Made by a program: the position numbers and the translations under genes
Source: an uncultured Nitrospiraceae bacterium
GTDB lineage: Bacteria > Nitrospirota > Thermodesulfovibrionia > Thermodesulfovibrionales > UBA6898
Length of the DNA: 64,000 nt
NCBI GenBank assembly: GCA_963811165.1
Contig: CAWEQH010000004.1
Coordinates: 704,001-768,000, forward strand
Direction of reading: 5' to 3'
Shown here: positions 1-64,000 of the stretch, in pieces
Position numbering within the stretch: position 1 is the first letter of the stretch
How the letters are laid out: every line of letters begins with the position of its first letter
The notes under the pieces: model-generated
Databases searched by the model: none
What the model was told of the DNA's origin: nothing
The model's input: only the letters and a program-made list of their open reading frames with translations

Positions 1-1
1 A

Positions 2-1834
2 GATAGGTTTATCTATGTAAATGACGCCCATGCCAGGATTTATGGGTATATTCGTGATGAGCTTATCGGAAAGACATGGCGCGATACCGTTTCTCCGGAT
101 TTGGAACTTATAATTGAAAGAGATTTTGAGAAGACGCTGCATAACAGAGCTGTGGGAATTTGGTCCGGTCAGGCTTTTGCCATAAGAAAAGACGGCACTG
201 TGGTGCCCACTGAGATCACCGCCACTTCCCGTTGGGGTGAGACCGGTAACTATCTCGGACATATATGTATTGTTAGGGACATCACGGAGCGCAAGCGGGC
301 GGAGGAGAATTACCGATTGCTCTTTGAATCTGCTAATGACGGGATCTTCATCCAGGATGAGACCGGCTTTACGGACTGCAACCAGAAAGGCGCCGAAATG
401 TACGGACTCACGAAGGAGGAGATTATCGGTCGCTCGCCCAGCGAGTTCGCTCCAAAGCAGCAGCCCGACGGACGGCTTTCCTCCGAAGTGGCCGCCGAGA
501 AAATCCGGGCCGCGTTGAACGGCGTCCCCCAGGTCTTTGAGTGGCAACCGTTACGTGCCGACGGAACCCCCTTTGACGTAGAGATTACGCTAACCAGGCT
601 CGAACTGGGCAGCAGGATATGCTCGCAGGCGATTGTTCGTGACATCACCGAGCGCAAGCGAACTGAAGAGGAGCGGGAAAAGTTACAGGCCCAGCTGTAC
701 CAGTCCCAGAAGATAGAGTCAGTGGGGCGGCTGGCTGGCGGCGTGGCCCACGATTTCAACAACATGCTTTCGGCAATACTTGGCTATACCGAAATGGCTA
801 TGATGGAAGGCACCCCACCTGAGACGATCCATGCCTACCTGAAGGTGATCGAGCAGTCTGCGCTCCGTTCCGCCGACCTTGTCCGGCAACTCCTGGCCTT
901 TGCTCGCAAGCAAATCGTGGCGCCCAAGGTTTTGGTCTTGAACGACACCGTGGCAGGCCTGCTCAAGATGCTCCAGCGGTTGATGGGCGAGGACATTGAT
1001 TTTACCTGGATGCCGGGTGTGGGCCTGTGGCCGGTAAGGATCGACCCCTCCCAGATCGATCAGCTTCTCGCAAATCTCTGCATCAACGCTCGGGACGCCA
1101 TCACCGGGGTGGGTAAGATCACCATAGAGACCAGGAACGCGGCCTTCGGTGAGACCTATTGTGCCGTTAATCCGGGTTTTGTGCCTGGAGAATATGTGAT
1201 GCTGGCCGTCAGAGACAACGGCTGCGGCATGAGCAAAGAAGTTTTTGATCACCTCTTCGAGCCGTTCTTCACCACAAAGGAGGCGGGAAAGGGTACTGGA
1301 CTGGGTTTGGCCACCGTATACGGGATCGTCAAGCAAAACAATGGAATTATTAACGTCTCTAGCGAACCCGGCAAGGGCTCGACTATCAAGATCTTCCTGC
1401 CCCGGTTTGCAGGGGAAGCCATCGAGCCAGCAACCGTAAGCAGGACGGAAACGCCCAAAGGCCATGGTGAGACGGTACTGTTAGTGGAGGATGAGGCGTC
1501 GATCCTGAACATGGGTCAGGATATGCTAGAAGCGCTGGGCTACAGGGTATTGACCGCTGGCACTCCGACAGAGGCAATCTCCCAGGTCAAGACCCATACC
1601 GGCGAGATAGATCTACTCGTCACCGACATGGTCATGCCGGAAATGAATGGCTGGGACCTTGCGAAATTGCTCTGCGAGATCAATCCGGGCTTGAAGTGCC
1701 TGTTTTCATCCGCTTACACTGTCGATGTCATCGCTCACCAGGGTGTGTTGGACAAAGGTGTACACTTCCTTCAAAAACCCTTCTCCAGGAAGGATCTGGC
1801 GACCAAGGTGCGCGAGGTATTAGAAGGAGAATAG
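2..1834 (+). CDS. PAS-domain hybrid sensor histidine kinase/response regulator (5'-truncated by window edge)
   Basis: Frame open from base 2; PAS/PAC repeats (VRDITERK), H-box AGGVAHDFNNML, G-boxes FEPFFTTK/GKGTGLGL, C-terminal receiver (LLVEDE...DMVMP...KP). Confidence 0.93.
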   Translation, partial: DRFIYVNDAHARIYGYIRDELIGKTWRDTVSPDLELIIERDFEKTLHNRAVGIWSGQAFAIRKDGTVVPTEITATSRWGETGNYLGHICIVRDITERKRAEENYRLLFESANDGIFIQDETGFTDCNQKGAEMYGLTKEEIIGRSPSEFAPKQQPDGRLSSEVAAEKIRAALNGVPQVFEWQPLRADGTPFDVEITLTRLELGSRICSQAIVRDITERKRTEEEREKLQAQLYQSQKIESVGRLAGGVAHDFNNMLSAILGYTEMAMMEGTPPETIHAYLKVIEQSALRSADLVRQLLAFARKQIVAPKVLVLNDTVAGLLKMLQRLMGEDIDFTWMPGVGLWPVRIDPSQIDQLLANLCINARDAITGVGKITIETRNAAFGETYCAVNPGFVPGEYVMLAVRDNGCGMSKEVFDHLFEPFFTTKEAGKGTGLGLATVYGIVKQNNGIINVSSEPGKGSTIKIFLPRFAGEAIEPATVSRTETPKGHGETVLLVEDEASILNMGQDMLEALGYRVLTAGTPTEAISQVKTHTGEIDLLVTDMVMPEMNGWDLAKLLCEINPGLKCLFSSAYTVDVIAHQGVLDKGVHFLQKPFSRKDLATKVREVLEGE

Positions 1835-1937
1835 GCTCACAGCGCCAACTTAGAATGAGCAAGTATCGCAGCGACTCAGACAATTTCCCTCGCTGGTACT
1901 CCAAGGTCAGTTGGTTATATCAGATTAACAATTACTA

Positions 1938-3215
1938 TGAGGTAAGATGGAAATGGTGGACACCAAAGTCAGGTAAAATAAGAAACGGAGGTGTCAGGAT
2001 GGAAAGGATTCCAAGAGGGAAGTACACGAAGGAGTTCCGAGAGGAAGCAGTGAAACTGGTAACAGAAGGAGAGTCTGTCATTACCGGAGGCAGGACGCCG
2101 GTTATCTTGCCGCCATCGACATTAGGCAACTGGGTCAAAGGCATACAAAGCCGGCAAGCTGGGAGAGATAGGCAAGAGATATCGGCCACTGACCGAAGTT
2201 GAGATGGAATTGGCCCGGGTCAAAGAGAGAACTGGCAGAAGTCAAGATGGAGCGGGACATCTTAAAAAAAGCAGCCGCGTACTTTGCCAGGGAGTCGCTG
2301 CCCGGTACGCGATGATGAAAGAACTGCGGCTCAAATATCCCAGTACCGCTTATGAGCCGGGTGCTGAATGTATCGGCCAGCGGCTATTATGCCTGGCTGG
2401 ACAGGCCGCTTATCGAAGCGGGCCCGGGAGGAAATGCGGCTGGAGGTAGAGATCAAGGCGGCCGATAAGCGGACCCGGCAGACCTATGGTCCTGAGCGGT
2501 TACAGTAGCGATCTGGCGGAGCATGGCGTCAGGTGGGCGTTTGCCGGATCAAAGCGGATCCGGAAGAAGCTGGGAATACGCTGTAAACAGAAGAGGAAAT
2601 TCAAGGCCACCACTAACTCAAAGCACACACCTGCCGGTAGCCGAGAATTTGCTGAATCAGCAGTTCGAGGTAGCTGCACCGAATAAAGTCTGGGTGAGTG
2701 ATATCACCTATATCCCCACGGATGAAGGCTGGCTGTACCTGGCTGGGCATAAGGACCTTTTTACCGGTGAGATCGTGGGTTATGCGATGGGAGAGCGGAT
2801 GACGAAGAATCTGGTCAGCCAGTCTTTGTTCCGGGCAGTGGCAGCCAAACGTCCAGCGAAAGGGCTTGATTCATCACTCTGACCGGGGCAGTCAGTATTG
2901 CTCCCATGAATACAGAGACATTCTTGACCAATTCGGCATGACAGGCATCGATGAGCGGGAAAGGGAACTGTTATGATAATGCCCCGATGGAGAGCTTCTG
3001 GGGAACGCTGAAACAGGAGCTTGTCCATCACCGTCATTACAGAACCAGGCAGGAGGCAATTCAGGACATTACGGAATATATCGAGATCTTCTATAACCGG
3101 CAGCGCCGACAGGCAAGACTTGGGTTTCTGTCCCCGGCGGCATATGAACAGAAATTCTATGCCGGACAACTGGCAGCATGAAAGGTTTGGTGTCCACTAT
3201 TGACATCCGACCTCA
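1938..3215 (+). mobile_element. IS3-family insertion sequence with multiply frameshifted transposase
   Basis: Terminal IRs TGAGGTAAGATGGAAATGGTGGACACCAAA / reverse complement of right end TGAGGTCGGATGTCAATAGTGGACACCAAA; 3-bp target duplication CTA (1935-1937, 3216-3218); orfA start MERIPRGKYTKEFREEAV; A7G slippery site ~2264; orfB pieces WVSDITY, GNCYDNAPMESF. Confidence 0.95.
1998..3181 (+). pseudogene. IS3 transposase orfA/orfB broken by many single-base indels
   Basis: Recognisable IS3 motifs are scattered over all three frames (ORFs 2204-2449, 2486-2686, 2523-2882, 2951-3181). Confidence 0.8.
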
Positions 3216-3545
3216 CTACACGTACTCTTTATCACCTGCTGCCGAACTGATCGTTAATTCCCAAAAGAAACCTTGCGTCCTCGTGAAAATCCTACGGTGT
3301 TAGGTATAGGAATGCATTGAGAGGACCGAGAGTCCTTCAAATCAGTAACCTAACTGATAGGTTTTGCCCCGAATTGTGCCAGAAAGAGGATGTGCTTAAA
3401 GATCGGGCAACTTTTTTTGTTGCTTCCTGTACTCGAAACTGTCAATTTTTTGTCAGTGGTGAGGTATGGACCTGCCCCCCGAAAAATGTGCCACACGTAA
3501 TTAGAGTGTAGGCATAATATAAACACTCTAAGCAGGGAGGCAAGG

Positions 3546-3812
3546 ATGAAAAAGGTCAGATATTCGGAGGAACAGATTATCAGCATAATCAAGGAAGCAG
3601 AGGCAGGGATCTCAGTAACGGAACTTTGTCGGAAGTATGGGGTCAGCGATCAGACCTATTACAACTGGAAGGCAAAATACGGAGGGATGACCGTAAGCGA
3701 TGCAAGGAAGCTGAAGCAGCTGGAAGATGAGAACCGGCGTCTGAAGCATCTTGTGGCTGATCTGACCCTTGATAATCAGGCTTTAAAGGCGGTCATCTCA
3801 AAAAACTTCTAA
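3546..3812 (+). CDS. IS3-family transposase OrfA
   Basis: MKKVRYSEEQII...LCRKYGVSDQTYYNWKAKYGG...LEDENRRLK, a typical HTH plus leucine zipper. Confidence 0.95.
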   Translation: MKKVRYSEEQIISIIKEAEAGISVTELCRKYGVSDQTYYNWKAKYGGMTVSDARKLKQLEDENRRLKHLVADLTLDNQALKAVISKNF

Positions 3813-3835
3813 GGCCCAAGGCACGCAGGGAAGCA

Positions 3836-4648
3836 GTGGCATTTGTTATAGGCAGCTTTGGGCTGAGTCAGAGGCGGGCAAGTCGCCTTATAGGACTGTG
3901 CAGGAACACCCTGCGATATGAACCGAGACCGGACGCCGACGAGGCTCTTCGGAAGCGGATGAAGGAGATAGCCGAGCAGAGGAAGCGATTTGGATGCCGG
4001 AGACTGCATGTAATGTTAAAGAGAGAGGGACTGGTGGTCAATCATAAGCGGACAGAACGGCTCTACCGTGAGGAGCGGCTGTTATTAAGGGTTCGAAGGA
4101 GAAAGAAACTGGCATCACAGCGAAGAGTTGAAATCTCAGCGGCGAGCAAAGCAAACGAGCTCTGGGCGATGGATTTTCTCCATGACGCAATGTATAACGG
4201 AAGGAAGCTGAGGTTCTTGCCGATAATCGACACGTATACAAAGGAATGTTTCAGGATCGAGGTGGACACATCGATTGGAGGCAAGCGGGTTTGTACAGTC
4301 TTAAGCCAGATAGCAGCGTTTCGTGGGCTGCCTGACCGAATTGTCGTTGACAACGGCCCCGAGTTTATAAGCAACGCCTTGGATGCATGGGCGTATGAGC
4401 GCGGTGTGAAGCTTCACTTCATTCGGCCTGGGAAGCCTGTTGATAATGCCTATATGGAGAGTTTCAACGGCAAGTTCAGGGATGAATGTCTGAATCTGCA
4501 CTGGTTCATGAGCGTAGGGCATGCCCGTGGGATCGCAGAAGACCACCGGCTCGATTACAACAATGAGCGGCCTCATAGTTCATTGGGCGATCTGACACCA
4601 GCTGAGTTTATCAGGCTTGAAGAGGAAAGAGCAGTTGGGATACTCTAA
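3836..4648 (+). CDS. IS3-family transposase OrfB (DDE), probably expressed as a -1 frameshift fusion
   Basis: WAMDF, VDNGPEF, PGKPVDNAYMESFNGKFRDECLN, YNNERPHSSLG. Confidence 0.95.
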   Translation: MAFVIGSFGLSQRRASRLIGLCRNTLRYEPRPDADEALRKRMKEIAEQRKRFGCRRLHVMLKREGLVVNHKRTERLYREERLLLRVRRRKKLASQRRVEISAASKANELWAMDFLHDAMYNGRKLRFLPIIDTYTKECFRIEVDTSIGGKRVCTVLSQIAAFRGLPDRIVVDNGPEFISNALDAWAYERGVKLHFIRPGKPVDNAYMESFNGKFRDECLNLHWFMSVGHARGIAEDHRLDYNNERPHSSLGDLTPAEFIRLEEERAVGIL

Positions 4649-4689
4649 TTATGAATGGCACAAAGGATGGGGGTAGGTCCGTATTCCAG

Positions 4690-4762
4690 CGGAAACAAAC
4701 GGATGATCAATGATGCCGCACTGCGGCTTTCGTGCGGTACTTGATAACGAGATGCGTTAGAT
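4690..4762 (-). repeat. degenerate attC-like site downstream of the site-2 protease cassette
   Basis: Minus-strand ATCTAAC inverse core at 4762-4756; imperfect stem ATCAA..TGCCGCAC / GTGCGGTA..TTGAT; distal core degenerate. Confidence 0.45.
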
Positions 4763-4830
4763 GCTAAACCGAAACCTCCCCAACCTAAAAGACTGAGGGG
4801 CTTCATGCCAATCAATTTTTGACGCAGGTG

Positions 4831-5730
4831 TTATATGCCCTTTATATGAAGCGGGATTGGTGCAAATGAGACGATTAAAATTATCAGAGCAATCAGAATG
4901 AGAAGTGGCTGTGTCTTCTGAATTTCATCAACATAATTGTCTGTTGGATATTGGTCTCTGAAATTTATCATACAAATTGCCCCAAATATTGCCATTGCAA
5001 TCCATCCGCTCCAAATAAAGCCAAGGATGACCAAAATAATTATCGAACACCAACTGATCCATTTAGTTTTTTTAAACCCAAATAAGGCATATAAAATGCG
5101 ACCGTCGTCTAGCTTGCCAATAGGCAAGAGATGCCACCAGTTATAATACAGGCCCATCCAGCCAGCGTATGCCAACGGATGGAGCATGACATCCTTGTTC
5201 TCCGGAACACTACCAAAGATCAATCGTTCGGTCAGATATGTAATCAGGGAGTCACCCAATGTTAATGAATATTGGGATGTTTGTACATCCATGATGCTAG
5301 ACATGTTTAGGCCAATTATAAACAGCAGCCAAGACGCACAGAAACCAGCAATCGGACCAATTGTGAATATATGAATCAAAGAATTTCGATTCTCAATGGG
5401 CCACTTCATTTTTGTGTAGGCACCAGCAGTTCCAGCTACGCCCAGTTTTGGAACGAAATATGGCAGATATGCGCCGACGCCATGAGCGCGTGCAGTCAGG
5501 TAATGTCCGAATGCGTGCGAGCCCATAATAAATATCGTGGCTAAAGCATAGGGCAGTCCTTTAACAAGACTGGATGCCGACCAATATTCTTCATCAGACA
5601 TGAGGCTACCAGCAAAGAGTGTGGTCGCAAACGTCAAGAAGAATAGAAAAGACGGTGCGATCCAGTTAAAAAAGGCATGTCGACGCGCTGTCTTGAGCGA
5701 CGATTTAGCCAGAATTTCTTGAATTTCCAT
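4831..5730 (-). CDS. site-2 protease (peptidase M50)-family membrane protein, motifs degenerate
   Basis: SHAFGH in place of HExGH, GPIAG, LHPLAYAGW, HLLPIGKLDDGR in place of NLLPxGxLDGG; low GC. Confidence 0.8.
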   Translation of the reverse strand: MEIQEILAKSSLKTARRHAFFNWIAPSFLFFLTFATTLFAGSLMSDEEYWSASSLVKGLPYALATIFIMGSHAFGHYLTARAHGVGAYLPYFVPKLGVAGTAGAYTKMKWPIENRNSLIHIFTIGPIAGFCASWLLFIIGLNMSSIMDVQTSQYSLTLGDSLITYLTERLIFGSVPENKDVMLHPLAYAGWMGLYYNWWHLLPIGKLDDGRILYALFGFKKTKWISWCSIIILVILGFIWSGWIAMAIFGAICMINFRDQYPTDNYVDEIQKTQPLLILIALIILIVSFAPIPLHIKGI

Positions 5731-5829
5731 CGGCGTTAATTATATATTCCTTATTCGGCATCGATCTTGACGCAATTGTTAAAAGCAGATTCTTTTTTGT
5801 CATGTCTCATTTCTAGAGGTCTCTTTAAT

Positions 5830-6042
5830 TTATTCATTGTTTTTATCTGATTCTTTGCCTTCCCATTCGGGTAATATTTCTTTATCTTTGTCCTTCCATT
5901 TTGCACTTAACAAGAGAATCGCGCTAAAGAGCATAGATCCTATGAAAAAATTGATGACATCACGTGCGGGAATTATTAAATAGACAATCGGATATACAAT
6001 CAGGGCTAAAGCAATACGCTGCCAGACTTTCAGGTTCTTCAT
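5830..6042 (-). CDS. small two-TM hypothetical protein (cassette-like)
   Basis: 70-aa ORF with two hydrophobic segments; ATG lies immediately after the attC core. Confidence 0.6.
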   Translation of the reverse strand: MKNLKVWQRIALALIVYPIVYLIIPARDVINFFIGSMLFSAILLLSAKWKDKDKEILPEWEGKESDKNNE

Positions 6043-6102
6043 ACTAATGGACGACCTTACCTGCCGACCTTATCACCGGTCGGCTGGAAAGTTTTGTTGG
6101 CA
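6042..6102 (-). repeat. attC site
   Basis: Minus-strand inverse core TGCCAAC matches GTTGTCA at the array head (7952) with 1 mismatch; stem CCTGCCGACC/GGTCGGCTGG; distal core reads ATTAGTA (GTT changed to ATT). Confidence 0.7.
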
Positions 6103-6166
6103 GTTCTTTTTTTTGTCTTTTCATAAAATTACAGTTTGAGCTTTCCCCGATAATGTGGACACTTGG

Positions 6167-7024
6167 TTAAGTTTCATCAAGGAGCCGTTCAAATTGCTCT
6201 GGGCTCCTGTACCCTAATGCCGAGTGTCTCCTCTGACGATTATAAAACACTTCTACGTACTCAAAGATACTAAGCCTTGCCTCAAGCCGTGAACGGTACT
6301 TCTCACCGTGGACCAATTCCGTCTTGAGCGTTCCGAAAAATGACTCCGCATAGGCATTGTCATAGCAATTGCCACTTCTGCTCATACTCGGAGTAATGCC
6401 GTATTCTCTGAGAAGCTCCTGATATGCATAACTCGCGTACTGCCTGCCTCGATCGGAGTGGTGGATCAACCCCTCAGGAGGGCTCTGCCTGCTGGCTGCC
6501 GCTTTTAGCGCATCAGAGGCGAGTTCCTGAGAAAGTTTATCGCTCATGGACAACCCTATAACTCTTCTGCTTTTCACATTTATCACAGCTGCCACATACA
6601 ACCACCCCTCGGAAGTAGGAACAAACGTAATATCTGATGCCCATACCCCATCGGTCTGTCTCTTGCCAATCAGCAGGTTTGCCGCCAGAGCATAATCATG
6701 CCGTGAATCGGTAGTCCGCCTAAACCTCCTCCTCTTCACTTCCCCGCATATGGCATGATCCTTCATGATCCTGGCTACCCGGTTCTTCCCGCATTTGACA
6801 CCCTCATCATTGAGTTCAGCCGTGATCCTTAGGCTCCCGTACAGCTTCCTGCTTCTTCTGTGGATCTCCTGTATGTGTCCCAGCAACTCCTGGTTGTCCT
6901 TTTGCCTCCTGCTAAGCGGACGGCTGCGCCACGCATAATACCCACTCCTGGATACCTTTAACACCCTGCACATGCTTCCCACCCTGTACTTCTCCCGATG
7001 CTCTTCCATCAACCCGTACTTCAT
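6167..7024 (-). CDS. IS3-family transposase OrfB (DDE)
   Basis: MCRVLKVSRSGYY, WASDITF, HHSDRGRQY, GNCYDNAYAESFF, YNRQRRHSALGY. Confidence 0.93.
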   Translation of the reverse strand: MKYGLMEEHREKYRVGSMCRVLKVSRSGYYAWRSRPLSRRQKDNQELLGHIQEIHRRSRKLYGSLRITAELNDEGVKCGKNRVARIMKDHAICGEVKRRRFRRTTDSRHDYALAANLLIGKRQTDGVWASDITFVPTSEGWLYVAAVINVKSRRVIGLSMSDKLSQELASDALKAAASRQSPPEGLIHHSDRGRQYASYAYQELLREYGITPSMSRSGNCYDNAYAESFFGTLKTELVHGEKYRSRLEARLSIFEYVEVFYNRQRRHSALGYRSPEQFERLLDET

Positions 7025-7323
7025 CTGCTGCGTTTGGAGAATACGGCCAAGGCTTTTTTTAAAATGTCCCTCTCTTCCCTCACCCTTTCCAATTCCTTCC
7101 GAAGCTGCTTTATCTCCGCTCCCTCCGGACTTGAATGGCCTTTCCCCACAAATGCCTTCTCCCCGTCTTTCAGCAACCTCCTTCTCCATAAATGAAGTAA
7201 GTTGGGATGAATATCAAGGTCCCGAGCTACCTTCCCTACCGGCATACCCTTCTCCGTCACAAGGTGAACAGCATTCCTCTTGAACTCTCTCGTGAAATGA
7301 CGACGCCTATCCTCTTTCCCCAT
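7021..7323 (-). CDS. IS3-family transposase OrfA
   Basis: RRHFTREFKRNAV...VARDLDIH...ERDILKKA. Confidence 0.93.
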   Translation of the reverse strand: MGKEDRRRHFTREFKRNAVHLVTEKGMPVGKVARDLDIHPNLLHLWRRRLLKDGEKAFVGKGHSSPEGAEIKQLRKELERVREERDILKKALAVFSKRSR

Positions 7324-7354
7324 ACACACACCTCCTTTTCCATCTTACAAATCT

Positions 7355-7937
7355 TTAGGTGTGTCCATCAATTCGGGGAAGGCTCAGTTTATAGCGTTCC
7401 TTAATCGTTGCAATTATTTGATTCGCCTCTGCCTCGTCAACACCTCCGCCGAATCTATACGTTCTGGCTCCATAATCAAACGCAATAGCTCCACCGCCGA
7501 CGCCCCAAAATTGAAGACTTGCTGAGAAGTTGAATGGATTAAACGGTTGTGGCGATACCCTGAGATTCGAAATGTGGATCATATCGTATTCTTTTTCTCT
7601 GCCGTAGCCAAAAAGTTCCCGCTTTATAGTCAGGTTTGAATTATTAATCGTGATTCTCTCCCTTCCAGCTATATTCCACAACCAGATATAAATTGCAATC
7701 GAGCCGCCTATTGTCCATAACACTAGCCATACGCCAGTAAAAATCACGGGGCCTTTATGCGCATTATCTTTAAAGAAAGTCATAGGAACTGTTATCTCAC
7801 CGAACGCCCAGCCGACAAGCCAGACAGAGAGAAACAAAATGAGAAATATATTTTTTTTTCGATGGAATCATAATTTCGAGCCCTTTCGGGCTTGAAGATA
7901 TGATTGAGCGTGCTTTACTTGGATTAATTTTTGTCAT
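7355..7937 (-). pseudogene. membrane hypothetical protein (first cassette of array 1) with a homopolymer frameshift and an IS inserted at its 3' end
   Basis: RBS GGAGG + ATG 7937 (MTKINPSKARS...); an A9 run at 7851-7859 shifts the frame relative to ...IFLILFLSVWLVGWAFGE; removing the IS restores ...KERYKL-stop. Confidence 0.75.
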
Positions 7938-7945
7938 TATCCTCC

Positions 7946-7990
7946 TGACAACAATTAATATTCGGATTCGGTTTTTTCGTCCCCACGAGC
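7946..7990 (-). other. attI-like recombination site heading cassette array 1
   Basis: GTTGTCA core on minus strand; flank ACAACAATTAATAT..CGGTTTT..CCCACG is shared with the site at 17609. Confidence 0.6.
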
Positions 7991-8468
7991 ATAATAATAG
8001 CACAATCAAGGATTTGAGAAAAGACGGAAGTCATTGATAAATAATGAATCGGAGTTTTCTATATATTATGATATTAGGGCGCAATTACGGGATCGGTATA
8101 TCATAGGAACTTTGCCAAAAACAGTTCACCAATACCCGCTCCGCAATCCGCCATGTACTCTTCACTAACATATGTTTCAGAAGACTGAATGTTTTTTGGG
8201 GAAATTGTTGCCCTGCCGAAATAATGCCAGTGTGATGTTGTCGGTGTTAACCGCACCGATCACCAAAATGGCTCCTAGTTTCTTTTTGGTCAGTTATCGA
8301 TGAAGGATTCTTCCGGAAATTCACGCGGACGAAATTTGAACTCCATCATCTCCATAGTCTCCAGGTCCGCCGGCGCTACCGCTGGATTGGGCATGCTACG
8401 GGACGAACTCCTCAGTTATCGCGAATTGAAACTCGCGTTTAGTTCTGTGAGAAGTTCTTAAAAGTGAA

Positions 8469-9461
8469 TTAGCGACCGCCGCTGCTTTCCGCACATCTCA
8501 CGTCCGCCGCCAGGTGCTTTCCGTAATGATAATATCCGTGGGCGGGACAGCCGCCGGTACATGAATGCCTGTCGGCACAGGAATCTGCTGTGCACCTGTT
8601 TTGCCTGCAATGTCTGAACAGATCGAGTTTAGGGCTTGCCCATATCGTAAATAGGTCGTCTTCAAAGATATTGCCGAGATTGAACTCTTCGAAATGCTGA
8701 AAGAGGTTGCAGGGATATACGGACCCGTCGGGCATTACCGCCAGCTTGCGAACACCGCCTGCGCAGCGGACCCCCCAGGGGAGAGTTTCTTTTTCGAAAC
8801 AGGAGGCGGCGACTTTGAAAATCCCGATGTCCTGATTGTTCCGTTGAGTCTCTTCATAAAAGTCCCTGAAGGCGCTGTAGCTCAGCGCGGCATTTTTCAG
8901 GGTCGCATCACTCGTAATCAGGTCCATATGGATCAGATAATAACGTTTTACCCCCATGTCTCTAAGCAAGGTGACGATCTCCTGGATATCGGACATTGTC
9001 TCTTTGCTGACTACGGTCTTTACGATCGGGTCGAGGCCCGCTGAAACCAGTTGGCTTACACTTGTCAACGCGCGATAAAAATTATGCGAATGAGTCATCC
9101 TATTGTGAGTTGCTTCCGAACTGCCTTCCAGCGATACGCCGATAGTGAATTTTTCAGGGTCCAGGGCCGAAAACTTTTCAATCACCTCCACTGTGCTCCC
9201 GTTTGTACTGAGGTTTACAGACCTCCCGCCTTTTATCGCGATATCTATGAAGTCAGGCATCCAGTCGAGAAGGAGCGGTTCTCCCCCCATAATGTCGATT
9301 TCTCCGATGTCGTTACAAAGAAGGATGTCAAGAAGTGTGAGGGCGTTGTCGAACGACATGTCAGATACGTAAGTCGGCGGCGAATTGAAGCAGAACCTGC
9401 ATCTCTGGTTGCATCGGAGGGTGGGGTAGAGCTGGATGAACTGGGGCAAAGGAGAGGACAT
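8469..9461 (-). CDS. radical SAM protein with SPASM domain
   Basis: CNQRCRFC, GGEPLL, C-terminal CAGG...DGSVYPC...CxxxxCxxxxxCTGGCP. Confidence 0.92.
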   Translation of the reverse strand: MSSPLPQFIQLYPTLRCNQRCRFCFNSPPTYVSDMSFDNALTLLDILLCNDIGEIDIMGGEPLLLDWMPDFIDIAIKGGRSVNLSTNGSTVEVIEKFSALDPEKFTIGVSLEGSSEATHNRMTHSHNFYRALTSVSQLVSAGLDPIVKTVVSKETMSDIQEIVTLLRDMGVKRYYLIHMDLITSDATLKNAALSYSAFRDFYEETQRNNQDIGIFKVAASCFEKETLPWGVRCAGGVRKLAVMPDGSVYPCNLFQHFEEFNLGNIFEDDLFTIWASPKLDLFRHCRQNRCTADSCADRHSCTGGCPAHGYYHYGKHLAADVRCAESSGGR

Positions 9462-9465
9462 AGAC

Positions 9466-10041
9466 TTATATACAGGCGAGTGTCTTGCCTGCCTCGAAGG
9501 CGTCATGCAGGCCCGTCGGATGCTCACGGATCGCGCCTTTTGCGTCGACGCCCAGATAACTCAGCACCTTGTGGTCTGCGACGCTTATCGTCCTGAAGAA
9601 CGCCTTTGCGCACGCGTCTCCGCAGTCGACCCCCACGTCCTTTTTCATTCCCCCTACGAGGATCAAAAGTCCCTTGCGGCCGGATTCACCGGTTGGTATC
9701 GGTTTCTTCAATAAGTATTTTTCGCACCAGAAGCTCTGACAACGGTCGATCATAGTTTTTGATTGCGCGGAGAGGCCGAAGAAGAAGATCGGAGAGGCAA
9801 GGATGATCCTCTCGGCAGTCCTGATTTCGCGCGATATGTTTGACATGTCATCGTCGATGACGCATTCGCCCGTATTTTCGCAGCCGCCACAGTCCTGGCA
9901 GGGCCTGATATTCATCAGGTTGAGGTTGAAGACGGCCACGTCACTGCCGGAAGTCACCTTTACCCCCCTGATCGCTTCTTTAAGAAGCAGCTCCGTGTTT
10001 CCGTCCTTCCGGGGGCTACCCAGAAATGCAATCGTTTTCAT
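9466..10041 (-). CDS. iron-sulfur flavoprotein / flavodoxin-like (NADPH-dependent FMN reductase family)
   Basis: GSPRKDGNT, PCQDCGGCENTGECVIDDDM, ASPIFF, IDR. Confidence 0.9.
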   Translation of the reverse strand: MKTIAFLGSPRKDGNTELLLKEAIRGVKVTSGSDVAVFNLNLMNIRPCQDCGGCENTGECVIDDDMSNISREIRTAERIILASPIFFFGLSAQSKTMIDRCQSFWCEKYLLKKPIPTGESGRKGLLILVGGMKKDVGVDCGDACAKAFFRTISVADHKVLSYLGVDAKGAIREHPTGLHDAFEAGKTLACI

Positions 10042-10328
10042 ATAAGAATATTATAACAGTATGAAGGACTGCCGTCGATTTCTTGCAGGGAAATAGGACT
10101 GAAGATGGTCGGTGCATGCCTGGGATTGCATTAAGGGGTGGGGAACCGAAGTTCTCTATTGACTTGCTATATCTCATGCGGTTGATATACTTCTCTTAGA
10201 AGAAAGGGAGATTTTTTAAACCGGTAGACGGGGGGCAAAATGATGTCGACGGGAATCTTAAGGAGAAACAAAAAGAATACTGTTGCAGCAATTCTTATCA
10301 TGGCAGTGTTCTATAACAAGGGATAGGC

Positions 10329-12326
10329 ATGCCAAGGGATATACCGATAGGAAACGGCTCCCTGCTGATTCTGTACGATAAGAAAGGGCTTTTGCGGGAC
10401 CTCTATTTCCCGAGCGTGGGCAGCGAAAACCACGCCCAGGGTCACGTCTTCAGGGTCGGCGCATGGGTGAACGGGGTATTTGGCTGGATTGACGGTGACG
10501 GATGGGAGCGCTCACTCGACTATGAAGATGACACCCTCGTCGCAAGAATCGAACTTGTAAATAAAACCCTCGGGGTAGAAATTCTCATGCGGGATGTCGT
10601 CGACTTTCACGAAAACCTCTACGTCAGGGAAATCACGGCAAGGAATCTCACGACGGAGTTCGTAGAGTTCCGGCTCTTCTTCCACCATGATTTTCATATA
10701 TATGGGTCCGAGATCGGCGATACCGTGTGTTACAAGCCGGAGGAGAAGGCCCTCCTCCACTACAAGGGGCGGAGGTATTTTCTGGTAAACGCCTTGACTG
10801 AAGAGGGCATCGGCCTTGCTCAGTTCGCCACGGGAGTAAAGGAGACAAAAGGGCTGGAAGGTACCTGGGTCGACGCGGAAGACGGCGCCCTTTCAGGGAA
10901 TCCCGTTGCGCAGGGGTCCGTAGATTCGATCTGTGCTGTGCATGCATCGATCCCTCCCGGCAAGAAGGCGCACGCATATTACTGGATGGCTGCGTGCGTT
11001 GACTGGAAAGGCGTCAAAAGGCTGAACGATCTCGTCGTTAAGAGGACACCGGGGTACTTCATCAAGAGGACAGCTGATTATTGGAAGTTGTGGCTCGACA
11101 GGGAGAACATGAAATTCGGTGATCTCCCGGATGCCGTCGGAAGACTATATACGCGAAGCCTCCTCATCCTAAGGACCCACATAAACAACAATGGCTCGGT
11201 CATAGCCGCAAACGATTCGGACATCCTCCACTTTTCGAGAGACACCTATACGTATATGTGGCCAAGGGACGGCGCCCTCGTCGCGTATGCCCTCGACCTT
11301 GCCGGCTATCCGATCCCTGCGCGAAGGTTCTTCGAATTCTGCGGGGAGGTAATAGGGAGAAACGGGTTCTTCTTGCACAAATACAACGCGGATGGATCTC
11401 TCGCCAGTTCATGGCATCCCTGGGTCCTCGAGGGAAAACCCCATCTGCCGATCCAGGAGGATGAAACCGGGCTCGTCGTTTGGGCTCTCTGGGAGCATTA
11501 CAGTGTGTACCGGGATGTTGAGTTCATAAAGCCTCTGTACAGAAAGGTCATCAAGGCCGCAGCGGACTTCATGTGTGAGTTCGTAGACCAGAGGACCGGT
11601 CTCCCCCTTCCGTCATACGACCTATGGGAAGAGCAGTTGGGGATTCATTCCTTTACGGTCTCCGCCGTTATCGCGGGGCTGAGAGCCGCAAGCCATTTCA
11701 CTTCGGCCTTCGGCGAGACAGAACTGTCCCAGAAATACGAAAAAGCGGCCGGCGGGATGAGGGACGCGCTGAAAGAATATCTCTATAGCGATGAGGCTGG
11801 GCGATTTCTGGGCTCGGTTTCTGAACGTTTCGGGATACTCAAGAATGATTTCAGACTCGATGCAAGTCTCTCCGGCCTCTTCGCCTTCGGTGTCTTTCCC
11901 GCAGCTGATGACAAGATTCAGCGTACTATGGACGCCCTGAAAGATAAGCTATGGTGCAAGACCGCAATAGGCGGCATGGCAAGATACGAAAACGATCGCT
12001 ATCAAAGCGTAGTTGAACCGAACGAGGATATCCCTGGCAATCCCTGGGTCATTTGCACGCTCTGGCATGCCCAGTATCTGATAGAGAAGGCACAAAACAA
12101 GGAGGAGTTGAAGGAATGCCTTCCGATACTGAACTGGGTCGCGCAAATAGCTCTTCGGTCGGGGGTGCTTGCAGAACAGGTAAACCCCTTTACCGGTGAA
12201 CCCGTTTCGGTTTCTCCCCTCACCTGGAGCCACGCGACCTTTATTATTGCGGTGCAGCGATATCTGAGGAAGTTTCAGGAGATGGAGACATGCCCTTACT
12301 GCAAGCAGCCTGTTTTTAAGATGTAG
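10329..12326 (+). CDS. glycoside hydrolase family 15 (glucoamylase-like)
   Basis: YTYMWPRDG, QEDETG, YDLWEE, RYENDRY, LAEQVNP..SPLTWSHA. Confidence 0.93.
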   Translation: MPRDIPIGNGSLLILYDKKGLLRDLYFPSVGSENHAQGHVFRVGAWVNGVFGWIDGDGWERSLDYEDDTLVARIELVNKTLGVEILMRDVVDFHENLYVREITARNLTTEFVEFRLFFHHDFHIYGSEIGDTVCYKPEEKALLHYKGRRYFLVNALTEEGIGLAQFATGVKETKGLEGTWVDAEDGALSGNPVAQGSVDSICAVHASIPPGKKAHAYYWMAACVDWKGVKRLNDLVVKRTPGYFIKRTADYWKLWLDRENMKFGDLPDAVGRLYTRSLLILRTHINNNGSVIAANDSDILHFSRDTYTYMWPRDGALVAYALDLAGYPIPARRFFEFCGEVIGRNGFFLHKYNADGSLASSWHPWVLEGKPHLPIQEDETGLVVWALWEHYSVYRDVEFIKPLYRKVIKAAADFMCEFVDQRTGLPLPSYDLWEEQLGIHSFTVSAVIAGLRAASHFTSAFGETELSQKYEKAAGGMRDALKEYLYSDEAGRFLGSVSERFGILKNDFRLDASLSGLFAFGVFPAADDKIQRTMDALKDKLWCKTAIGGMARYENDRYQSVVEPNEDIPGNPWVICTLWHAQYLIEKAQNKEELKECLPILNWVAQIALRSGVLAEQVNPFTGEPVSVSPLTWSHATFIIAVQRYLRKFQEMETCPYCKQPVFKM

Positions 12327-12511
12327 CGGCTTCATAATCAAGAAAAAAGGAATTGAAAGTTACCGTTCCTGCCGCAAGGAACGAGATGCATAAAAAAATC
12401 GCTTCATTATGTGAGGTCCCCCTCTTTTCTGAAAAATCAGCAATGATTATCGCAGCATCAAGAAAAAAAAGTGAATCTGCGGGCATCGTTCATTCGAAGG
12501 CGCGTTTAAAA

Positions 12512-14053
12512 TTACTTCTGATTTTTATCGAGCGATTTAATCTCGTACTTCATATCTATCGCGTCTTTCATCTGTCTGAGGTTGTCCGAAAGCTCCCACC
12601 ACCCCAGCTTAAACGACGTGTAATCAGGCGCACCGGTCATCGCCGAGGAGTAGCGTATCGTATTGGCATAAAAGAGCCACTGTCTCACCCACATCTTCTC
12701 TATCGGTTCGTCAAAAGGATTTGTTTTGTCGGCGACCCCCTTGTCCCATGCCTCTGTCATCAATATCGTCGAGGTGCGGACCATCTCGTCCGTTTCCCTG
12801 ATGGTGGCGGCGAGCTTCCTGAAATGGCCGTTTGTCCAGTCGGTGGTATGGCAGGCGAAACATATGGATTTTATCCGGTCCAGCCTTTTCTCCTGCTCTG
12901 CCGTGTCTATGAGGTATCCCGAAGCAGGCTCGCCCGTAAACGTTGTCGGCAGCGGAAGCCCGTCTTTGTTTCTGATGATCGACGTATCTCCGGACTTAGG
13001 CTGGGCATGGCTGTAGATCAGACCGAAGAGTCGCACCCATAATCTCGATCCGAAATCGTGAGACCTTTCGGCGACCACCTCGCCGTCGGGTTTTGCTATC
13101 AGGCTGTTATGACAGACCGAGCAGGTCGGGGTCTTGAAATCTTTCCCGACTACCCAGGGTACCGGATCGAAGTCCCACTCGTGATTTTTCGAATGGAAGA
13201 TATTGCCGTGCTTGCTCTCTTCGTAGACGTTCCAGGCGGGGACATCCGGCTCGTGGTGGCACTGGCCGCATGTATAAGGTTTCCTAGCCACCTCTATCGA
13301 AAATGCGTGCCTCGGATGACACGCGGTGCATGCGCCCTGCGTACCGTCGGGGTTTTCCCTGCCCACGCCCTGGTTCGGCCAGTTCGTAAGGTCAGGCACC
13401 GAGATCTCTCCCATCTTTGTGAGCACCTTTTTCATGCCCTTAAATTCAACTGTTGTCCCGTGGCAGCCGAGACAGGTTTCATGAAGGGTACTTTCGGAAG
13501 GCTTCGCTGATATGAGTTTTCTGTTTTCGAGTTTCTGCACCCCGGTCGAGGCATCTACGAGAGTATGATAGACGGGGTTACTCAAGAGGTTTTTCACTGC
13601 GTTTGCCTTCTTGCTCGGGGCATACTGGCCGACCTCCAAAGGATGGCAGGTGTTGCAGTCGCCGGGCGAGACCACTACATTAATCCTAAATCCCATATGC
13701 TCGAAGTTGTCTTTATGGTTTTGGGGGTTTCTGCTATGGCACTCAAAACAGCCCACGACATACCCTGACACTTCGCCTGGCACGCTTTCCGCCGATATCC
13801 TTCTCTGAAGCAAGGGCTTTTTCATTGCTTCAGAAGGTACTGTCCTTGAATGCCTTGAAGAACGCCAGTCCTCGACTATCCCCGGGGTGAACATATTGTG
13901 GCAGCCGATGCATGCCTGTGTCTGAGGACTCAGTTTTAGCTCCGCAGTCTCTTTTTCCTTTTCGTGTTTTTTTTCATCGGCGAACAGGACAGGGGTGAAG
14001 GACAAAGAAAGGATTACGGTCAAACATACGGAGAATTTCAGGACAGGTTTCAT
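12512..14053 (-). CDS. octaheme hydroxylamine oxidoreductase-like (epsilon-Hao type) cytochrome c
   Basis: Signal peptide; 8 CxxCH motifs (CIGCH, CFECH, CNTCH, CLGCH, CTACH, CGQCH, CSVCH, CFACH); WPNQGVGRENPDG, RHAFS, ESKHG, APDY motifs. Confidence 0.88.
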   Translation of the reverse strand: MKPVLKFSVCLTVILSLSFTPVLFADEKKHEKEKETAELKLSPQTQACIGCHNMFTPGIVEDWRSSRHSRTVPSEAMKKPLLQRRISAESVPGEVSGYVVGCFECHSRNPQNHKDNFEHMGFRINVVVSPGDCNTCHPLEVGQYAPSKKANAVKNLLSNPVYHTLVDASTGVQKLENRKLISAKPSESTLHETCLGCHGTTVEFKGMKKVLTKMGEISVPDLTNWPNQGVGRENPDGTQGACTACHPRHAFSIEVARKPYTCGQCHHEPDVPAWNVYEESKHGNIFHSKNHEWDFDPVPWVVGKDFKTPTCSVCHNSLIAKPDGEVVAERSHDFGSRLWVRLFGLIYSHAQPKSGDTSIIRNKDGLPLPTTFTGEPASGYLIDTAEQEKRLDRIKSICFACHTTDWTNGHFRKLAATIRETDEMVRTSTILMTEAWDKGVADKTNPFDEPIEKMWVRQWLFYANTIRYSSAMTGAPDYTSFKLGWWELSDNLRQMKDAIDMKYEIKSLDKNQK

Positions 14054-14080
14054 CGTTCCATCCTTAATAGGGTTTATACA

Positions 14081-15310
14081 TCAAACCCCTGCATTTGTAA
14101 ACTGCTCGTGGTACTCCCTCACCTTCCTGGCAAACTCCTTTCCAAATTCGTAGCACTTCCGATCGTCTTCCGGAGCTGGTCTGTAGAGCGCCTCGACCCC
14201 GGGCTCGACAGTCTTAAGCTTCATCGCCTTTAGCCATTCATAGGCCTCTTTCACCGCTCCCCCTGCCCATCCGTAGCTTCCGAAGGCGCCGGCGATCCTG
14301 TCTTTCGGCCTGAGGCCCGTAACGTGCTGGAGGAACTCGGCCACTGAAGGGAACATCTTATTGTTCAGCGTAGGAGTTCCTATCAATGTCCCCCTGGCCT
14401 TCCAGAACTCCTTGATCGCAATGGACATGGGCGTGGCCCTAAGCTTGATGACCTTGCAGTCCACCCCCTCTTCCTTTATGCCGCGCATGATGGGCAGCGT
14501 CATCATCTCTGTGCTGTGCCACATCGTATCGTAGATTATTGCCACGCTGAGGTTCGCCTTGCCCGTGGCCATGTCCATATACATCTTGAGGACCTTGCCC
14601 GGGTCTCCTCTCCAGATGATGCCGTGATCGGGCGCGATCATCTCTATTTCGAGCCCGAGTTTCTGTATCTCGGCGACCTTGTTTTTGATGATGGCGCCGA
14701 ACGGCATCAAAATATTTGCGTAATAGTCGATGACCGAGTCTTCGAGCTCAGAGACAGAGGCGCATTCGATGAACTCGTCGTCGAACCTGGCAGCGGTTGC
14801 AAGGTGCTGTCCGAAGCCGTCCTGGCTGATGAGGAGCCTGTCTTCCCTGACATAGGTCATCATCGAATCAGGCCAGTGGAGCATCGGCGTTTCGATGAAG
14901 AGCAGGTTTCGTCTGCCGATATTGAGCGTGTCGCCGGTCTTTACGGTCTTGATATTCCATGAAGAGATGTCGAAGAACCGCGCAAGCCCCTTCTTGCCCT
15001 TTTCCGTGATATAGATAGTTGCGTTTGGCGCAAAGGCCATGATCCTGTCCAGACTGGTCGCATGGTCGTTTTCGATGTGGTTGACGATCACGTATTCTAT
15101 CTTCGATGGGTGCACGATCTCGGTTACGTTGTCCAGCATGATCTCGCTGAAGTCGTGTTTTACCGTATCTAAGAGGGTAATCTTTTCGTCCATGATGAGG
15201 TAATTGTTGTAGGTCGTGCCGTTGGGGGTCATGTAGCCGTGAAAGTCTCTGACCGCCCAGTCTATAGCACCTACCCAGTAAATGTCCGGCTTTATAAGTG
15301 TTGCGTTCAT
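14081..15310 (-). CDS. fprA: flavodiiron protein (FprA/ROO-type NO/O2 reductase)
   Basis: WVGAIDW..RDFHGY..GTTYN, HIENDH, LHWPDS, DGFGQH, PDHG, flavodoxin domain FGSYGW. Confidence 0.93.
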   Translation of the reverse strand: MNATLIKPDIYWVGAIDWAVRDFHGYMTPNGTTYNNYLIMDEKITLLDTVKHDFSEIMLDNVTEIVHPSKIEYVIVNHIENDHATSLDRIMAFAPNATIYITEKGKKGLARFFDISSWNIKTVKTGDTLNIGRRNLLFIETPMLHWPDSMMTYVREDRLLISQDGFGQHLATAARFDDEFIECASVSELEDSVIDYYANILMPFGAIIKNKVAEIQKLGLEIEMIAPDHGIIWRGDPGKVLKMYMDMATGKANLSVAIIYDTMWHSTEMMTLPIMRGIKEEGVDCKVIKLRATPMSIAIKEFWKARGTLIGTPTLNNKMFPSVAEFLQHVTGLRPKDRIAGAFGSYGWAGGAVKEAYEWLKAMKLKTVEPGVEALYRPAPEDDRKCYEFGKEFARKVREYHEQFTNAGV

Positions 15311-15421
15311 TGCGCCTCCTAATTTCTGTAATGGTATATCGTGATGAACTCGGCTTTCATAAAAATTATAGCAAAAGAGAAAGAGCTAAGCTATTCAACG
15401 GAAATTTGATGACCTGGTCTT

Positions 15422-16099
15422 CTACCAAATGAATGGTATAAGGCGATGTCGGACCTTCTTCTGGTATTCCGTATATCCAGACAGATTGATTGCGAGTAAG
15501 CTCTCTTCGTCATAGAGCCGCCATATCAGAAATGGTATCATGGCCAGGAGAGGGAGGAGGCCCCAAAACGAGCCCAGGGCTAGGGGTGTGCCGACCAGGT
15601 ACAGTAATGCACTTGCATACATCGGGTGGCGCACAATGGCATACGGCCCGGTAGAAATGACCTTCTGATCCTCGGCGACTTCTATGGTCGCTGAAGTGAA
15701 GGGGTTCTCTTTGTAGACCAGGAAAATGAAATAGAACCCTATTACAACGAGAACGTCCCCGGCTGAAACATAGGAGAGCGGCATTGCAGACCACCGGAAG
15801 CGGTGGTCGAGCGCAGGGACGACGAGAAGCGCAATGAAGCCGATTGAGGTACAGAGCATAATGAGTTTCTGTTTCCTTCGCTTTTCAGCAGTTGGCCCGC
15901 CGCGCATGCGACGCTTGAGAAGCGCCGGATCATTTTTCATAAGATAGAGCGTGGTAAGGAGTGATGCCCCCATAAAGATCGATAGGTACACCCATGCCTG
16001 CCAGTAGCGGATGGTCCCGGCTGGAATGAACAGCAGAAGGCCCATTACGACTGCGAGGAAGACGAGGCTGAGCCACGCCTGTGCATTGAGGTTGAGCAT
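15422..16099 (-). CDS. isoprenylcysteine carboxyl methyltransferase (ICMT/PEMT) family membrane protein
   Basis: QKVISTGPYAIVRHPMY, EE..L..GYTEY..KVR.RLIPFIW. Confidence 0.9.
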   Translation of the reverse strand: MLNLNAQAWLSLVFLAVVMGLLLFIPAGTIRYWQAWVYLSIFMGASLLTTLYLMKNDPALLKRRMRGGPTAEKRRKQKLIMLCTSIGFIALLVVPALDHRFRWSAMPLSYVSAGDVLVVIGFYFIFLVYKENPFTSATIEVAEDQKVISTGPYAIVRHPMYASALLYLVGTPLALGSFWGLLPLLAMIPFLIWRLYDEESLLAINLSGYTEYQKKVRHRLIPFIW

Positions 16100-16347
16100 A
16101 GTCCTATCTTACCACGGGCAGGATCATCGCACTGAAGAAGCAGCCACGGTCAAAGAGATGAGCGAAAAAGGCCGCACTGGGTAGCCCGGCATGTTCCCCT
16201 CAACTCAGCGGAAGATATTGACGGTTGCACCGACTAAGCCGCAAAATCAATCAAGGATCGAGACTGAAGATTATCGGAAGTAATAAGCGCATAATGACCA
16301 GCATGAGGGGCGCGGTGTAAGGCAAAAGTCAAAACGAAAAGCGGCTA

Positions 16348-16846
<499 letters not shown>

Positions 16847-16879
16847 TTATTTTATCATTATTTGTAATATTATTTTGTG

Positions 16880-16972
16880 GTTTAACGCCGACATAACCCG
16901 CGCGGGCCGTAAGGACAAAACTGAAAACCAATCGGCGCTAATCCCGCGTCGGTGTTGATGTTCTTGTTGTGC
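16880..16972 (-). repeat. attC site
   Basis: Inverse core TGCACAAC is perfectly complementary to GTTGTGCA at the array head (17615); stem ACATAAC.CGCGCGGG / CCCGCGTCGGTGTTGATGT; distal core GTTAAAC. Confidence 0.88.
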
Positions 16973-16985
16973 ATTTTTATTTGCT

Positions 16986-17579
16986 TTAAAATGGCTTCTT
17001 TGCGCCGGGCATGTCGCTGGCAAGATGAAAGCTTGATACAAAGCCTCGGCTAATCGTGAAGTAGAGTACTAGATTCTTTACTTTTACCTCTTTTCTCTCC
17101 GATTTTGCCCTGTAAGTTAAAATCTTATCTCCGCCTTTAATTATCTTTGAACTGTCCGGCTGACCATATAAACGAATAACGTTTTCTTCCTTGTCTCCCA
17201 ATTTCACTCCGCGTGGTGTTACTGCCGGAATAGAATAATCCGGCAAACTGCCAGTAGAATCACGACACACTGATTCTTGCCCTTTCCGCACCCAAATATT
17301 TGTAATGTAGCCTTTAGACCATGGCTCCTCTGTAAATGAAAAAACCTCCAATTGTTTTTGATTGCATGCCTCATAAAGAACTTCACCTGCGAAAAGCTGA
17401 TTCCTATAAATTTTAGGATATTTATTTTTTAGCTCATCAACTTTACTTCCGAGTTTCACTCCCGCCATGGTGTCTTCAATGTCACCATTTTTTATATCAG
17501 TTGCACAGATTTGAGAGGGAATTATAAGGAGGGCGGCGCAAAAAATAATGATAATGGTGCGCGAAAATAGTTTGTTCAT
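16986..17579 (-). CDS. exported hypothetical protein (first cassette of array 2)
   Basis: Signal-peptide-like N-terminus, two GVKLG repeats, low GC, bounded by core/inverse-core sites. Confidence 0.8.
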   Translation of the reverse strand: MNKLFSRTIIIIFCAALLIIPSQICATDIKNGDIEDTMAGVKLGSKVDELKNKYPKIYRNQLFAGEVLYEACNQKQLEVFSFTEEPWSKGYITNIWVRKGQESVCRDSTGSLPDYSIPAVTPRGVKLGDKEENVIRLYGQPDSSKIIKGGDKILTYRAKSERKEVKVKNLVLYFTISRGFVSSFHLASDMPGAKKPF

Positions 17580-17608
17580 TTTATGTCCTTTATTAGTTTA
17601 ATTTGCCT

Positions 17609-17655
17609 GCACAACAATTAATATACGACCTTCCGGTTTTGTGATCCCACGGCCT
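17609..17655 (-). other. attI-like recombination site heading cassette array 2
   Basis: GTTGTGC core; flank homologous to the site at 7946; no attC hairpin upstream. Confidence 0.6.
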
Positions 17656-17891
17656 AAATATACCATACCGCCAAAAAGGATGGAAGAGGAAAATGTCGAA
17701 TTATCGATAGGAACGATCGTTTGCAAGGTCGTATTTGTCGGTAATAAGGACTTATTACGAATAGGCGTAATATGTCGGACTATATTATCAATTGATTTCC
17801 GGGAATAACAAACAGCATCTGCGCAAGGCGGTCGAGTGCGGAATCCAAGGAAGGATTTCTTCGTGAATGTTTCGGGTCAAACCAGGAGGGG

Positions 17892-18899
17892 TTAGTATCC
17901 TTCGAGTGTAAAAGACGTAAAGACCATCGGTACCAATGTGATCAAAACAAAGACCGTGAGGCAGACTATTGAGACGAGCGCCCATCTCCGCTGTACCCCC
18001 GGGACCAGGCCCGAAAGGGTCCCTATCTTCCTGAACGGCTCGATGACCCCTGTCATCGCCCCGAAGAAGCTTCCGGCAAAAAGGGAGAAGTAGAGCGGAT
18101 ATCCTGAGTAATAATATTCCGATTGAAGCATATCAAAAGGGCAGTGGTGAGTAGGGACCTGGTAGAAATAGAGCGAGATGAAAGAGATTATCGAGGCGAT
18201 CGATATGACGAAGAAGGCCGAAGACAAAATCGAAAAAGGGATAACGAACAGTTTGCGCGCCGATTTCATCACCGCCAGGCCAAAAGCGACCACCAAGACA
18301 AAAGAACCGAAGAAGAGGGCCTCTGTCTGCCTGACGGGCAGCGAGGCCAGGGAACTGCCGATACTCGTTCCGCCTTCGCTGAAGAGTACGCCGCAACAGG
18401 AAGTGATGACGTCAGGGTTTAAACTGCCGAAATAAAGTATCTGAAGGACGTAGCCGGCAAGGGCGAACGGGATGATGAAGAGCAAAAGCCTGTATTTTTT
18501 TTTTGTAAGGGGATAATCTTCGGCCCGGTTGTCGAGACTGTCCATGGCTATCCACGCGGATGCGAGAAAGAAGATTGCGATCTTTACGTAAAGCGCCGGG
18601 AATCCGAAGGAGTTCGCGTTTAAAGAACCGGTGGCGCACATCGCGCCGACCAGCAGGTTATGCAGGTCGTCTGCGGTATAGACGAAGAGGAAGGTCGAGA
18701 CTATCTCAAAGGCCAGTCCGTATCTGAGGAGGGTCGAGACAAGGTAGGTCTTTCTTTCGAGCGCCAGTTGCTTCTCGGAACTGCTTCCAATGTCCCACCT
18801 CCTTAGGATTGTTACTCCGAGACCGGCCGCGTAAGTAAGAAGCAGGAGCGTAATTCCCGAACCCAGGAGCAGGGCGATAATGCCGGGATGGAGTATCAT
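17892..18899 (-). CDS. polytopic membrane protein with Cys/His motifs, part of the NosL-ABC cluster
   Basis: ATG 18899 follows the ABC ATPase stop; motifs GAMCATG, ITSCCG, PTHHCPF. Confidence 0.8.
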   Translation of the reverse strand: MILHPGIIALLLGSGITLLLLTYAAGLGVTILRRWDIGSSSEKQLALERKTYLVSTLLRYGLAFEIVSTFLFVYTADDLHNLLVGAMCATGSLNANSFGFPALYVKIAIFFLASAWIAMDSLDNRAEDYPLTKKKYRLLLFIIPFALAGYVLQILYFGSLNPDVITSCCGVLFSEGGTSIGSSLASLPVRQTEALFFGSFVLVVAFGLAVMKSARKLFVIPFSILSSAFFVISIASIISFISLYFYQVPTHHCPFDMLQSEYYYSGYPLYFSLFAGSFFGAMTGVIEPFRKIGTLSGLVPGVQRRWALVSIVCLTVFVLITLVPMVFTSFTLEGY

Positions 18900-18901
18900 C
18901 C

Positions 18902-19597
18902 CTATCTCCTTAAGACGCTCTTGACCATCCCGTCGCGCATCTCGACGGTGAGGGTGACGTATTCGTGTTCGAACACGAGCGGGTCGTGCGAGGCGATTAC
19001 GACCGTCTTCCCTCTGTCCCATAATTCTTTCATAATACCCATATAATCCCGTGAGAGCGCAGTATCGAGATGGGCGGTCGGCTCATCGGCAAGCACCACT
19101 TCCGGATCATTTATCAGCGCCCTGGCGATCGCGGTCCTCTGCTGTTCGCCGCCTGAAAGGCCCTGCACCGGGAAGTCTTTCCGTTTGGACATTCCGAGTC
19201 CCTCAAGTATGCCTTCGGCCTTTTTCCGGAGCACGGAAACGTTTGTGTCCGTAGGATAAAGGGGCACCATGACGTTTTGAAGTACGGACAGCCCCTGTAT
19301 AAGATGAAACTGCTGGAAGATAAAACCGAAGGTCTTTCGCCTGATGTCGGTAAGGAACCTTTCAGGCAGGTGAGAGATGTCTCTTTCTTTGAGTGTGATC
19401 GAGCCGGAAGTCGGGCGGGTCATGCAGCCGATGAGGGAAAGGAGGGTCGTCTTGCCCGATCCGCTCGGACCCTTGATGACCGCAAAGTCTCCCCGGTCGA
19501 TGTCGATAGTGACGCTGTTTACCGCAAGCGCCTCATTGGCTTTGCCCTTGTTGTAGTATTTCGTGAGGCTTTCCGTTTTTATTATGGTTTTGTTCAT
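18902..19597 (-). CDS. ABC transporter ATP-binding protein (LolD/MacB-like)
   Basis: GPSGSGKT, LSGGEQQR, LADEPT. Confidence 0.95.
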   Translation of the reverse strand: MNKTIIKTESLTKYYNKGKANEALAVNSVTIDIDRGDFAVIKGPSGSGKTTLLSLIGCMTRPTSGSITLKERDISHLPERFLTDIRRKTFGFIFQQFHLIQGLSVLQNVMVPLYPTDTNVSVLRKKAEGILEGLGMSKRKDFPVQGLSGGEQQRTAIARALINDPEVVLADEPTAHLDTALSRDYMGIMKELWDRGKTVVIASHDPLVFEHEYVTLTVEMRDGMVKSVLRR

Positions 19598-19660
19598 GGA
19601 TTTGGTTCTTTGCCTTATTTCTTTTTATCTTTTCGATTCACTTTTCACGACTCACGTTTT

Positions 19661-20833
19661 TCAGCCCCTCACCACTTCGTCCGGATCAGTGATCGCCGAC
19701 TTCCAGGAAGGTATGATCGTAGAAGCGATATAAGGGATGACGGTCAGCGCCATCAGCATCACGATCTGATAAGGGTCGATGAAAGGGGTGAGCCTGAAAT
19801 CCGGATAGATTACGGACCATCCTTTCAGGGCCGGAGCGAAGATGGAAGCCCCGAAGAAGTAGACATGCAGGTACGCAAATATTACCCCCATGAGAAAGGA
19901 CGAAAGCGAGATGACGAGACCCTCCCAGAATTTCATCTCGAGTATGTCGGAGGTCTCCCATCCTATGGCCTTAAGGATGCCTATTTCTTTTTTCTCCTCT
20001 GCGCTCAGGCCCGATGCCTTGTCCCACGCAAGGATGATAAACGCAACGAGCGCCCCGGCAAAGAGGGTCACGATCAGCCCCGACCTCCAGCCAAAGACCG
20101 CATCGTAGGTGCGTATGATCTCCTTCCTGAGAATCGGCCTTGTGTCGGGGAACTCTGCCCTGATCTTTCCGGCGATGACCGGCGCCTCGGCCTCATTGCT
20201 TACCGAGACCGCAAGGTCGGTGGCCATTCCCTTGGGCATACCGAACAACTTTACGACATCGGGTTGGCTGATCACGAGAAGGTCTGCGGTGAGAAGTTCG
20301 GACTCGGATTCGAAGATGCCGATGACCTGGAAGTCCATGAGATCACCTGAAGAGGAAAGAAGAGAGATAGTGCCGCCCAGGTCTACGAACCTTACCTTCG
20401 CTACCCCCCTGCCCACGGCCGCAACGCCTGTTTCGTCTTTCCCGGGCAGCCGTCCCCTTAGCATGCGGTTGTTCGCCGAAACCGCTGTGGAGGCGGCAAC
20501 GATCGTATAATTCGCCTTTACGAGCGTATCATAATAATATCCCCAGTAATGGGGTTCGACAGAGGATACACCGGGGACTCCTTCAATATATTTGGCGATC
20601 TTTACAGGGATTAGCTCGTGCCGTCCCGCGGACATCCTCTGGACGATCAACTCCGGCGAGCCCTTCAATATAAGCAGGGCCTCGCGCTTGAAGGAATAGG
20701 AAAGGAATAGTATCGAGCCCGTGATGAAGACGATGAATGTAAATACCAGGATAATGCCTGCGTTTTTGAACTTTCTTCTTAGAAGCGACTGGAGCGTAAA
20801 GTCCAGGACGTTGACGTGGCTGTTGAGGCTCAT
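19661..20833 (-). CDS. ABC transporter permease (FtsX/MacB family)
   Basis: One TM + periplasmic domain + three TM; EIGILKAIGW. Confidence 0.9.
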   Translation of the reverse strand: MSLNSHVNVLDFTLQSLLRRKFKNAGIILVFTFIVFITGSILFLSYSFKREALLILKGSPELIVQRMSAGRHELIPVKIAKYIEGVPGVSSVEPHYWGYYYDTLVKANYTIVAASTAVSANNRMLRGRLPGKDETGVAAVGRGVAKVRFVDLGGTISLLSSSGDLMDFQVIGIFESESELLTADLLVISQPDVVKLFGMPKGMATDLAVSVSNEAEAPVIAGKIRAEFPDTRPILRKEIIRTYDAVFGWRSGLIVTLFAGALVAFIILAWDKASGLSAEEKKEIGILKAIGWETSDILEMKFWEGLVISLSSFLMGVIFAYLHVYFFGASIFAPALKGWSVIYPDFRLTPFIDPYQIVMLMALTVIPYIASTIIPSWKSAITDPDEVVRG

Positions 20834-21147
20834 CGGCCTTTCACTTTCATCTCGGTGCCCAGAAGACTGAAATCCGGAGGTGGCGTGACAGAACCTGAAG
20901 GGAAATGTTCTATCGAGCCGGGGTAGTCCTGAAATGCCGAGAAGAGGTCCGCCTGCGAGGGGTTCCTCGTGTAACGGGCATCGTTTGTAAAGGAGAGGTC
21001 CGTCAGTTTGAGTGCCGAGGTGATCTCATTAAGATCGCGGCCTTCACTTAGGAACCTCGATACGGATACCGCGGAAGTCGCCGCCAGAAAAGAGATCGTC
21101 AGCAGGCAGATCAGAATAAAAAAGAAAAAGACGCGCGATTTGCGCAA
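20830..21147 (-). CDS. membrane-anchored hypothetical protein
   Basis: Translationally coupled within the operon; LTDLS..DARYTRNPSQAD..FQDYP..EHFPSGS. Confidence 0.75.
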   Translation of the reverse strand: MRKSRVFFFFILICLLTISFLAATSAVSVSRFLSEGRDLNEITSALKLTDLSFTNDARYTRNPSQADLFSAFQDYPGSIEHFPSGSVTPPPDFSLLGTEMKVKGR

Positions 21148-21633
21148 TTACTGTAGGTCCTCCTTCCTTACCTCATCGAACCTCAGCATCTTTTTGCCGT
21201 GGTGGTCCTTCATGAACTCCTTCGCCTTCCCGATTGATTCGACAGGGACCAGCTCAACACCCATTGGACCGTTAACGTCGCTGCCCTGAATGAAGAAGAG
21301 TTTCCTGGCGTCGGCAAGCTTGGCAGAGTAATATTCGGTCACATACATCGCGTCGATGTCCGCCTGTTTCTTTGAGGGGTTATACTTGGCAAGGTTGAAA
21401 TAGTACCTGAACATGTCCTTCGGGCCGTCGAAGAAGGCATAGGTCCCGTCGGTAAAAATGATCTGAGAGATCCAGTTGGGGTACCCCGCGACCAGCATGC
21501 CGCATACCTGGCATTTGTCGCTCTTTTTCACCTCGACCGGCTTCCTCTGCGCAGCCTGCGTCACCCCACAGATAGAAAGAAGCGCCGCAGCCGCTACCAT
21601 GAACCCCGAGATAAATTTCACTGTTTTTCCCAT
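21148..21633 (-). CDS. NosL-family metal-binding protein
   Basis: Signal peptide; CQVCGM, FFDGPKDM, GSDVNGPMG.ELVP, F.KDH.G. Confidence 0.88.
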   Translation of the reverse strand: MGKTVKFISGFMVAAAALLSICGVTQAAQRKPVEVKKSDKCQVCGMLVAGYPNWISQIIFTDGTYAFFDGPKDMFRYYFNLAKYNPSKKQADIDAMYVTEYYSAKLADARKLFFIQGSDVNGPMGVELVPVESIGKAKEFMKDHHGKKMLRFDEVRKEDLQ

Positions 21634-21825
21634 GATGCCTCCTTCTCTAAAGAGATGAATATGGTCGTAGTCATAATTCCAGGACAGTTAATATTATATA
21701 TCATGATTTGACGTCGATGTCTCAATAAAGATGAAATCGTTTTAAAAAAGGATTTTCTATGGTAAAATAACCGAAACTTTAGGATATTTGGCAGCTTCCC
21801 AGCCGCCGTGAGGAGAAAGTGGACT

Positions 21826-23562
21826 ATGAAAATATCAGGCGCGGAAATATTCATAGAATGTCTTAAGAAGGAGGGCGTGAAGTATCTGTTTGGCTACCCC
21901 GGCGGCGTTGTCCTTAATATATTCGATTACCTCCATGATGAAAAAGAGCTTCAGCTCATCCTGACAAGGCACGAACAGGGAGCAGTCCATGCCGCCGACG
22001 GCTATGCAAGGGCGACCGGAAAGGCCGGTGTGGTGCTGGTAACCTCAGGGCCCGGCGCGACAAATACAGTCACCGGGATCGCTACCGCATCGATGGATTC
22101 AATACCGCTCGTCATCTTTTCGGGACAGGTGCCGACGATGCTTATCGGCAATGATGCGTTCCAGGAGGCCGACATAGTCGGGATCACGAGGCCCTGCACG
22201 AAATACAATTATCTGGTCAAAGATGTGAACGAGCTCTCGACGATCATCAAAGAGGCCTTCTATATCGCAACGACCGGCAGGCCGGGGCCTGTCCTCATCG
22301 ACCTTCCGAAGGACGTTACGACGGCGAAGGCGGACTTTGTCTGGCCTGAGTCGGTCAATATGAGGACTTATAAGCCGACCTACGAGGGCAACCGCTACAT
22401 GATAAGCCAGGCGGCGCATATGATCGCCAAGGCCAAAAAACCCGTTTTTGTCGGGGGTGGCGGGGTGATCAGTTCGGGTGCGGCAAAGGAACTGAAGGAA
22501 CTTGCAGAATATGCCGAGATACCGGTTACGATGACCCTGATGGGTCTCGGCGGTTTTCCCGGCAGTCACAAGCTTTCGCTCGGAATGCCCGGCATGCACG
22601 GTACGTATTATGCAAACAAGGCGATACAGGAGTCCGATCTCCTCGTTGCAATAGGTATGCGCTTCGACGACCGGGTCACCGGCAAGATCAGCGCCTTTGC
22701 CCCTAATGCCAAGATAGTCCATATAGATATCGACCCTACGTCCATCAAAAAGAACGTGCGCGTCGATGTTCCGATAGTAGGCGATGTAAAAAAGGTTCTC
22801 CAGGCCATGAGCAAAGTCCTCAAAGAAGAAGTCAAGGAGCAGTGGCAGGAGGTGAGAAAGGCGTGGCTCAAACAGATAAGCGCCTGGAAGGCTGAAAGAC
22901 CGATGTCTTATGAAAAGGGCACGGACATCATAAAGCCCCAGTATGTCGTCGAAAAGATAAATGAGCTTACGAAAGGCGATGCGATAATTTGCACTGAGGT
23001 CGGACAGAACCAGATGTGGACCGCACAGTTTTACAAGTTCGATAAACCCCGCACACTCCTTACTTCCGGGGGGCTTGGAACAATGGGGTATGGCTTCCCT
23101 GCAGCGTTGGGCGCGCAGTTTGCCTTCCCGAACAAACTGGTCATCGACATTGCCGGCGACGGGAGCATCCAGATGAACATACAGGAACTGGCCACTGCGG
23201 TCATCAACAAACTTCCGGTCAAGGTCGCGATACTTAATAACAGGTTTCTGGGGATGGTGAGACAGTGGCAGGAACTTTTCTTCAAGGAGAGGTACGCGCA
23301 TACGAAACTCGAGGAGACGATACCCGACTTCGTCAAGATCGCCGAGGCCTACGGAGCGGTCGGACTGAGGGCGACAAAAAGCTCCGAAGTGGAGCCTGTC
23401 CTTAAGGAGGCGTTCAGCATCAGGCGGCCGGTCTTTATGGATTTCGTCATCGACTGGAAGGAGAAGGTCTACCCGATGGTCCCTGCCGGCGCTGCGATCG
23501 ACGAGATGCTCTTCCGCGAAGAAGAGAAAAAGTCCGAGAAGAAACTGAGGGCGGTCAAGTAA
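21826..23562 (+). CDS. ilvB: acetolactate synthase large subunit
   Basis: FGYPGG, RHEQGA, TSGPGATN, RFDDRVTG, SGGLGTMG, GDGSIQMN, GMVRQWQ. Confidence 0.97.
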   Translation: MKISGAEIFIECLKKEGVKYLFGYPGGVVLNIFDYLHDEKELQLILTRHEQGAVHAADGYARATGKAGVVLVTSGPGATNTVTGIATASMDSIPLVIFSGQVPTMLIGNDAFQEADIVGITRPCTKYNYLVKDVNELSTIIKEAFYIATTGRPGPVLIDLPKDVTTAKADFVWPESVNMRTYKPTYEGNRYMISQAAHMIAKAKKPVFVGGGGVISSGAAKELKELAEYAEIPVTMTLMGLGGFPGSHKLSLGMPGMHGTYYANKAIQESDLLVAIGMRFDDRVTGKISAFAPNAKIVHIDIDPTSIKKNVRVDVPIVGDVKKVLQAMSKVLKEEVKEQWQEVRKAWLKQISAWKAERPMSYEKGTDIIKPQYVVEKINELTKGDAIICTEVGQNQMWTAQFYKFDKPRTLLTSGGLGTMGYGFPAALGAQFAFPNKLVIDIAGDGSIQMNIQELATAVINKLPVKVAILNNRFLGMVRQWQELFFKERYAHTKLEETIPDFVKIAEAYGAVGLRATKSSEVEPVLKEAFSIRRPVFMDFVIDWKEKVYPMVPAGAAIDEMLFREEEKKSEKKLRAVK

Positions 23563-23611
23563 AACGGATACCCCCTTTCGGGGGGATTAAAGAGGGTTAT
23601 AGAGGAGAGCT

Positions 23612-24100
23612 ATGAGACACACAATATCGATACTCGTTGAGAATAAATTCGGCGTGCTTTCCAGGATTTCAGGCCTGTTCAGCGGAAGGGGATACAACAT
23701 AGAAAGCCTCTCCGTCGGCGAGACGATAGACCCGCAGGTCTCGGTCATGACGATCGTGACGGTCGGAGACGACTGGATCATAGAGCAGATCACGAAACAG
23801 CTTAACAAGCTCATAGACGTGATCAAGGTAGTGGACATGACCGAACTCGACCATGTCGAGCGGGAGATGGTGCTCATAAAAGTCGCCCCCCGGCAGGAGG
23901 ACAAGGCGGAGGTCCTTAGGCTTGCCGAGATCTTCAGGGGCAGGGTGATCGACTCGAGCCAAAAGACCTATACTATAGAGATCACCGGGGAAGAAAAAAA
24001 GATAGAGGCCCTCGTAGAGCTCCTTAAGCCTATGGGGATCAAGGAATTCGTAAGGACCGGCAAGATCGCGATCGCAAGGGAAGGCACCAAGAAGCCGTAA
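23612..24100 (+). CDS. ilvN: acetolactate synthase small (regulatory) subunit
   Basis: [40 protein letters not shown]. Confidence 0.97.
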
Positions 24101-24143
24101 GGTTAACGGACACGGTTATCTCCCTTTTTGACCTGTGCTAGGT

Positions 24144-24485
24144 CTACCGCGCCCTGGCCCCGGGATAGGTGCCTTTCTTTGTTACCGGGCAGCAAGGCGG
24201 GGCAGGCAATTCCTCTTTATATTCTCTGTCGATCAGGGCGATAAGGTCGGGTATCATCGGGTCCTTAAGAAAATAGCATTTCAATCTTCCGTCTACAAAA
24301 AAATCGATCAGCCCGTACCTTCTCATGAGGGAAAGATGCTGGGAAACATTCGGCTGGCGAATATCGAGGAACTCTTCAAAATCGCTTACGCACTTCACCC
24401 CTTCTCTCAGTTCTCTAAGAATCTTGATCCTTACAGGGTGGGCGATGACTTTCAGCACCTCTGTTTTCCTGTCTATCTCGGTCAT
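24144..24485 (-). CDS. ArsR/SmtB-family regulator with C-terminal CC tail
   Basis: LKVIAHPVRIKIL, CV..QPNVSQHL, tail PAPPCCPVTKKGTYPG. Confidence 0.9.
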   Translation of the reverse strand: MTEIDRKTEVLKVIAHPVRIKILRELREGVKCVSDFEEFLDIRQPNVSQHLSLMRRYGLIDFFVDGRLKCYFLKDPMIPDLIALIDREYKEELPAPPCCPVTKKGTYPGARAR

Positions 24486-24659
24486 AGTAACTCCTTAGCG
24501 CCTCTTAATAATAATTAATGAAGAGGGACGTTATCAATAACAAAGTGGTAGCTGCGTCCGTCCTTTGTGAGGATGTTGTGACGCGAACAAGGACTTTGCG
24601 GACAGCGCTCGCCAGTTTGGATGCGCTTCCCGGTTTTCCGATTTTTCGCATGCCTTTTT

Positions 24660-25850
24660 TCAGTACGGCCAGTTGCTCAGACCATGCTTCATCTTGTAGA
24701 GAAAGTACCGTTCAAACGATGCCTTGAGCCATTTCACCCAGACACCTTTTCTCGTATACGACTCTTGCCTCGGCGGAAGGGCGGGTGCCGCCTTCATAAT
24801 GGCGCCGGTATGCCCCATGTCCATGAGACAGACGACATCGATATCGGCTGCGGCAGGCGGAGACGTCCCTCTGATGTCTGAGACAATCGTCGCAGCAGCG
24901 GTCTTCGCCATCTTTACCGTCATGAAGCCGGTCTTTGGGACGCCGACAGGAACGGGTGTCGGTTCCGGAGGAGCTATGGCCATAGTCACTCCGACGGCGA
25001 AGATATTCCTGTATTTCGTGTGCCGGTAGTTTTTGTCAACGGGGATGAACCCTCTGGGATTGCCGAGCGGCGCAACAGCGGGAACACCCTTGAAAGGGGG
25101 TGCTATCATGGCGAGGTTGAAGGGTATTTTTGAGCCGTCCTTGAGCCTTATTTCTCCCGGCGCCACCTCCTGAATAGACTGGCTTGTTAATGGCTTTATG
25201 TCCCGCTCCGCAAATTCGTCCTCCATCAACCTCTTCGATTTTCCGAGACCGCCGATTCCCATATGGCCCAGGTAAGGCTCTGACGTCAGGTAGAGAATTG
25301 GTACCTCGTGGCGCATCTTCCTTCTTCGGAGTTCGGCATCCATCTCGAAGGCGAGCTCGTAGGATGGTCCGAAACAGCTCACCATCTGGGCGGAGCCGAC
25401 GACGACCGGCCCGGGCGTTTCGATAATCTTTCTCCAGCTCTGCGCGGTTCTTACCGCGTGGGCGAGCGTGAACGTGCAGTCTGTGTGCCCTTTGTCGGGT
25501 CCCAGTCCGGGTATCTCTTCGAATGAAAGATAAGGGCCGGTGGAGATGACAAGAAAGTCATAGGCCGTCTCCCCCGCCGCTGTAAGGACTTTGCCTGAGT
25601 CAGGGTCCACCTGTTTTGCCGCTTCATGGATAAAATTTATCCCCTTCGGTCTAAGTATCTCGCTGACTTTAAGGGTTATGTCTTCCGGCTTCCTCCAGCC
25701 CATGATAAGCCAGGGAAGAGAAGGCAGGAATATAAATCTGTCATCATCGCTGATGACGGTTATATCAACACCCTTGCCAAGCAGCCTTTTCAACTCTAGA
25801 GCCGCTGTCAGACCTCCAAAAGAACCTCCCAGGACAACTATCTTCGCCAT
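24660..25850 (-). CDS. sqr: sulfide:quinone oxidoreductase-family flavoprotein
   Basis: VLGGSFGG FAD motif, SCFGPSYE, PVGVPKTG, CLMDMG, amphipathic C-terminus. Confidence 0.8.
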   Translation of the reverse strand: MAKIVVLGGSFGGLTAALELKRLLGKGVDITVISDDDRFIFLPSLPWLIMGWRKPEDITLKVSEILRPKGINFIHEAAKQVDPDSGKVLTAAGETAYDFLVISTGPYLSFEEIPGLGPDKGHTDCTFTLAHAVRTAQSWRKIIETPGPVVVGSAQMVSCFGPSYELAFEMDAELRRRKMRHEVPILYLTSEPYLGHMGIGGLGKSKRLMEDEFAERDIKPLTSQSIQEVAPGEIRLKDGSKIPFNLAMIAPPFKGVPAVAPLGNPRGFIPVDKNYRHTKYRNIFAVGVTMAIAPPEPTPVPVGVPKTGFMTVKMAKTAAATIVSDIRGTSPPAAADIDVVCLMDMGHTGAIMKAAPALPPRQESYTRKGVWVKWLKASFERYFLYKMKHGLSNWPY

Positions 25851-25942
25851 GATACCTCCCTTTGCTATAGTGATGAGAAGCGAGCCGGATGCTATGTAAT
25901 TTTTTTCTCATACCCTGTCACTCGCAGCTTTCCGCGCCTCCT

Positions 25943-26230
25943 TCAAAACATTCCGATAACCTTATCGCTTTCCGTCATAAGATCAACGAGACTATCGTAA
26001 TTAATGACCTTAATGTCTCTGTACTCACCACTGCCTTTTATGCCGCGCAATTCTTTGTCATCTTCAAGAACATATGCCTTCCCGGCAAACCCCGAGTCTT
26101 CCAGATTCGGTCCCTCGATAAAATAAACCCCGTTTTGCAAAAGGACGATATCCGAGTGCATCTGACAGGAGAGTCTTACGCCCCTTTTCCCCTCCGGTGT
26201 ATCAGGACCGCTTTTTATGAAAACAATCAT
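25943..26230 (-). CDS. DsrH/TusB-like sulfur relay protein
   Basis: VLLQNGVY, YVLEDDKELRG, INYDSLVDL. Confidence 0.82.
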   Translation of the reverse strand: MIVFIKSGPDTPEGKRGVRLSCQMHSDIVLLQNGVYFIEGPNLEDSGFAGKAYVLEDDKELRGIKGSGEYRDIKVINYDSLVDLMTESDKVIGMF

Positions 26231-26264
26231 AGTGCCTCCTCAAGTTCAACTTCTTGGTACCCAA

Positions 26265-26618
26265 CTAAAAAATCATTGTGATCTCAGAATCGCTGAGCGC
26301 ATCCGCAATCTCGGAGCCATCTGAGAAAATAATCCCTTCAACCATGTCATCTGTGCGAAGATGAGCGTTTATCATAGAAACGTTATCAGCGTAAACAGAA
26401 ACGCCCATATCGATACAATCCCTGATGCCGTCTTCCGCGCTCAGATAACTGGTGCCCGATATGTCCTGACCTTTCCGGGCAACGTGCACTCCATTGTCTA
26501 ATAGGATGAGCTTCACATCCATATCTTCGGTCTTCCCGCCAAGGGCGTGCCGTATCGCCTCAGCGGCTTCCACAGAGCCATAGGGCGGCCTTCTCAAGAT
26601 GATACTGATGCCTTTCAT
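26265..26618 (-). CDS. DsrF/TusC-like (DsrE fold) sulfur relay protein
   Basis: RRPPYGS..AAEAIR, LLDNGV...KGQ. Confidence 0.82.
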   Translation of the reverse strand: MKGISIILRRPPYGSVEAAEAIRHALGGKTEDMDVKLILLDNGVHVARKGQDISGTSYLSAEDGIRDCIDMGVSVYADNVSMINAHLRTDDMVEGIIFSDGSEIADALSDSEITMIF

Positions 26619-26626
26619 CTTTCCTC

Positions 26627-26971
26627 CTATACCCCGAGATTCAAAAATATCGGTTTTGATTTGATTACGTTGAAGAGACCTTTCAGGGAACTCATCTGTC
26701 CGCCTTCTATAGAGTCTTCAGCCGCAAGACCGCGGCCCTGCATACAGCCCGTTCAGATGTCTACCTTCAGTCCTCTTCCTACAAGGTCTTCCAATGCCGC
26801 GAGAGATTTTGGGACCTGGCCTTTCACGACCGAAAAGACACCGTCTCCTGAGGCGATAAGCCGCACTTTATGGCCTTTTTTCAGAGCGGCGTCCGCAAGC
26901 ATCAGGATGGTGTGGGTGTTTTCAAAACTATACGGTGTCGTTGAAAAGAACAATGCTATCTCTTTTTGCAT
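26627..26971 (-). CDS. DsrE/TusD-like selenoprotein (in-frame TGA = Sec73, UxxC)
   Basis: TTPYSFEN, GDGV; TGA at 26755-26753 in VDI-U-TGCMQGRG; frame continues 41 codons to TAG 26627 adjacent to the next RBS; hairpin GGCCGC-GGTCTT-GCGGCT after TGA. Confidence 0.85.
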
Positions 26972-26986
26972 GCCGTCTCCCTCTCT

Positions 26987-27253
26987 TTATGGCAGATGCT
27001 CTGTTCTGCCCATCTCCTGAATGATTGCGGATTTGAGCTCCGCAATAGATACATCCTGACCCTTGAATACAATAGTGTCATTGATCGCAACCGAAGGAAA
27101 AATGTTTAATAATCTCCGGCTCCTGAAAGACATCTCAGGCTTTTTGATAATTTCTACGTCGAAGGTATATTTTCTGGATAGTTCCGTGACCACGGATTGA
27201 ATATTCGTTCACCGCTTTCCGGGCGGATCATTGAAATAAAGGGTGATGGTCAT
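26987..27253 (-). CDS. thioredoxin-like selenoprotein (in-frame TGA = Sec15, NDPPGKRU)
   Basis: RBS GAGGAG + ATG 27253; MTITLYFNDPPGKR-U-TNIQSVV...FPSVAIND; hairpin TCCGT-GGTC-ACGGA 12 nt after TGA. Confidence 0.8.
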
Positions 27254-27321
27254 TGCGGCGCGCTCCTCACTGGATGGGTAATAATCTTTAGAATTTCTAC
27301 TCTGTTCCCCTTTGAAAGCAC
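27250..27321 (-). pseudogene. 23-codon remnant of an ArsR-family gene
   Basis: RBS GAGGAG + GTG; RVEILKIITHPVR aligns with KTEVLKVIAHPVR of the ArsR at 24485. Confidence 0.65.
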
Positions 27322-27355
27322 TGTTTTTTTCTCCTCTAATTCATGCTTACATAAA

Positions 27356-27384
27356 AATATATAGATATTTGAATGTATTGTCAA
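27356..27384 (-). promoter_or_regulatory. sigma70 promoter of the selenoprotein/sulfur-relay operon with overlapping AT-rich imperfect palindrome (candidate ArsR operator)
   Basis: TTGACA-N17-TATATT on the minus strand; AATACATTCAAATATCTATATATT dyad. Confidence 0.7.
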
Positions 27385-27396
27385 GAGAGATTTTAA

Positions 27397-27641
27397 CAGG
27401 AGTTCCCCCCAGAAATAGAGTTTTGTCAGGGACAAGTCCCTAATGGATAAAGAGAAACTGAATTGCTGAAGTGGTCGAAGTTGGTTTTTGAAAAATTGGG
27501 GGAACCTTGTGCATAGAAAATGTAATGATAGCCGTCATACCGGCGAAAGTCGGTATCCAGTGACGTTGTCCTAAAGCATGCCCCGGACCCCGATCCGGGG
27601 TCGCCGGACGCCGGATCAGGTCCGGCATGACAGTCAAAGGT
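27397..27641. mobile_element. MITE/REP composite repeat, copy 1 (partial)
   Basis: Close inverted copy of 39655-39875; IR CAGGAGTTCCCCC ... GGGGGAACCTTG; GTCAT-CCGG REP-like hairpins. Confidence 0.85.
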
Positions 27642-27677
27642 GAAGGGCTTTTTTCTGAGCGGCTAAAGGAGGCCCGG

Positions 27678-29366
27678 CTATTTCGGGTAACTTCCCACTT
27701 CATATATCTGGACCGCTTGGTCCCGCGAGACGTTTTTAAGCAGGCGCCGCCATGGCTGGTCAAAGGCGCCATATCTCTTTTTTTCATTTTCTCCCCAATA
27801 GAGATGGGTCGCCCCGATACTCTTTGCCAGGGAAGGCCAGTCCGGGTCCTCGCGAAATATCCTTTCAAGTTGATTTTCCCTGGCAGCACTGTCGATACCA
27901 TGGGACCAAAGATGTCCGGGATAACCGACTGCGACCCTCGCGCCCCAGAACATGGCCGGATGGTTCGGGTCGGGCGCGACAGCCAGCACCGAGCCCGCAG
28001 GCAGATCGGTAAGGGCGGCCTTCGCGTCCCATAATTCCGCCGCCCGATAGAGTTCGACCCCGGGGCTGTTGCCGGGGAGGGAAGAGACAACGGCTATCGT
28101 ACCGGGGAAGAAAGCAATTAAGCCCGTTAAGATGGCAGACAAGGGAGGCAGGTTGATTACCCACGTCCTCCAGGCTACCCATGCGATAAGGAGATATAAC
28201 CAAATCAAGACCTTGATATTGTCCCAGTCCCATGGGGCGAGCATAACAAAAGTAAATACGATAAAGAGAAGCAAAGACGTGACCGCTATCCATCGCAGCT
28301 TGGCGTATGACTTTCTAAAGACCAGGAAGAGCCCCACTGCCGCAAAGGCCAGCCAGGGACCAAGGTTTGTAAGCCAGAAACTGAATAGGTTTTCCTCTCC
28401 GGCGGTCCATCCCGGTTGTATGTGCAAGACCTTTGCCCTTGACAGACCCCCTGCAGAAAATACTGCAAAGACAAGACCGACCGCCACCGCAGGCATCAGG
28501 ATTTCAAGGAGAAGCCGCGGTTTTCTGTAAAGAACAATGAAGATGCCGAGTGCAAGCGAAATAATAAAAAAAGTATGCAGATGAAACCACGCAAGCGACG
28601 CCCAAAGCGCCGCGCACACGGCCTTCTGTACGCGATCCATGGTCCGCTCGCCAAGGAGTGTTTCGGTTATCATCTTTATGACGTACACGCCGGCCGGTAT
28701 CGCAAAGAGAAATCCCCTCTGGGTGATCCAGAGGGAGAGGAAAAAACTTTTCCACGCAAGCGCATCCTGAAAGTCGTGGATTACACCCGTCCCGAAGATC
28801 CTCCAGTTGGCCAGCCCTCCGTTTAAGAAAAAGGCCCCGACACCCCACCATCCCATCCATCGGTGAAGCATTGATACCGCAGCGATCGTCGCAGCCAACC
28901 CGGTCAGGAAGAGATGGCTGCCGGCGGGAACACCCAGGATGTCCCATAAGGCATTATAGATATCCATTCCCAGAGGATACCTGATGAGCTCCCCGGCGAA
29001 GCCCGGATTGTCCGGCCAGAAATGCGCGCCGCCGGCGATATAGCGTATGTATTGGATATGCATCGAGAGGTCCCCGAAATTATTCGCATGAAGGGTCCTT
29101 AATCCGTTTTGGGAGTAATAAAGAAGATAGAGAAAGTGCTCCAGTCCTGCAAAAAGAATGAACCCATATAATAAGGCGGGGACTAACTTGATATCCGGAA
29201 ACAGTCCCCTGTCTTCCTTGAACCTAAGCCAGACGGCGATACCGGCGGCAGCTCCCAACGCCAGGCTTACTGCGGCAATCGCGGTGTTGAGCCTCCCTGC
29301 CGCCAAACCCAGGACCATTGCACTAAAGGTGGAAACCGCTATATGTATCAAAAAAGCAAGCGCCAT
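27678..29366 (-). CDS. polytopic membrane protein, putative GT-C glycosyltransferase-like
   Basis: More than 10 TM segments, NFGDLSMH loop motif, WDWDNIK, GYPGHLWSHG. Confidence 0.7.
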   Translation of the reverse strand: MALAFLIHIAVSTFSAMVLGLAAGRLNTAIAAVSLALGAAAGIAVWLRFKEDRGLFPDIKLVPALLYGFILFAGLEHFLYLLYYSQNGLRTLHANNFGDLSMHIQYIRYIAGGAHFWPDNPGFAGELIRYPLGMDIYNALWDILGVPAGSHLFLTGLAATIAAVSMLHRWMGWWGVGAFFLNGGLANWRIFGTGVIHDFQDALAWKSFFLSLWITQRGFLFAIPAGVYVIKMITETLLGERTMDRVQKAVCAALWASLAWFHLHTFFIISLALGIFIVLYRKPRLLLEILMPAVAVGLVFAVFSAGGLSRAKVLHIQPGWTAGEENLFSFWLTNLGPWLAFAAVGLFLVFRKSYAKLRWIAVTSLLLFIVFTFVMLAPWDWDNIKVLIWLYLLIAWVAWRTWVINLPPLSAILTGLIAFFPGTIAVVSSLPGNSPGVELYRAAELWDAKAALTDLPAGSVLAVAPDPNHPAMFWGARVAVGYPGHLWSHGIDSAARENQLERIFREDPDWPSLAKSIGATHLYWGENEKKRYGAFDQPWRRLLKNVSRDQAVQIYEVGSYPK

Positions 29367-29368
29367 TT

Positions 29369-30892
29369 CTAGGTCCTCTTTTCCTCCGCCGTTACGGACG
29401 GTCCGAACCCCGGCAAGTCCATCCCCTGAAAAACGGTCTTCTTCAGATACACGATGACAGGTGTACGGGCGTCTCTGAGTTCTATTACGCGTCCGAAGTA
29501 AAGACCCTCGGTGTCTTTATCGTCGTGGGTGGCCTCGGCAAAGATCACATCCGCCTTCTCAGTGAAGGCCTTACTGGAATCTCCAAAGCCTGTATTGGGG
29601 AAACGGGAAAACAACCACGGAAGGGGCCAGGAATTGTTCAAGTTTATCTGCACGGTCATGTTTTGAGAATCGGGCGAAGACGCGATCTTCCTCCTTATTA
29701 TCTCCTCGATCTCTTTTAGGTCATTTTTCGTCTGGACATACACGTACGGCTCCGAAGGATCGGTATAATGAATGAAGTTCAATTTTATCGATGTCGCCGC
29801 CGATTGTATGACGATGACGGCGATAGCACACCAGGAAAGCCAATAGACCGTCTTGCCCCGCCGCTGAGTGAAAATGAATTCGATCCAAAGACCGGCCACG
29901 ATGACAAAGGGCCATAAGATGGTTATGATGCACCACGGCGTTTTATAGGGGATAAGGGAATAGACAAGCAAATTGACGGTCGCAAGTGCTGAGAAAAACC
30001 GCATCTTCCATGACTGTCCGAAAAGCCCTATGAATGCCCCAACCAGCCCCAGGGCAGCGGCCCATTCGTAACGTCCAAACAACGTGAGCCAATACGTAAA
30101 AGGCTTGTCATGTCCGGAACCGCCGACGCCGGTTTTAAGCCAGGGCATAAGTGCAGTAAAAAAGTCTGTCGCTCCTTGCCGGTGATGAAAGAATCCCGTG
30201 AATAACGCAAGCCAGATAAAAAAACATACGAAAGAGATCTTTAGAACCAAAGCTCTGTCTACGTCTTTTAAGGACAGAGACGGAGAAGGTCCTGCCTTGA
30301 GGTCCATCCATTTCATGACTCTGGGGGAAAAGCCGGACCATCCCCAGGCAAAAACGAGCGAAAAAAGCAAAATCACAAAGGTCTCTTTGAGCAAAATACA
30401 TCCGAGAAGGCCGGCAAAAGACCAGATAATCCCCTGTTTCCCGCGCTCCTCTTTTGTCCTTAAAAACCCTGTCACAAGGAGGACCTGAAAAAAGACGAAG
30501 GGTGACTCATGGATCGCCGAGCGACCGAAAAAGGAGATGCCGGGACTCAAGGCGAGCGCCGATGCAGCAAAAAAGGATGTGTAACGTCCCAGAAGATCGC
30601 GGTTCCTCAGTACCAGCCATACAGACAAGGTCGAAAAAAGGGCAGTTACCGCCCTGAAGGAGCCGATACCGAAGCCGAAGATCTTTTCTGAAATCTGCAG
30701 AAGGTAAAACAAGAGCGGTCCATGATAGTTATGAGGGTCGTAGATATAGAAACCGGTTGCCCAGATCTGATTGACAAAAAAACCGTTTCCAGCCTCGTCT
30801 GAGTGGGGGGGCTTAAGAGGCAGGTCCGTAAAACAAAGGACAAAAGAGACCAAGATGATCGACCAGCCGATTATTCTGTCTTTATCCTTCAT
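29369..30892 (-). CDS. PMT-like GT-C membrane protein (TIGR03663/Agl23-like)
   Basis: PPHSDEA first-loop acidic motif, YDPHNYHGP, KE, YKTPW, YVYVQT, WPLPW. Confidence 0.75.
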   Translation of the reverse strand: MKDKDRIIGWSIILVSFVLCFTDLPLKPPHSDEAGNGFFVNQIWATGFYIYDPHNYHGPLLFYLLQISEKIFGFGIGSFRAVTALFSTLSVWLVLRNRDLLGRYTSFFAASALALSPGISFFGRSAIHESPFVFFQVLLVTGFLRTKEERGKQGIIWSFAGLLGCILLKETFVILLFSLVFAWGWSGFSPRVMKWMDLKAGPSPSLSLKDVDRALVLKISFVCFFIWLALFTGFFHHRQGATDFFTALMPWLKTGVGGSGHDKPFTYWLTLFGRYEWAAALGLVGAFIGLFGQSWKMRFFSALATVNLLVYSLIPYKTPWCIITILWPFVIVAGLWIEFIFTQRRGKTVYWLSWCAIAVIVIQSAATSIKLNFIHYTDPSEPYVYVQTKNDLKEIEEIIRRKIASSPDSQNMTVQINLNNSWPLPWLFSRFPNTGFGDSSKAFTEKADVIFAEATHDDKDTEGLYFGRVIELRDARTPVIVYLKKTVFQGMDLPGFGPSVTAEEKRT

Positions 30893-31006
30893 CCTAAAAA
30901 ATTATAGCAGATTGCCGTCCAAATGGCTCCATAAGCGCTGCGTACCGGTATTGACAAGTGAGGGCAGGATTTCTTACATTATAGCGTCTGTTATTGGAGG
31001 GGTCGA

Positions 31007-32248
31007 TTGATGGGGAAGATCAGTTCAGACAATAATGGGACCTCAGGGATTGCGCCGGGTCTGTTGCGCCTGCCGCTTTCATGCGACGGGGTGAAGCGCC
31101 TCGTTCAAACCCTCTTCCTTAAGGACCGGTTCAGCCGGACCGACGTGATGCCATATGAGCAAGCGCAACGCGGAAGAATTCTTGCCACCATGCTCAGGAT
31201 CATTGTCGTTTCGGGAGTCGCCCTGTTTCTGGTAAATGTATATATACATGCATGGAACATAGCGATCGCCCTCCTTACGATGTCTTTTTTCTGTGTCCCC
31301 GCATTCTGGCTGAATTCCCGGGGCCACTACCTACTCTCCGCTTCGCTGACCTTGACAGTGATAGTATGTGTTGCCGACTACAACCTCTACGCTACCGGTG
31401 GGCTTCAGGATTCGGGCATGCTCGTGTATCCGCTCATCATTATTGTGGGCAGTCTCTTTTTCGGCAAGCGCGCCATACCCATACTGACTATCGCCTCTGT
31501 CGGGTCCCTGGCTGTGCTTGCGTATTTCGAAATAGAAGGGGCGTTTTCACCTGCCCCGGTCGTCACGGACGCGGGCTTTTGTCTTTCTGCGGGGGTGCTT
31601 CTGATGGCCTCAAGCGCGCTGGTTTGGGTAATACTGCATAACACGGAGAGGAATATTGCACATATCAAACGCGCGGAAGAGGAGCTCCTGAGGACCTACC
31701 ACCTTACCCTTGAAGGACTGGCCAAGGTTTTGGAATACCGCGACAGCGAAACCGAAGGGCACAGCCGGAGGGTGGTAGATCTAAGCGTGCGTTTGGCGCG
31801 GGAGATGGACTGTAGCGAAGAAGATATCGGGCATATCCAAAGGGGGGCGCTCATCCATGATATCGGCAAGATGGCGATCCCGGACCATATCCTGTCGAAG
31901 CCCGGTCCGCTCGATGACGTTGAAAAAAAGATAATGGAAAAGCATACAATATACGCCAGGGAGATGCTCGAACCTATCTCATTTCTCGGCCCGGCCTCTA
32001 TTATTTCATACTGTCATCACGAGAGGTGGGACGGGTGCGGATATCCCCAAGGCCTCAAGGGCGTCGAGATCCCGCTTCCTGCGAGACTTTTCACCGTTGT
32101 CGACCAATGGGACGCGCTCAGTTCGGAACGGCCTTACCGCAAGGCGTGGCCGAAGGAGAAGGTCATATCCTACCTGAGGGACAACTCAGGGAAATGTTTC
32201 GATCCCCGGATAGTCGAGGCGTTTCTGCGAATCGTGGGAGAGAGATAG
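31007..32248 (+). CDS. membrane-bound HD-GYP phosphodiesterase
   Basis: Six TM segments; RDSETEGHS, IHDIGK, HHERWDGCGYP, RPYRKAW. Confidence 0.92.
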   Translation: MMGKISSDNNGTSGIAPGLLRLPLSCDGVKRLVQTLFLKDRFSRTDVMPYEQAQRGRILATMLRIIVVSGVALFLVNVYIHAWNIAIALLTMSFFCVPAFWLNSRGHYLLSASLTLTVIVCVADYNLYATGGLQDSGMLVYPLIIIVGSLFFGKRAIPILTIASVGSLAVLAYFEIEGAFSPAPVVTDAGFCLSAGVLLMASSALVWVILHNTERNIAHIKRAEEELLRTYHLTLEGLAKVLEYRDSETEGHSRRVVDLSVRLAREMDCSEEDIGHIQRGALIHDIGKMAIPDHILSKPGPLDDVEKKIMEKHTIYAREMLEPISFLGPASIISYCHHERWDGCGYPQGLKGVEIPLPARLFTVVDQWDALSSERPYRKAWPKEKVISYLRDNSGKCFDPRIVEAFLRIVGER

Positions 32249-32583
32249 TTCAGGAGACTATCCGACCGTCTTTCCTGGCTATCCCGCTTACTTTGTCTCC
32301 CGCTTTCCCTTTGACTGCAACAACGCAAATTTCCCACACGACCAATAACTCATCTCAAAAATTCTCAAATAACAGATGGGCAAAGCCCGGCCAGACTTAG
32401 ACTACAAAGGGGGGTCTTGCTGTTTCCCCTGATCGGCAAGCGATATCCTAATTTAGGAAGATTTGAAGGCTGCATGACCATTATTTCCCTTATAATACTA
32501 GCTGGAACGATTTTTGCGAGATAGTTATACGGAGAAACTACCCCTTCTTGTGGGGTAAATCAAAAACGCAGGAGGACGCATCG

Positions 32584-33309
32584 ATGAAAAAGATATTACT
32601 CATAGTGGCAGCACTCGCCATGGTAATGGGCATTGCGGGTGAGGGCATGGCAGGTGTTAATGTGAACGTCGGAATAGATCTGCCCCCTCTGCAATTCAGA
32701 ACTGCACCCGATGTAGTGGTTGTCCCGAGCGGGGACGCAGATATCTACATGGTGCCGGGTACGCCCGGACTCTATTTCTACGGCGGATACTGGTATCGCG
32801 TTAATGAAGATCGCTGGTTCAGGTCCCGTGCGTATAACGGCAGATGGGTATATGTGAGGCCTGAGATAGTCCCCGGGGTCGTTGTAGATATATCGCCGGA
32901 ATACTCTCTTTACCTGCCGCCGGACTATATGCGGATCAGATTTGGCGATTTCAGAAGGCACTGGAGATCCTGGGACCGCGACAGGCACTGGAACAGGTAT
33001 GATTGGTATAGGAACGAAAGAAGGGAAGACATCAGGCGCGAGAGGATGTCACATATGGAAAGGGAACGCGGGGCGGGCGGGATGCGCCATGATAGATTGC
33101 GTCATGAAGACCGCCGTCCGGAAATGGGGCATGATAGAGTGCGTCGCGAAGACCGCCGTCCCGAGATGAACCGCGACAGGAGACTCCAGGCGCAACCCAG
33201 GGAACAGGAAAGGGAACGCAGGAAGCCTGAGCCGGACAGGAACCGCAATGATAGAGGGGGTTCCAAGGACTATAATAAGATGATTCATCCGGATAAGGGA
33301 GACAGATAG
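32584..33309 (+). CDS. exported hypothetical protein with aromatic-rich core and Arg/Asp/Glu low-complexity tail
   Basis: RBS GGAGG, signal peptide, YFYGGYWYR, W-rich region; two tandem 42-bp repeats (HDRxRxEDRRPEM) at ~33088-33170. Confidence 0.82.
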   Translation: MKKILLIVAALAMVMGIAGEGMAGVNVNVGIDLPPLQFRTAPDVVVVPSGDADIYMVPGTPGLYFYGGYWYRVNEDRWFRSRAYNGRWVYVRPEIVPGVVVDISPEYSLYLPPDYMRIRFGDFRRHWRSWDRDRHWNRYDWYRNERREDIRRERMSHMERERGAGGMRHDRLRHEDRRPEMGHDRVRREDRRPEMNRDRRLQAQPREQERERRKPEPDRNRNDRGGSKDYNKMIHPDKGDR

Positions 33310-33332
33310 CAAGTAGCTGTAAAGGGATGCGG

Positions 33333-33366
33333 AAAAGGCGGGGGTCAACCACCCCCGCCTTTTTTT
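33333..33366. terminator. bidirectional rho-independent terminator
   Basis: AAAAGGCGGGGGT-caacc-ACCCCCGCCTTTTTTT between convergent genes. Confidence 0.9.
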
Positions 33367-33371
33367 GATCG

Positions 33372-33860
33372 TTACTTTAGAGGCTCCTTAGATAACACAA
33401 TGTCATCGATCCACACGGTGCCCTTGCCATTGATGATGAGGTTCAGGGTCACCTTATCCGACCTCTGCCCTTTTTGGAAAAAAAACGGGGTCTGGATTAC
33501 CTTCCAATCGGTCTTTTGGCTTACGACGTCATTCATACCACGCGAGAAGTACTGACCACCCCCGACATGGACCCACATTTCCAAGTAGGCTGTGCCGTCG
33601 AGATTGCTCTTTACTTTGGCCTTATAGACTAACTTTGAGTTCTCTACATTCAGGCCGGCGACTTCGCCCATGCAGATTGTGGTTGGCCATTTGGTTGTGA
33701 TCTTGATCGAGCCTTTGCCTTCTGCTTTTACTTGGGTGTCAGTCTGGATGGTCGTACCGATGGTTGTCGCGTCATCCAAAGTCAGCTTCTTCAGATCTTC
33801 GCAATACGCTGCGTTAGCAACGAGTGCCAGCATGGCCAAAACAGACAAGATTATTTTCAT
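33372..33860 (-). CDS. exported hypothetical beta-sandwich protein (last cassette of array 3)
   Basis: RBS GGAGG + ATG 33860, signal peptide, AYLEMW, GTVWIDDI. Confidence 0.82.
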   Translation of the reverse strand: MKIILSVLAMLALVANAAYCEDLKKLTLDDATTIGTTIQTDTQVKAEGKGSIKITTKWPTTICMGEVAGLNVENSKLVYKAKVKSNLDGTAYLEMWVHVGGGQYFSRGMNDVVSQKTDWKVIQTPFFFQKGQRSDKVTLNLIINGKGTVWIDDIVLSKEPLK

Positions 33861-33877
33861 GTTGCCTCCTTTATTGT

Positions 33878-34000
33878 GCAGAACGCGGCTGTCACGCGTC
33901 CGGTGCAGCGACAAGTTAAGCGCCCCCGCGCGACGTGGCGCAGTCCTAACGGATAAGGCTCAACGACGCCGTAACCGTTCAATATAGCCGAGGGTTAGAC
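33878..34000 (-). repeat. attC site (long, imperfect)
   Basis: Inverse core GTCTAAC overlaps the stop codon and matches the cassette-start GTTAGGC; CGGCTAT/ACAGCCG arms; distal core GTTCTGC. Confidence 0.7.
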
Positions 34001-34537
34001 ACCATTTGGAATTTTGGATGCCATCAATTTTTTTCGGGATAGTTTGCGCCCATCTACGATAAATGTACCGTCACCGACGGCGTGAACAGTTCGCTTCTCT
34101 TTGCGCGAGGTGTCAAAGTATGCCGCCACGGCTTCGAGAACGACTATGTTGTGTCTTTTGACGATGTCGACGACCTTACACTCGATATTAGCCAGGCATT
34201 CTTTTATCAATGGCGCTTTGACTTTTTTACCTTTCACGGGAGTCAGCTTGAATTTGGCAAATTTGTCCGTATCGGCACCGGAGCATGTTCCTATTCCAAC
34301 TACTTTATCAAGCATGTCAACTGTAGGAATTGAAATAACACACTCCTTTGTTTTCCGAAGAGCAGCGAAGGAATAATTCCACTCTCCAGTGGTTATGGCA
34401 AAGACCGGCGTGAAATCCAAAACCATTGTCCACGAGATCGTCATGATGTTGTCCTTCTTTCCGTCATTCGTTGTAACAAGGACAACAGGCCCCGATTCCA
34501 TCAATGTAAAGGCTTTACTAATTTTCAATTTATTCAT
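33995..34537 (-). CDS. flavin reductase-like FMN-binding protein (cassette)
   Basis: GPVVLVTT, NIMTISW, GTCSG..DKF, APLIKECLANIEC. Confidence 0.9.
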   Translation of the reverse strand: MNKLKISKAFTLMESGPVVLVTTNDGKKDNIMTISWTMVLDFTPVFAITTGEWNYSFAALRKTKECVISIPTVDMLDKVVGIGTCSGADTDKFAKFKLTPVKGKKVKAPLIKECLANIECKVVDIVKRHNIVVLEAVAAYFDTSRKEKRTVHAVGDGTFIVDGRKLSRKKLMASKIPNGV

Positions 34538-34563
34538 GCGAGCACCACCTTATATGCCTTCTC

Positions 34564-34623
34564 GCCTAACGCGCCGGTCACGCGCCGTCCTTTGGCGCGT
34601 CGCTGTGGACCGGCAGGTTGGTA
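34564..34623 (-). repeat. attC site (60 bp)
   Basis: Plus strand GCCTAAC-gcgCCGGTC.ACGCGCC..GGCGCGT..GACCGGcag-GTTGGTA. Confidence 0.9.
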
Positions 34624-34675
34624 ACCACAGCATCTTAGTCATCATTAAAAAATGACCGCCGAATGCCAAGGACAG

Positions 34676-35368
34676 TCACAGGCCGACTACTTCTGCATTT
34701 TGATCAGCAATTTCTAGTTGTGTTGCAAATTGCGGCAATATCCGTTTCAGATCAACCAGAGTAACAGAAGACTTTTTGAAGTTGTAGTACTCGCAGACTT
34801 TATCAAACCTGTTACCATATCTATTTTCAAATTCTTTCGACAACTTATTGTTTCTGCTTAGCACACTTGAAAGAGCCCTTCCACCTTGAAAAAATTTCAG
34901 CGGGTGCTGCGTGCCTATCACATAGAGATACTTCTCTTTTTTTGTCTCATATTCGGCCATCATATAAAAGTCCTTAAAAAGCGAATTCTGGCGTATTGAT
35001 TCGGGACCACCCTTCCACGTAATGAATTTAAATTCTGCTATCCGTCTGTCTGTCTCCAAATCAAAAGCCCGCCCCGTATTACCGGCACCAAGTGATAATG
35101 ATTCAACTACCTCTCCGTCTTGCAGTATGTGCGGTAGCGACAAAAGAATTCCGACTGCGTGAATTAGAACATTGACTTGTCCGGCAGCTTGCTTCATAAA
35201 CAGGGCAGCCTCCAGCAAAGGGCTCTGAATATCGCCAGATGAAAAGAATGATATGCAATCATTCCGATTTTTGAGGTGAAAACTTGCTTCAAGATCAGAT
35301 ATACGCGTTGCGAGCGAACCTTGTTCAAAGTTCTGAATTAAAGTAGCTGCTTCAATTAATGAAGTCAC
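34676..35368 (-). CDS. hypothetical protein with PD-(D/E)xK-like nuclease motif (cassette)
   Basis: RBS GAGGTG + GTG 35368; FDLETDRRIAEFK; low GC. Confidence 0.7.
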   Translation of the reverse strand: MTSLIEAATLIQNFEQGSLATRISDLEASFHLKNRNDCISFFSSGDIQSPLLEAALFMKQAAGQVNVLIHAVGILLSLPHILQDGEVVESLSLGAGNTGRAFDLETDRRIAEFKFITWKGGPESIRQNSLFKDFYMMAEYETKKEKYLYVIGTQHPLKFFQGGRALSSVLSRNNKLSKEFENRYGNRFDKVCEYYNFKKSSVTLVDLKRILPQFATQLEIADQNAEVVGL

Positions 35369-35384
35369 TTGGCACCTCTTCAAA

Positions 35385-35462
35385 AACCAACGTTTTGGCT
35401 AACCGGCGCGCGAAAGGAGGCGAAGCCGACTGAAGCGCGTCCGGTTGAGCCGCGTGTTAGGC
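35385..35462 (-). repeat. attC site (78 bp)
   Basis: Plus strand AACCAAC..GGCT.AACCGG.CGCGC...GCGCGTCCGGTTGAGCC..GTTAGGC with extrahelical bases; inverse core GGCCTAAC matches GTTAGGCC at 35868. Confidence 0.92.
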
Positions 35463-35490
35463 CCGACCGTGTTAGATGTCGGGCCTGAGC

Positions 35491-35835
35491 TTACTCTTGC
35501 CTGACTATATCGACCGAGATCTCCACCGCCGGAATCGTTCCTCTGTTCTCAAGCCAGTGTGTGGTGTTCCTATCCTCGGGCCAGCCCACTCCCGGCCCAT
35601 AGTCCGTAGCGACTCCATTTCGATGGTCAGTGATCGTTCCTTGCAGTATGTAGACGGTGCCTGGTCTGTCTTTATGGTCGTGAATCGGGCCGAAGACGCC
35701 TCCAGGCTCGATGGTCACCATACGCATTCGAAGTTGGCGCCCTGCCATGCCCTCGATCTCAGGGCCAAGGTCAACCGTTGCAAGTAACTTCACCGTAACA
35801 CCTTTCGTCTCAGGTGCCACCTGTTCGTTGCTCAT
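35491..35835 (-). CDS. cupin-domain protein (first cassette of array 3)
   Basis: TIEPGG...HDHKDRPG..YILQG...E...THWLENRG. Confidence 0.88.
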   Translation of the reverse strand: MSNEQVAPETKGVTVKLLATVDLGPEIEGMAGRQLRMRMVTIEPGGVFGPIHDHKDRPGTVYILQGTITDHRNGVATDYGPGVGWPEDRNTTHWLENRGTIPAVEISVDIVRQE

Positions 35836-35861
35836 CGTGCTCTCCTCTCTGTACTTCCAGG

Positions 35862-35900
35862 GCCTAACTAGTTATTAGCCAGTTACAGGACTATAGCAGA
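35862..35900 (-). other. attI site of the integron
   Basis: GTTAGGC core between the first cassette and the divergent intI remnant. Confidence 0.7.
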
Positions 35901-36014
35901 AAGTTTCAGTCCGGTCGATAGCTATTGAAGGCAATGTTGACATATCGAAAGAATATAATTATACGTTTCAAATGACTAATACGCTATTTGCAATGTTAGT
36001 CATATTCAAATTCC

Positions 36015-36224
36015 ATTCAACCTATATCAAGTGATATTTTGACTCCATTCGAGTCCGTCCTGAAAAAAAAGGCAGTACCTGATTCCCGCCACGCGGATTA
36101 TATGCAACAACCGCATGGCATCCACGTGCTTCTCGGTCACAGCGATGTAAGGACAACGATGATCTATACCCATTGCGTTCCGAGCAGGACCGTAAAAGAG
36201 GCCAAGAGTCCTCTGGATTTCTGA
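36015..36224 (+). pseudogene. intI: integron integrase remnant (large internal deletion)
   Basis: C-terminal box II LLGHSDVRTTMIYTH...KSPLDF fused in frame to ~30 upstream codons (IQPISSDILTPFESVLKKKAVP...Y); divergent from the attC array. Confidence 0.85.
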
Positions 36225-36501
36225 GAAGGCCTTTTTTTTGCGCAGGCTACCGCCGTTTATTGCAGCCCTCCACTGCTGCGGCAATATCGATTGACTGAAA
36301 ATCCCCTTTTCTTCTGAGACCCGCATTTCTGATAAGGCAAGCGTGAAAGAGGGAACAGGCCCCCGATCCGCTCAAATCATTGTAAAGCAGTGAGTAGTGA
36401 GAAGTAAATAGTCAAAAAAGATGTGAAAGGTGAATCGTGCATTGTAACAGGACAGACATACGACATAATGTCTTTTGATGGTATTATTTGTGTTCTTTTG
36501 T

Positions 36502-36697
36502 CCCCTTCGAAAATTTAGGTTTGCGACCGAGGCCGAAGGTGAAAGATTTTAGGCTGTCTGAACCCGCAGCGGGTGAGTTCCTAAAATCTACTGAGGCTGA
36601 ACGAGCAGACCGTGAATAATTTTCGTCGGGGCGGATTCTTTACGTTAGCTTGCTTGGGCGAGCAAGAAAGGTAACTGGGGTGCGGGGCAACGCCCCG
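36502..36697 (+). repeat. structured ~200-nt non-coding element, copy A
   Basis: Nested stems CCCCTTCGAAAATT/AATTTTCGTCGGGG and AGATTTTAG/CTAAAATCT, then GTTA..TAAC hairpin and CGGGGCAACGCCCCG. Confidence 0.8.
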
Positions 36698-36794
36698 TCT
36701 CTTTATCTTTTATTTGGAAATTTAAAATAAAGTCTAAATCAACAGATGCGGAGCTTCTTTCTTACCAGCAGGCGACACTCCGCACCCGGGAAAA

Positions 36795-36994
36795 GGGGCT
36801 CCGCCCCTTATACCCCGGGCGCTTTTCATTAATGCGAATGAAAAGTGCCCAAAAGCACGCACCCCACGGAAAATCCTTTTCGCTTTGCTCGGTCGGTCCG
36901 GCTAAATTTTAGAAACTCGCCCCGAAGCGGGACTCAGACAGTCTAAAATTTCTTACGCCGGCCCTCGGTCGCAAATCGGGATTTTCCAAAGGGG
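36795..36994 (-). repeat. structured ~200-nt non-coding element, copy B (inverted)
   Basis: Reverse complement shows CCCCTTTGGAAAATCC/GGATTTTCCGTGGGG, AAATTTTAGACTGTCTGAG..GAGTTTCTAAAATTT, GGGGCGGAGCCCC. Confidence 0.8.
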
Positions 36995-37044
36995 CCCCCT
37001 TTGAAACAAACACATTTATAAACCGTGGCTGCATTTCAGTAGTT

Positions 37045-37246
37045 CCCCTTCGAAAATTTAGGCGAGCACGGTTGCCCGGAGGGTTAAGCATTTTCCCATG
37101 TTCGAGCACCGATGTTAGGGGCGAGTTGGAAAATGTACCGAGGACAACCGGCGCAGCCGTTAAGAATTTTCGTTGGGGTGCACTTCTTTCGGTTACATTT
37201 CTTGGAGCAAGCAAGAAAGGTAACTGGGGTTCGGGGCAAAGCCCCG
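37045..37246 (+). repeat. structured ~200-nt non-coding element, copy C
   Basis: CCCCTTCGAAAATT/AATTTTCGTTGGGG, CATTTTCC..TGTTCGAG..GAGTTGGAAAATG, GCAAGAAAGGTAACTGGGG, CGGGGCAAAGCCCCG. Confidence 0.8.
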
Positions 37247-37253
37247 GTGAAAA

Positions 37254-38297
37254 CTACAACTTGATACCCGGCCAGGTTTCAATCGGCTCCGTCGACCTTA
37301 CGACATGCATCCCGGCGTCTGCAAATCTCCGAAATGCCGCGTCGGCCAAATCCGTATAGTCCATAACGCCTGGAACAACAACGGGCGACGTGCAGTCTTC
37401 GAGGAGGTAGACTTTTTCTACCAGCTTCCTGTCCCGGGCCAGAATATCTTCGAGCAGGTCGGCGATGGTCCAGGCGACGCAGTGGCTCTTGGCCTGCCCG
37501 GCGATGACGACGGCATCGAATTCAAGGAGCTTCTTAAAGAACTTCTCGCTCTTTAGGCCGAGTTCCTCACCTTTTGGCCCTTCGCGCACCTCCGGCCCGA
37601 GTACGGAATAATGCTCGGTAAAGGGCCGGTCGCCCTTGACATGAAAGTCAGGCTGACTGTACCGCGCCACGCTTTGGAAAAAAATCGCCTCTTCAACGGA
37701 TGCAACCAGTGCATGCCCGATGCCGCCCAACATGCCGTGGTAAGGCCATATGGTGAGATCGTATTTTCCCCCCTGTCTGAGCTTCCTTGTGTAGTGTAAA
37801 AGGAGCTGCTGGCCCTGCTCCTGGTCGACCGGGAAAATGAAGCAAAGGTCAGGGTTGAATTTCCAGACACCCCTTGCCACGTCCTCCTCCGTTACCAGGG
37901 TAAACGGTGCGGGAGGTTCCCCTTTATCATCGACGAGAAAGATAGGATGGAATATCTGCATGGTGTTATGGGTGTCCATTGTGGGGCAGATCTGGGTTAT
38001 CGCGCCGAGGTTGCGGTAAATGAATTCGCACAGTCTCTTGTTGTCGTCGACCGCACCCGTGCCCGAGCGCCCGGCAACGTAGAGTTCGAAGCCGGGGATG
38101 CAAAAAGAATTTTGCACGTCGACCGCAACGAGACATATTTTGAACCCATCGTCGCAGGCGGGTCTTATCCGCCGCAGCCTCGCCCACTCTCTTGCCTCCC
38201 GGTCTCTTTCGAGATAGGGTACCCTCCACGTCTTATCGACATTGGCTTTATCGAAGTGGGGTGGGAGGGGCAGGGGGGAATACGCTTCCTTCGGCAT
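37254..38297 (-). CDS. isochorismatase/nicotinamidase-family hydrolase
   Basis: [34 protein letters not shown]. Confidence 0.88.
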
Positions 38298-38345
38298 GAC
38301 GGTCTCCTTTTATCGGCCTTACTTACAGTATAGCCTTTTCCCCGA

Positions 38346-38834
38346 TTATTGCTTTTTGAATTTTTTTCTTAGGGCCGTCTCGACAGGGGCGGGCACAAGC
38401 TCCTTCACGGGTCCGCCCAGGGACACGATCTCTTTGACTATGGTGGCGGTAAGGTAAGAATACTCCAAACTCGGCATCATGAAGACCGTCTCGATGCGCG
38501 GGTTCATCTGTCTGTTCATGAGGGCCATCTGGAGTTCATACTCGAAGTCGGAGACTGCCCTCAGGCCCCTGATGATGATCATCCCTTTCTTGCTCTTTAC
38601 ATAGTCGACGAGCAGCCCGTCAAATGGCTCTATCATGACCCTCTTATTATTCTTCAGGGATTTCTTTATAAGAGTAACGCGCTCGGAAAGGCTGAACAGC
38701 GGTACCTTCTTGAGGCTGGGCGCTATGGCCACGATGACCTCGTCGAACGCCATGAGGCTTCTGTTGACGAGATCCAGGTGGCCGTTTGTAAAAGGGTCAA
38801 AAGTCCCGGGATAGATTGCGATCCTCTTATTCAT
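38346..38834 (-). CDS. coaD: phosphopantetheine adenylyltransferase
   Basis: YPGTFDPFTNGH, RGLRAVSDFEYELQMA. Confidence 0.97.
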   Translation of the reverse strand: MNKRIAIYPGTFDPFTNGHLDLVNRSLMAFDEVIVAIAPSLKKVPLFSLSERVTLIKKSLKNNKRVMIEPFDGLLVDYVKSKKGMIIIRGLRAVSDFEYELQMALMNRQMNPRIETVFMMPSLEYSYLTATIVKEIVSLGGPVKELVPAPVETALRKKFKKQ

Positions 38835-39403
38835 GGTTCCTTCCTGTAAAGGGTCAACATAGTGTCTCCGTATTTATAGTTTTTGACGGGCCTTAAGGCC
38901 TTGCATGGTACGGTCATGATTTTTTTCGAGGGGTGCTCGACGACCAGACAGCCGCCGGGTTTCAATATGTCTGCATCGTCGATGAGCGGGAGGACCTTTT
39001 CCAGTTCATCCGACCTGTAGGGAGGGTCCGCAAATATAATATCGAAGGCCATCTCGGTGACCTGCGTTTTTTTGAGGAAACGGTCGGCGGCCTCGCTGAA
39101 AACCTCCGCCATCGCCTCGAGCCCCATTTTGCTTATATATTGGGATATCTCTTTCGTGGCCGCCCGGTCGTGCTCGACAAAACATACCCTCGATACGCCG
39201 CGTGACAGCGCCTCGAACCCGACAGTCCCTGTCCCGGCATAAAGGTCGAGAAACGAAGAACCCCGGATGTCGTTTCGCAGGATATCAAATAGCGCCTCCC
39301 GCACTTTCGAAGACGTCGGCCTCAAGTCGTCCTTCTCACTTTTGCCCGGCGCCTTCTTGACCTCGATCTTTCTGCCCTTCAATTGTCCGGCTGAAATTCT
39401 CAA
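38831..39403 (-). CDS. rsmD: 16S rRNA (guanine966-N2) methyltransferase
   Basis: LRPTSSKVREALF, LDLYAGTG, ALSRG, DPPY; adjacent to coaD. Confidence 0.95.
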   Translation of the reverse strand: MRISAGQLKGRKIEVKKAPGKSEKDDLRPTSSKVREALFDILRNDIRGSSFLDLYAGTGTVGFEALSRGVSRVCFVEHDRAATKEISQYISKMGLEAMAEVFSEAADRFLKKTQVTEMAFDIIFADPPYRSDELEKVLPLIDDADILKPGGCLVVEHPSKKIMTVPCKALRPVKNYKYGDTMLTLYRKEP

Positions 39404-39522
39404 TATGGCTCCTTTTAAAGCGATCAGCGTTCGGCCATCAGCCAGAAAAAATGCGCAACTCCCTGCGGCCGCTGTGTCAATATATTACTACAGCACAGAT
39501 GAGGCTGCAAGGACAAAGGCAA

Positions 39523-39875
39523 CAGAAGTTCCCCCAATTTTTTTGTCTGTCATTTCCGTTTCTACGAGTCGTAGACCTGCACGGAAAATAATTCTTCTCA
39601 AATGATCAAGTTTCAGTACAAATCGGCCCACTCGATTTTCTGCCATTCTTCGGGACCTTTGACTGTCATGCCGGACCTGATCCGGCATCCAGCGACTGAT
39701 AGGACAACGTCACTGGATACCGGCTTTCGCCGGTATGACGGCTATCATTACATTTTCCATGCACAAAGTTCCCCCAATTTTTCAAAAACCAACTTCGACC
39801 ACTTTATCAATTCAGTTTCTCTTTATCCATTAAAGATTTGTCCCTGACAAATCTCTATTTCTGGGGGAACTCCTG
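39523..39875. mobile_element. MITE-like element with internal REP-like doublet, copy 2 (complete)
   Basis: TIRs CAGAAGTTCCCCCA / TGGGGGAACTCCTG; CAA directly repeated on both flanks (39520-22, 39876-78); internal third IR ~39764-39777. Confidence 0.8.
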
Positions 39876-39895
39876 CAAAGACAAAAGGAAAAGAC

Positions 39896-40216
39896 TTATT
39901 GTTTCGGTTTGAGAGTGACTGTTCCCGTGGCGGGATCGTAGTCATATTTTGTGAGGTCAATTGGGCCGCCGATCAGATTTTCAATATCCTGCAAGCTCTT
40001 AGGAAAGCCTTCGTTTGCCGCCCGGTAGGCGCTTATCGCCTTCTTTATTGCATCGAGGTTTGCCTGTTCCGCCGCGTTTTGGGCGCCTTGATAGGACTTG
40101 ATAAGGCTGTCTCCGTATTGAGAGACGGGATTTTCCGGCTTCTCCTTGCACGCGGACAAGAAAAGGATACAAAGACTGCAGCAGGAAAGCACCAGTACTG
40201 TTACTGTTTTCGACAT
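39896..40216 (-). CDS. putative lipoprotein
   Basis: Lipobox LSAC; C-terminal FPKSL..L....YDYDPATG. Confidence 0.75.
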   Translation of the reverse strand: MSKTVTVLVLSCCSLCILFLSACKEKPENPVSQYGDSLIKSYQGAQNAAEQANLDAIKKAISAYRAANEGFPKSLQDIENLIGGPIDLTKYDYDPATGTVTLKPKQ

Positions 40217-40294
40217 CTCCTTAGTCTATGCAATAGGCCGATCCCTGTCAAATATCCGCGCCTCTTTTGTCAGGTTTAGGGTAAAATAGGGACT

Positions 40295-42298
40295 ATGAAA
40301 TTGTTCAGGAAAACGGAGGAGCCTCAGCCGCCCGATCCGATTATCGAGGAGCTGAAAAATAAGCTTTCCGCCGCGGTCCTTCCGCCTCGTGCCGAAGAGG
40401 TCGCCCTTAAGGAACTGGAAATGCTCGGGAGGACCAACCCCTCGACCTCAGAATATACGATAGGGCTCGCCTATATTCAATATCTCGTCTCACTCCCCTG
40501 GAGTATAAGGACGGAGGACAACCTCGACATAAAGAGGGCCGAGAGAATACTTGATGAAGACCACTACGGGCTGCATCCTATAAAAGAGCGGATACTTGAG
40601 CACCTCGCGGTCAAGACGCTCAGGATGAACCGAAGGCCGCAGCTGCTGGTCGTCGACGACGAGGAGGTGGCCAGAAGAAACCTTGCGCATATTCTTTCAA
40701 AAGAGAACTATACGGTCGATACCGCCGCTAATGGAGTCGAGGCGCTGGCGAGGCTCAGGGAGTCTTCATACGACGTGATCCTTACGGACTACAAGATGGA
40801 AAAGATCGGCGGGATGGAGATACTCGAAAAGACGAAGTCGATGGCCCCCCAGACTGAGGTCATCATGATCACCGGCTATGCCGCCATAGACACTGCCGTT
40901 GAGGCGATGAAGAAGGGCGCGTTCCATTATTTGGTCAAGCCCTTTAAACTCGATGAAGTCAGGGAGGCGGTAAAACAGGCGCTCGCAAAGACGGACCCGC
41001 AGAAGGAGATGAAGGGGTCGGTCCTTTGTTTTGCAGGCCCGCCGGGCACCGGCAAGACTTCTATGGGGATGTCGATCGCGCGCGCCCTGGGGAGAAAATT
41101 CGGCGGGATATCCCTTGGCGGAATAAAGGACGAGGCCGAGATCAGGGGACATAGGCGGACGTATGCCGGCGCTATGTCCGGAAGGCTCATCGAGGAGATA
41201 CGAAGGTCCGGCACATGTAACCCCGTCCTCATCCTGGATGAGCTGGACAAGATCGGTTACGACTTCAAGGGCGATCCTGGTTCGGCGCTGCTTGAGGCGC
41301 TCGATCCGGGCCAGAACTGCCAGTTCATGGACCACTACCTCGACACGCCTTTTGACCTTTCACGGGTGATGTTCATCATCACGGCAAACGTGGCCGATAA
41401 CATTATGGACCCCCTCAGGGACAGGATGGAGGTCATAGAGTTTTCAGGGTATACGGAAGAGGAAAAGGTGAGGATCGCCTCGGAGTTCCTTGTCCCCAGG
41501 CAGATACGGGAGACGGGCATCTCTGTGTATCCGCCCGAGTTCTCCAATGAGGGCCTCTTCAGGATCGTCCAGGAATACACCCACGAGGCGGGCATACGGG
41601 ACCTTGAAAGGCATATCGCCTCGATCTGCCGAAAGATCGCGAGAGATTTTGTTCAGCATGGGGTGGGTGCCCAGTGTATCACCGTAGACAGGGACCTGGT
41701 CGAGGGGTTCCTCGGGCCGAGGAAATACTATTTCGAGACGGCCGAGGAAACGGACAGGGTCGGTGTTACCACGGGGCTTGTCTGGACCGAGGTGGGCGGG
41801 GAGATTATTTTTGTCGAGGCCCTGAAGATGAAGGGGAAACAGGAATTGATCCTCACCGGTTCACTGGGTGGAGTAATGAAGGAATCTGCCCAGGCTGCGC
41901 TGAGCTACGTAAGGAGCAATGCGGGCAGGTTTGGTATCGATGAGGATTTTTTTGAAAATCACGATGTGCATATCCACGTGCCCGCCGGTGCGATACCGAA
42001 GGACGGGCCTTCCGCGGGGGTAACGATCGCATTGGCACTGATTTCTCTTCTTACGGGAAGGCCCGCAAAGAGGTCTGCGGCCATAACCGGAGAACTTACC
42101 TTAAGCGGCAGGATACTCCCCGTCGGGGGAATAAAGGAAAAAATATTGGCGGCGCGAAGGGCAAGGCTTAAGACCGTGATTTTGCCTTCCAAAAATAAGG
42201 TCGAGATAGACATCCTTCCGGAAGAGGTGAAGGGAAAACTCGAGATCGTCTTTGCCGAGACGGTGGAAGACGTGGTCGGTTCGGTATTGATGAAATAA
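40295..42298 (+). CDS. lon: Lon (S16) protease lacking the N-domain, with a receiver domain inserted in the AAA+ module
   Basis: [15 protein letters not shown] - REC (VVDDE, D, MITG, KP) - [34 protein letters not shown]. Confidence 0.92.
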
Positions 42299-42615
42299 AA
42301 AAGACAGCTCAAACGGTCCTGCTTTTGCGTCGGAGCCGTGTAAGCTGCCTTTTAAGTCTTACTGCCTCGGGGGTGAAGATATTCTCATGGTCTTGTCGGG
42401 CCTTCTCCCGGAACTCATCCTGTCCCTTAAGGAGCCGTTTTATTCCCATCCTTAAGATGTAGACTAACAGTATTTCGATAGAAGACATGACCCGTTGACT
42501 GCTTTTGGGAACTATGGCATAATCTCGATAATTTTGGATTCACGGTATTTGGCTCTATCAGGTTGGACGGTTATCTTTGGTGAAGGATGCGTTAAGTCAA
42601 TCAGGAAGGGGGGGA

Positions 42616-43476
42616 ATGATGAGAAGAGGAATAATAAGTCTGATGGCCATGGTAGTGCTGACTGTCGGGTTTTCCTTGTTTGCACTTTGTTCCGGCGCGG
42701 CTGCTCAGACAGACTCCCCTGCACAAAAAAGTTGTGCGGAGTGTCATGCCGCCCAAGCGGATGAGATAAAAGCTGACGGAGGGAAGCATAGGGCCGTTCC
42801 ATGCGTGGGCTGCCATCTGGGGCACCCGCCCACAGCCAGGAAGGCGCTCCAGTCGTGCAACCGATGCCATCTGATAAAGAAGAAGGCCCACTTTGAACTC
42901 GGAAACTGCCGCGGTTGCCACAGGAACCCGCATACTCCTCTGAACATTTCTTTTTCCGATATAAAAGGTAATTGCATTTCCTGTCATTCAGCCCAGGTTG
43001 CCATGCTCAGAGAAAATAAAAGCAAACATAGCGCTATTGAGTGTTCCACCTGCCATAACGTCCACCGGAAGGTTCCCGAGTGCACCCGGTGCCACAAACC
43101 TCACGCAGCGGATATGGTAGTGGCCGAATGCCGGGAATGCCACAAGGCGCACATGCCGGTGCCGGTGACCTATGCCGCCACTATCCCGTCAAAGGACTGC
43201 GGCGGGTGCCACCGGGGGGCCCTAGTTGTGCTCGGCGCCAGCGAGACCAAGCACAGGCCCCTGGCATGTGCATTCTGCCATCAGAATAAGCACAGGATGG
43301 TGCCGAAGTGCCAGGGCTGCCATGGTTCGCCGCATCCGGAGGGCATGATGGCAAGATTCCCGAAATGCGGCAGCTGCCATAACATCGCGCATGATCTGAA
43401 TAACTGGACTGCGCCGCCGCAGCAAAAAGAATTGCCAAAGACGGCGCTTAATGAATCAACGAAGAAAAAGAAATAG
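42616..43476 (+). CDS. dodecaheme c-type cytochrome (three tetraheme repeats)
   Basis: Signal peptide; 12 CxxCH motifs with interspersed distal His. Confidence 0.92.
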   Translation: MMRRGIISLMAMVVLTVGFSLFALCSGAAAQTDSPAQKSCAECHAAQADEIKADGGKHRAVPCVGCHLGHPPTARKALQSCNRCHLIKKKAHFELGNCRGCHRNPHTPLNISFSDIKGNCISCHSAQVAMLRENKSKHSAIECSTCHNVHRKVPECTRCHKPHAADMVVAECRECHKAHMPVPVTYAATIPSKDCGGCHRGALVVLGASETKHRPLACAFCHQNKHRMVPKCQGCHGSPHPEGMMARFPKCGSCHNIAHDLNNWTAPPQQKELPKTALNESTKKKK

Positions 43477-43489
43477 TATCCCGTTTCAG

Positions 43490-43535
43490 GACAGCGGGGG
43501 CCCGTGAAATTTTACGGGCTCCCGCTGTCTTTTTT
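43490..43535 (+). terminator. rho-independent terminator
   Basis: GACAGCGGGGGCCCGTGAAA/TTTACGGGCTCCCGCTGTC + T6. Confidence 0.85.
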
Positions 43536-43593
43536 AAACACGGGAGGGAGCGAGGGCATAGAAACAGAAATCTGTTTTCATTTATAATGGACT

Positions 43594-44193
43594 ATGTTCA
43601 CGGGAGAAGACAAAGCATGGGAACTTGTTAAAGACCTTGACCCGGCCGATGTTTGCCGGAACGCACGTGCCGCATTTAATCACCATTCAGGGTCCTATAT
43701 TCTAAAGTCATTCGGCATGGATATTAATGTGGAGCCCCAGAATAAAGGATTACACTGCGATGGGCCGAACGGGACGCTTCTTCTTGAAAAAATCGGATAT
43801 TTCTCAAAGGTGTCCATCCTCTGGTATCTTGTGGGGGCAAGGGACATTTTACCCTCGGGGAACCTGATAAAACCGGAGAACCTAAAAGGCGGCCTTATTT
43901 TTTTCAGGGGGACCCACGTCCTTCCCTTAGACAGGCTTGCATCGAGATACCAGGATTGCAAAGAGCGGTTTTTAAGCCGGGCAGAGGAGCTTGGCGGGGA
44001 TAGATTGGATTACGGCGACGCCTCTGTCCGTCTTTTCCCCTTTCCGAGGGTGCCGGTCGTGATTATCCTCAGGAGGGGAGATGATGAATTCCCTCCGGCT
44101 GCGGACCTTCTCTTTGACAGCACGTGCCAGCTGCATCTTGCCCTCGACGTGCTTTGGGCAGTGGCGATGCAGAGCATACTGATAATGATGTAA
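43594..44193 (+). CDS. DUF3786-like protein
   Basis: ILWYL, GG..FF.G.H, FPFPRVPV...GDDEFP....LFD. Confidence 0.8.
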   Translation: MFTGEDKAWELVKDLDPADVCRNARAAFNHHSGSYILKSFGMDINVEPQNKGLHCDGPNGTLLLEKIGYFSKVSILWYLVGARDILPSGNLIKPENLKGGLIFFRGTHVLPLDRLASRYQDCKERFLSRAEELGGDRLDYGDASVRLFPFPRVPVVIILRRGDDEFPPAADLLFDSTCQLHLALDVLWAVAMQSILIMM

Positions 44194-44285
44194 GGCGATC
44201 AGTGGAAGTAAGAAGTAGCGGCGATTCATGAATTGCCATCACTAAGCGGTGAAAGAACCCGCTTAGTATTTTTCCCTTTTTGCCT

Positions 44286-44903
44286 TCACTTGATAAGCGA
44301 TCTGATAAAGTGAAGGTAATTGGCGTCTTTAGCGGTCAGCTCCACACCCATACCGTTTTTATGCTCTTTCATCGGGACGCCCATAACCTTGCCTAATGAG
44401 GCCTTCATCGCCCTTCTTACTTTTCCCTGAAGAGACGACATGCTCCCGTCCGGAAGATGGACCATGATATCGATGACGGTATCGGCCGTAAAGGGATAGT
44501 TTGTCCTTATGAAAAGCCCGTTTATCGAAAAATCGCTGGCTATTCCCCTGTTGGTGACACCCGATGCGGTAAATTCAGCCTCGCACCGTCTCATGAACCT
44601 TCTGAAACGCCTCTTGTTCCGTGAATCTCCGGATGGCTGGACCTCTTCTTTTTTTTGGTGCCTGCCAGCAGAAGATTTCTTTTCAATACCCTGCCATGTT
44701 TCCATCTCCTGTGCGAGTATTAGCAGGTCATCCCTCGAAAGTCTTAGGACTGCCGAAAGACGGTCGGACGACCGGAAGTAAACAGCATGCTCTTTTTTAG
44801 AGAAAAAGACCTCCCATGGTCCGATTTCATCCACCTTTAAGGCATGATCGGGGACACCGGGGTGGGCATTATCTTTTTCTTCTTTTCCCATTAGTAACGG
44901 CAA
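44286..44903 (-). CDS. PilZ-domain protein
   Basis: RRFRR (RxxxR) and DFSINGLFI (DxSxxG), GMGVEL. Confidence 0.85.
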   Translation of the reverse strand: MPLLMGKEEKDNAHPGVPDHALKVDEIGPWEVFFSKKEHAVYFRSSDRLSAVLRLSRDDLLILAQEMETWQGIEKKSSAGRHQKKEEVQPSGDSRNKRRFRRFMRRCEAEFTASGVTNRGIASDFSINGLFIRTNYPFTADTVIDIMVHLPDGSMSSLQGKVRRAMKASLGKVMGVPMKEHKNGMGVELTAKDANYLHFIRSLIK

Positions 44904-44917
44904 CTCCTTTCAATTAT

Positions 44918-45232
44918 TTATTTCAGAAAAGAACAACAGTAGTCGATAACTTCACTGACCTTTAAATTGAATTTCGAGTCTGCCGGGACCTCGAATGATT
45001 CGCCTCCCTTGACCGTTTTCCATGCTGTCTGGCCTTTGATGAGCACCTCAAGGTCACCCGACATGATTTCCATGAGCTCTTTGTCGCCGGTATTGAACTC
45101 ATACTCACCGGGCAACATGACGCCTAGAGTCTTTTTTGAGCCGTCTTCGAAAAGGATCGTCCGGCTCGTCACCTTTCCCCCGAAATAGATATTAGCCTTC
45201 CTGACAACTGTTACGCATTTGAATTCAGCCAT
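44918..45232 (-). CDS. ppnP: pyrimidine/purine nucleoside phosphorylase (DUF1255)
   Basis: [31 protein letters not shown]. Confidence 0.9.
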
Positions 45233-45282
45233 CGCCCACCTCTTAAATCTTAATTACAAAAAAGAACTAAATAGGCAGTCAT

Positions 45283-46572
45283 CTAGGGTCTTTTTACCGT
45301 CGTTCGCTTCCTGCCGGTGCTCTCATGACGTCTGCCTCCCTGGCCTTTGCTTTGCCCTCTGCTGTGAAGAGGCCCCCCTGTTCGGTCTTTCCGTCGCTGT
45401 GGAGCCGGTTTTTTATAGTCCGCAGCGATGAAGCTGTCTTCGACAGGTTTGACCGGGATCTTCTGCTTGATGTATTCCTCGATTGCTTCAAGCGCATAGA
45501 CATAATCCTCGCACGCAAAACTTATCGCCTTGCCGGCCGCGCCTGCCCTGGCTGTACGTCCTATCCTGTGCACATAGTCCTCGCTGTCCTGGGGGAGGTC
45601 GTAGTTGATGACGTGTGTGACGCCTTCGATATGAAGGCCACGGCTTGCAACATCGGTTGCCACGAGGATCGGCAGCTTACCTTCTTTGAACCGGGTGAGG
45701 ATCTTCATCCTCTTCAGCTGGGGAAGGTCTCCGGTGATCGTGGCCGCAGCGATGTCGTTTGCCTTGAAAAGGGCGTCGAGCTTTTCGGCGGTCGACTTCA
45801 TATTGACAAAGACAAGAATACGGCTATTCTGTTCCCTCCTGAGGATACCCAGCAGGAGACCGGGTTTTTCTTCCTTGCCGACATGGTAAAGCTCCTGAGT
45901 GATGAGTTTAACCGTTACCTGCTCGGGTGAGATCTCGATCCTTTCAGGCAGGTTCATATGCTCGTAGCATAGTTCCATTACCCTCGTAGAGAGCGTGGCC
46001 GAAAAGAGCATTGATTGCCGCTTGTCGTAGGGCGACATCCTCCTCAGAAGGAAGCGGAGGTCACTGATAAACCCCATATCGAACATGCGGTCTGCCTCGT
46101 CAATGACAAGGAATTCAGTCTTTTTGAGACTATAGATCCGCTGTTTGAGGTAATCGATCAGCCTGCCGGGCGTCCCTACTATAATGTCGACCTCTTCGCC
46201 CAGTGACTCCATTTGCTTCCGGTAATCCATGCCGCCGAAGATAGGTGCGATCGAGAAGTTCGTGAACTGTCCCAGTATCCGGGCCTCGGCATCGATCTGG
46301 GCCACAAGTTCTCTGGTTGGGGCCACAATGAGGGCGCGTGGCGACGGCCCGCGTCCGGGCCCCGGCTTTGCAAGCATGCGGGAGAAAAGGGTGATAAGGA
46401 AGACAGCGGTCTTACCGGTGCCGGTCTGGGCCTGGACAGCGACGTCTTTGCCGGTGAGTGCCACTGGCAGTGCAGCGGCCTGTACAGGGGTGCAGCGTGT
46501 GAAGTTTGCTGCCCTGATGCCCTTTAAGACCTTATCGGGGATATCCAGTTCTTCAAATAGCATATCGGTCAT
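45283..46572 (-). CDS. DEAD-box RNA helicase (RhlB-like)
   Basis: AQTGTGKT, PTREL, TPGRL, DEAD, SAT, HRIGRTARAG. Confidence 0.95.
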   Translation of the reverse strand: MTDMLFEELDIPDKVLKGIRAANFTRCTPVQAAALPVALTGKDVAVQAQTGTGKTAVFLITLFSRMLAKPGPGRGPSPRALIVAPTRELVAQIDAEARILGQFTNFSIAPIFGGMDYRKQMESLGEEVDIIVGTPGRLIDYLKQRIYSLKKTEFLVIDEADRMFDMGFISDLRFLLRRMSPYDKRQSMLFSATLSTRVMELCYEHMNLPERIEISPEQVTVKLITQELYHVGKEEKPGLLLGILRREQNSRILVFVNMKSTAEKLDALFKANDIAAATITGDLPQLKRMKILTRFKEGKLPILVATDVASRGLHIEGVTHVINYDLPQDSEDYVHRIGRTARAGAAGKAISFACEDYVYALEAIEEYIKQKIPVKPVEDSFIAADYKKPAPQRRKDRTGGPLHSRGQSKGQGGRRHESTGRKRTTVKRP

Positions 46573-46755
46573 TATACCCCATTTGGAAACCCTAAAGCTC
46601 TATGAATCAGCTTTTGCTATTATAATCCGGATCGAAAAAAAATTGAATAATACCGCTCGGTTCATATGGGATGAACCTATACGTCCGGACCGGGCCCTGA
46701 TATTAAAGGACCTCCCTGAATAATCCGATAAAGAAGCAGAAAGAAGAGACGCCGA

Positions 46756-46926
46756 ATGTTTTATACCGACACAAACGGGCATATGCCGGAAAAGTACAGC
46801 ACGGCATTGGTGATCCTAGAGATACTGATGGAATCAGTCCCCCTGGATGAAATAGACTTTGAGGTATTTAATGCGATCGCTAAAGATATAAACCAATGTG
46901 GCGAAGGATTGCTGAAGGAGGAATAA
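46756..46926 (+). CDS. small hypothetical protein (56 aa, below ORF-track cutoff)
   Basis: ATG..TAA ORF MFYTDTNGHMPEKYSTALVILEILMESVPLDEIDF...; fills the intergenic gap. Confidence 0.4.
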   Translation: MFYTDTNGHMPEKYSTALVILEILMESVPLDEIDFEVFNAIAKDINQCGEGLLKEE

Positions 46927-46950
46927 AGGGAGCGGTCGCCTTCGTCCCTT

Positions 46951-47805
46951 TTATCCTTTTACCACTAATACCGGACAGGGGGCATACCCAATGACCTTTT
47001 CGGTAACGCTCCCCATGAGAAGCCTCTTCAGCCCTGTTCTTCCGTGGCTCCCCATGATGATAACATCGATGTTTTCTTTACGTGAGAGTTTCGTTATGAC
47101 TTCGAAGGCTTCGCCCTCTCCCACAAATGTCGAGGTCGCGACGTCCTTCGTTTCCGCCTTATTCTTGGCGGCCGCTACGAAGCCCTTTGCACTTACGATG
47201 AGTTTGTCTACCGCGGCGGGGGCCTCTGCGTAAAATTCGGAGGGCACGTCCACTACCGACACCGCAATAAGGGATCCGCCATAGGACTTTGCAAAATCTA
47301 TTGCCCTGTCGGCAGCCAGTTCGCTATCGCGCGAGCCGTCAGTGGCGACCAATATTTTTTTCCATCCTATGGCCGTTCCTTCGGGAACCACGAGCACGTC
47401 CCGCTGACTGTGGCCGATAACGCGGGCGGTAACATTGCCGATGAGCGACTTTTCCGTTGTGGACGTCCCGCGTCTTCCCATAATTACGACCCCGCAGTTT
47501 TCAGCCTCGGCAAGGTCGACGAGTCTATCGTAAATCTCCCCTTCTTCCAGGACAGTCTTTATGAGTGCGCCTTCCCTTTTTGCCAAGGCATTGGCCCTGG
47601 AGAGTATCTCCTCCCCAGGGCGTCTCAATGCGTTATGAATATCGCCTACGGCTATAAGGTTGATGTCGCCGTCGTAAGTCGGGACTACCGTCGCCACGGT
47701 TATCCATGATTTTTCTTCAGTGGCCAGTCTGAACGACTGAAGAAGAGCGTTCGTACCCGATGAAGAGCCGTCGTAGGCAACGAGTATCTTTTTGTATCTC
47801 CCCAT
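46951..47805 (-). CDS. tandem universal stress protein
   Basis: Two USP domains (ILVAYDGS / ILVATDGS; MGSHGRTG..MGSV). Confidence 0.93.
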   Translation of the reverse strand: MGRYKKILVAYDGSSSGTNALLQSFRLATEEKSWITVATVVPTYDGDINLIAVGDIHNALRRPGEEILSRANALAKREGALIKTVLEEGEIYDRLVDLAEAENCGVVIMGRRGTSTTEKSLIGNVTARVIGHSQRDVLVVPEGTAIGWKKILVATDGSRDSELAADRAIDFAKSYGGSLIAVSVVDVPSEFYAEAPAAVDKLIVSAKGFVAAAKNKAETKDVATSTFVGEGEAFEVITKLSRKENIDVIIMGSHGRTGLKRLLMGSVTEKVIGYAPCPVLVVKG

Positions 47806-47807
47806 GC

Positions 47808-48896
47808 CTATATCTTAACCGTTTCGAATGCCTCCTGCGCGCTTAGCCGTTCAGCGCGGCGGCCCTGCCACATTGCTTTGAGAACGATGAAGGCCCCTAT
47901 CAGGAGCGCCGCAATCATAATGAGAAAGCTGGAGCTCTTCAGGATCTTTACCGTTGTGACGTCGATTGTCTGGATAAGACCGAGCTGCGCAAGATACACC
48001 GGCACCATCAGGCCACGGCTGAACAGGACGATGACCATGATGACTCCCATTACGACCTTGATAATGAAGGGTTTCACATAGGTTGTTCCCATGGCTCCCA
48101 ACTGGATTCCAAAGAGTGAGCCGCCCAGTATTATCATCGCCAGCCTTATATCTACGAGGCCATGCATCGCGTACTTAAACGATCCTCCAAGGCCCATGAC
48201 AAAGGCGATCACAAGTTCCGTTGCCGAGGCCATGAGGCTGGGGGCGCCCAGAACGTAGATCATCGCCGGTACGCCGATAAAGCCCCCGACCGCGATAGTT
48301 GCGGCGAGCATGCCAGTGGCGAAGCCAAGCGGGATCGTAAAGAGAACGGAGATGCGGGCATTGAGGCTCTTGAAATAGACCATAGTGCCCGGAATATTGA
48401 CCGACTGGACCCAGCGGGCAAGTTTCGTAATCTTCTCTTCTTCGTTCGTAGTCCCCGACTTATAGGTCTTCCATGCGTCCCTTAGTACGAACCCGCCGAC
48501 GACGGCAAGGATTACGACAAACGCTACACTTACATAAAGATTCGAGCCCGCGTCTCCAAAGGCCTTTTTGATGCTTTCCTGAATGTGTGCGCCGTAAAGA
48601 ACTCCTGCCTCTGCAGATATCCCGAGGACAATACCGAGCTTAACATCCACCTGGCCGTACTTGGCGCGTTTTATCGAGCCGATAAGGGCCTTAGGGAATT
48701 TGTGACACATATTGCTCGCTACTGCCACTAGTCCGGGAACGCCGAGACTCATCATACCCGGAGTGAGTACGAAGGCTCCGCCCGAACCTATGAATCCGCT
48801 TACGAGGCCGCCGACAAATCCTACGAGGAAAAGGTAGGTGATATTTACGGCATCGAGGGCTATGAAATTTGACGCCAGATTTGCGATATCGTGCAT
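47808..48896 (-). CDS. TauE/SafE (TSUP) family permease
   Basis: GFVGGLVSGFIGSGGAFVLTP repeated motif, multi-TM. Confidence 0.9.
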   Translation of the reverse strand: MHDIANLASNFIALDAVNITYLFLVGFVGGLVSGFIGSGGAFVLTPGMMSLGVPGLVAVASNMCHKFPKALIGSIKRAKYGQVDVKLGIVLGISAEAGVLYGAHIQESIKKAFGDAGSNLYVSVAFVVILAVVGGFVLRDAWKTYKSGTTNEEEKITKLARWVQSVNIPGTMVYFKSLNARISVLFTIPLGFATGMLAATIAVGGFIGVPAMIYVLGAPSLMASATELVIAFVMGLGGSFKYAMHGLVDIRLAMIILGGSLFGIQLGAMGTTYVKPFIIKVVMGVIMVIVLFSRGLMVPVYLAQLGLIQTIDVTTVKILKSSSFLIMIAALLIGAFIVLKAMWQGRRAERLSAQEAFETVKI

Positions 48897-48897
48897 G

Positions 48898-49155
48898 TTA
48901 CTTTACCTCCTTTTTCTTTTTCGAGGCCTCGATACCCAACACCGTCCAGAAATTGCCTGTAAAAGAACCATGTATGAATGAGAATAAAAATGCGGTGGCG
49001 ATGGGCAATAATGCGTACGCCCCTCCCGCTGAGAAGAACTTTGTGATAATATCTTGTTTGGTAAGCAGTAATGCGTAAAGTGCCGCTGAGAGAAGCCCCA
49101 TGATGAGCAGACTCCCATAGGGCTTCCTTTTTGTATTTTGTCTGTTTTTTGACAT
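48898..49155 (-). CDS. small two-TM conserved-type hypothetical protein
   Basis: FSFIHGSFTGNFW..LGI; coupled to the TauE gene. Confidence 0.8.
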   Translation of the reverse strand: MSKNRQNTKRKPYGSLLIMGLLSAALYALLLTKQDIITKFFSAGGAYALLPIATAFLFSFIHGSFTGNFWTVLGIEASKKKKEVK

Positions 49156-49185
49156 TATTCCTCCGTTAAAAAGATAGTTGACTTG

Positions 49186-49368
49186 TTACTTTCTTGCGGT
49201 CTTTACGACCGTCCTTACGTCCCTGTCCATCCTTCTTGTTACCCTGTTCCTTGAACCTTCACCTTTGCGCATCATTTCCCTTGCGGTCTCGAACTCACCT
49301 GCCTCGGCAAATGTCACGGCTGACATAATGTCGTCGAACCTTGCGAATAATCTTGTGAACATTTTCAT
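49186..49368 (-). CDS. 60-aa hypothetical protein with AxTFAEAGE motif
   Basis: RBS GGAGG; DDIMSAVTFAEAGEFETAREM. Confidence 0.75.
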   Translation of the reverse strand: MKMFTRLFARFDDIMSAVTFAEAGEFETAREMMRKGEGSRNRVTRRMDRDVRTVVKTARK

Positions 49369-49386
49369 TTTATTTCCTCCTTTTCT

Positions 49387-49878
49387 TTAGTTATAAGCCT
49401 CAGCCTTTAGAGGCACTGTTATATTGACGATCGGTTTTGAGATATTTTTCATCAGTTTCTTTAAATCCAGTATCTTTTTGTTCCCGGCCAGTGTCGGACT
49501 CAAAAGGACCATGTCCACTCCGGGACTCTGCTTGAGATAATCTTTTATTGCTGTTTCGGCGTCACCCAATGCCACCCGGTGTACGAGATCGACCGATATT
49601 TCTCTCGCTCTTTCGGTCATCTCACCTATCTTTTTCTTATCTGTTTCTTTGAGGGTGGTTTCCTCTGAATCAAGGAGGGTCTTGACGGTATTGAAATCTC
49701 CTGCTTCGGCAAACGCAGCAACGGACATTGCCTCCTCAAAACTAATTAACACGTACTTTGGGTATACCACCAGCACCGCGATATTTGAATTAAGCGCTTT
49801 TGCAAGCTCCAGGACATATGAGAACCCTCCGTCGCAGTTTTCACCTCCTTTAGTTACGAATAATATTTTTTCTTTCAT
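49387..49878 (-). CDS. USP-like protein carrying an FAEAGD motif
   Basis: USP-like beta/alpha pattern; EEAMSVAAFAEAGDFNTV. Confidence 0.75.
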   Translation of the reverse strand: MKEKILFVTKGGENCDGGFSYVLELAKALNSNIAVLVVYPKYVLISFEEAMSVAAFAEAGDFNTVKTLLDSEETTLKETDKKKIGEMTERAREISVDLVHRVALGDAETAIKDYLKQSPGVDMVLLSPTLAGNKKILDLKKLMKNISKPIVNITVPLKAEAYN

Positions 49879-49913
49879 AATTTTTTGCCTCCTCGCAATC
49901 TTATATCATTGTT

Positions 49914-49999
49914 ATCCAAAAGGTGTGCCACTTTGTAACTATTTGAAAGTAAATGGAAAACTCTGAATAGAATACAAATGGTCTGTTTCACTATGAAAC
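49914..49999 (-). promoter_or_regulatory. putative sigma54 promoter and upstream activator palindrome
   Basis: TGGCAC-ACCTT-TTGGA (49930-49915; -12 element deviates from TTGC); GTTTCA-ctat-GAAAC dyad ~49985-49999. Confidence 0.55.
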
Positions 50000-50121
50000 G
50001 TAAGTGAACGATTTTAGGCTGGTGTTCGACTACTGTAGATTAGATTGGGTTGCTAATGCGCATCCACCCTGCACGACCCAGAGTGAATCTTGTATTAATG
50101 ATTAGTGACGGGCCGAATGGA

Positions 50122-51477
50122 TTACTTTTTTAGTATCCGCCAGAGGCTGGTCCTCGAAATGCCCAGTAGTTCCGCTGCCTTTGACTTATTGTTGTCGACA
50201 TATTCGAGTATCTTTTCTGCATAGTCTTTATTGAGCTCATCGATTGTCCTAAGTCTATTTGGATCTATGGTTTCAATTTGAAACAGCCTGATGGTTTGCG
50301 GGAGACTTTCGGGTGTTATCAGCGGGGTTTTCTCAAGAATGACGGCCCTCTCTATGATATTTTCGAGTTCCCTCACATTTCCAGGGAACCCATAGTTCAT
50401 AAATATTTCCATCGCTTCTTTATTAAAGCCGGTTACCTTTTTGGTGGACTTTCGGGAATGTTTATCGAGAAAATATTTGCTCAGTGGAGCAATGTCCTCT
50501 TTTCTCTCTCTTAAAGGCGGAATATATATGTCCATTACGTTAAGCCTGTAATAAAGATCTTCCCTGAACCTGCCGTCTGAGATGAGGGTGCTAAGGTTCT
50601 GGTTTGTGGCGGCTATGAACCTGACATCCACTGAAATAGAACGCGTACCCCCAACCCTCATGAACTGCCTGTCCTCGATCACTTTAAGCAGCTTTGCCTG
50701 GAGGGCCGTGGACATCTCCGCTATTTCATCGAGGAAAAGCGTTCCATTATCGGCGATCTCCAGCAGGCCCTGTTTGGCAACGACCGCCCCCGTGAAGGCC
50801 CCTTTTTCATGACCGAATAGTTCGCTGGCAAGAAGTTCTTCAGTGAAGATTGCGCAGTTGAGGGCAAGAAAGGGCATCTCCTTCCGTTTGCTCGTATAAT
50901 GGATGAGCTTTGCCACGAGACCCTTGCCAGTCCCGCTTTCCCCGGTGATGAGGACATTGCAGTCGGAACTCTGGATGCCGGTGATGATGTCTATGACCCT
51001 TTTCATCACCTTGCTCTTTGCGATAAAAGAGAACCCGCCGACAGTCTTTTTCTCCGAAGAGGGGAAGGACGGGTTGAGGGAGACCTTAAGGGCTATGTTC
51101 TCTTTTTCCAGTCTTTTTTTTTCCTCGATTTTTTTTATCTTGAGGTCCAGCTCTTCGAGGTTGAAGGGCTTTGTGATGTAGTCTGTTGCCCCTTTCGTCA
51201 TCGCGTTTACGGCGGACTCTATGCTACCGAAACCGGTGACGATAATAACGTCTATATCAGGATAGTTGTCTTTGACCTTGGATAAAAGGGTGATCCCGTC
51301 GATGCCCGGCATTTTTATGTCGGCAATGAGGATATCGAACTCTTCACCTTCGATCTTCTTAAGCGCATCGAGACCGTTTTTTACCGCGACGATCTCATAG
51401 CCGTTTTTCTCAAGCGCATAGGTGAGATGTTTGAGCGTTATTTCTTCGTCATCTGCGATCAGTATTTTCAGTTTCAT
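50122..51477 (-). CDS. sigma54-dependent response regulator (NtrC family)
   Basis: REC + GESGTGK, ELFGHEKGAFTGA, FREDLYYRLNV, Fis HTH. Confidence 0.96.
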   Translation of the reverse strand: MKLKILIADDEEITLKHLTYALEKNGYEIVAVKNGLDALKKIEGEEFDILIADIKMPGIDGITLLSKVKDNYPDIDVIIVTGFGSIESAVNAMTKGATDYITKPFNLEELDLKIKKIEEKKRLEKENIALKVSLNPSFPSSEKKTVGGFSFIAKSKVMKRVIDIITGIQSSDCNVLITGESGTGKGLVAKLIHYTSKRKEMPFLALNCAIFTEELLASELFGHEKGAFTGAVVAKQGLLEIADNGTLFLDEIAEMSTALQAKLLKVIEDRQFMRVGGTRSISVDVRFIAATNQNLSTLISDGRFREDLYYRLNVMDIYIPPLRERKEDIAPLSKYFLDKHSRKSTKKVTGFNKEAMEIFMNYGFPGNVRELENIIERAVILEKTPLITPESLPQTIRLFQIETIDPNRLRTIDELNKDYAEKILEYVDNNKSKAAELLGISRTSLWRILKK

Positions 51478-53029
51478 GAATTTTCGGCAACGTTATGGTG
51501 AATGTTGTCCCTTTGTAAGGTTGGCTGTTTACCTCTATTTTTCCCTTATGCTTTTCTATTATATTGTATACGATAGCGAGCCCCAGCCCAGTGCCTTTTT
51601 CCTTTGTCGTGAAGAAGGGGTCGAATATCCTCGAGATGTCCTTGGGGAGGATGCCCTTGCCGGTATCGGAAACATTGATGACAACAGCCTGGTCGTCCTC
51701 GACGAGCGAAATATTCAAGAGGCCTTTTCCTTCCATGGCGTCTGCGGCGTTGCCGAAGAGGTTGATGAAGACCTGTTCCAAGAGATGCCGGTCCGCATCG
51801 ATTTCGACGACGCCGGGAGAGTCCAACACATAATTTATCCCGGCTATTTCTCCTGAGGACTTCATCTGGCTGACCACGTTTTCTATTATGCCGCCGATAT
51901 TTGTCGCACGAAGCTCAGGCGGTTTTTCCCTGGAGAATTCGAGGAGGTCGTTTACGATCCTCTTGACCCTGAGGGTCTGGGAAAAGATGTCGCCCACCGT
52001 CTCTTTGATCATGGGCGAGCAGACTTCCTGACCGATTTCCTTGGAGAGTATCTGCGCGGCCAGATAGATGTTGTTGAGAGGATTATTCAATTCATGGGCC
52101 ACTCCGGAGGCCAGAGTGCCGATGGAGGCGAGTTTCCTGCTTTGCAGGAGTTCCTCGTTCTTTTTATCTATTTCCTGGTCGCGCGCGATCAGGTCCCGTT
52201 CCATATCGTTGAATGAGTTAATGAGTATGCCGACCTCATCCTGTTCCACCGGGACCGAGAGAGAGGAAAAATCGCCCTTGCCGGCCTTCTCTATGGCTCC
52301 GGTCAATATCTTAAGCCTTTTTACGGCGCTTTGACTTATCACAAAAAGGGCAGCGAGGCCCACCGCCAGAAACATGGGAAAAAGTATGAGGACCGCGGTC
52401 TGAAAAATCCTGATCGAACTGTCGACCTTGTCCCTGGCCGACTTATCAAGGTCCGTAGAGAGTATCAGTATCTCCTCTCCGTTTTTGCGGAGCGCGCTCA
52501 GTTGCGCATCCAGTTTCCTCAAGTCCCTGATTAGCTGCTCGACACCCCCGCGGGAGAAGAGCTTTTCGATGAGTTCGGCATTTACAAGGGGACGCTCGAG
52601 GAAGGTCGATTCCATCAGTCTGAAAAAGACGGAGTACTGGGAATGCCTCTCCTTGAGCCCGTTGAATTCCTCTTCGAAGTCCCATTTCAATTTCTCGATG
52701 CTGTTGAACCTCTGGCTGTATTCCTCGATCTTCGTCTGCAGTTTGACGACGCTCCCCGTCCTGTACGCGGGGCCTGTCTGGGCAAGGGTCGTCTTTAGAT
52801 CCAGCAGGTAGAGACGGACGTTATCGCTCTCTTTGCTGTCGCCATAGAGGAGAAAGTTTTTTTCGTGCCTCCTAAGCAGGAGGGACTTGGAACGCACCGT
52901 GTCGGAGAGTTCGAGATAGCGGATCTCCTTTCGTATCCCCACAAAATTGATATAGGCCGATATGGCCAGTACCGCGATGATCATCGAACTGATCAAAAAA
53001 CTAAGGATTATTTTTTTCTTTAAAGACAT
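51449..53029 (-). CDS. membrane sensor histidine kinase with HAMP domain
   Basis: Two TM segments, RRHEKNFLLY, AHELNNPL, DPFFTTK, GTGLGL. Confidence 0.95.
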   Translation of the reverse strand: MSLKKKIILSFLISSMIIAVLAISAYINFVGIRKEIRYLELSDTVRSKSLLLRRHEKNFLLYGDSKESDNVRLYLLDLKTTLAQTGPAYRTGSVVKLQTKIEEYSQRFNSIEKLKWDFEEEFNGLKERHSQYSVFFRLMESTFLERPLVNAELIEKLFSRGGVEQLIRDLRKLDAQLSALRKNGEEILILSTDLDKSARDKVDSSIRIFQTAVLILFPMFLAVGLAALFVISQSAVKRLKILTGAIEKAGKGDFSSLSVPVEQDEVGILINSFNDMERDLIARDQEIDKKNEELLQSRKLASIGTLASGVAHELNNPLNNIYLAAQILSKEIGQEVCSPMIKETVGDIFSQTLRVKRIVNDLLEFSREKPPELRATNIGGIIENVVSQMKSSGEIAGINYVLDSPGVVEIDADRHLLEQVFINLFGNAADAMEGKGLLNISLVEDDQAVVINVSDTGKGILPKDISRIFDPFFTTKEKGTGLGLAIVYNIIEKHKGKIEVNSQPYKGTTFTITLPKIHETENTDRR

Positions 53030-53220
53030 TTTGCCTTTTTCTTATCCCCCGGCCTGCCGCTTGAGCCTATCAGGATTTCATGATTCCCTGCAAAAATCGT
53101 GATCTGTAATTTTACCGATAACCCGGGAAAATCACAAACTGATTTCAAAAAAGGCCCCGGCTGACGGTTGCCGCAGCTTTTTTGATTGATGATACGACAG
53201 AGGGGATACATGGCCCTGTC

Positions 53221-53664
53221 CTAACACGGGACGACGAGGACCTTGCAGGGCGCATGACCGATGACACGGGAAGTTACGCTTCCCATCATGAGTCTTTTTA
53301 TCCCTGTGCGGCCATGGCTTCCCATGACTATCATATCGACCTTTTTCTTTGCCGCCTCATCGACTATGAAGCGGTAAGGTTCTTCGCCCTGATGTGCGAT
53401 AATATCGCATGATATCCCTTTTTTTTCGGCCTTTTTCTTTATCGAGTCGAGGTGGTCCTTCGTCTCTGTTTCTGCCTTCTCGACAATCTTGGGGGCGAGA
53501 GCTTCGTATTCAGGATTTACCTCTACCACTGATATAACATAAAGCCTGCTTGAGCAGACTTTTGCGATATTGATCGCCTCCTGTATCGCCGCCTCCGCCG
53601 ATTCAGAGCCGTCGGTTGCCAGGAGCAACTTCTCAAAACCGATGATCGAGCAGGATTCCTTCAT
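53221..53664 (-). CDS. universal stress protein
   Basis: LLATDGS, MGSHGRTG..MGSV. Confidence 0.93.
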   Translation of the reverse strand: MKESCSIIGFEKLLLATDGSESAEAAIQEAINIAKVCSSRLYVISVVEVNPEYEALAPKIVEKAETETKDHLDSIKKKAEKKGISCDIIAHQGEEPYRFIVDEAAKKKVDMIVMGSHGRTGIKRLMMGSVTSRVIGHAPCKVLVVPC

Positions 53665-53665
53665 C

Positions 53666-54082
53666 TTAGTGCCCTCCCGCTTTAAGAACGCCCGATGCCG
53701 CCAGCGTCAGTACCAGCACTTCAACGACGGCAAGGACTGCATAAATTGTGTCTTTTTTCCTCACGAGAATCGGGATTATCCGTATATAACAGATTATGGT
53801 TACACCCGCGAGAAAGGCGATGCCGATGAAATTCAGAAAATCTCCTTTGCCCACCATGCGCAGCCATGCCCAGCCCGGATGTATGCCGGTAGCAGCGAGG
53901 TATTTATGCACCGGCATTTTCCAGTAGTTAGGCAGGTCGTTGACTGGAATATGGGGCGTGAGTATGCCAGTGAGGTAGACGATAAAAGTCACGACGAGGA
54001 TGAGAAGTCCCAACTTCATTCCGGCGTCGAGGAGCTTCGCATAAGCGAGCTGTTCTTCTGTTGCCAATACTTTTTTATCCAT
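53666..54082 (-). CDS. DUF1634-like membrane protein
   Basis: EEQLAYA, GWAW, GDFLNF; three TM segments; follows TauE. Confidence 0.75.
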   Translation of the reverse strand: MDKKVLATEEQLAYAKLLDAGMKLGLLILVVTFIVYLTGILTPHIPVNDLPNYWKMPVHKYLAATGIHPGWAWLRMVGKGDFLNFIGIAFLAGVTIICYIRIIPILVRKKDTIYAVLAVVEVLVLTLAASGVLKAGGH

Positions 54083-54122
54083 TACTTTCCTCCCTTAATA
54101 GTATGACCGTTCATTTGGTTTC

Positions 54123-55094
54123 TCAATTCCATATGCCGAGCCCTTTGAGCAATGCCCGGGACCCGGCGAAGAGCAGCAGGCCTATAACGATATAGCGGAT
54201 TGCAGCAGGTTTTGTTCTTGCGAGGATCTGTACCCCGACGATAGAACCCAACATGATTCCGATAATCGACGGAACCACCATCATCGGCAGCACAGCTCCG
54301 TTGTTTACATATATCCAGGCAGCCGAGGTGTCTGTTATAGAGAGAAGAAATTTGCTCGTTGCAACCGAGACCTTAAGCGGCGCGCCCATCATGAGGTTAA
54401 GGACCGGCACATTCGCCCATCCTGCTCCGAGCCCGAACATACCTGCCATGACCCCTATGATAATGAAGGTGGCGAGACCTTGAGGAGTCCTATGTATCTT
54501 CCAGTTTATGTCCTGTCCTGACGATGCTTCATGGTAAACACCCGTGATTCTGAGTACCGTTGAAAGGTCGTCTGCCTGTTTTACCTCGGGATATTCGGAT
54601 TTTTTCGCCATAAGCATAATGGCGACGATACCTAAGATAGTACCGCCTAAGGCGATATTGATAATCTTTGCGGGAAGTGCCAGGCCGATCATCGCGCCCA
54701 CGATGGCGCAGGCCGATGCAATAACCGCTACGGGTATGGCCAGTCTGAGGTCAGCCATACCTTTTTTGAGCAAACCTGGACCTGCGGCCAGGGCCCCCGC
54801 CAGAGCGACCAGTAATCCCGCCCCTCTGACAAAGTCGATATGGAAGGGGAAAAATCCTGCGATAATTGGGACAAAAAGTACGCCGCCTCCGACGCCGCCT
54901 AAGACCGCAACGATACCCATAAAGAACGTAACGATAAACAGAATGAGCGGCCACGCCCACCAGGGCATCGAGGATTCTACGACCGGAACCGAAGCAGCGG
55001 ACGGTTCGCCGGCCGCAAAAACGCTGCCGGCGATCATTAAGATCGCCAATATGAGTATTGCTAAAGACAGGAATTTAAGGTTTTTTGCCAACAT
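54123..55094 (-). CDS. TauE/SafE (TSUP) family permease
   Basis: GGVGGGVLFVP, GMFGLGAGWANVP, ATS. Confidence 0.9.
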   Translation of the reverse strand: MLAKNLKFLSLAILILAILMIAGSVFAAGEPSAASVPVVESSMPWWAWPLILFIVTFFMGIVAVLGGVGGGVLFVPIIAGFFPFHIDFVRGAGLLVALAGALAAGPGLLKKGMADLRLAIPVAVIASACAIVGAMIGLALPAKIINIALGGTILGIVAIMLMAKKSEYPEVKQADDLSTVLRITGVYHEASSGQDINWKIHRTPQGLATFIIIGVMAGMFGLGAGWANVPVLNLMMGAPLKVSVATSKFLLSITDTSAAWIYVNNGAVLPMMVVPSIIGIMLGSIVGVQILARTKPAAIRYIVIGLLLFAGSRALLKGLGIWN

Positions 55095-55122
55095 GATCTT
55101 TTTTCCTTCCTCCTTTAAGTGA

Positions 55123-55884
55123 TTATCGTATTCTTTCGAATTCTGTCTGAAATTTATATCGATCGCTTCTGCCTAGGAACCTTGTGTATCCGACCGGCGT
55201 GTTGTCGGAGCTAAGCAACAGTCTGTGTACCGCAAGTACGGGGATGCCTTCCGTGAGATCGAGGTTCCTCGCCGATTCCCCCAAAGCCTGTAAGACCTCT
55301 ACTGTTTGTATTACTTTGAATATCTTTTTTAAGCCTTTTTCCTGAAGTATGGAATAAAGCGAAATATGGGCAAAATCAATCTGCTCAATGTCGGGCAGCA
55401 TATAATATGGAATGAATGACTCATCAAGGTAAGCCGGTTCTCCATTGACCGTCCTTTTGCAAAGGACGAGATAGATGTTGTCTTCGGTCCTCAGATAGGC
55501 CCTGACGTCATGGGGCGGGCCCTGGTTCCCCCTGAACAATATCTCTTTTTCAGCCTTCACCTCCTCCCCAAACATCTCTTCCGTGAAACGGGTCCGCATC
55601 GAAAGTCCGACGACGGGGAGCACACTTGTGACAAACGTGCCTTTGCCCTGAAGCTTCATGAGATACCCGTCTGAAGCAAGGTTGTTTATCGCTTGTCGCA
55701 CCGTTATTTTGCTGACATCATGTTTTTTGCATAATTCTTCTTCCGTTGGGATTTTCTGCCCCAGCTTCCACCTTAAAGCAGTAATTTCTTCGAGAAATAT
55801 TCTGGTTAGCTGGATGTAGAGTTTTTCCTGGTTATATCTATCTACTGTTTTTATTTGCAATGGCTCTGTTTCATTATGAATCAT
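55123..55884 (-). CDS. GntR (HutC/UTRA) family transcriptional regulator
   Basis: IPTEEEL...VSKITVRQA...QGKGTFV; UTRA with SLYSIL. Confidence 0.93.
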   Translation of the reverse strand: MIHNETEPLQIKTVDRYNQEKLYIQLTRIFLEEITALRWKLGQKIPTEEELCKKHDVSKITVRQAINNLASDGYLMKLQGKGTFVTSVLPVVGLSMRTRFTEEMFGEEVKAEKEILFRGNQGPPHDVRAYLRTEDNIYLVLCKRTVNGEPAYLDESFIPYYMLPDIEQIDFAHISLYSILQEKGLKKIFKVIQTVEVLQALGESARNLDLTEGIPVLAVHRLLLSSDNTPVGYTRFLGRSDRYKFQTEFERIR

Positions 55885-55902
55885 AAATACATATTATTAT
55901 AA

Positions 55903-55918
55903 TGACATTATGATGTCA
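55903..55918. promoter_or_regulatory. palindromic operator candidate overlapping the -35 (TTGACA) of the gntR promoter
   Basis: TGACATTATGATGTCA near-perfect dyad. Confidence 0.6.
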
Positions 55919-56040
55919 AGAAAATAATTCGTATAGCCTGAAAAAGAATATTATTGAAAATATGTTATGGTATATTTCTATGGGTTGTGGTTTCATAAAC
56001 CTAATTAAATACTTTATGTCTATAATGTAACACACTGATT

Positions 56041-58521
56041 ATGAATGAAAAAATATTAGAGGGCATAGAAGGATGGTTCAGCGAGTTTAAGGGTGGAATA
56101 GCTTTGGCCGAGCTCTATACGACGAAGATGGACAGGATCATTCTGGACATTTTCAGTTCGGCGGGTGGCGACGTGAGGGCGGTTCTTATCGCTACCGGGG
56201 GGTATGGTCGCAGTGAACTCTGTCCTTATTCTGATGTCGACATCATGTTCTTTGCCCCTGACAGGGCAGATACCGAAGGCGTGGAACGCATACTATATAA
56301 GCTTTGGGATACCGGATTCGATATCAGTCACTCCTTCCGGACCCCTGGGGAATGCGTCGAAGAGGCATCTAAAGACATGAAAACGCGGACGTCTCTTCTT
56401 GAAGCACGCTACATTGCGGGAGACAAAAGACTCTTTGACATCTTCAAAACTAAAGTCTATCCGGAGATCGCCTATAGAAAACAGAAAGACTTTGTCAGAG
56501 AAAAATTGCTCGAGATGGAAAAAAGGCATATTAGTTCGGGTGATTCGGTATTTCTCCTTGAACCTCATATAAAAGATGGGGAAGGTGGGCTTAGGGATAT
56601 CCACACCGCTTACTGGCTTTCGAAGGTGGCTATGAAGATCGACAAATTCTCCGATTTTTCAAGACTTCTGGGTCCGCATGACTACAAGCGTTTCAGCGGC
56701 GCTTACGATTTCCTTCTGCGCTGCCGGTTCGGTCTCCATCTGGAAAGTCGCAGGAAGAATGATATCCTTTCCTTTGAATATCAGAAAAGTGTTGCGGCCA
56801 GGCTCGGGTTCAAGGATTCTGTGAAATTTACCGCCACGGAACGGTTTATGCGCTATTACTACCTGAAAAGCAGGATCATACGAGAGACCATGCACAAGGT
56901 TATGGTTGCATGCAGCAGGCATTATGTGCCGCCCCTCAGGGACTGGAGAATCAGGAAGATAAATGATGATTTTTCACTGTCGGGCGGGAAACTTATCTTG
57001 ACGAAAGAGGGTCTGTTTGCCCGGAATCCCGAAAAGATCATGGAGGCCTTTTTTCTTTTTTCGAAGACAGGCAAGAAGTTCAGCGACACGACCAGGGAAA
57101 AGATAAAGTCGGCTCTTCTGCATATAAACAAAAGGACGAGATCTTCGCCTTCATCGGTGCATTATTTTCTCGAAATTATCAGAGGGGAGCGCGTGTACGA
57201 CACCTTGAGGGAGATGCATGAGACCGGAGTACTGGGGAGGTTTGTCCCCGAGGTCGGCGTCCTGAGGCAGCTCGTAGTACATGAACCATATCACATGTAT
57301 ACAGTCGATGAACATACCCTGCTCGCCCTACGAAACCTGGAGAGGCTGAGGACAACGCGGTATCAAAACCTCGAGGAGTTCCACCATATCATCAAGGGTA
57401 TGGATCGAATCGACACCCTCTTTATGGCGCTTCTGTTTCATGATATCGGCAAGGCGGCGGGAAGACGGCATGAGGAGGAGGGATATAAGAGGCTGAAGAA
57501 CATTATGGAGAGATTTAATCTCGATGTAAAAGTAAGGACGAGAATAGAATTCCTGGTGAAAAATCATATCCTGATGTCCAAGATAGCCCTGAAGATGGAG
57601 ACGTCAGACGGCGAAGTGGTCGCGATGTTTGCCGATGCGGTCGAAGACGCGGAGAACCTTAAGGCTATATATCTTATTACCTATGCGGATATGTCCGCGG
57701 TCAACCCCGGTTTCTGGAATTCCTGGAAGTCCTATCTTTTAAAGGAATTATACGATCACACTATGGACTATCTCTTAGGTATTAAGGAAGGGCGAGACGA
57801 ATATCTGAGCGGGCTCCGCGAGATTTGTCCCAAAAATCTACTGCAGGGCCTCATGGATTTTGTCGGTGAGATGCCGGACAGATATCTGTTTTCCACGACG
57901 AGAAACCGGATCATCGAGGATTACGGACTCGTGCAAAAAGCGAGGGCAAGCGGCTTCGCAATGCGTACAGATCCTGGGCCTCATGAGGTTGTGGATCTTT
58001 CAATCAGCGCCAATGACCGTCCGGGCCTTTTTTCGAGGATAGTGGGGTTTCTTACTTCAAGGGGCCTCAATATTGTGAGCGGAAAGATATTTACGGGCAA
58101 AAGGGGGGGCGTCATCGACAAAATTACGGTTTCAAACTGGAAAGATCTTTGGTGGGAGGGGTTTGAAGAGGATCTGCATGAGGGCTTAAAAGGCATTATC
58201 ACGAAGGGCAGTCCCCTTGCAGTGGCAAGCCGTCCGGTCCGGACGGAGAGCCCCTTCGACATTTTCATAGAGCTCGACAACGAGGTGTCCGATGAATTTA
58301 CCCTTATCGAAATTTTCTCTCCCGACAGGCTGGGACTGTTGTACGACATAGCGAGTACCATGTATCTTCATGGCGTAAATATCATTTCGGCGCGGATAAA
58401 TACGGACGGCGGGTTGGCCCAGGACATATTTTATGTGCAGTCAGAAAAGGATAAAATGGATTATAGTAAAGCATTGGAAATTCTCTCTGAATTATGGATG
58501 ATCCTAAAAGGAAAAGAATAA
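56041..58521 (+). CDS. glnD: [protein-PII] uridylyltransferase
   Basis: GGYGRSEL.PYSDVD, EPHIKDGEGGLRD, HMYTVDEH, HDIGK, two ACT domains (DRPGL, DRLGLL). Confidence 0.96.
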   Translation: MNEKILEGIEGWFSEFKGGIALAELYTTKMDRIILDIFSSAGGDVRAVLIATGGYGRSELCPYSDVDIMFFAPDRADTEGVERILYKLWDTGFDISHSFRTPGECVEEASKDMKTRTSLLEARYIAGDKRLFDIFKTKVYPEIAYRKQKDFVREKLLEMEKRHISSGDSVFLLEPHIKDGEGGLRDIHTAYWLSKVAMKIDKFSDFSRLLGPHDYKRFSGAYDFLLRCRFGLHLESRRKNDILSFEYQKSVAARLGFKDSVKFTATERFMRYYYLKSRIIRETMHKVMVACSRHYVPPLRDWRIRKINDDFSLSGGKLILTKEGLFARNPEKIMEAFFLFSKTGKKFSDTTREKIKSALLHINKRTRSSPSSVHYFLEIIRGERVYDTLREMHETGVLGRFVPEVGVLRQLVVHEPYHMYTVDEHTLLALRNLERLRTTRYQNLEEFHHIIKGMDRIDTLFMALLFHDIGKAAGRRHEEEGYKRLKNIMERFNLDVKVRTRIEFLVKNHILMSKIALKMETSDGEVVAMFADAVEDAENLKAIYLITYADMSAVNPGFWNSWKSYLLKELYDHTMDYLLGIKEGRDEYLSGLREICPKNLLQGLMDFVGEMPDRYLFSTTRNRIIEDYGLVQKARASGFAMRTDPGPHEVVDLSISANDRPGLFSRIVGFLTSRGLNIVSGKIFTGKRGGVIDKITVSNWKDLWWEGFEEDLHEGLKGIITKGSPLAVASRPVRTESPFDIFIELDNEVSDEFTLIEIFSPDRLGLLYDIASTMYLHGVNIISARINTDGGLAQDIFYVQSEKDKMDYSKALEILSELWMILKGKE

Positions 58522-61500
58522 AAAGTCTTGCGTACCTGATCCCCCTTGCGGTGGTCATCGGGATCTCGGCGTTTATACTCCGCGGCCCTCACATCTCAAA
58601 CGCCCTGAAAAAGCTTATTCTGCCGGAGCTTGAACAGATCGTCGGCCGCAAGGTGATCGCACAAAAAATCTATATCAACCTCTTTCCCCTCTTTGTGGAA
58701 GCGAAGGGACTCAAAATGTTCGACGATAAGGGGGAGCGCATCTTTTTGGTCCAGAGGGCTAAGGCATATATTGAACTCACGGGTATCTTGGGCAAGGCAA
58801 TAAAGATCCGGAGGCTGGTGCTGAAAGAGCCGGAAATTACGACGGACCGAAAGCAGGCGGCAGAGATAGCGGACAATGTGAAGGCCTATCTGGAAAAGGT
58901 GAGGGATACCGCCTTTAAGGTAAAGATTAAGGCAGTGGAAGTGCAAAAGTGCGGCCTACACTATACGGATGAAGTGTACCGAGCTGTTTCTAAGATCGAC
59001 GGCCTCGACGGTGAGGTGATTATCGGCGAGTGGCAGCGTGTAAATGTCTCGCTCCGAAAGTTTGACGTGAAAAAAGAAGGCTGGCCAGATGTCTCCGGAA
59101 ATGCCGATGTTGCCTTTTCCGTGAAGGACGGCAATGTCCGGATAAAGAGGCTTGTAATAGGTTCCTTCGGTTCAACGATTGCCGGGACCGGAGAATATGC
59201 AGGGGCAAAGGCGAGTTTTAAGGCCAAGATCGACCTGTTTTTGGAGACGGTGAAGAAGATCTTCGGGCTCAAAAGGTCCGGCGAAGGAGAGGTGCGGATA
59301 GGGGGACTTGTCAACTATATAAATAAGGGGGTTACCCTCGACCTGAAGGTCGACGGGAAATTTTATATACAGACCCTTATGGAACTGCTCAAGGTCAAGG
59401 AGCGGATCGAAGGGCTGATAGACCTGAAGGCGACTCTCACCGGCCCGCTTAGTCATATCGTGGGCAGAGGTACTGCCGTGCTGACAGGTGGCAATCTTTT
59501 TGATGTGGATGTAAAGCGTTTGAAATGCGAGGTTTCCTATGCCGACGGTCTGATGAGTTTTACCGATGGCTCCGGCAGCCTCTACAATGGCAGCGCCAAG
59601 GTGTCGGCGTCGATAACCCTTCCCGTTGTCAACGCTTTTGCAGTCGATGTTGCCTTTACCTCAGTTGACAGCCGCCCTTTGTTCAAGCTTATCGGTTGGG
59701 ACCCGGGTGTCCCTGCGGGAAAGGTGAACGGTACCCTTTTGACTTCAGGTTCGGCATTTAACCCCGAGGGGAGGTTTGAATATAAGAGTGTTGAAAAGGG
59801 AAAAGATGTCTTTGGCAGAGTCAGGGACGTTTCCGGCACTTATCGAATGGCGAGTTCGATACTGGCGCTCTCCGACCTGAAAGTCGCTACCGGTCTTTCC
59901 GAAATCCAAGCCGGCGGAACGGTCGATATCGGGAAAAAATTCCTCGATATCGACTGCCGCATGAAGTCTTTTGATATTACCGATCTGACCGCGCCTTATT
60001 ATTCCAAGTTAAGGGGTACAGGCGGATTCAGGGGAAGCGTAGTCGGCACTTTCGATGATCCGGTCATAAGTGGACAGATCGCTATCGGAAATCCGGTCTT
60101 TGAAAAGTATTCTGCAGAAGCCATAAACGCGGAACTTACTTACAGGAAAGAGGCCCTCAATATCAGGGAGATGACGGTAAGGGGCAAAGGACAGTCTGCT
60201 GTTTTAAGCGGGGGGATCGCTTTTAAGGGGGCGAAGGCACTTTTCGATCTTTCAAGGCCCGAATACAGGCTGACGGCTTCGTTGAGGAACACTGATCTCG
60301 AAGGGTTCGCAAAGATATTCTATCCGGATTTCAAAGGCTCGGGGCGACTGCATGCCGACTTGACGATCGGCGGCAGCGCCGATAACCCCGATATCGGCGG
60401 GACTGCATCAGCAGATCGTGCAACGGTTTACAACTTGCCCTTTGATAAGGCCGATTTCAAATGGGCTTACAGGGACGCGAAACTCTCCTTTATGAATATG
60501 AGGGTCACCCGCGGCAAGTCGACGCTGACAGGGAATGCATCGATAGACGCGAAAGGCCATTTCTCTTACAGTGCCTCTTCGGACAAGGTACTTCTAAGCG
60601 ACATCGTCCGACGGGAGATCAAAGGCGACGCGGTATTCAGTCTAAAGAGCGAGGGGCACGGAACATTTGAGGATCCTTCAATCAGCCTGGACGCCAGGAT
60701 GATCGAGGGCAAACTAAAGGGCAAACCGGTCGGAAGTGGCACAATTTCCGCTTCGATAAAGGGCAAAGACATTTCCGTGAGTGCCCGCATTATTAACGAT
60801 AAGGTTTTGCTTACCGGCAGGGGCAGGTTTGAAAAGGAGATGCCTTGGGATGCCAGGATCGAGATGCAGAAGGGAAGATACGATTTCATTATAAGTGCAT
60901 TTCTTAAGGACGTCCCCGAGGACCTGATAGTGAGTATGAACGGGCAGGCGATCCTCCACGGGGACAAGAAACATATCGCCGGGTCTCTCACGTTGGACCA
61001 ACTGGCCCTTTCGATGTACGGCTATAGCTTTACGAGCGAGAAACAGATCAGGCTTGATTTGAATGACAGACGGATTTCGCTTGAAAAAATAACCATGAGA
61101 AGCGGGAACATGTCCCTGGGACTCGATGGAAACGTCGAACTTGGCAAAAATTACAATCTCAGCCTGGAGGGGAGTTCGTCCCTTTCCCCTCTGAAGGGTC
61201 TTTCGAGCAAGATAGGTCTTCTCAAAGGGGATGCTGAATTTGTCCTTAGCGTTACGGGGGACTGGGACAGCCCGGAGATCAACGGGGGAGTAACTCTCGA
61301 AAACGGGTCCTTCGGCCTGAAAGACTATTCATACAGGATCAGTGCCCTGAGCGGATATCTTTATATGGATAATGACAGGATTGTATTGCAGAAACTCTCC
61401 GGAAAGCTGGGGGGCGGAGACATAGACATCTCGGGTATCCTTTATCTGAAAAAGTTCTCTCTCAAGAGGTTCTATGTCGAGGCGGGTCTTCGCAATATCA

Positions 61501-62426
61501 CTGTCTCGCCATCCAATGAATTCAACATAAATTTCGGCGGGAACCTCCTCTATAAAGGGACCCCTGACTCACAGATGGTCTCCGGTGACTTGCAAATAAA
61601 CCGCGCAAGGTACAGGGAAAGGGTCGAGTGGAAGAGCTGGCTTCTTAGGACGAAGACGACGGCAAAGTACAAATCGGAAATATCCGGGCTCGAAAAGGCA
61701 GGGCTCAATATCAGGATTACCGGCAAGGACAATATTTTCATTGATAACAATGTGGCGCGTGCCTCCGTGAGTGCCGATATGGTCCTGAGGGGCTGGGTTT
61801 ACCGGCCTCTTCTTTTCGGAAGGATTGAGACGACCGACGGCACTGTATATTTTAGAAACAATGAATTCAGGATTCTCCATGCGAGCGTCGGTTTTTTCGA
61901 TCCCAACAGGATAAACCCCGTCATCGAGATCGCATCCGAGACCAGTGTCAAGGGATATAGGATCAAGATGAACCTCGAAGGGCAAATTGATCACTTCAAC
62001 ATGTCGCTCTCTTCCGACCCTGTCTTAAAGGAGATGGACATACTTTCGCTGCTCACTGTGGGCCAGACAGGGGGCGATCTGAAGGGGCTTGAGGGGGGTA
62101 TCGGCGCCGGGGAGGCAACGTCTTTCGTAACCGGCAAGCTTCAGGATGTGGTGGAGGAGAGACTCAGGACGATCACCGGCCTTGACAGGATGCAGATCGA
62201 CCCTCATGTCTCCAAAAAGACGGGGACTGTGGAGCCTGGAGTGACGTTTTCGAAGAGGTTGCTTGGGGACAAAGTATTTGTTACCTATACGAACGCGGTC
62301 CATTCATCCGAAGAGCAGATCATAAAGCTCGAGTATTTCCTTACCAAGAAGGTTTCACTCGTAGGGCTCAGGGATGAAAGGGGAATTGTGGGAGGGGACA
62401 TCCATTTCAGGTTCGAGTTTAAATGA
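58494..62426 (+). CDS. tamB: translocation/assembly module TamB-family protein
   Basis: N-terminal TM, long beta-rich repeats (G..DxP.I.G), DUF490-like C-terminus ending FRFEFK. Confidence 0.85.
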   Translation: MDDPKRKRIKSLAYLIPLAVVIGISAFILRGPHISNALKKLILPELEQIVGRKVIAQKIYINLFPLFVEAKGLKMFDDKGERIFLVQRAKAYIELTGILGKAIKIRRLVLKEPEITTDRKQAAEIADNVKAYLEKVRDTAFKVKIKAVEVQKCGLHYTDEVYRAVSKIDGLDGEVIIGEWQRVNVSLRKFDVKKEGWPDVSGNADVAFSVKDGNVRIKRLVIGSFGSTIAGTGEYAGAKASFKAKIDLFLETVKKIFGLKRSGEGEVRIGGLVNYINKGVTLDLKVDGKFYIQTLMELLKVKERIEGLIDLKATLTGPLSHIVGRGTAVLTGGNLFDVDVKRLKCEVSYADGLMSFTDGSGSLYNGSAKVSASITLPVVNAFAVDVAFTSVDSRPLFKLIGWDPGVPAGKVNGTLLTSGSAFNPEGRFEYKSVEKGKDVFGRVRDVSGTYRMASSILALSDLKVATGLSEIQAGGTVDIGKKFLDIDCRMKSFDITDLTAPYYSKLRGTGGFRGSVVGTFDDPVISGQIAIGNPVFEKYSAEAINAELTYRKEALNIREMTVRGKGQSAVLSGGIAFKGAKALFDLSRPEYRLTASLRNTDLEGFAKIFYPDFKGSGRLHADLTIGGSADNPDIGGTASADRATVYNLPFDKADFKWAYRDAKLSFMNMRVTRGKSTLTGNASIDAKGHFSYSASSDKVLLSDIVRREIKGDAVFSLKSEGHGTFEDPSISLDARMIEGKLKGKPVGSGTISASIKGKDISVSARIINDKVLLTGRGRFEKEMPWDARIEMQKGRYDFIISAFLKDVPEDLIVSMNGQAILHGDKKHIAGSLTLDQLALSMYGYSFTSEKQIRLDLNDRRISLEKITMRSGNMSLGLDGNVELGKNYNLSLEGSSSLSPLKGLSSKIGLLKGDAEFVLSVTGDWDSPEINGGVTLENGSFGLKDYSYRISALSGYLYMDNDRIVLQKLSGKLGGGDIDISGILYLKKFSLKRFYVEAGLRNITVSPSNEFNINFGGNLLYKGTPDSQMVSGDLQINRARYRERVEWKSWLLRTKTTAKYKSEISGLEKAGLNIRITGKDNIFIDNNVARASVSADMVLRGWVYRPLLFGRIETTDGTVYFRNNEFRILHASVGFFDPNRINPVIEIASETSVKGYRIKMNLEGQIDHFNMSLSSDPVLKEMDILSLLTVGQTGGDLKGLEGGIGAGEATSFVTGKLQDVVEERLRTITGLDRMQIDPHVSKKTGTVEPGVTFSKRLLGDKVFVTYTNAVHSSEEQIIKLEYFLTKKVSLVGLRDERGIVGGDIHFRFEFK

Positions 62427-62451
62427 CAAGAAATACGGGAAGATCTGAAAC

Positions 62452-64000
62452 ATGAAGTTTGCAAGTACTGTCTTTTACTTTCTTTCGTTCCTTTCGGCGC
62501 TGATAGTGATGTTGCCCGGGCAGACGGGTGCGGTGACCGCCGGGAAGGTCGATATCAGGGGGCTTTCTTCGATCGGCCGGGAGGAATTTATGGATATTCT
62601 CGGCATTATCCCCGGGGGGGATGTCGATAAGGAGTTGGTGAGGAACGGCATAAAGCGCGCTTTTTTGAAAGGGTTCTTCGACGACATCATCGTGAGGGTG
62701 CCTGACGGAGAAAACCCCGTAGTCGAAGTGGAAGTGAAGGAGAGGGACTTTATAGAAAAGATAGATGTGAAGAATGATACCGGCATAAGAGATAAGACGA
62801 TAAAGGAACTCTTCATGCTGAAGGCGGACAGTGCGATGCGGTATGACCTGCTCGACACAGCCGTGGCCCGCCTGAGGGAAAGTTTTGCAAGCTACGGATA
62901 CCCTGAAGCGGCCATCGACGTAAAGGTAGAGAGGACCGGCAAACCTTACCGGGTAAATATTGCGCTTAAGATCGAGGGCGGCCCGTCCCTTATCATAAAG
63001 CACATCAATATCGTTTGGCCCCCTTCATACGGGTCTGAGACGGAAGGCGGGGGACGGATAGTTTTGAGTGAATTGAAATTGTCGCCCGGAGATGTCTTCA
63101 GCAGGATAAAACTCGACGCCAATCTCAGGAATGTCAGGGAGTATCTTAAGAAAAAGGGATATTACAAACCAAAGGTAGGGCCTTATTCATACAAGGATGG
63201 TGACCTCGATATTGCGGTCGACCCGGGTAAGAAGCTGTCGGTCTTCGTAGACGGCAATAGTGCTGTTTCCACAAAAAACCTTCTCAAGGAGGCTCCTTTT
63301 TTTGAGATAGAGGACTTCCGGGACGAAGTAATCGGAGAGGCTGTCGACAGGATGCTGGCGCTGTACCATAGTAAAGGGTACGCATTTGCCCAGATTGCCC
63401 CGGTCGTCAACTCCGACTCTCAGCGCATTACTATTACCTTCTTCGTTTTCGAGGGCGAGAGGGTGAAGATAAAGTCAGTTAAATTTGTAGGCGTCAGTCT
63501 GCCCCACGAGAGACTCAAGGAAGTCATGACCTTGACCGAAGGCGAGGTTTACAACCCCGATCAGGTGGAAAAGGACAAGGATTCGCTGAAGGAGTTTTAC
63601 GGGGCCCTTGGATATCTGGAAGCTTCAGTGAGGGAAATTGAGATCAAGATCGACAAGGAGCAGCACGCGGCGCAGCTCGTTGTCGATATCGATGAAGGGA
63701 AAAAGACCGTGATCGGGGCGGTCGATATAACAGGAACAAACCCTGAGACGAAAACGAAACTTGCAGTATTGGCAGGTCTTAAGCCGGGCGACGCTTACAA
63801 TGAGGTCGATATCTCGAATGCGAGGTTCCGGATCCTGGATTTCTATACAAACTCCGGATACACGAACGTTGATGTTACGGTCACGAGAAGCGTTGATAAT
63901 TATAAGGCATCTGTTGTCTTTAATGTGGTAGTGGGCGGTGAGAAGTTTTTCGGCAAGACAGTCATTATCGGCAATACGAAGACGAGGTATCGGGTATTCA
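62452..64000 (+). CDS. Omp85 (BamA/TamA)-family protein, POTRA region (3'-truncated by window edge)
   Basis: ATG 62452, signal peptide, repeated POTRA motifs (Y...GY....V, EG), downstream of tamB. Confidence 0.85.
   Translation, partial: MKFASTVFYFLSFLSALIVMLPGQTGAVTAGKVDIRGLSSIGREEFMDILGIIPGGDVDKELVRNGIKRAFLKGFFDDIIVRVPDGENPVVEVEVKERDFIEKIDVKNDTGIRDKTIKELFMLKADSAMRYDLLDTAVARLRESFASYGYPEAAIDVKVERTGKPYRVNIALKIEGGPSLIIKHINIVWPPSYGSETEGGGRIVLSELKLSPGDVFSRIKLDANLRNVREYLKKKGYYKPKVGPYSYKDGDLDIAVDPGKKLSVFVDGNSAVSTKNLLKEAPFFEIEDFRDEVIGEAVDRMLALYHSKGYAFAQIAPVVNSDSQRITITFFVFEGERVKIKSVKFVGVSLPHERLKEVMTLTEGEVYNPDQVEKDKDSLKEFYGALGYLEASVREIEIKIDKEQHAAQLVVDIDEGKKTVIGAVDITGTNPETKTKLAVLAGLKPGDAYNEVDISNARFRILDFYTNSGYTNVDVTVTRSVDNYKASVVFNVVVGGEKFFGKTVIIGNTKTRYRVF

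Follow-up and report, generated by a model that had tools for sequence, protein, structure and literature searches.

Organization of the operon

As shown in Table 1, the minus strand carries, in this order, a promoter, an arsR stub, tsoC, a dsrE-like gene, a dsrF-like gene, a dsrH-like gene, sqr and a full-length arsR. The window is the whole 64,000-nucleotide stretch of DNA analysed, from an uncultured Nitrospiraceae bacterium (GCA_963811165.1, CAWEQH010000004.1:704001-768000). The host of the operon is a Thermodesulfovibrionales (Nitrospirota) bacterium, a relative of sulfate reducers. A preliminary description had claimed a single unit running from a TTGACA-N17-TATATT promoter through seven genes, and each of these elements was found where it had been placed. 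Both UGA-containing frames reach ordinary stops (TAA and TAG) directly ahead of the ribosome-binding site and start codon of the gene that follows, as it had also said.

Contigs from independent metagenomes span 24139-27008 (X2, a single 15-kb contig) and 24061-25153 (X5). Because they bridge the genes concerned, the gene order dsrE-sqr-arsR is not an assembly artefact. The stretch was not found in any run on record as RNA.

Table 1. Features of the operon, listed in the direction of transcription; positions are counted from the first letter of the window.
Feature	Position	Strand	Evidence or remark
-35 hexamer TTGACA	27379..27384	-	TTGACA kept in aligned upstream regions of relatives
-10 hexamer TATATT	27356..27361	-	17 nt from TTGACA; inside right-arm region of the operator palindrome
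Putative ArsR operator, imperfect inverted repeat ATTCAAATAT-CTAT-ATATTTTTAT	27351..27374	-	between and over the promoter hexamers
arsR stub, 23 codons	27250..27321	-	GTG 27321 to TGA 27250
tsoC, 88-codon thioredoxin-fold selenoprotein gene (predicted), Sec15	26987..27253	-	NCBIfam NF045708 seleno_TsoC, over cut-off
UGA read as Sec15 of TsoC, codon 15	27209..27211	-	TGA/Cys column in relatives
SECIS-like hairpin UCCGU-GGUC-ACGGA	27183..27196	-	starts 12 nt past the TsoC UGA
dsrE-like selenoprotein gene (predicted), 114 codons	26627..26971	-	Pfam DsrE 3.9e-14, 53.3 bits
UGA read as Sec73 of the DsrE-like protein, motif U-T-G-C (UxxC)	26753..26755	-	TGA/Cys column
SECIS-like hairpin, G+C-rich stem, GGUCUU loop	26720..26737	-	starts 16 nt past the DsrE UGA
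dsrF-like gene, 117 aa	26265..26618	-	Pfam DsrE/DsrF 1.3e-12
dsrH-like gene, 95 aa	25943..26230	-	Pfam DsrH 38.3 bits vs cut-off 24.4
sqr, type I sulfide:quinone oxidoreductase homolog, 396 aa	24660..25850	-	structure matches
Possible separate arsR promoter TTGATA-18-TATTAT	24508..24537	-	10/12, consensus match only
arsR, full-length ArsR/SmtB repressor, 113 aa	24144..24485	-	NF033788 69.1 bits vs cut-off 55

Promoter, operator and the two arsR genes

The pair TTGACA-17-TATATT was the top sigma-70-like match within 23900-27700 (11/12), in a scan that returned 10 sites vs a shuffle mean of 3.8. We propose the inverted repeat in Table 1 as a candidate ArsR binding site. A perfect version, ATTCAAATAT-N4-ATATTTGAAT, is found in several loci, and in most of the relatives aligned the element precedes arsR at an unchanged spacing from TTGACA. 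Promoter and operator are both kept across the aligned upstream regions of relatives.

The TGA stop of the stub overlaps the ATG of tsoC (ATGA). The DNA of promoter and stub (27385-27265) aligns with the promoter and arsR 5' end of locus L088 (268-389; 74% over 126 nt) and likewise with those of locus L092. A full arsR occupies the place of the stub, upstream of the dsrE-dsrF-dsrH trio, in 42 of 56 loci of relatives. By these alignments the stub is a remnant of the ancestral first gene. The full-length ArsR at the 3' end of the operon, with cysteines at Cys31, Cys69 and a C-terminal Cys-Cys, shares 57-80% identity with the ArsR that relatives encode upstream and, judged by that identity, is its ortholog. 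Its gene may have its own promoter (Table 1); in the aligned upstream regions the operator element is absent ahead of this gene. Assignment to the BigR-type repressors was rejected (BigR model 43.7 bits vs cut-off 155), as was assignment to the SqrR-type persulfide sensors, the SqrR sensing Cys facing Arg and the ArsR cysteines being misaligned with those of SqrR.

Two in-frame UGA codons predicted to encode selenocysteine

A check for selenocysteine (Sec) machinery found all of its parts in the genome: selA (612 bits), selB (375 bits), selD (350 bits, itself with one in-frame TGA and on another contig than the operon) and tRNA-Sec (anticodon tca). Both codons have Cys as well as Sec homologs. 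At Sec73 of the DsrE-like protein, TGA occurs in 57 of 60 aligned homologs, and the other 3, all from Coprothermobacter, have Cys; the Cys three residues further on is kept in all 60, and UxxC is present in all 57 Sec forms. Across 401 Nitrospirota genomes, 52 matches at no less than 67% identity had one TGA each and aligned over residues 1-114, and about 70 further matches at 40-52% identity had TGA in all but four (hand count). A tusA-linked paralog in the same genome has CxxC aligned with this UxxC. At codon 15 of tsoC, 38 distinct Nitrospirota sequences of TsoC-like proteins were compared, and 33 have TGA and the other 5 Cys. Sequence past both TGAs is kept as protein in dozens of genomes.

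A hairpin with a GGTC loop had been claimed 3' of each UGA. Both are there, UCCGU-GGUC-ACGGA in tsoC and the stem around GGUCUU in the dsrE-like gene, and both have compensatory base changes. In the DsrE hairpin 86.6% of cells pair in 56 sequences, vs 32-45% when slid, and one pair is seen as CG (20), GC (15) and UA (9). In the TsoC hairpin 85.2% of cells pair in 16 subtype-1 sequences, vs 27-43% with the partner slid, and both sides changed in 4 of 8 pairs. Covariation scores were 0.236 vs 0.092 in shuffles for DsrE (alignment A1) and 0.306 vs 0.176 for TsoC (alignment A2), controls that only partly remove the effect of relatedness, both hairpins lying inside coding sequence. More distant DsrE homologs have other stems at the matching place after the UGA. 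The case for the hairpins rests on this comparison with relatives, because the folding energy of each 60-nt post-UGA stretch alone is ordinary (z 0.13 and 0.21) and Rfam gave no match for either. Taken together, both in-frame TGAs are best read as selenocysteine codons. None of the three outcomes that the preliminary description had named as refuting it was seen.

The preliminary description had expected gene callers to split such genes. All of the 120 best database relatives listed for the DsrE-like protein span no more than 61-63% of its read-through length, and most have exactly 72 aa. Read as a stop, the selenocysteine codon leaves the databases with a 72-aa stump for this gene. These entries probably explain the published pattern of "dsrFH but no dsrE".

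TsoC

NF045708 matched TsoC with 65.8 bits vs a curated cut-off of 45 (57.7 bits and 1 TGA when the whole genome was searched), and Pfam Thioredoxin_3 gave 22.3 bits, under its cut-off. The motif is NDPPGKRU, in which D replaces E of NEPxGxxU. Across 29 aligned TsoC sequences (alignment A6), N, P and G of the motif never vary and its last position is always U or C. The preliminary description had seen here a thioredoxin-like ORF with a TGA at a redox site. The ORF and its Sec codon stand, but the product is a single-Sec TsoC with GxxU and without any cysteine, not a CxxC-type redox protein. The gene is found in a minority of dsrE(Sec) loci, and a 259-bp deletion removes it from near-identical strains, seen in two runs whose contigs match the window at about 97% identity. 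From this distribution we regard TsoC as accessory in this operon.

DsrF, DsrH and SQR

The dsrF-like gene comes after dsrE(Sec) in every compared locus that also has a DsrH match. Assignment of the trio as canonical TusBCD/DsrEFH (type I) was rejected, its scores being under the curated equivalog cut-offs. The TusC/DsrF equivalog gave 20.2 and 26.3 bits (the latter on the DsrF-like protein) vs a cut-off of 94, the TusB/DsrH model gave 37.1 bits vs 49.2 on the DsrH-like protein, and the TusD/DsrE model had no match among the operon proteins at E 0.01. The match of the DsrE-like protein to structure 2HY5 is weak and covers only residues 5-55, with Sec73 outside. Sec73 lies inside the matched part of the Pfam DsrE model and pairs with Cys in homologs. 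From these two observations and the motif around the residue, we take Sec73 as the presumed counterpart of Cys78, which carries the persulfide in canonical DsrE (A. vinosum).

SQR aligned over residues 2-393 with the Acidithiobacillus ferrooxidans and Aquifex aeolicus SQR structures (E 1e-94). Its cysteines aligned at three sites, ...ICT..., ...SCFGP... and ...VCFADMG..., numbered Cys128/160/356. By this match the protein is a type I sulfide:quinone oxidoreductase homolog with its redox cysteines kept. The type III selenoprotein subtype (NF049943; Sec in HxxU) was rejected (101 bits vs 525, without in-frame TGA).

Gene neighbourhood in relatives

In the 56 loci with DsrH, SQR is the next gene in 33, the contig ends too near in 3 and other genes follow in 20. 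Of the 53 loci whose contigs are long enough to show SQR after the trio, 33 keep this synteny, and 42 of 56 have ArsR upstream. The operon arsR-(tsoC)-dsrE(Sec)FH-sqr is widespread in Thermodesulfovibrionales. On comparative sequence evidence the locus is a real, conserved operon encoding two predicted selenoproteins. In the 20 loci with room and without SQR beside the trio, the following gene may be SelD (L071, directly after dsrH), a NifS-like cysteine desulfurase (L075, L108) or the selenoprotein TsoY (L096, 522 bits). Such genes in the place of SQR fit a selenium role as well.

Proposed function and alternatives

The best explanation, to which we give a probability of about 0.6, is a two-selenoprotein operon for a selenium-dependent relay of sulfane sulfur from SQR via DsrE(Sec)FH, with a sulfur function that we infer. 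An ArsR-type repressor would sit on the palindrome that overlaps the promoter and be released once its cysteines are modified. SQR would oxidise sulfide with quinone, sulfane sulfur being built on the SQR cysteines and passed to Sec73 of a DsrE(Sec)-DsrF-DsrH complex. The intermediate on Sec73 might be a selenenyl-persulfide, resolved with the help of Cys76. The complex would then deliver it to a cytoplasmic sulfur acceptor such as DsrC or TusA; dsrC, dsrAB and tusA are encoded in the genome, outside the operon. TsoC, with a single selenol and no cysteine, could be an optional helper that exchanges sulfur or an Se-S bond with the complex.

A bolder proposal, which we hold to be possible but doubtful, is that the "missing dsrE" of sulfate-reducing Thermodesulfovibrionales is this selenoprotein, and that an SQR-wired DsrE(Sec)FH permits sulfide oxidation or sulfur disproportionation via an Se-S intermediate, DsrC and reversed reductive DsrAB. 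If so, organisms classed as sulfate reducers could oxidise sulfide or disproportionate sulfur in a selenium-dependent way, and the availability of selenium would decide which way sulfur is cycled by peat, wetland and aquifer communities.

The main rival, which we think unlikely, is that selenium, not sulfur, is what the operon handles. On that view DsrE(Sec)FH would bind selenium at its Sec/Cys pair, through Se-Se or Se-S bonds, and would serve SelD as a selenium donor or buffer where sulfide is plentiful in the cell. The SQR-like flavoprotein would either oxidise selenide or provide the sulfane sulfur that traps it, and TsoC would be a further selenium carrier. Besides the SelD, NifS-like and TsoY genes that take the place of SQR, this is favoured by SelD inside the 6-kb flanks of 4 of 64 loci and by the 28 genomes, of 72 with a TsoC match, in which a TsoC member and a Sec-DsrE-like gene are no more than 4 kb apart (hand count). 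The SelD-linked protein YedF contains a DsrE-like domain whose motif is CGxC (PMC5322559). The second-best NCBIfam match of SQR, far under the cut-off at 62 bits, is TIGR03169, a flavoprotein named for an N-terminal SelD fusion. Yet the SelD loci are only four and some are close kin, selD of the window's own genome is on another contig, a full YedF is encoded elsewhere in that genome (193 bits), and the commonest partner of the trio is SQR, an ordinary-looking sulfide enzyme with intact cysteines.

Slightly less probable again is that the UxxC protein is a redox-active selenenylsulfide enzyme and not a carrier. It would reduce polysulfide or persulfide from SQR or from outside to sulfide or a low-molecular thiol persulfide, keeping sulfane sulfur low (detoxification), with TsoC or thioredoxin as reductant. 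UxxC, kept in every Sec form of DsrE, is the motif class of thiol-oxidoreductase-like selenoproteins (PMC1088965), the tusA-linked paralog also has CxxC at the place of Sec73, and the cysteine-rich repressor is of a type common in stress-responsive units. Against this, the operon encodes no reductase partner and often has no TsoC, which cannot cycle alone because it has a single Sec and no Cys, and DsrF and DsrH are kept alongside DsrE, as they are in carrier complexes.

That the TGAs are true stops, leaving 14-codon and 72-codon genes followed by unrelated ORFs or decayed remnants, is contradicted by the comparative data and most improbable: a 72-aa form is in the databases and the assembly may hold frame errors elsewhere (dsrA was matched in pieces in different frames), but TGA stands at one column in 57 of 60 DsrE homologs with Cys in the other 3, conservation runs full length across it at 67-90% identity, the hairpins covary, the genome has Sec machinery and TsoC exceeds the cut-off of a curated selenoprotein model.

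Comparison with known systems

No published description of an operon arsR-(tsoC)-dsrE(Sec)FH-sqr was found. The Tso "three selenoprotein operon" and TsoC are reportedly from Haft & Tolstoy (2025, mSystems), who may already mention such neighbours; TsoC was catalogued as NCBIfam NF045708 in that year. The preliminary description did not know the combination as a characterised system, and this holds for the combination but not for the parts: since the DsrE-like UxxC family (2005) and TsoC (2025) were already catalogued, only the combination is undescribed.

TsoC is given as the NEPxGxxU-motif selenoprotein of the Tso operon in a review (PMC13188914). Like that operon, the window has a TsoC over the curated cut-off, with its NDPPGKRU motif, and an ArsR-type regulator close by, but here TsoC keeps company with DsrE(Sec)FH and SQR. 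Assignment as a Tso operon was rejected, the genome (95% complete) having no TsoA match and no TsoB over cut-off (best 77 bits vs 805, away from the operon).

Repressor-controlled sqr operons for sulfide detoxification are of the SqrR, BigR and CstR types, and of these the SqrR and BigR structures were matched against the window's ArsR. Like SqrR/BigR operons, the window has an ArsR-family repressor gene beside sqr and a sulfur-transfer protein, here with a putative operator overlapping the promoter; unlike them, its ArsR is under the BigR cut-off and has no Cys opposite the SqrR sensing Cys.

"DsrE-like protein" is a predicted selenoprotein family (PF02635, UxxC) from 2005 (Zhang, Fomenko & Gladyshev, PMC1088965), also found in Zhang et al. 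2006 (PMC1794560) and a 2026 review (PMC13188914). The window's protein shares PF02635, UxxC, Cys homologs and a post-UGA hairpin, a match made by the family's description. In the available parts of these three accounts the family is listed as a lone protein of unknown function, and DsrF/DsrH partners, SQR, ArsR and Nitrospirota are not mentioned there.

YedF resembles the DsrE-like protein in its fold, in a two-residue redox motif at a similar site and in a SelD link in some genomes, but it is a fused single protein with Cys, made of TusA-like and DsrE-like (CGxC) domains (PMC5322559).

Canonical DsrEFH/TusBCD (type I; PDB 2HY5, 2D1P) shares with the window Pfam DsrE/DsrF and DsrH and the gene order E-F-H, but the equivalog scores are far under their cut-offs, the PDB matches are only at E 0.24-0.41, and the window's trio is without adjoining dsr genes and has Sec, not Cys, at the presumed carrier position.

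In DsrEFH types I and II, Cys67/Cys78 of DsrE carries persulfide and passes it to DsrC (PMC13293266). In that source (Plum-Jensen et al. 2026), type II is a sulfur transferase that uses Cys67 and is in synteny with tusA and yeeE/yedE, and the string "selen" occurs nowhere in the paper. No tusA or yeeE lies within the window's operon; elsewhere in the genome is a tusA-linked dsrH-E-F cluster, whose Cys paralog is only 28% identical to the window's DsrE. Like type II as described there, the window's system has three small DsrE/F/H-like proteins, a presumed active residue that would sit at the DsrE cysteine position and a host whose sulfate-reduction genes are of the reductive type, Nitrospirota being among the hosts of type II as well; a role in passing SQR-made sulfane sulfur to DsrC has been put forward for each. 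In contrast to type II, the window's trio would use Sec and adjoins sqr and arsR, and is set apart by its synteny and its active residue.

Gene organization

Sequence, ORF and family searches confirmed, at the places given in the preliminary description, a minus-strand row of promoter, arsR stub, two TGA-containing ORFs, dsrF, dsrH, sqr and arsR. The genes form a single compact row at 24144-27384 of the window, listed in the table below. Over its full length, the flavoprotein matched the solved type I sulfide:quinone oxidoreductases (SQR) of Acidithiobacillus ferrooxidans and Aquifex aeolicus at E 1e-94, and at three sites its cysteines face cysteines of these enzymes. The top PDB hits of the DsrE-like protein were designed pentatricopeptide repeat proteins, matched in many weak stretches, and were rejected as composition artefacts.

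Features of the minus-strand gene row, in order of transcription
Feature	Position	Strand	Remarks
Promoter-like TTGACA-17-TATATT	27384-27356	-	Top match of the region, 11/12; scan found 10 sites vs a mean of 3.8 in shuffles
ArsR N-terminus-like ORF (stub), 23 codons	27321-27250	-	
TsoC ORF, 88 codons, TGA at codon 15	27253-26987	-	NF045708, 65.8 bits vs cut-off 45; weak thioredoxin-fold match
DsrE-family ORF, 114 codons, TGA at codon 73	26971-26627	-	Pfam 3.9e-14
DsrE/DsrF-like ORF, 117 codons	after dsrE	-	Family searches
DsrH-like ORF, 95 codons	after dsrF-like ORF	-	Family searches
Flavoprotein gene (SQR), 396 codons	after dsrH-like ORF	-	Full-length homolog of type I sulfide:quinone oxidoreductases
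Full arsR	24485-24144	-	174 nt beyond the flavoprotein gene

Selenocysteine codons

Reading the two TGAs as selenocysteine (Sec) codons called for a decoding machinery, which is present. The window's own genome, 95% complete at 3.66 Mb in 10 contigs, contains adjacent selA and selB genes, a selD gene with a single in-frame TGA, and a tRNA whose anticodon is tca. We searched 401 Nitrospirota genomes for DsrE-like proteins with stop codons read through. There were 52 matches at 67-99% identity, all spanning residues 1-114 with exactly one TGA each, and the protein is thus conserved past the TGA. About 70 further matches were found at 40-52% identity, with a TGA in all but four (counted from the result table). 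When 59 homologs from named public contigs were aligned with the window, TGA occupied one column in 57 sequences and Cys stood there in 3 (Coprothermobacter), and the Cys three residues further on was kept in all. In the tusA-linked DsrE paralog of the same genome, a CxxC motif is aligned with the UxxC.

Like DsrE, TsoC has homologs with Sec or Cys at the TGA position. The family had matches in 72 of the 401 genomes, 22 of them over the cut-off and most with one TGA. The motif N-[DE]-P-x-G-x-x-[U/C] was occupied by U in 33 and by C in 5 of 38 distinct sequences, and in an alignment of 29 sequences the N, P, G and U/C, one Lys and one Pro were invariant. The comparison of homologs thus showed both UGAs to be predicted Sec codons, and the reading of the TGAs as true stops is contradicted by the same comparative data.

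Hairpins downstream of the UGA codons

A hairpin had been proposed after each TGA. Both are present, with GGUC-type loops, starting at +12 nt in tsoC and at +16 nt in dsrE. Folded as single sequences, the two 60-nt stretches were not more stable than shuffles (z 0.13 and 0.21); an Rfam search of 23900-27700 returned no match at E up to 1. Covariation was scored in 56 DsrE sequences and in 16 sequences of TsoC subtype 1. Pairing cells amounted to 86.6% for DsrE and 85.2% for TsoC, compared with 32-45% and 27-43%, respectively, when the partner was slid. The covariation score was 0.236 for DsrE (0.092 in shuffles) and 0.306 for TsoC subtype 1 (0.176 in shuffles), with 0 of 500 shuffles reaching the observed value in either set; such scores are inflated by relatedness, and the hairpins sit within coding sequence. 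Pairs altered on both sides numbered 3 of 6 in DsrE and 4 of 8 in TsoC subtype 1. One DsrE stem pair, which was CG in 20, GC in 15, UA in 9 and unpaired in 12 sequences, joins the middle bases of codons 79 and 84, so that the coupled changes Gly/Ala, Thr/Gly and Leu/Asp-Glu track base pairing. DsrE homologs at 35-50% identity have other stems in the same place, and the covarying stem of the second TsoC subtype is likewise a different one. Support for the putative hairpins is good but not absolute, and it comes from relatives rather than from the single sequence.

Promoter, putative operator and ArsR

Most of the relatives' upstream regions that were aligned have an inverted repeat 2-3 nt past TTGACA. 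The -10 box falls within its right arm, and in several loci the repeat is a perfect ATTCAAATAT-N4-ATATTTGAAT. The repeat is kept in the window at 27374-27351. Repeats that overlap the promoter in this way are typical of operons in which an ArsR/SmtB repressor blocks RNA polymerase, and ArsR may bind this one as a putative operator. The cysteines of the window ArsR include Cys31, at the classical alpha-3 'CVC' position, Cys69 and a Cys-Cys pair at the C-terminus; the sensing cysteine of SqrR is not among them. The protein scored below the cut-offs of the BigR and TsoR models.

In relatives, arsR is the first gene of the operon; in the window, only the arsR promoter and first codons remain upstream. 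The stretch 27385-27265 aligns with the promoter and arsR 5' end of two relatives' loci (L088 and L092). The full arsR ortholog lies after sqr, is 57-80% identical to the relatives' upstream ArsR, and has ahead of it a weaker promoter-like site without the operator. The stub was rejected as a recent DNA-level copy of the 5' end of this downstream gene, since short-word BLAST gave only 8-nt matches; its likeness to arsR was visible only at the protein level and via relatives. Upstream of the promoter, at 27440-27680, a G+C-rich palindrome (ccggacctgatccgg...ccggatcggggtccgggg) has the appearance of a small repeat element.

Gene context in relatives and metagenome contigs

By their record titles, the relatives are Thermodesulfovibrionales (Candidatus Sulfobium, Dissulfurispiraceae, Thermodesulfovibrio and other Nitrospirota), with distant Sec forms of DsrE in Desulfotignum and Desulfobacteraceae. 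DsrH was matched in 56 loci, all of which share the core dsrE(Sec)-dsrF-dsrH. ArsR was upstream of this trio in 42 of them, and the trio was followed by SQR in 33 and by other genes in 20, the contig ending too early in 3. Among the other genes are selD(Sec) directly after dsrH (locus L071), NifS-like cysteine desulfurases (L075 and L108), and the selenoprotein TsoY (522 bits) with a DsrE2-like protein (L096). SelD was found inside the 6-kb flanks of 4 of 64 loci. With SelD, NifS, TsoY and TsoC as neighbours, the module might serve selenium trafficking, a role for which the DsrE-like CGxC domain of YedF (PMC5322559) also speaks. We consider this role unlikely, because SQR is the commonest partner of the trio, and selD and a full YedF are encoded elsewhere in the window's own genome.

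What lies between arsR and dsrE varies: nothing, a TsoC of one subtype or the other, or a small Cys-type DsrE-like protein with CGTC. The last, of 106-110 residues, replaces TsoC in L083 (492-809), L050 and L053, matches the YedF DsrE-like domain faintly (19 bits), and in L053 has a TGA where others have Arg. Of the 72 genomes with TsoC-family matches, 28 had such a match no more than 4 kb away from a Sec-DsrE-like one (hand count). A congener (G370) has the usual order arsR-dsrE(Sec)-F-H-sqr without TsoC. In a complete genome from the same taxonomic order (G013), arsR, dsrE(TGA), dsrF and dsrH stand in a row and an sqr-like stretch comes next. In another genome (L153, G200 C2:113000-131000), arsR-tsoC-dsrE(Sec)FH-sqr is followed by a second ArsR and a 140-residue DsrE2-like protein. 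Next come a 1070-aa transporter-like, a 481-aa pyridine-nucleotide-disulfide oxidoreductase-like and an ArsR-like ORF, each with an in-frame TGA, and then a second tsoC.

Independent metagenome contigs confirmed the gene order of the window. In contigs of two metagenome runs, X2 (depth 19.3) and X4 (depth 4.1), about 97% identical to the window, 27008 is joined to 27268; this 259-bp deletion (27009-27267) removes tsoC except its last 22 nt. The gene is kept in contigs of X1 and X5. The deletion is a natural presence/absence polymorphism, and TsoC is therefore dispensable in nature. In X2, 222 other letters take the place of the 39 nt that separate ilvN from arsR (24100-24138). The similarity of X1 and X5 to the window breaks off directly upstream of the -35 hexamer (loose ends at 27379), and the conserved unit therefore ends at the promoter. 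None of the sequencing runs on record that contain the stretch was an RNA run, and two RNA runs from the same study as one DNA holder had next to none of its words.

Annotation of the Sec-containing DsrE

As had been expected, gene callers split dsrE. The best 120 of 267 database relatives of the read-through protein all cover only 61-63% of it, most being exactly 72 aa long, under names such as 'DsrE family protein' or, in Candidatus Sulfobium mesophilum, 'putative DsrE subunit of DsrEFH'. No NCBIfam model flags the window DsrE as a selenoprotein. Both proteins are members of known selenoprotein families, since a DsrE-like UxxC family has been known since 2005 (PMC1088965) and TsoC is catalogued in a 2026 review (PMC13188914) and in NCBIfam. 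The preliminary description did not know the combination as a characterised system, and we likewise found no description of an operon of a Sec-type DsrEFH-like trio and SQR under ArsR in the literature searched; supplementary tables may list the genes, and Haft & Tolstoy 2025 (mSystems) may cover part. The operon occurs widely in Thermodesulfovibrionales, and databases systematically carry its dsrE in truncated form.

A 2024 survey reported that most Thermodesulfovibrionia 'possess dsrFH, but no dsrE' (PMC11033732), a pattern that cutting of dsrE at the Sec codon would explain. The presence of dsrEFH is used as a marker separating sulfur oxidisers from sulfate reducers (PMC10591310, PMC13293266). 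For DsrEFH type II, a 2026 survey counted only genomes with all three genes and scored a conserved cysteine (PMC13293266), so Sec forms of this kind are likely to be overlooked or misjudged.

Proposed function and comparison with Cys-based DsrEFH

The gene set was observed directly, and the operon is conserved. In the proposed relay, SQR would convert sulfide to sulfane sulfur, which Sec73 of DsrE, within a DsrEFH-like complex, would accept as an Se-S-S(H) species with Cys76 nearby (the two form the UxxC, U-T-G-C). The complex would then hand the sulfur on to DsrC or TusA, which are encoded, as is dsrAB, elsewhere in the genome. TsoC has a single Sec and no cysteine and could act only via mixed Se-S bonds with a partner; we therefore take it as an optional helper. 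In a close variant of this relay, the UxxC would work as a persulfide or polysulfide reductase, which we regard as somewhat less probable still than selenium trafficking. The selenium-dependent sulfide handling originally suggested is supported. The comparisons show the Sec codons, the gene set, the conserved operon and the operator-like repeat, and the sulfur relay itself is what we infer. With Sec in the presumed place of the sulfur-carrying residue of a DsrE-type transferase, encoded beside SQR, selenium-assisted sulfane-sulfur transfer becomes directly testable.

Other sulfur genes occur in the same genome. At C4:471036-473043 (L014, L025 and L181), a full YedF (TusA-like plus DsrE-like, 193 bits) adjoins rhodanese-domain genes; the tRNA-Cys beside it is above the Rfam tRNA-Sec gathering threshold, yet has the anticodon gca. 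At C8:231910-234154 (L172-L177), dsrA and dsrB were matched in pieces in different reading frames, with open frames of 409, 146, 157 and 409 aa and of 282 and 184 aa, the pieces being either assembly frameshift errors or broken genes. A second cluster at C1:387.4-389.0 kb (L160) contains dsrH-like, dsrE-like (C75, C77, C80) and dsrF-like genes and then tusA. The DsrE encoded there shares 28% identity with the Sec form, and the cluster probably represents the Cys-based DsrEFH type II described in PMC13293266.

A route similar to the one proposed here has been put forward, and partly shown in vitro, for cable bacteria and their Cys-based DsrEFH type II (PMC13293266). The string 'selen' does not occur in the text of that paper. 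DsrEFH type II, as described there, clusters with tusA and yeeE, whereas the trio of the window lies with sqr.

Follow-up and report, generated by a model that had tools for sequence, protein, structure and literature searches.

Short folded repeats in a Nitrospiraceae genome share a core module with mobile elements of several phyla

Results

The window analysed is a stretch of 64,000 nucleotides from contig C4 in the genome of an uncultured Nitrospiraceae bacterium (G000; C1 and C10 are other contigs of this genome). It carries three copies of an element of about 200 nt, named A, B and C. Two covariance models were used, R1 for the whole unit and R2 for its core. Copy A (36502-36699, + strand, 211.9 bits with R1) and copy C (37045-37248, + strand, 184 bits with R1) belong to type 1, and copy B (36792-36993, – strand, 203.8 bits with R1) belongs to type 2. 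The initial annotation had described three elements at this place, and the model made from the three copies positioned them within 3 nt of where it had put them. Its view that they contain no credible ORF was supported, and the element is regarded as non-coding.

Each unit is composed of a 130-nt rod tipped by a core of about 64 nt, a second hairpin and a GC clamp. In copy A, these parts lie on the + strand at about 36502-36631 (rod, domain 1), about 36635-36681 (second hairpin) and 36682-36698 (clamp hairpin, terminator-like with a weak T run), and the core is at 36533-36597 (G000:C4:740533-740597; 65.5 bits with R2). The cores of copies B and C were located with R2 at 36896-36962 and 37077-37144, respectively. 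Four parts make up the core: a GUNAA bulge of 5 nt; an A/U-rich helix of 10 bp, with a distal half that is hypervariable yet always paired; a CUGUYUGAG/YGAGUU internal loop, in which tandem G-A pairs can form; and an apical hairpin, which is variable. The corresponding parts of copy A are a GUGAA bulge, the 10-bp A/U-rich helix P4, a CUGUCUGAA/UGAGUU internal loop and an apical hairpin. The common architecture proposed earlier was recovered in the copies, with the CCCC/GGGG outer stem, the GAAAAT/ATTTTC stem, the inner A/T-rich stem, the TGTYYGA...GAGTT loop with its small apical hairpin, the second hairpin and the GGGGC-N3-GCCCC hairpin. The units begin with CCCC at the 5' end and finish with GCCCC at the 3' end, and no TIR was found, as the initial annotation had stated. 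Copy B starts with GGGGCCCCTTTGGAAAATCCCG at its 5' end, and its 3' end is the GGGGCGGAGCCCC hairpin followed by TTTT.

The spacer between the 5' ends of copies B and C (36994-37044) is 51 nt long and, as read from the sequence, has the palindromic TTTATAAA at its centre. The spacer between copies A and B (36700-36791) is 85% identical to C1:365204-365281 and contains a GCGGAG...CTCCGC hairpin at 36748-36783. A hairpin of this kind comes after the 3' end of each type-2 copy, as seen at four of them. Downstream of the cluster, the ORF list gives a convergent 347-aa gene (37254-38297, – strand) whose stop codon is 6 nt from the end of the GC clamp of copy C. Upstream, a consensus scan gave a promoter-like site, ACGACA-16-TATTAT with an upstream TG (36460-36487, + strand, 9/12 matches), about 15 nt 5' of copy A. 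A 138-nt repeat of a different kind, which travels with the cluster, occupies 36235-36372. It is 92.8% identical to G000:C10:704942-705078, downstream of an intact intI, and 89-97% identical to C1:365305-365444, adjoining the doublet on C1; several copies of it are found in the related genome G002. Farther upstream, the C-terminal remnant of an integron-type tyrosine recombinase, roughly 32 residues, lies at 36120-36218 (+ strand; TIGR02249 positions 282-313, E 8.9e-6 in a search of the whole genome; Pfam Phage_integrase positions 148-168 of 172, E 0.0057). The cluster had been placed just downstream of a dead integrase. This remnant does lie about 280 nt upstream of copy A and is a neighbour of the element, but a functional tie was not supported, and no integrase was found beside the other copy sites of G000 at the nine loci scanned.

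The fold was evaluated on the three copies and on a larger alignment. The mean column identity among A, B and C is 77%, and RNAalifold gave 64 pairs, of which 16 have changed on both sides. Folded singly, the three copies had z values of –2.9, –4.7 (–4.67) and –4.3 (–4.33) against dinucleotide shuffles. In an alignment of 65 copies, drawn from more than 20 genomes, pairing holds in 92.8% of the pair cells compared with 36-57% with slid partners, compensatory changes occur in 53 of the 64 pairs and none of 500 shuffles reached the observed values; this alignment was fitted to the model and therefore leans towards structure. For the core alone, in a MAFFT alignment of sequences selected without use of the stems, 96.6% pair versus 16-55% with slid partners. 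The covariation of the stems noticed in the three copies holds in the larger set, and G-U combinations among the pairs are far more frequent than A-C (318 versus 56), which indicates that one strand folds; with the pair-cell statistics, this agrees with a structured, single-strand element. Since G-T pairs are tolerated in ssDNA too, this asymmetry between the strands is compatible with RNA and with ssDNA alike. What is under selection is the fold of one strand rather than the sequence.

A search of the genome showed the element to be multicopy. The 25 R1 matches in G000 comprise 17 full-length and 8 partial copies, and the similarity between copies ends exactly at the fold boundaries. The two diverged unit types are mostly arranged head-to-head as doublets, always type 2(–)/type 1(+). 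At five complete loci the 5' ends are separated by 49-85 nt; two further loci hold a remnant of the partner copy in the same geometry. In type-2 copies the 3' GC hairpin is followed by TTTT(T), and most type-1 copies are without a U tract after the clamp. Copy A is the only one at which promoter-like and terminator-like sites were seen. The copies in G000 mostly adjoin housekeeping genes, those in Bacteroidota have polysaccharide loci and toxin-antitoxin pairs as neighbours, and those in G083, where doublets are found too, have single accessory genes; no consistent gene neighbour emerged from these three surroundings. An IS30-family element is inserted within one type-2 copy of G000, with the 3' remainder of the copy beyond the insertion. 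The IS30 element was ruled out as a parent of the units because it interrupts this copy.

Of 24 genomes of the same family, 19 have the element, and the number of matches in a genome ranges from 0 to 38. Contig ends cut through 6 of the 32 matches counted in G025. In the intergenic region between ClpB and MatE, G000 and G002 carry a copy, whereas the orthologous site of G003 and G004 is empty; this is a comparison of presence and absence only, as the flanks are too diverged for exact junctions. Positional orthologues are 71% identical and mosaic, with 14 compensatory pair changes versus 6 losses. No direct repeat of 3-6 nt exceeded chance at any offset around 62 copies from G000 and close relatives, the sole match of a TSD search around single units was a trivial CCCC/CCCC, and no TSD was seen by eye around doublets. 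Neither a TIR nor an autonomous parent was found for the G000 units. The search for linked mobility genes suggested by the initial annotation gave no match to IS200-type Y1, TnpB (PF07282) or reverse transcriptase (PF00078) in G000 (95% complete), and no IS1380 transposase was found in this genome. Omega RNA and retron RNA were ruled out on these searches, in which neither a TnpB nuclease domain nor a reverse transcriptase was found in G000. The family apparently acts as selfish or mobile DNA.

Occurrences of the core extend far beyond this family. R2 confirmed it in 70 of 77 loci from a pattern scan, in Nitrospirota, Desulfobacterales, Bacteroidota, Peptoniphilus, Cloacimonadota, Patescibacteria and one Gammaproteobacteria MAG. 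The pattern that selected these cross-phylum sequences fixes the unpaired motifs, and therefore their invariance is overstated. Sampling within the phylum showed the core in 27 of 151 genomes, and sampling within the order of G043 showed it in 24 of 101. In Desulfobacterales it sits within MITEs of about 190 bp with 20-bp TIRs, and 6 of 9 scored copies have direct repeats of 4-6 bp. A 1893-bp IS in G044 has the TIRs of this MITE and encodes an IS1182-like transposase, without the core. In sister families of Thermodesulfovibrionales, the core is on a different TIR backbone. Blastn against plasmids gave no match to the Desulfobacterales form, and 2.9 million viral contigs gave six pattern matches. 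The core is a portable module, carried as cargo by unrelated carriers in other lineages.

Transcription was considered from RNA data. Among the RNA runs listed, 20 of 23 contain part of the stretch and none contains half of its sampled words; the RNA-library contigs touching the region span no more than 73-95 nt, belonging to a look-alike copy, and show no transcript ends. In tandem intergenic regions of genomes whose copies are mostly single, 16 copies are sense and 2 antisense, a bias that rests on crude ORF calls and partly on two one-strand gene clusters; in G000 the count was 5 sense and 6 antisense. A replication-tied ssDNA mechanism would yield the same bias, so that the bias fits a DNA reading too.

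Catalogued families were also searched. Rfam 15 gave no match at the gathering score in the window, three chance matches alone (E 4.6-9.2) at 36300-37400, and none at E ≤ 0.01 when 15 loci of other phyla were searched. The element fits no Rfam family, in line with the initial annotation, which could not assign it to a named one, and literature searches found no description of it. By eye, we know of no fit of the core to a K-turn, loop E, T-loop, dif/Xer site or ssDNA promoter.

Discussion

The reading that we favour, and hold to be somewhat probable, is that the units are multicopy selfish or mobile repeats of about 200 nt in which the folded strand is selected and the core is a portable module acting as RNA. 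In G000 the two diverged unit types form head-to-head doublets, and in other lineages miniature transposons with TIR and TSD carry the core as cargo, moved by DDE transposases whose own IS copy is without it. Transcription of the unit would start at weak promoters of its own or come from read-through, and at the RNA level the core may offer a platform to a widely conserved host factor. An effect on transcript processing or stability, like that of REP, ERIC or Correia elements, would keep the resident copies folded.

More tentatively, the core may be a new widespread class of functional structured RNA, a host-factor platform or a small ribozyme, which has been captured repeatedly. One would not expect a module to be kept across phyla on varied backbones, and to be missing from the parent IS, unless the module itself functions. 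If this proposal is true, unrelated backbones (an IS1182-like MITE, a second TIR MITE and TIR-less doublets) captured the core in at least six phyla, and a hitch-hiking RNA module would make its carriers tolerable or useful to the host. At 64 nt, the functional module would then be tractable as the motif of a new activity, either RNA-protein or catalytic, and would give a clear case of a transposon whose non-coding cargo has a function. For practical purposes, dozens of copies per genome can be annotated with the two covariance models in MAGs of Nitrospirota and Desulfobacterales, in which these repeats break assemblies.

Several other explanations were weighed against this reading. A REPIN-like ssDNA element, whose units or doublets are copied without TIR or TSD by a RAYT-type HUH/Y1 nuclease or another single-strand enzyme, is unlikely. 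Inverted doublets (five complete and two remnant in G000, and also in G083) are a hallmark of REPIN/BIME according to PMC6006769, and the lack of TSD, the strand-specific fold and the GC-rich terminal hairpin agree with it. G000 also has two RAYT-like genes (NF047646, E 1e-16 and 2e-18; 48% mutual identity), both 0.97-1.17 kb from a copy, the proximity is comparable in G002, G003 and G006, and the orientation bias is compatible with lagging-strand targeting as well. However, both scores are under the family cut-off, no repeats directly flank the two genes, REP-like repeats included, and PF01797 gave nothing in G000 at a genome-wide E ≤ 0.001. Of 40 relatives, 14 have both element and RAYT, the element occurs without RAYT in 7 and RAYT without the element in 6, and 13 are without either; G025 (38 matches), G018 and G030 are without RAYT by family search too. 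With about 200 nt, the units exceed the 20-40 nt of a REP, and the 5' GT[AG]G guide tetranucleotide, a REP feature according to PMC6006769, is missing; GGGGTNN precedes the clamp hairpin instead. In Desulfobacterales, moreover, the core moves inside a DDE-type MITE. A different type of explanation, independent trans-acting small RNA genes with their own promoter and terminator, duplicated by ordinary recombination and not mobile, is decidedly unlikely. At copy A, a promoter-like site of the extended –10 type and a 3' hairpin resembling a terminator do occur, a T run follows the terminal GC hairpin of type-2 copies, and the structure is kept at a fixed locus between species. Nevertheless, no promoter motif is conserved upstream of 62 copies, similarity stops exactly where the fold ends, the copy number changes from 0 to 38 among relatives with contig breaks inside copies, the core elsewhere sits inside TIR/TSD transposons, and an unpaired hypervariable 'seed' region is missing.

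That the core would be a small, self-cleaving ribozyme riding on repeats is very improbable. Hammerhead and twister motifs are often carried by repeats, and the module is likewise multicopy and widely distributed with no fixed gene neighbour. Two helices are closely surrounded by about 25 nucleotides that are conserved and unpaired, and the tandem G-A by the apical helix (UGAG...CGAG) resembles, on inspection, the hammerhead stem II junction: in both, tandem G-A pairs abut a short GC helix and are flanked by CUG...GA and GA motifs. The core, however, has two helices where the hammerhead has three, the nucleotides essential for the hammerhead differ, no third helix or pseudoknot of any known class is present, and no Rfam ribozyme family matched even at E ≤ 10. 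Finally, attC-like sites of an integron, or of an attC cluster lacking an integrase, are scarcely credible and already largely refuted. This idea draws on the integrase remnant 280 nt upstream of copy A, the intact intI of G000 (C10:705661-706617), the same-strand copies of G083 which separate single accessory-type genes, and the Mesonia copies which precede toxin-antitoxin pairs. The real cassette array of G000 (C10, 707.3-716 kb) uses canonical attC sites of 70-100 nt and RYYYAAC...GTTRRRY type, carrying GCTTAAC...GTTRRRY, and contains none of the 25 R1 matches. The units, in contrast, are about 200 nt long and form inverted doublets, have no paired inverse core sites RYYYAAC/GTTRRRY (the sole GTTRR-like string is the unpaired bulge, GTTAA) and mostly adjoin housekeeping genes, and the filled and empty alleles differ by the repeat and not by a gene. 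The missing inverse core sites speak against attC, and the earlier statement that the copies match neither attC nor tRNA or CRISPR layouts was borne out.

Compared with known systems, the portable, folded repeat that we favour resembles several and coincides with none. Omega RNA of TnpB/IscB, IS110 bridge RNA and retron msr-msd are also structured RNAs of 150-250 nt linked to mobile DNA, but the element has no consistently adjacent protein gene and no unpaired guide segment. With attC sites it has in common a single-strand fold that is kept while the sequence is not, bulged bases, a variable terminal hairpin and a nearby integrase remnant. An attC site is defined by R''/R' inverse core sites at the base of a 57-141-nt hairpin, whereas the element is without them; its rod measures 130 nt and its unit of about 200 nt is twice as long as attC, and it lies outside the array of G000.

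Correia/NEMIS, ERIC/IRU, RUP and BOX repeats are likewise short, non-coding and intergenic and fold as long rods, and the core in Desulfobacterales and the sister families sits in TIR-bearing MITEs with short direct repeats as in Correia/ERIC-type MITEs. The units of the window differ from the latter in having no terminal inverted repeats, TSD or parent IS. In addition, the conserved part of the element is an internal cargo, absent from the parent IS and found on at least two unrelated TIR backbones; we know of no case of such cross-phylum cargo among the Correia, ERIC, RUP and BOX families. As a rule, REP, ERIC and Correia repeats are confined to single lineages, and their folds are seen as a by-product of being palindromic. 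There is a likeness in arrangement with REP/BIME/REPIN-RAYT systems, which are also intergenic, multicopy and hairpin-folded, with the inverted doublet as basic unit and no TSD, and which persist by vertical inheritance with a copy number varying between relatives. On the other hand, a REP is a palindrome of 20-40 nt and the element has three domains in about 200 nt, and RAYT was not found in 7 of the 21 relatives that carry the element. REP families belong to single lineages, while the core of this element is common to several phyla.

Results

The covariance model of the whole unit (R1) was made from copies A, B, and C. It placed copy A at 36502–36699 on the plus strand (211.9 bits), copy B at 36792–36993 on the minus strand (203.8 bits), and copy C at 37045–37248 on the plus strand (184 bits), in agreement with the positions proposed in the initial annotation. 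No match beyond these three was obtained over the whole window. The column identity of the three units is 77%. RNAalifold gave 64 pairs for them, and 16 of these have already changed on both sides, which confirms the covarying stems that had been claimed. The folds of all three units beat their shuffled versions, with z values of –2.9 for A, –4.7 for B, and –4.3 for C. From 5' to 3', the unit is composed of a 130-nt rod, a second hairpin, and the clamp, a GGGGC-N3-GCCCC hairpin. The rod contains outer CCCC/GGGG and GAAAAT/ATTTTC stems, a middle stem, an inner A/T-rich stem, a TGTYYGAR...YGAGTT loop, and a small apical hairpin. This fold reproduces the architecture described in the initial annotation. 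A search of the entire window with Rfam 15 returned nothing at the gathering score, and the element region had three chance matches only (E 4.6–9.2). ARAGORN detected neither tRNA nor tmRNA in the window. These results agree with the initial annotation, in which the units could not be assigned to a named family and did not match a tRNA layout.

The structure was tested with 65 copies from the window's genome (G000) and more than 20 related genomes. In this alignment, which was fitted to the model and leans towards structure, standard pairs occupy 92.8% of the pair cells, versus 36–57% when the 3' partners are slid by one to three columns. Compensatory changes appear in 53 of the 64 pairs, and none of 500 shuffles of the model-fitted alignment reached the observed values. 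The 65 copies contain 318 G-U/U-G against 56 A-C/C-A combinations, and one helix is mostly U-G. Given this excess, the opposite strand could not form the same structure, and a double-stranded or cruciform explanation is ruled out. The asymmetry is compatible with both RNA and single-stranded DNA and does not separate them; the one-strand fold itself, proposed initially as either, is borne out.

Across the 3.66-Mb G000, R1 found 25 matches, 17 of full length (110–212 bits) and eight partial. Type-1 units start with CCCCTTCGAAAATTTAGG and end 3' with the clamp. Type-2 units start with GGGGCCCCTTTGGAAAATCCCG, their second hairpin is unlike that of type 1, and TTTT(T) and a further GCGGAG...CTCCGC hairpin come after the clamp. 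At five loci, a type-2 unit on the minus strand faces a type-1 unit on the plus strand, with the 5' ends 49–85 nt apart; copies B and C are one such head-to-head doublet. Partner remnants lie beside two further copies that seemed to be single. The A-B-C cluster and a cluster on contig C1 (364.7–365.4 kb) are segmental relatives, with the spacer, a piece of A's clamp, and a distinct 138-nt repeat in common. Copies of this repeat (window 36235–36372) lie downstream of an intact integron integrase gene (intI) on contig C10 and next to the C1 doublet, and G002, one of the compared genomes, has several. A conserved 118-nt stretch including the integrase remnant near copy A (window 36107–36224) has 79–84% identity in G004 and G005. 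Elsewhere in the window, 40295–42298 encodes a Lon-type protease fused with a response-regulator receiver (Response_reg + AAA + Lon_C), an uncommon architecture.

The copies in G000 are neighbours of unrelated housekeeping genes (LptD, ClpA/B-type ATPase, MatE, GatA/B, aconitase, HisF, carbonic anhydrase, and CoaD, among others). Of the 40 relatives searched, 24 belong to the same family, and 19 of these carry the element; the other 16 represent further families of the order, and the element was detected in 2 of them. Each genome has 0 to 38 matches; 6 of the 32 matches in G025 are cut by contig ends. The ClpB/MatE intergenic site carries a doublet in G000 and G002, whereas G003 and G004 lack it and have a gap of about 125–155 nt. 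The positional orthologues in G000 and G002 are 71% identical, versus 79–82% in the flanking genes, and differ by 14 compensatory pair changes against six losses. They have a mosaic structure, combining type-1-like with type-2-like segments; therefore, copies also exchange segments. An IS30-family element with a 329-aa HTH_38 + rve transposase and inverted ends of about 23 bp (G000:C4:613069–614334, L030:6070–7335) interrupts a type-2 copy, which it divides into 5' and 3' parts. It is a guest and was rejected as the parent. Terminal inverted repeats (TIRs) are absent from the units of this genome. In 62 copies, no offset revealed a target-site duplication around single units, and none was visible by eye around doublets. 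In G000, which is 95% complete, no TnpB nuclease domain, reverse transcriptase, or IS1380 transposase was found, nor any IS200-type Y1 match at a genome-wide E ≤ 0.001.

The core, a rod-tip module of about 64 nt, was searched with a degenerate pattern in which the unpaired motifs were fixed and the stems left free, so that motif invariance is overstated. In G000 this pattern occurs at 15 places, every one within a true copy, and in one-genome-per-species contigs it occurs in at least 124 stretches. Of 80 such loci, three were left out, and R1 confirmed 70 of the 77 scored, with seven giving no match. Among the matches listed, the full-length ones are from Nitrospirae, Nitrospirota, and Thermodesulfovibrionales MAGs by record title. 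The further carriers listed are many Desulfobacterales, Mesonia sediminis, a Bacteroidales MAG, three Peptoniphilus species, Cloacimonadota, Patescibacteria, Spirosomataceae, and a Gammaproteobacteria MAG. Rfam gave no match at E ≤ 0.01 on 15 pattern loci from other phyla. Aligned by MAFFT alone, 48 cores pair in 96.6% of the cells, versus 16–55% for slid partners, and helix P4 has compensatory changes in 7 of its 10 pairs. The core-only covariance model (R2) detected the core in 27 of 151 sampled genomes of the window's phylum, including 20 of 27 genomes of another family (at most 26 copies each). For the order to which G043 belongs, the figure was 24 of 101, with as many as about 50 copies per genome.

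The core is carried by different elements. In two Desulfobacterales MAGs, it sits at the apex of elements of about 190 bp with 20-bp TIRs (TGAYNNNNNCGTAAAAAGTC); the two genomes contain 120 and 86 such ends, and direct repeats of 4–6 bp flank six of the nine scored copies having both TIRs. These TIRs are shared by a 1893-bp element that codes for a 557-aa DDE transposase (best NCBIfam match IS1182, E 1.4e-49, under the curated cut-off; Pfam DUF772 + DDE_Tnp_1_6). The core is absent from this element (R1 with filters off, best E 0.16). Directly adjoining this autonomous IS1182-like element, a 69-bp TIR-only mini-element (L266:2119–2187, G044:C170) has the same backbone and no core. Therefore, the core is cargo rather than an IS relic. 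Three genomes from sister families in the window's order carry it in an element of about 215 bp with other TIRs (ATCCAGCGATAAGGAT). As in the window, a second hairpin, with a YUUUYUU/AARAAAR stem, comes after the rod in Bacteroidota, Cloacimonadota, and Patescibacteria. All 13 copies of Mesonia sediminis lie inside about 170 kb (G042:C41:606–782 kb, L217–L222), 12 of them on one strand, and form a mosaic with no fewer than four other families of short repeats; this mosaic is set among genes for polysaccharide synthesis and ParDE/MazEF pairs. In G083:C4 (L282:5388–17363), six same-strand copies alternate with single accessory-type genes (SDR, DUF1810, BBE oxidase, SRPBCC, glyoxalase-like, and DUF188), and several have, some 190 nt upstream, an inverted partner that is GC-rich and degenerate. 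No integron integrase was found near this cassette-array-like layout.

Discussion

Our conclusion is that copies A, B, and C belong to a family of selfish repeats constrained by structure, with a portable core module at its centre. A published description was not found in a full-text literature search, which included portions of PMC11602168 and PMC6006769; therefore, the element is treated as undescribed within the literature covered. The conserved traits of the core are a specific bulge, an internal loop in which tandem G-A pairs may form, and a helix with a freely varying distal half that nevertheless remains paired. Such traits suggest either that a widely conserved partner recognizes the core or that the core is catalytic. 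We infer that the core more likely acts at the RNA level than as single-stranded DNA. An extended –10 promoter-like site accompanies copy A, whose clamp resembles a terminator, and type-2 copies end 3' in a hairpin and a T run. Over 62 copies, no shared upstream motif is conserved, and the flank beyond most clamps is A-rich. In tandem intergenic regions of genomes with mostly single copies, 16 copies point the same way as the flanking genes and two the opposite way (8:1 in G025, 5:1 in G083, and 3:0 in Mesonia; 5:6 in G000 with its doublets), as counted from crude ORF calls and partly clustered loci. The 16:2 bias is compatible with a transcribed sense RNA and also with a replication-linked single-stranded DNA process. 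Contigs of public RNA libraries gave no information on the units' transcription.

The main rival explanation is that the element is copied by a REPIN-like single-stranded DNA mechanism. G000 has two paralogous RAYT-like genes (L033:6436–8024 on C8 and L034:11845–12492 on C4) with 48% identity between them, NCBIfam NF047646 E values of 1e-16 and 2e-18, and HUH and Y motifs seen in the alignment; one immediately follows a gene for a LexA/UmuD-like S24 peptidase. This explanation owes its rank to the position of each gene about 1 kb from an element copy, with similar proximity in G002, G003, and G006, and to the inverted doublets and absent target-site duplications, which fit such a mechanism. 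However, REP-like repeats were searched for beside both genes, and neither is flanked by repeats. The phyletic fit over the 40 relatives is also poor: 14 have both, seven the element only, six the RAYT only, and 13 neither. The family search found no RAYT in G025, G018, or G030.

The units had also been noted to cluster just downstream of an integrase. What the initial annotation called a dead integrase beside A is indeed a C-terminal remnant, of about 32 residues, of an integron-type integrase, but nothing else ties integrases to the family. The intact intI of G000 (C10:705661–706617, TIGR02249 395.9 bits against a cut-off of 265; within L285, C10:704161–708117) stands next to a divergent array of about 14 small same-strand ORFs (C10:707316–716069), and this integron looks like a sedentary chromosomal type. 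R1 has no match in the cassette array. The element was thus rejected as an attC, as the initial annotation had held: the sites between the array ORFs are canonical attC of 70–100 nt (RYYYAAC...GTTRRRY), and these genuine sites of the same genome bear no likeness to the element.
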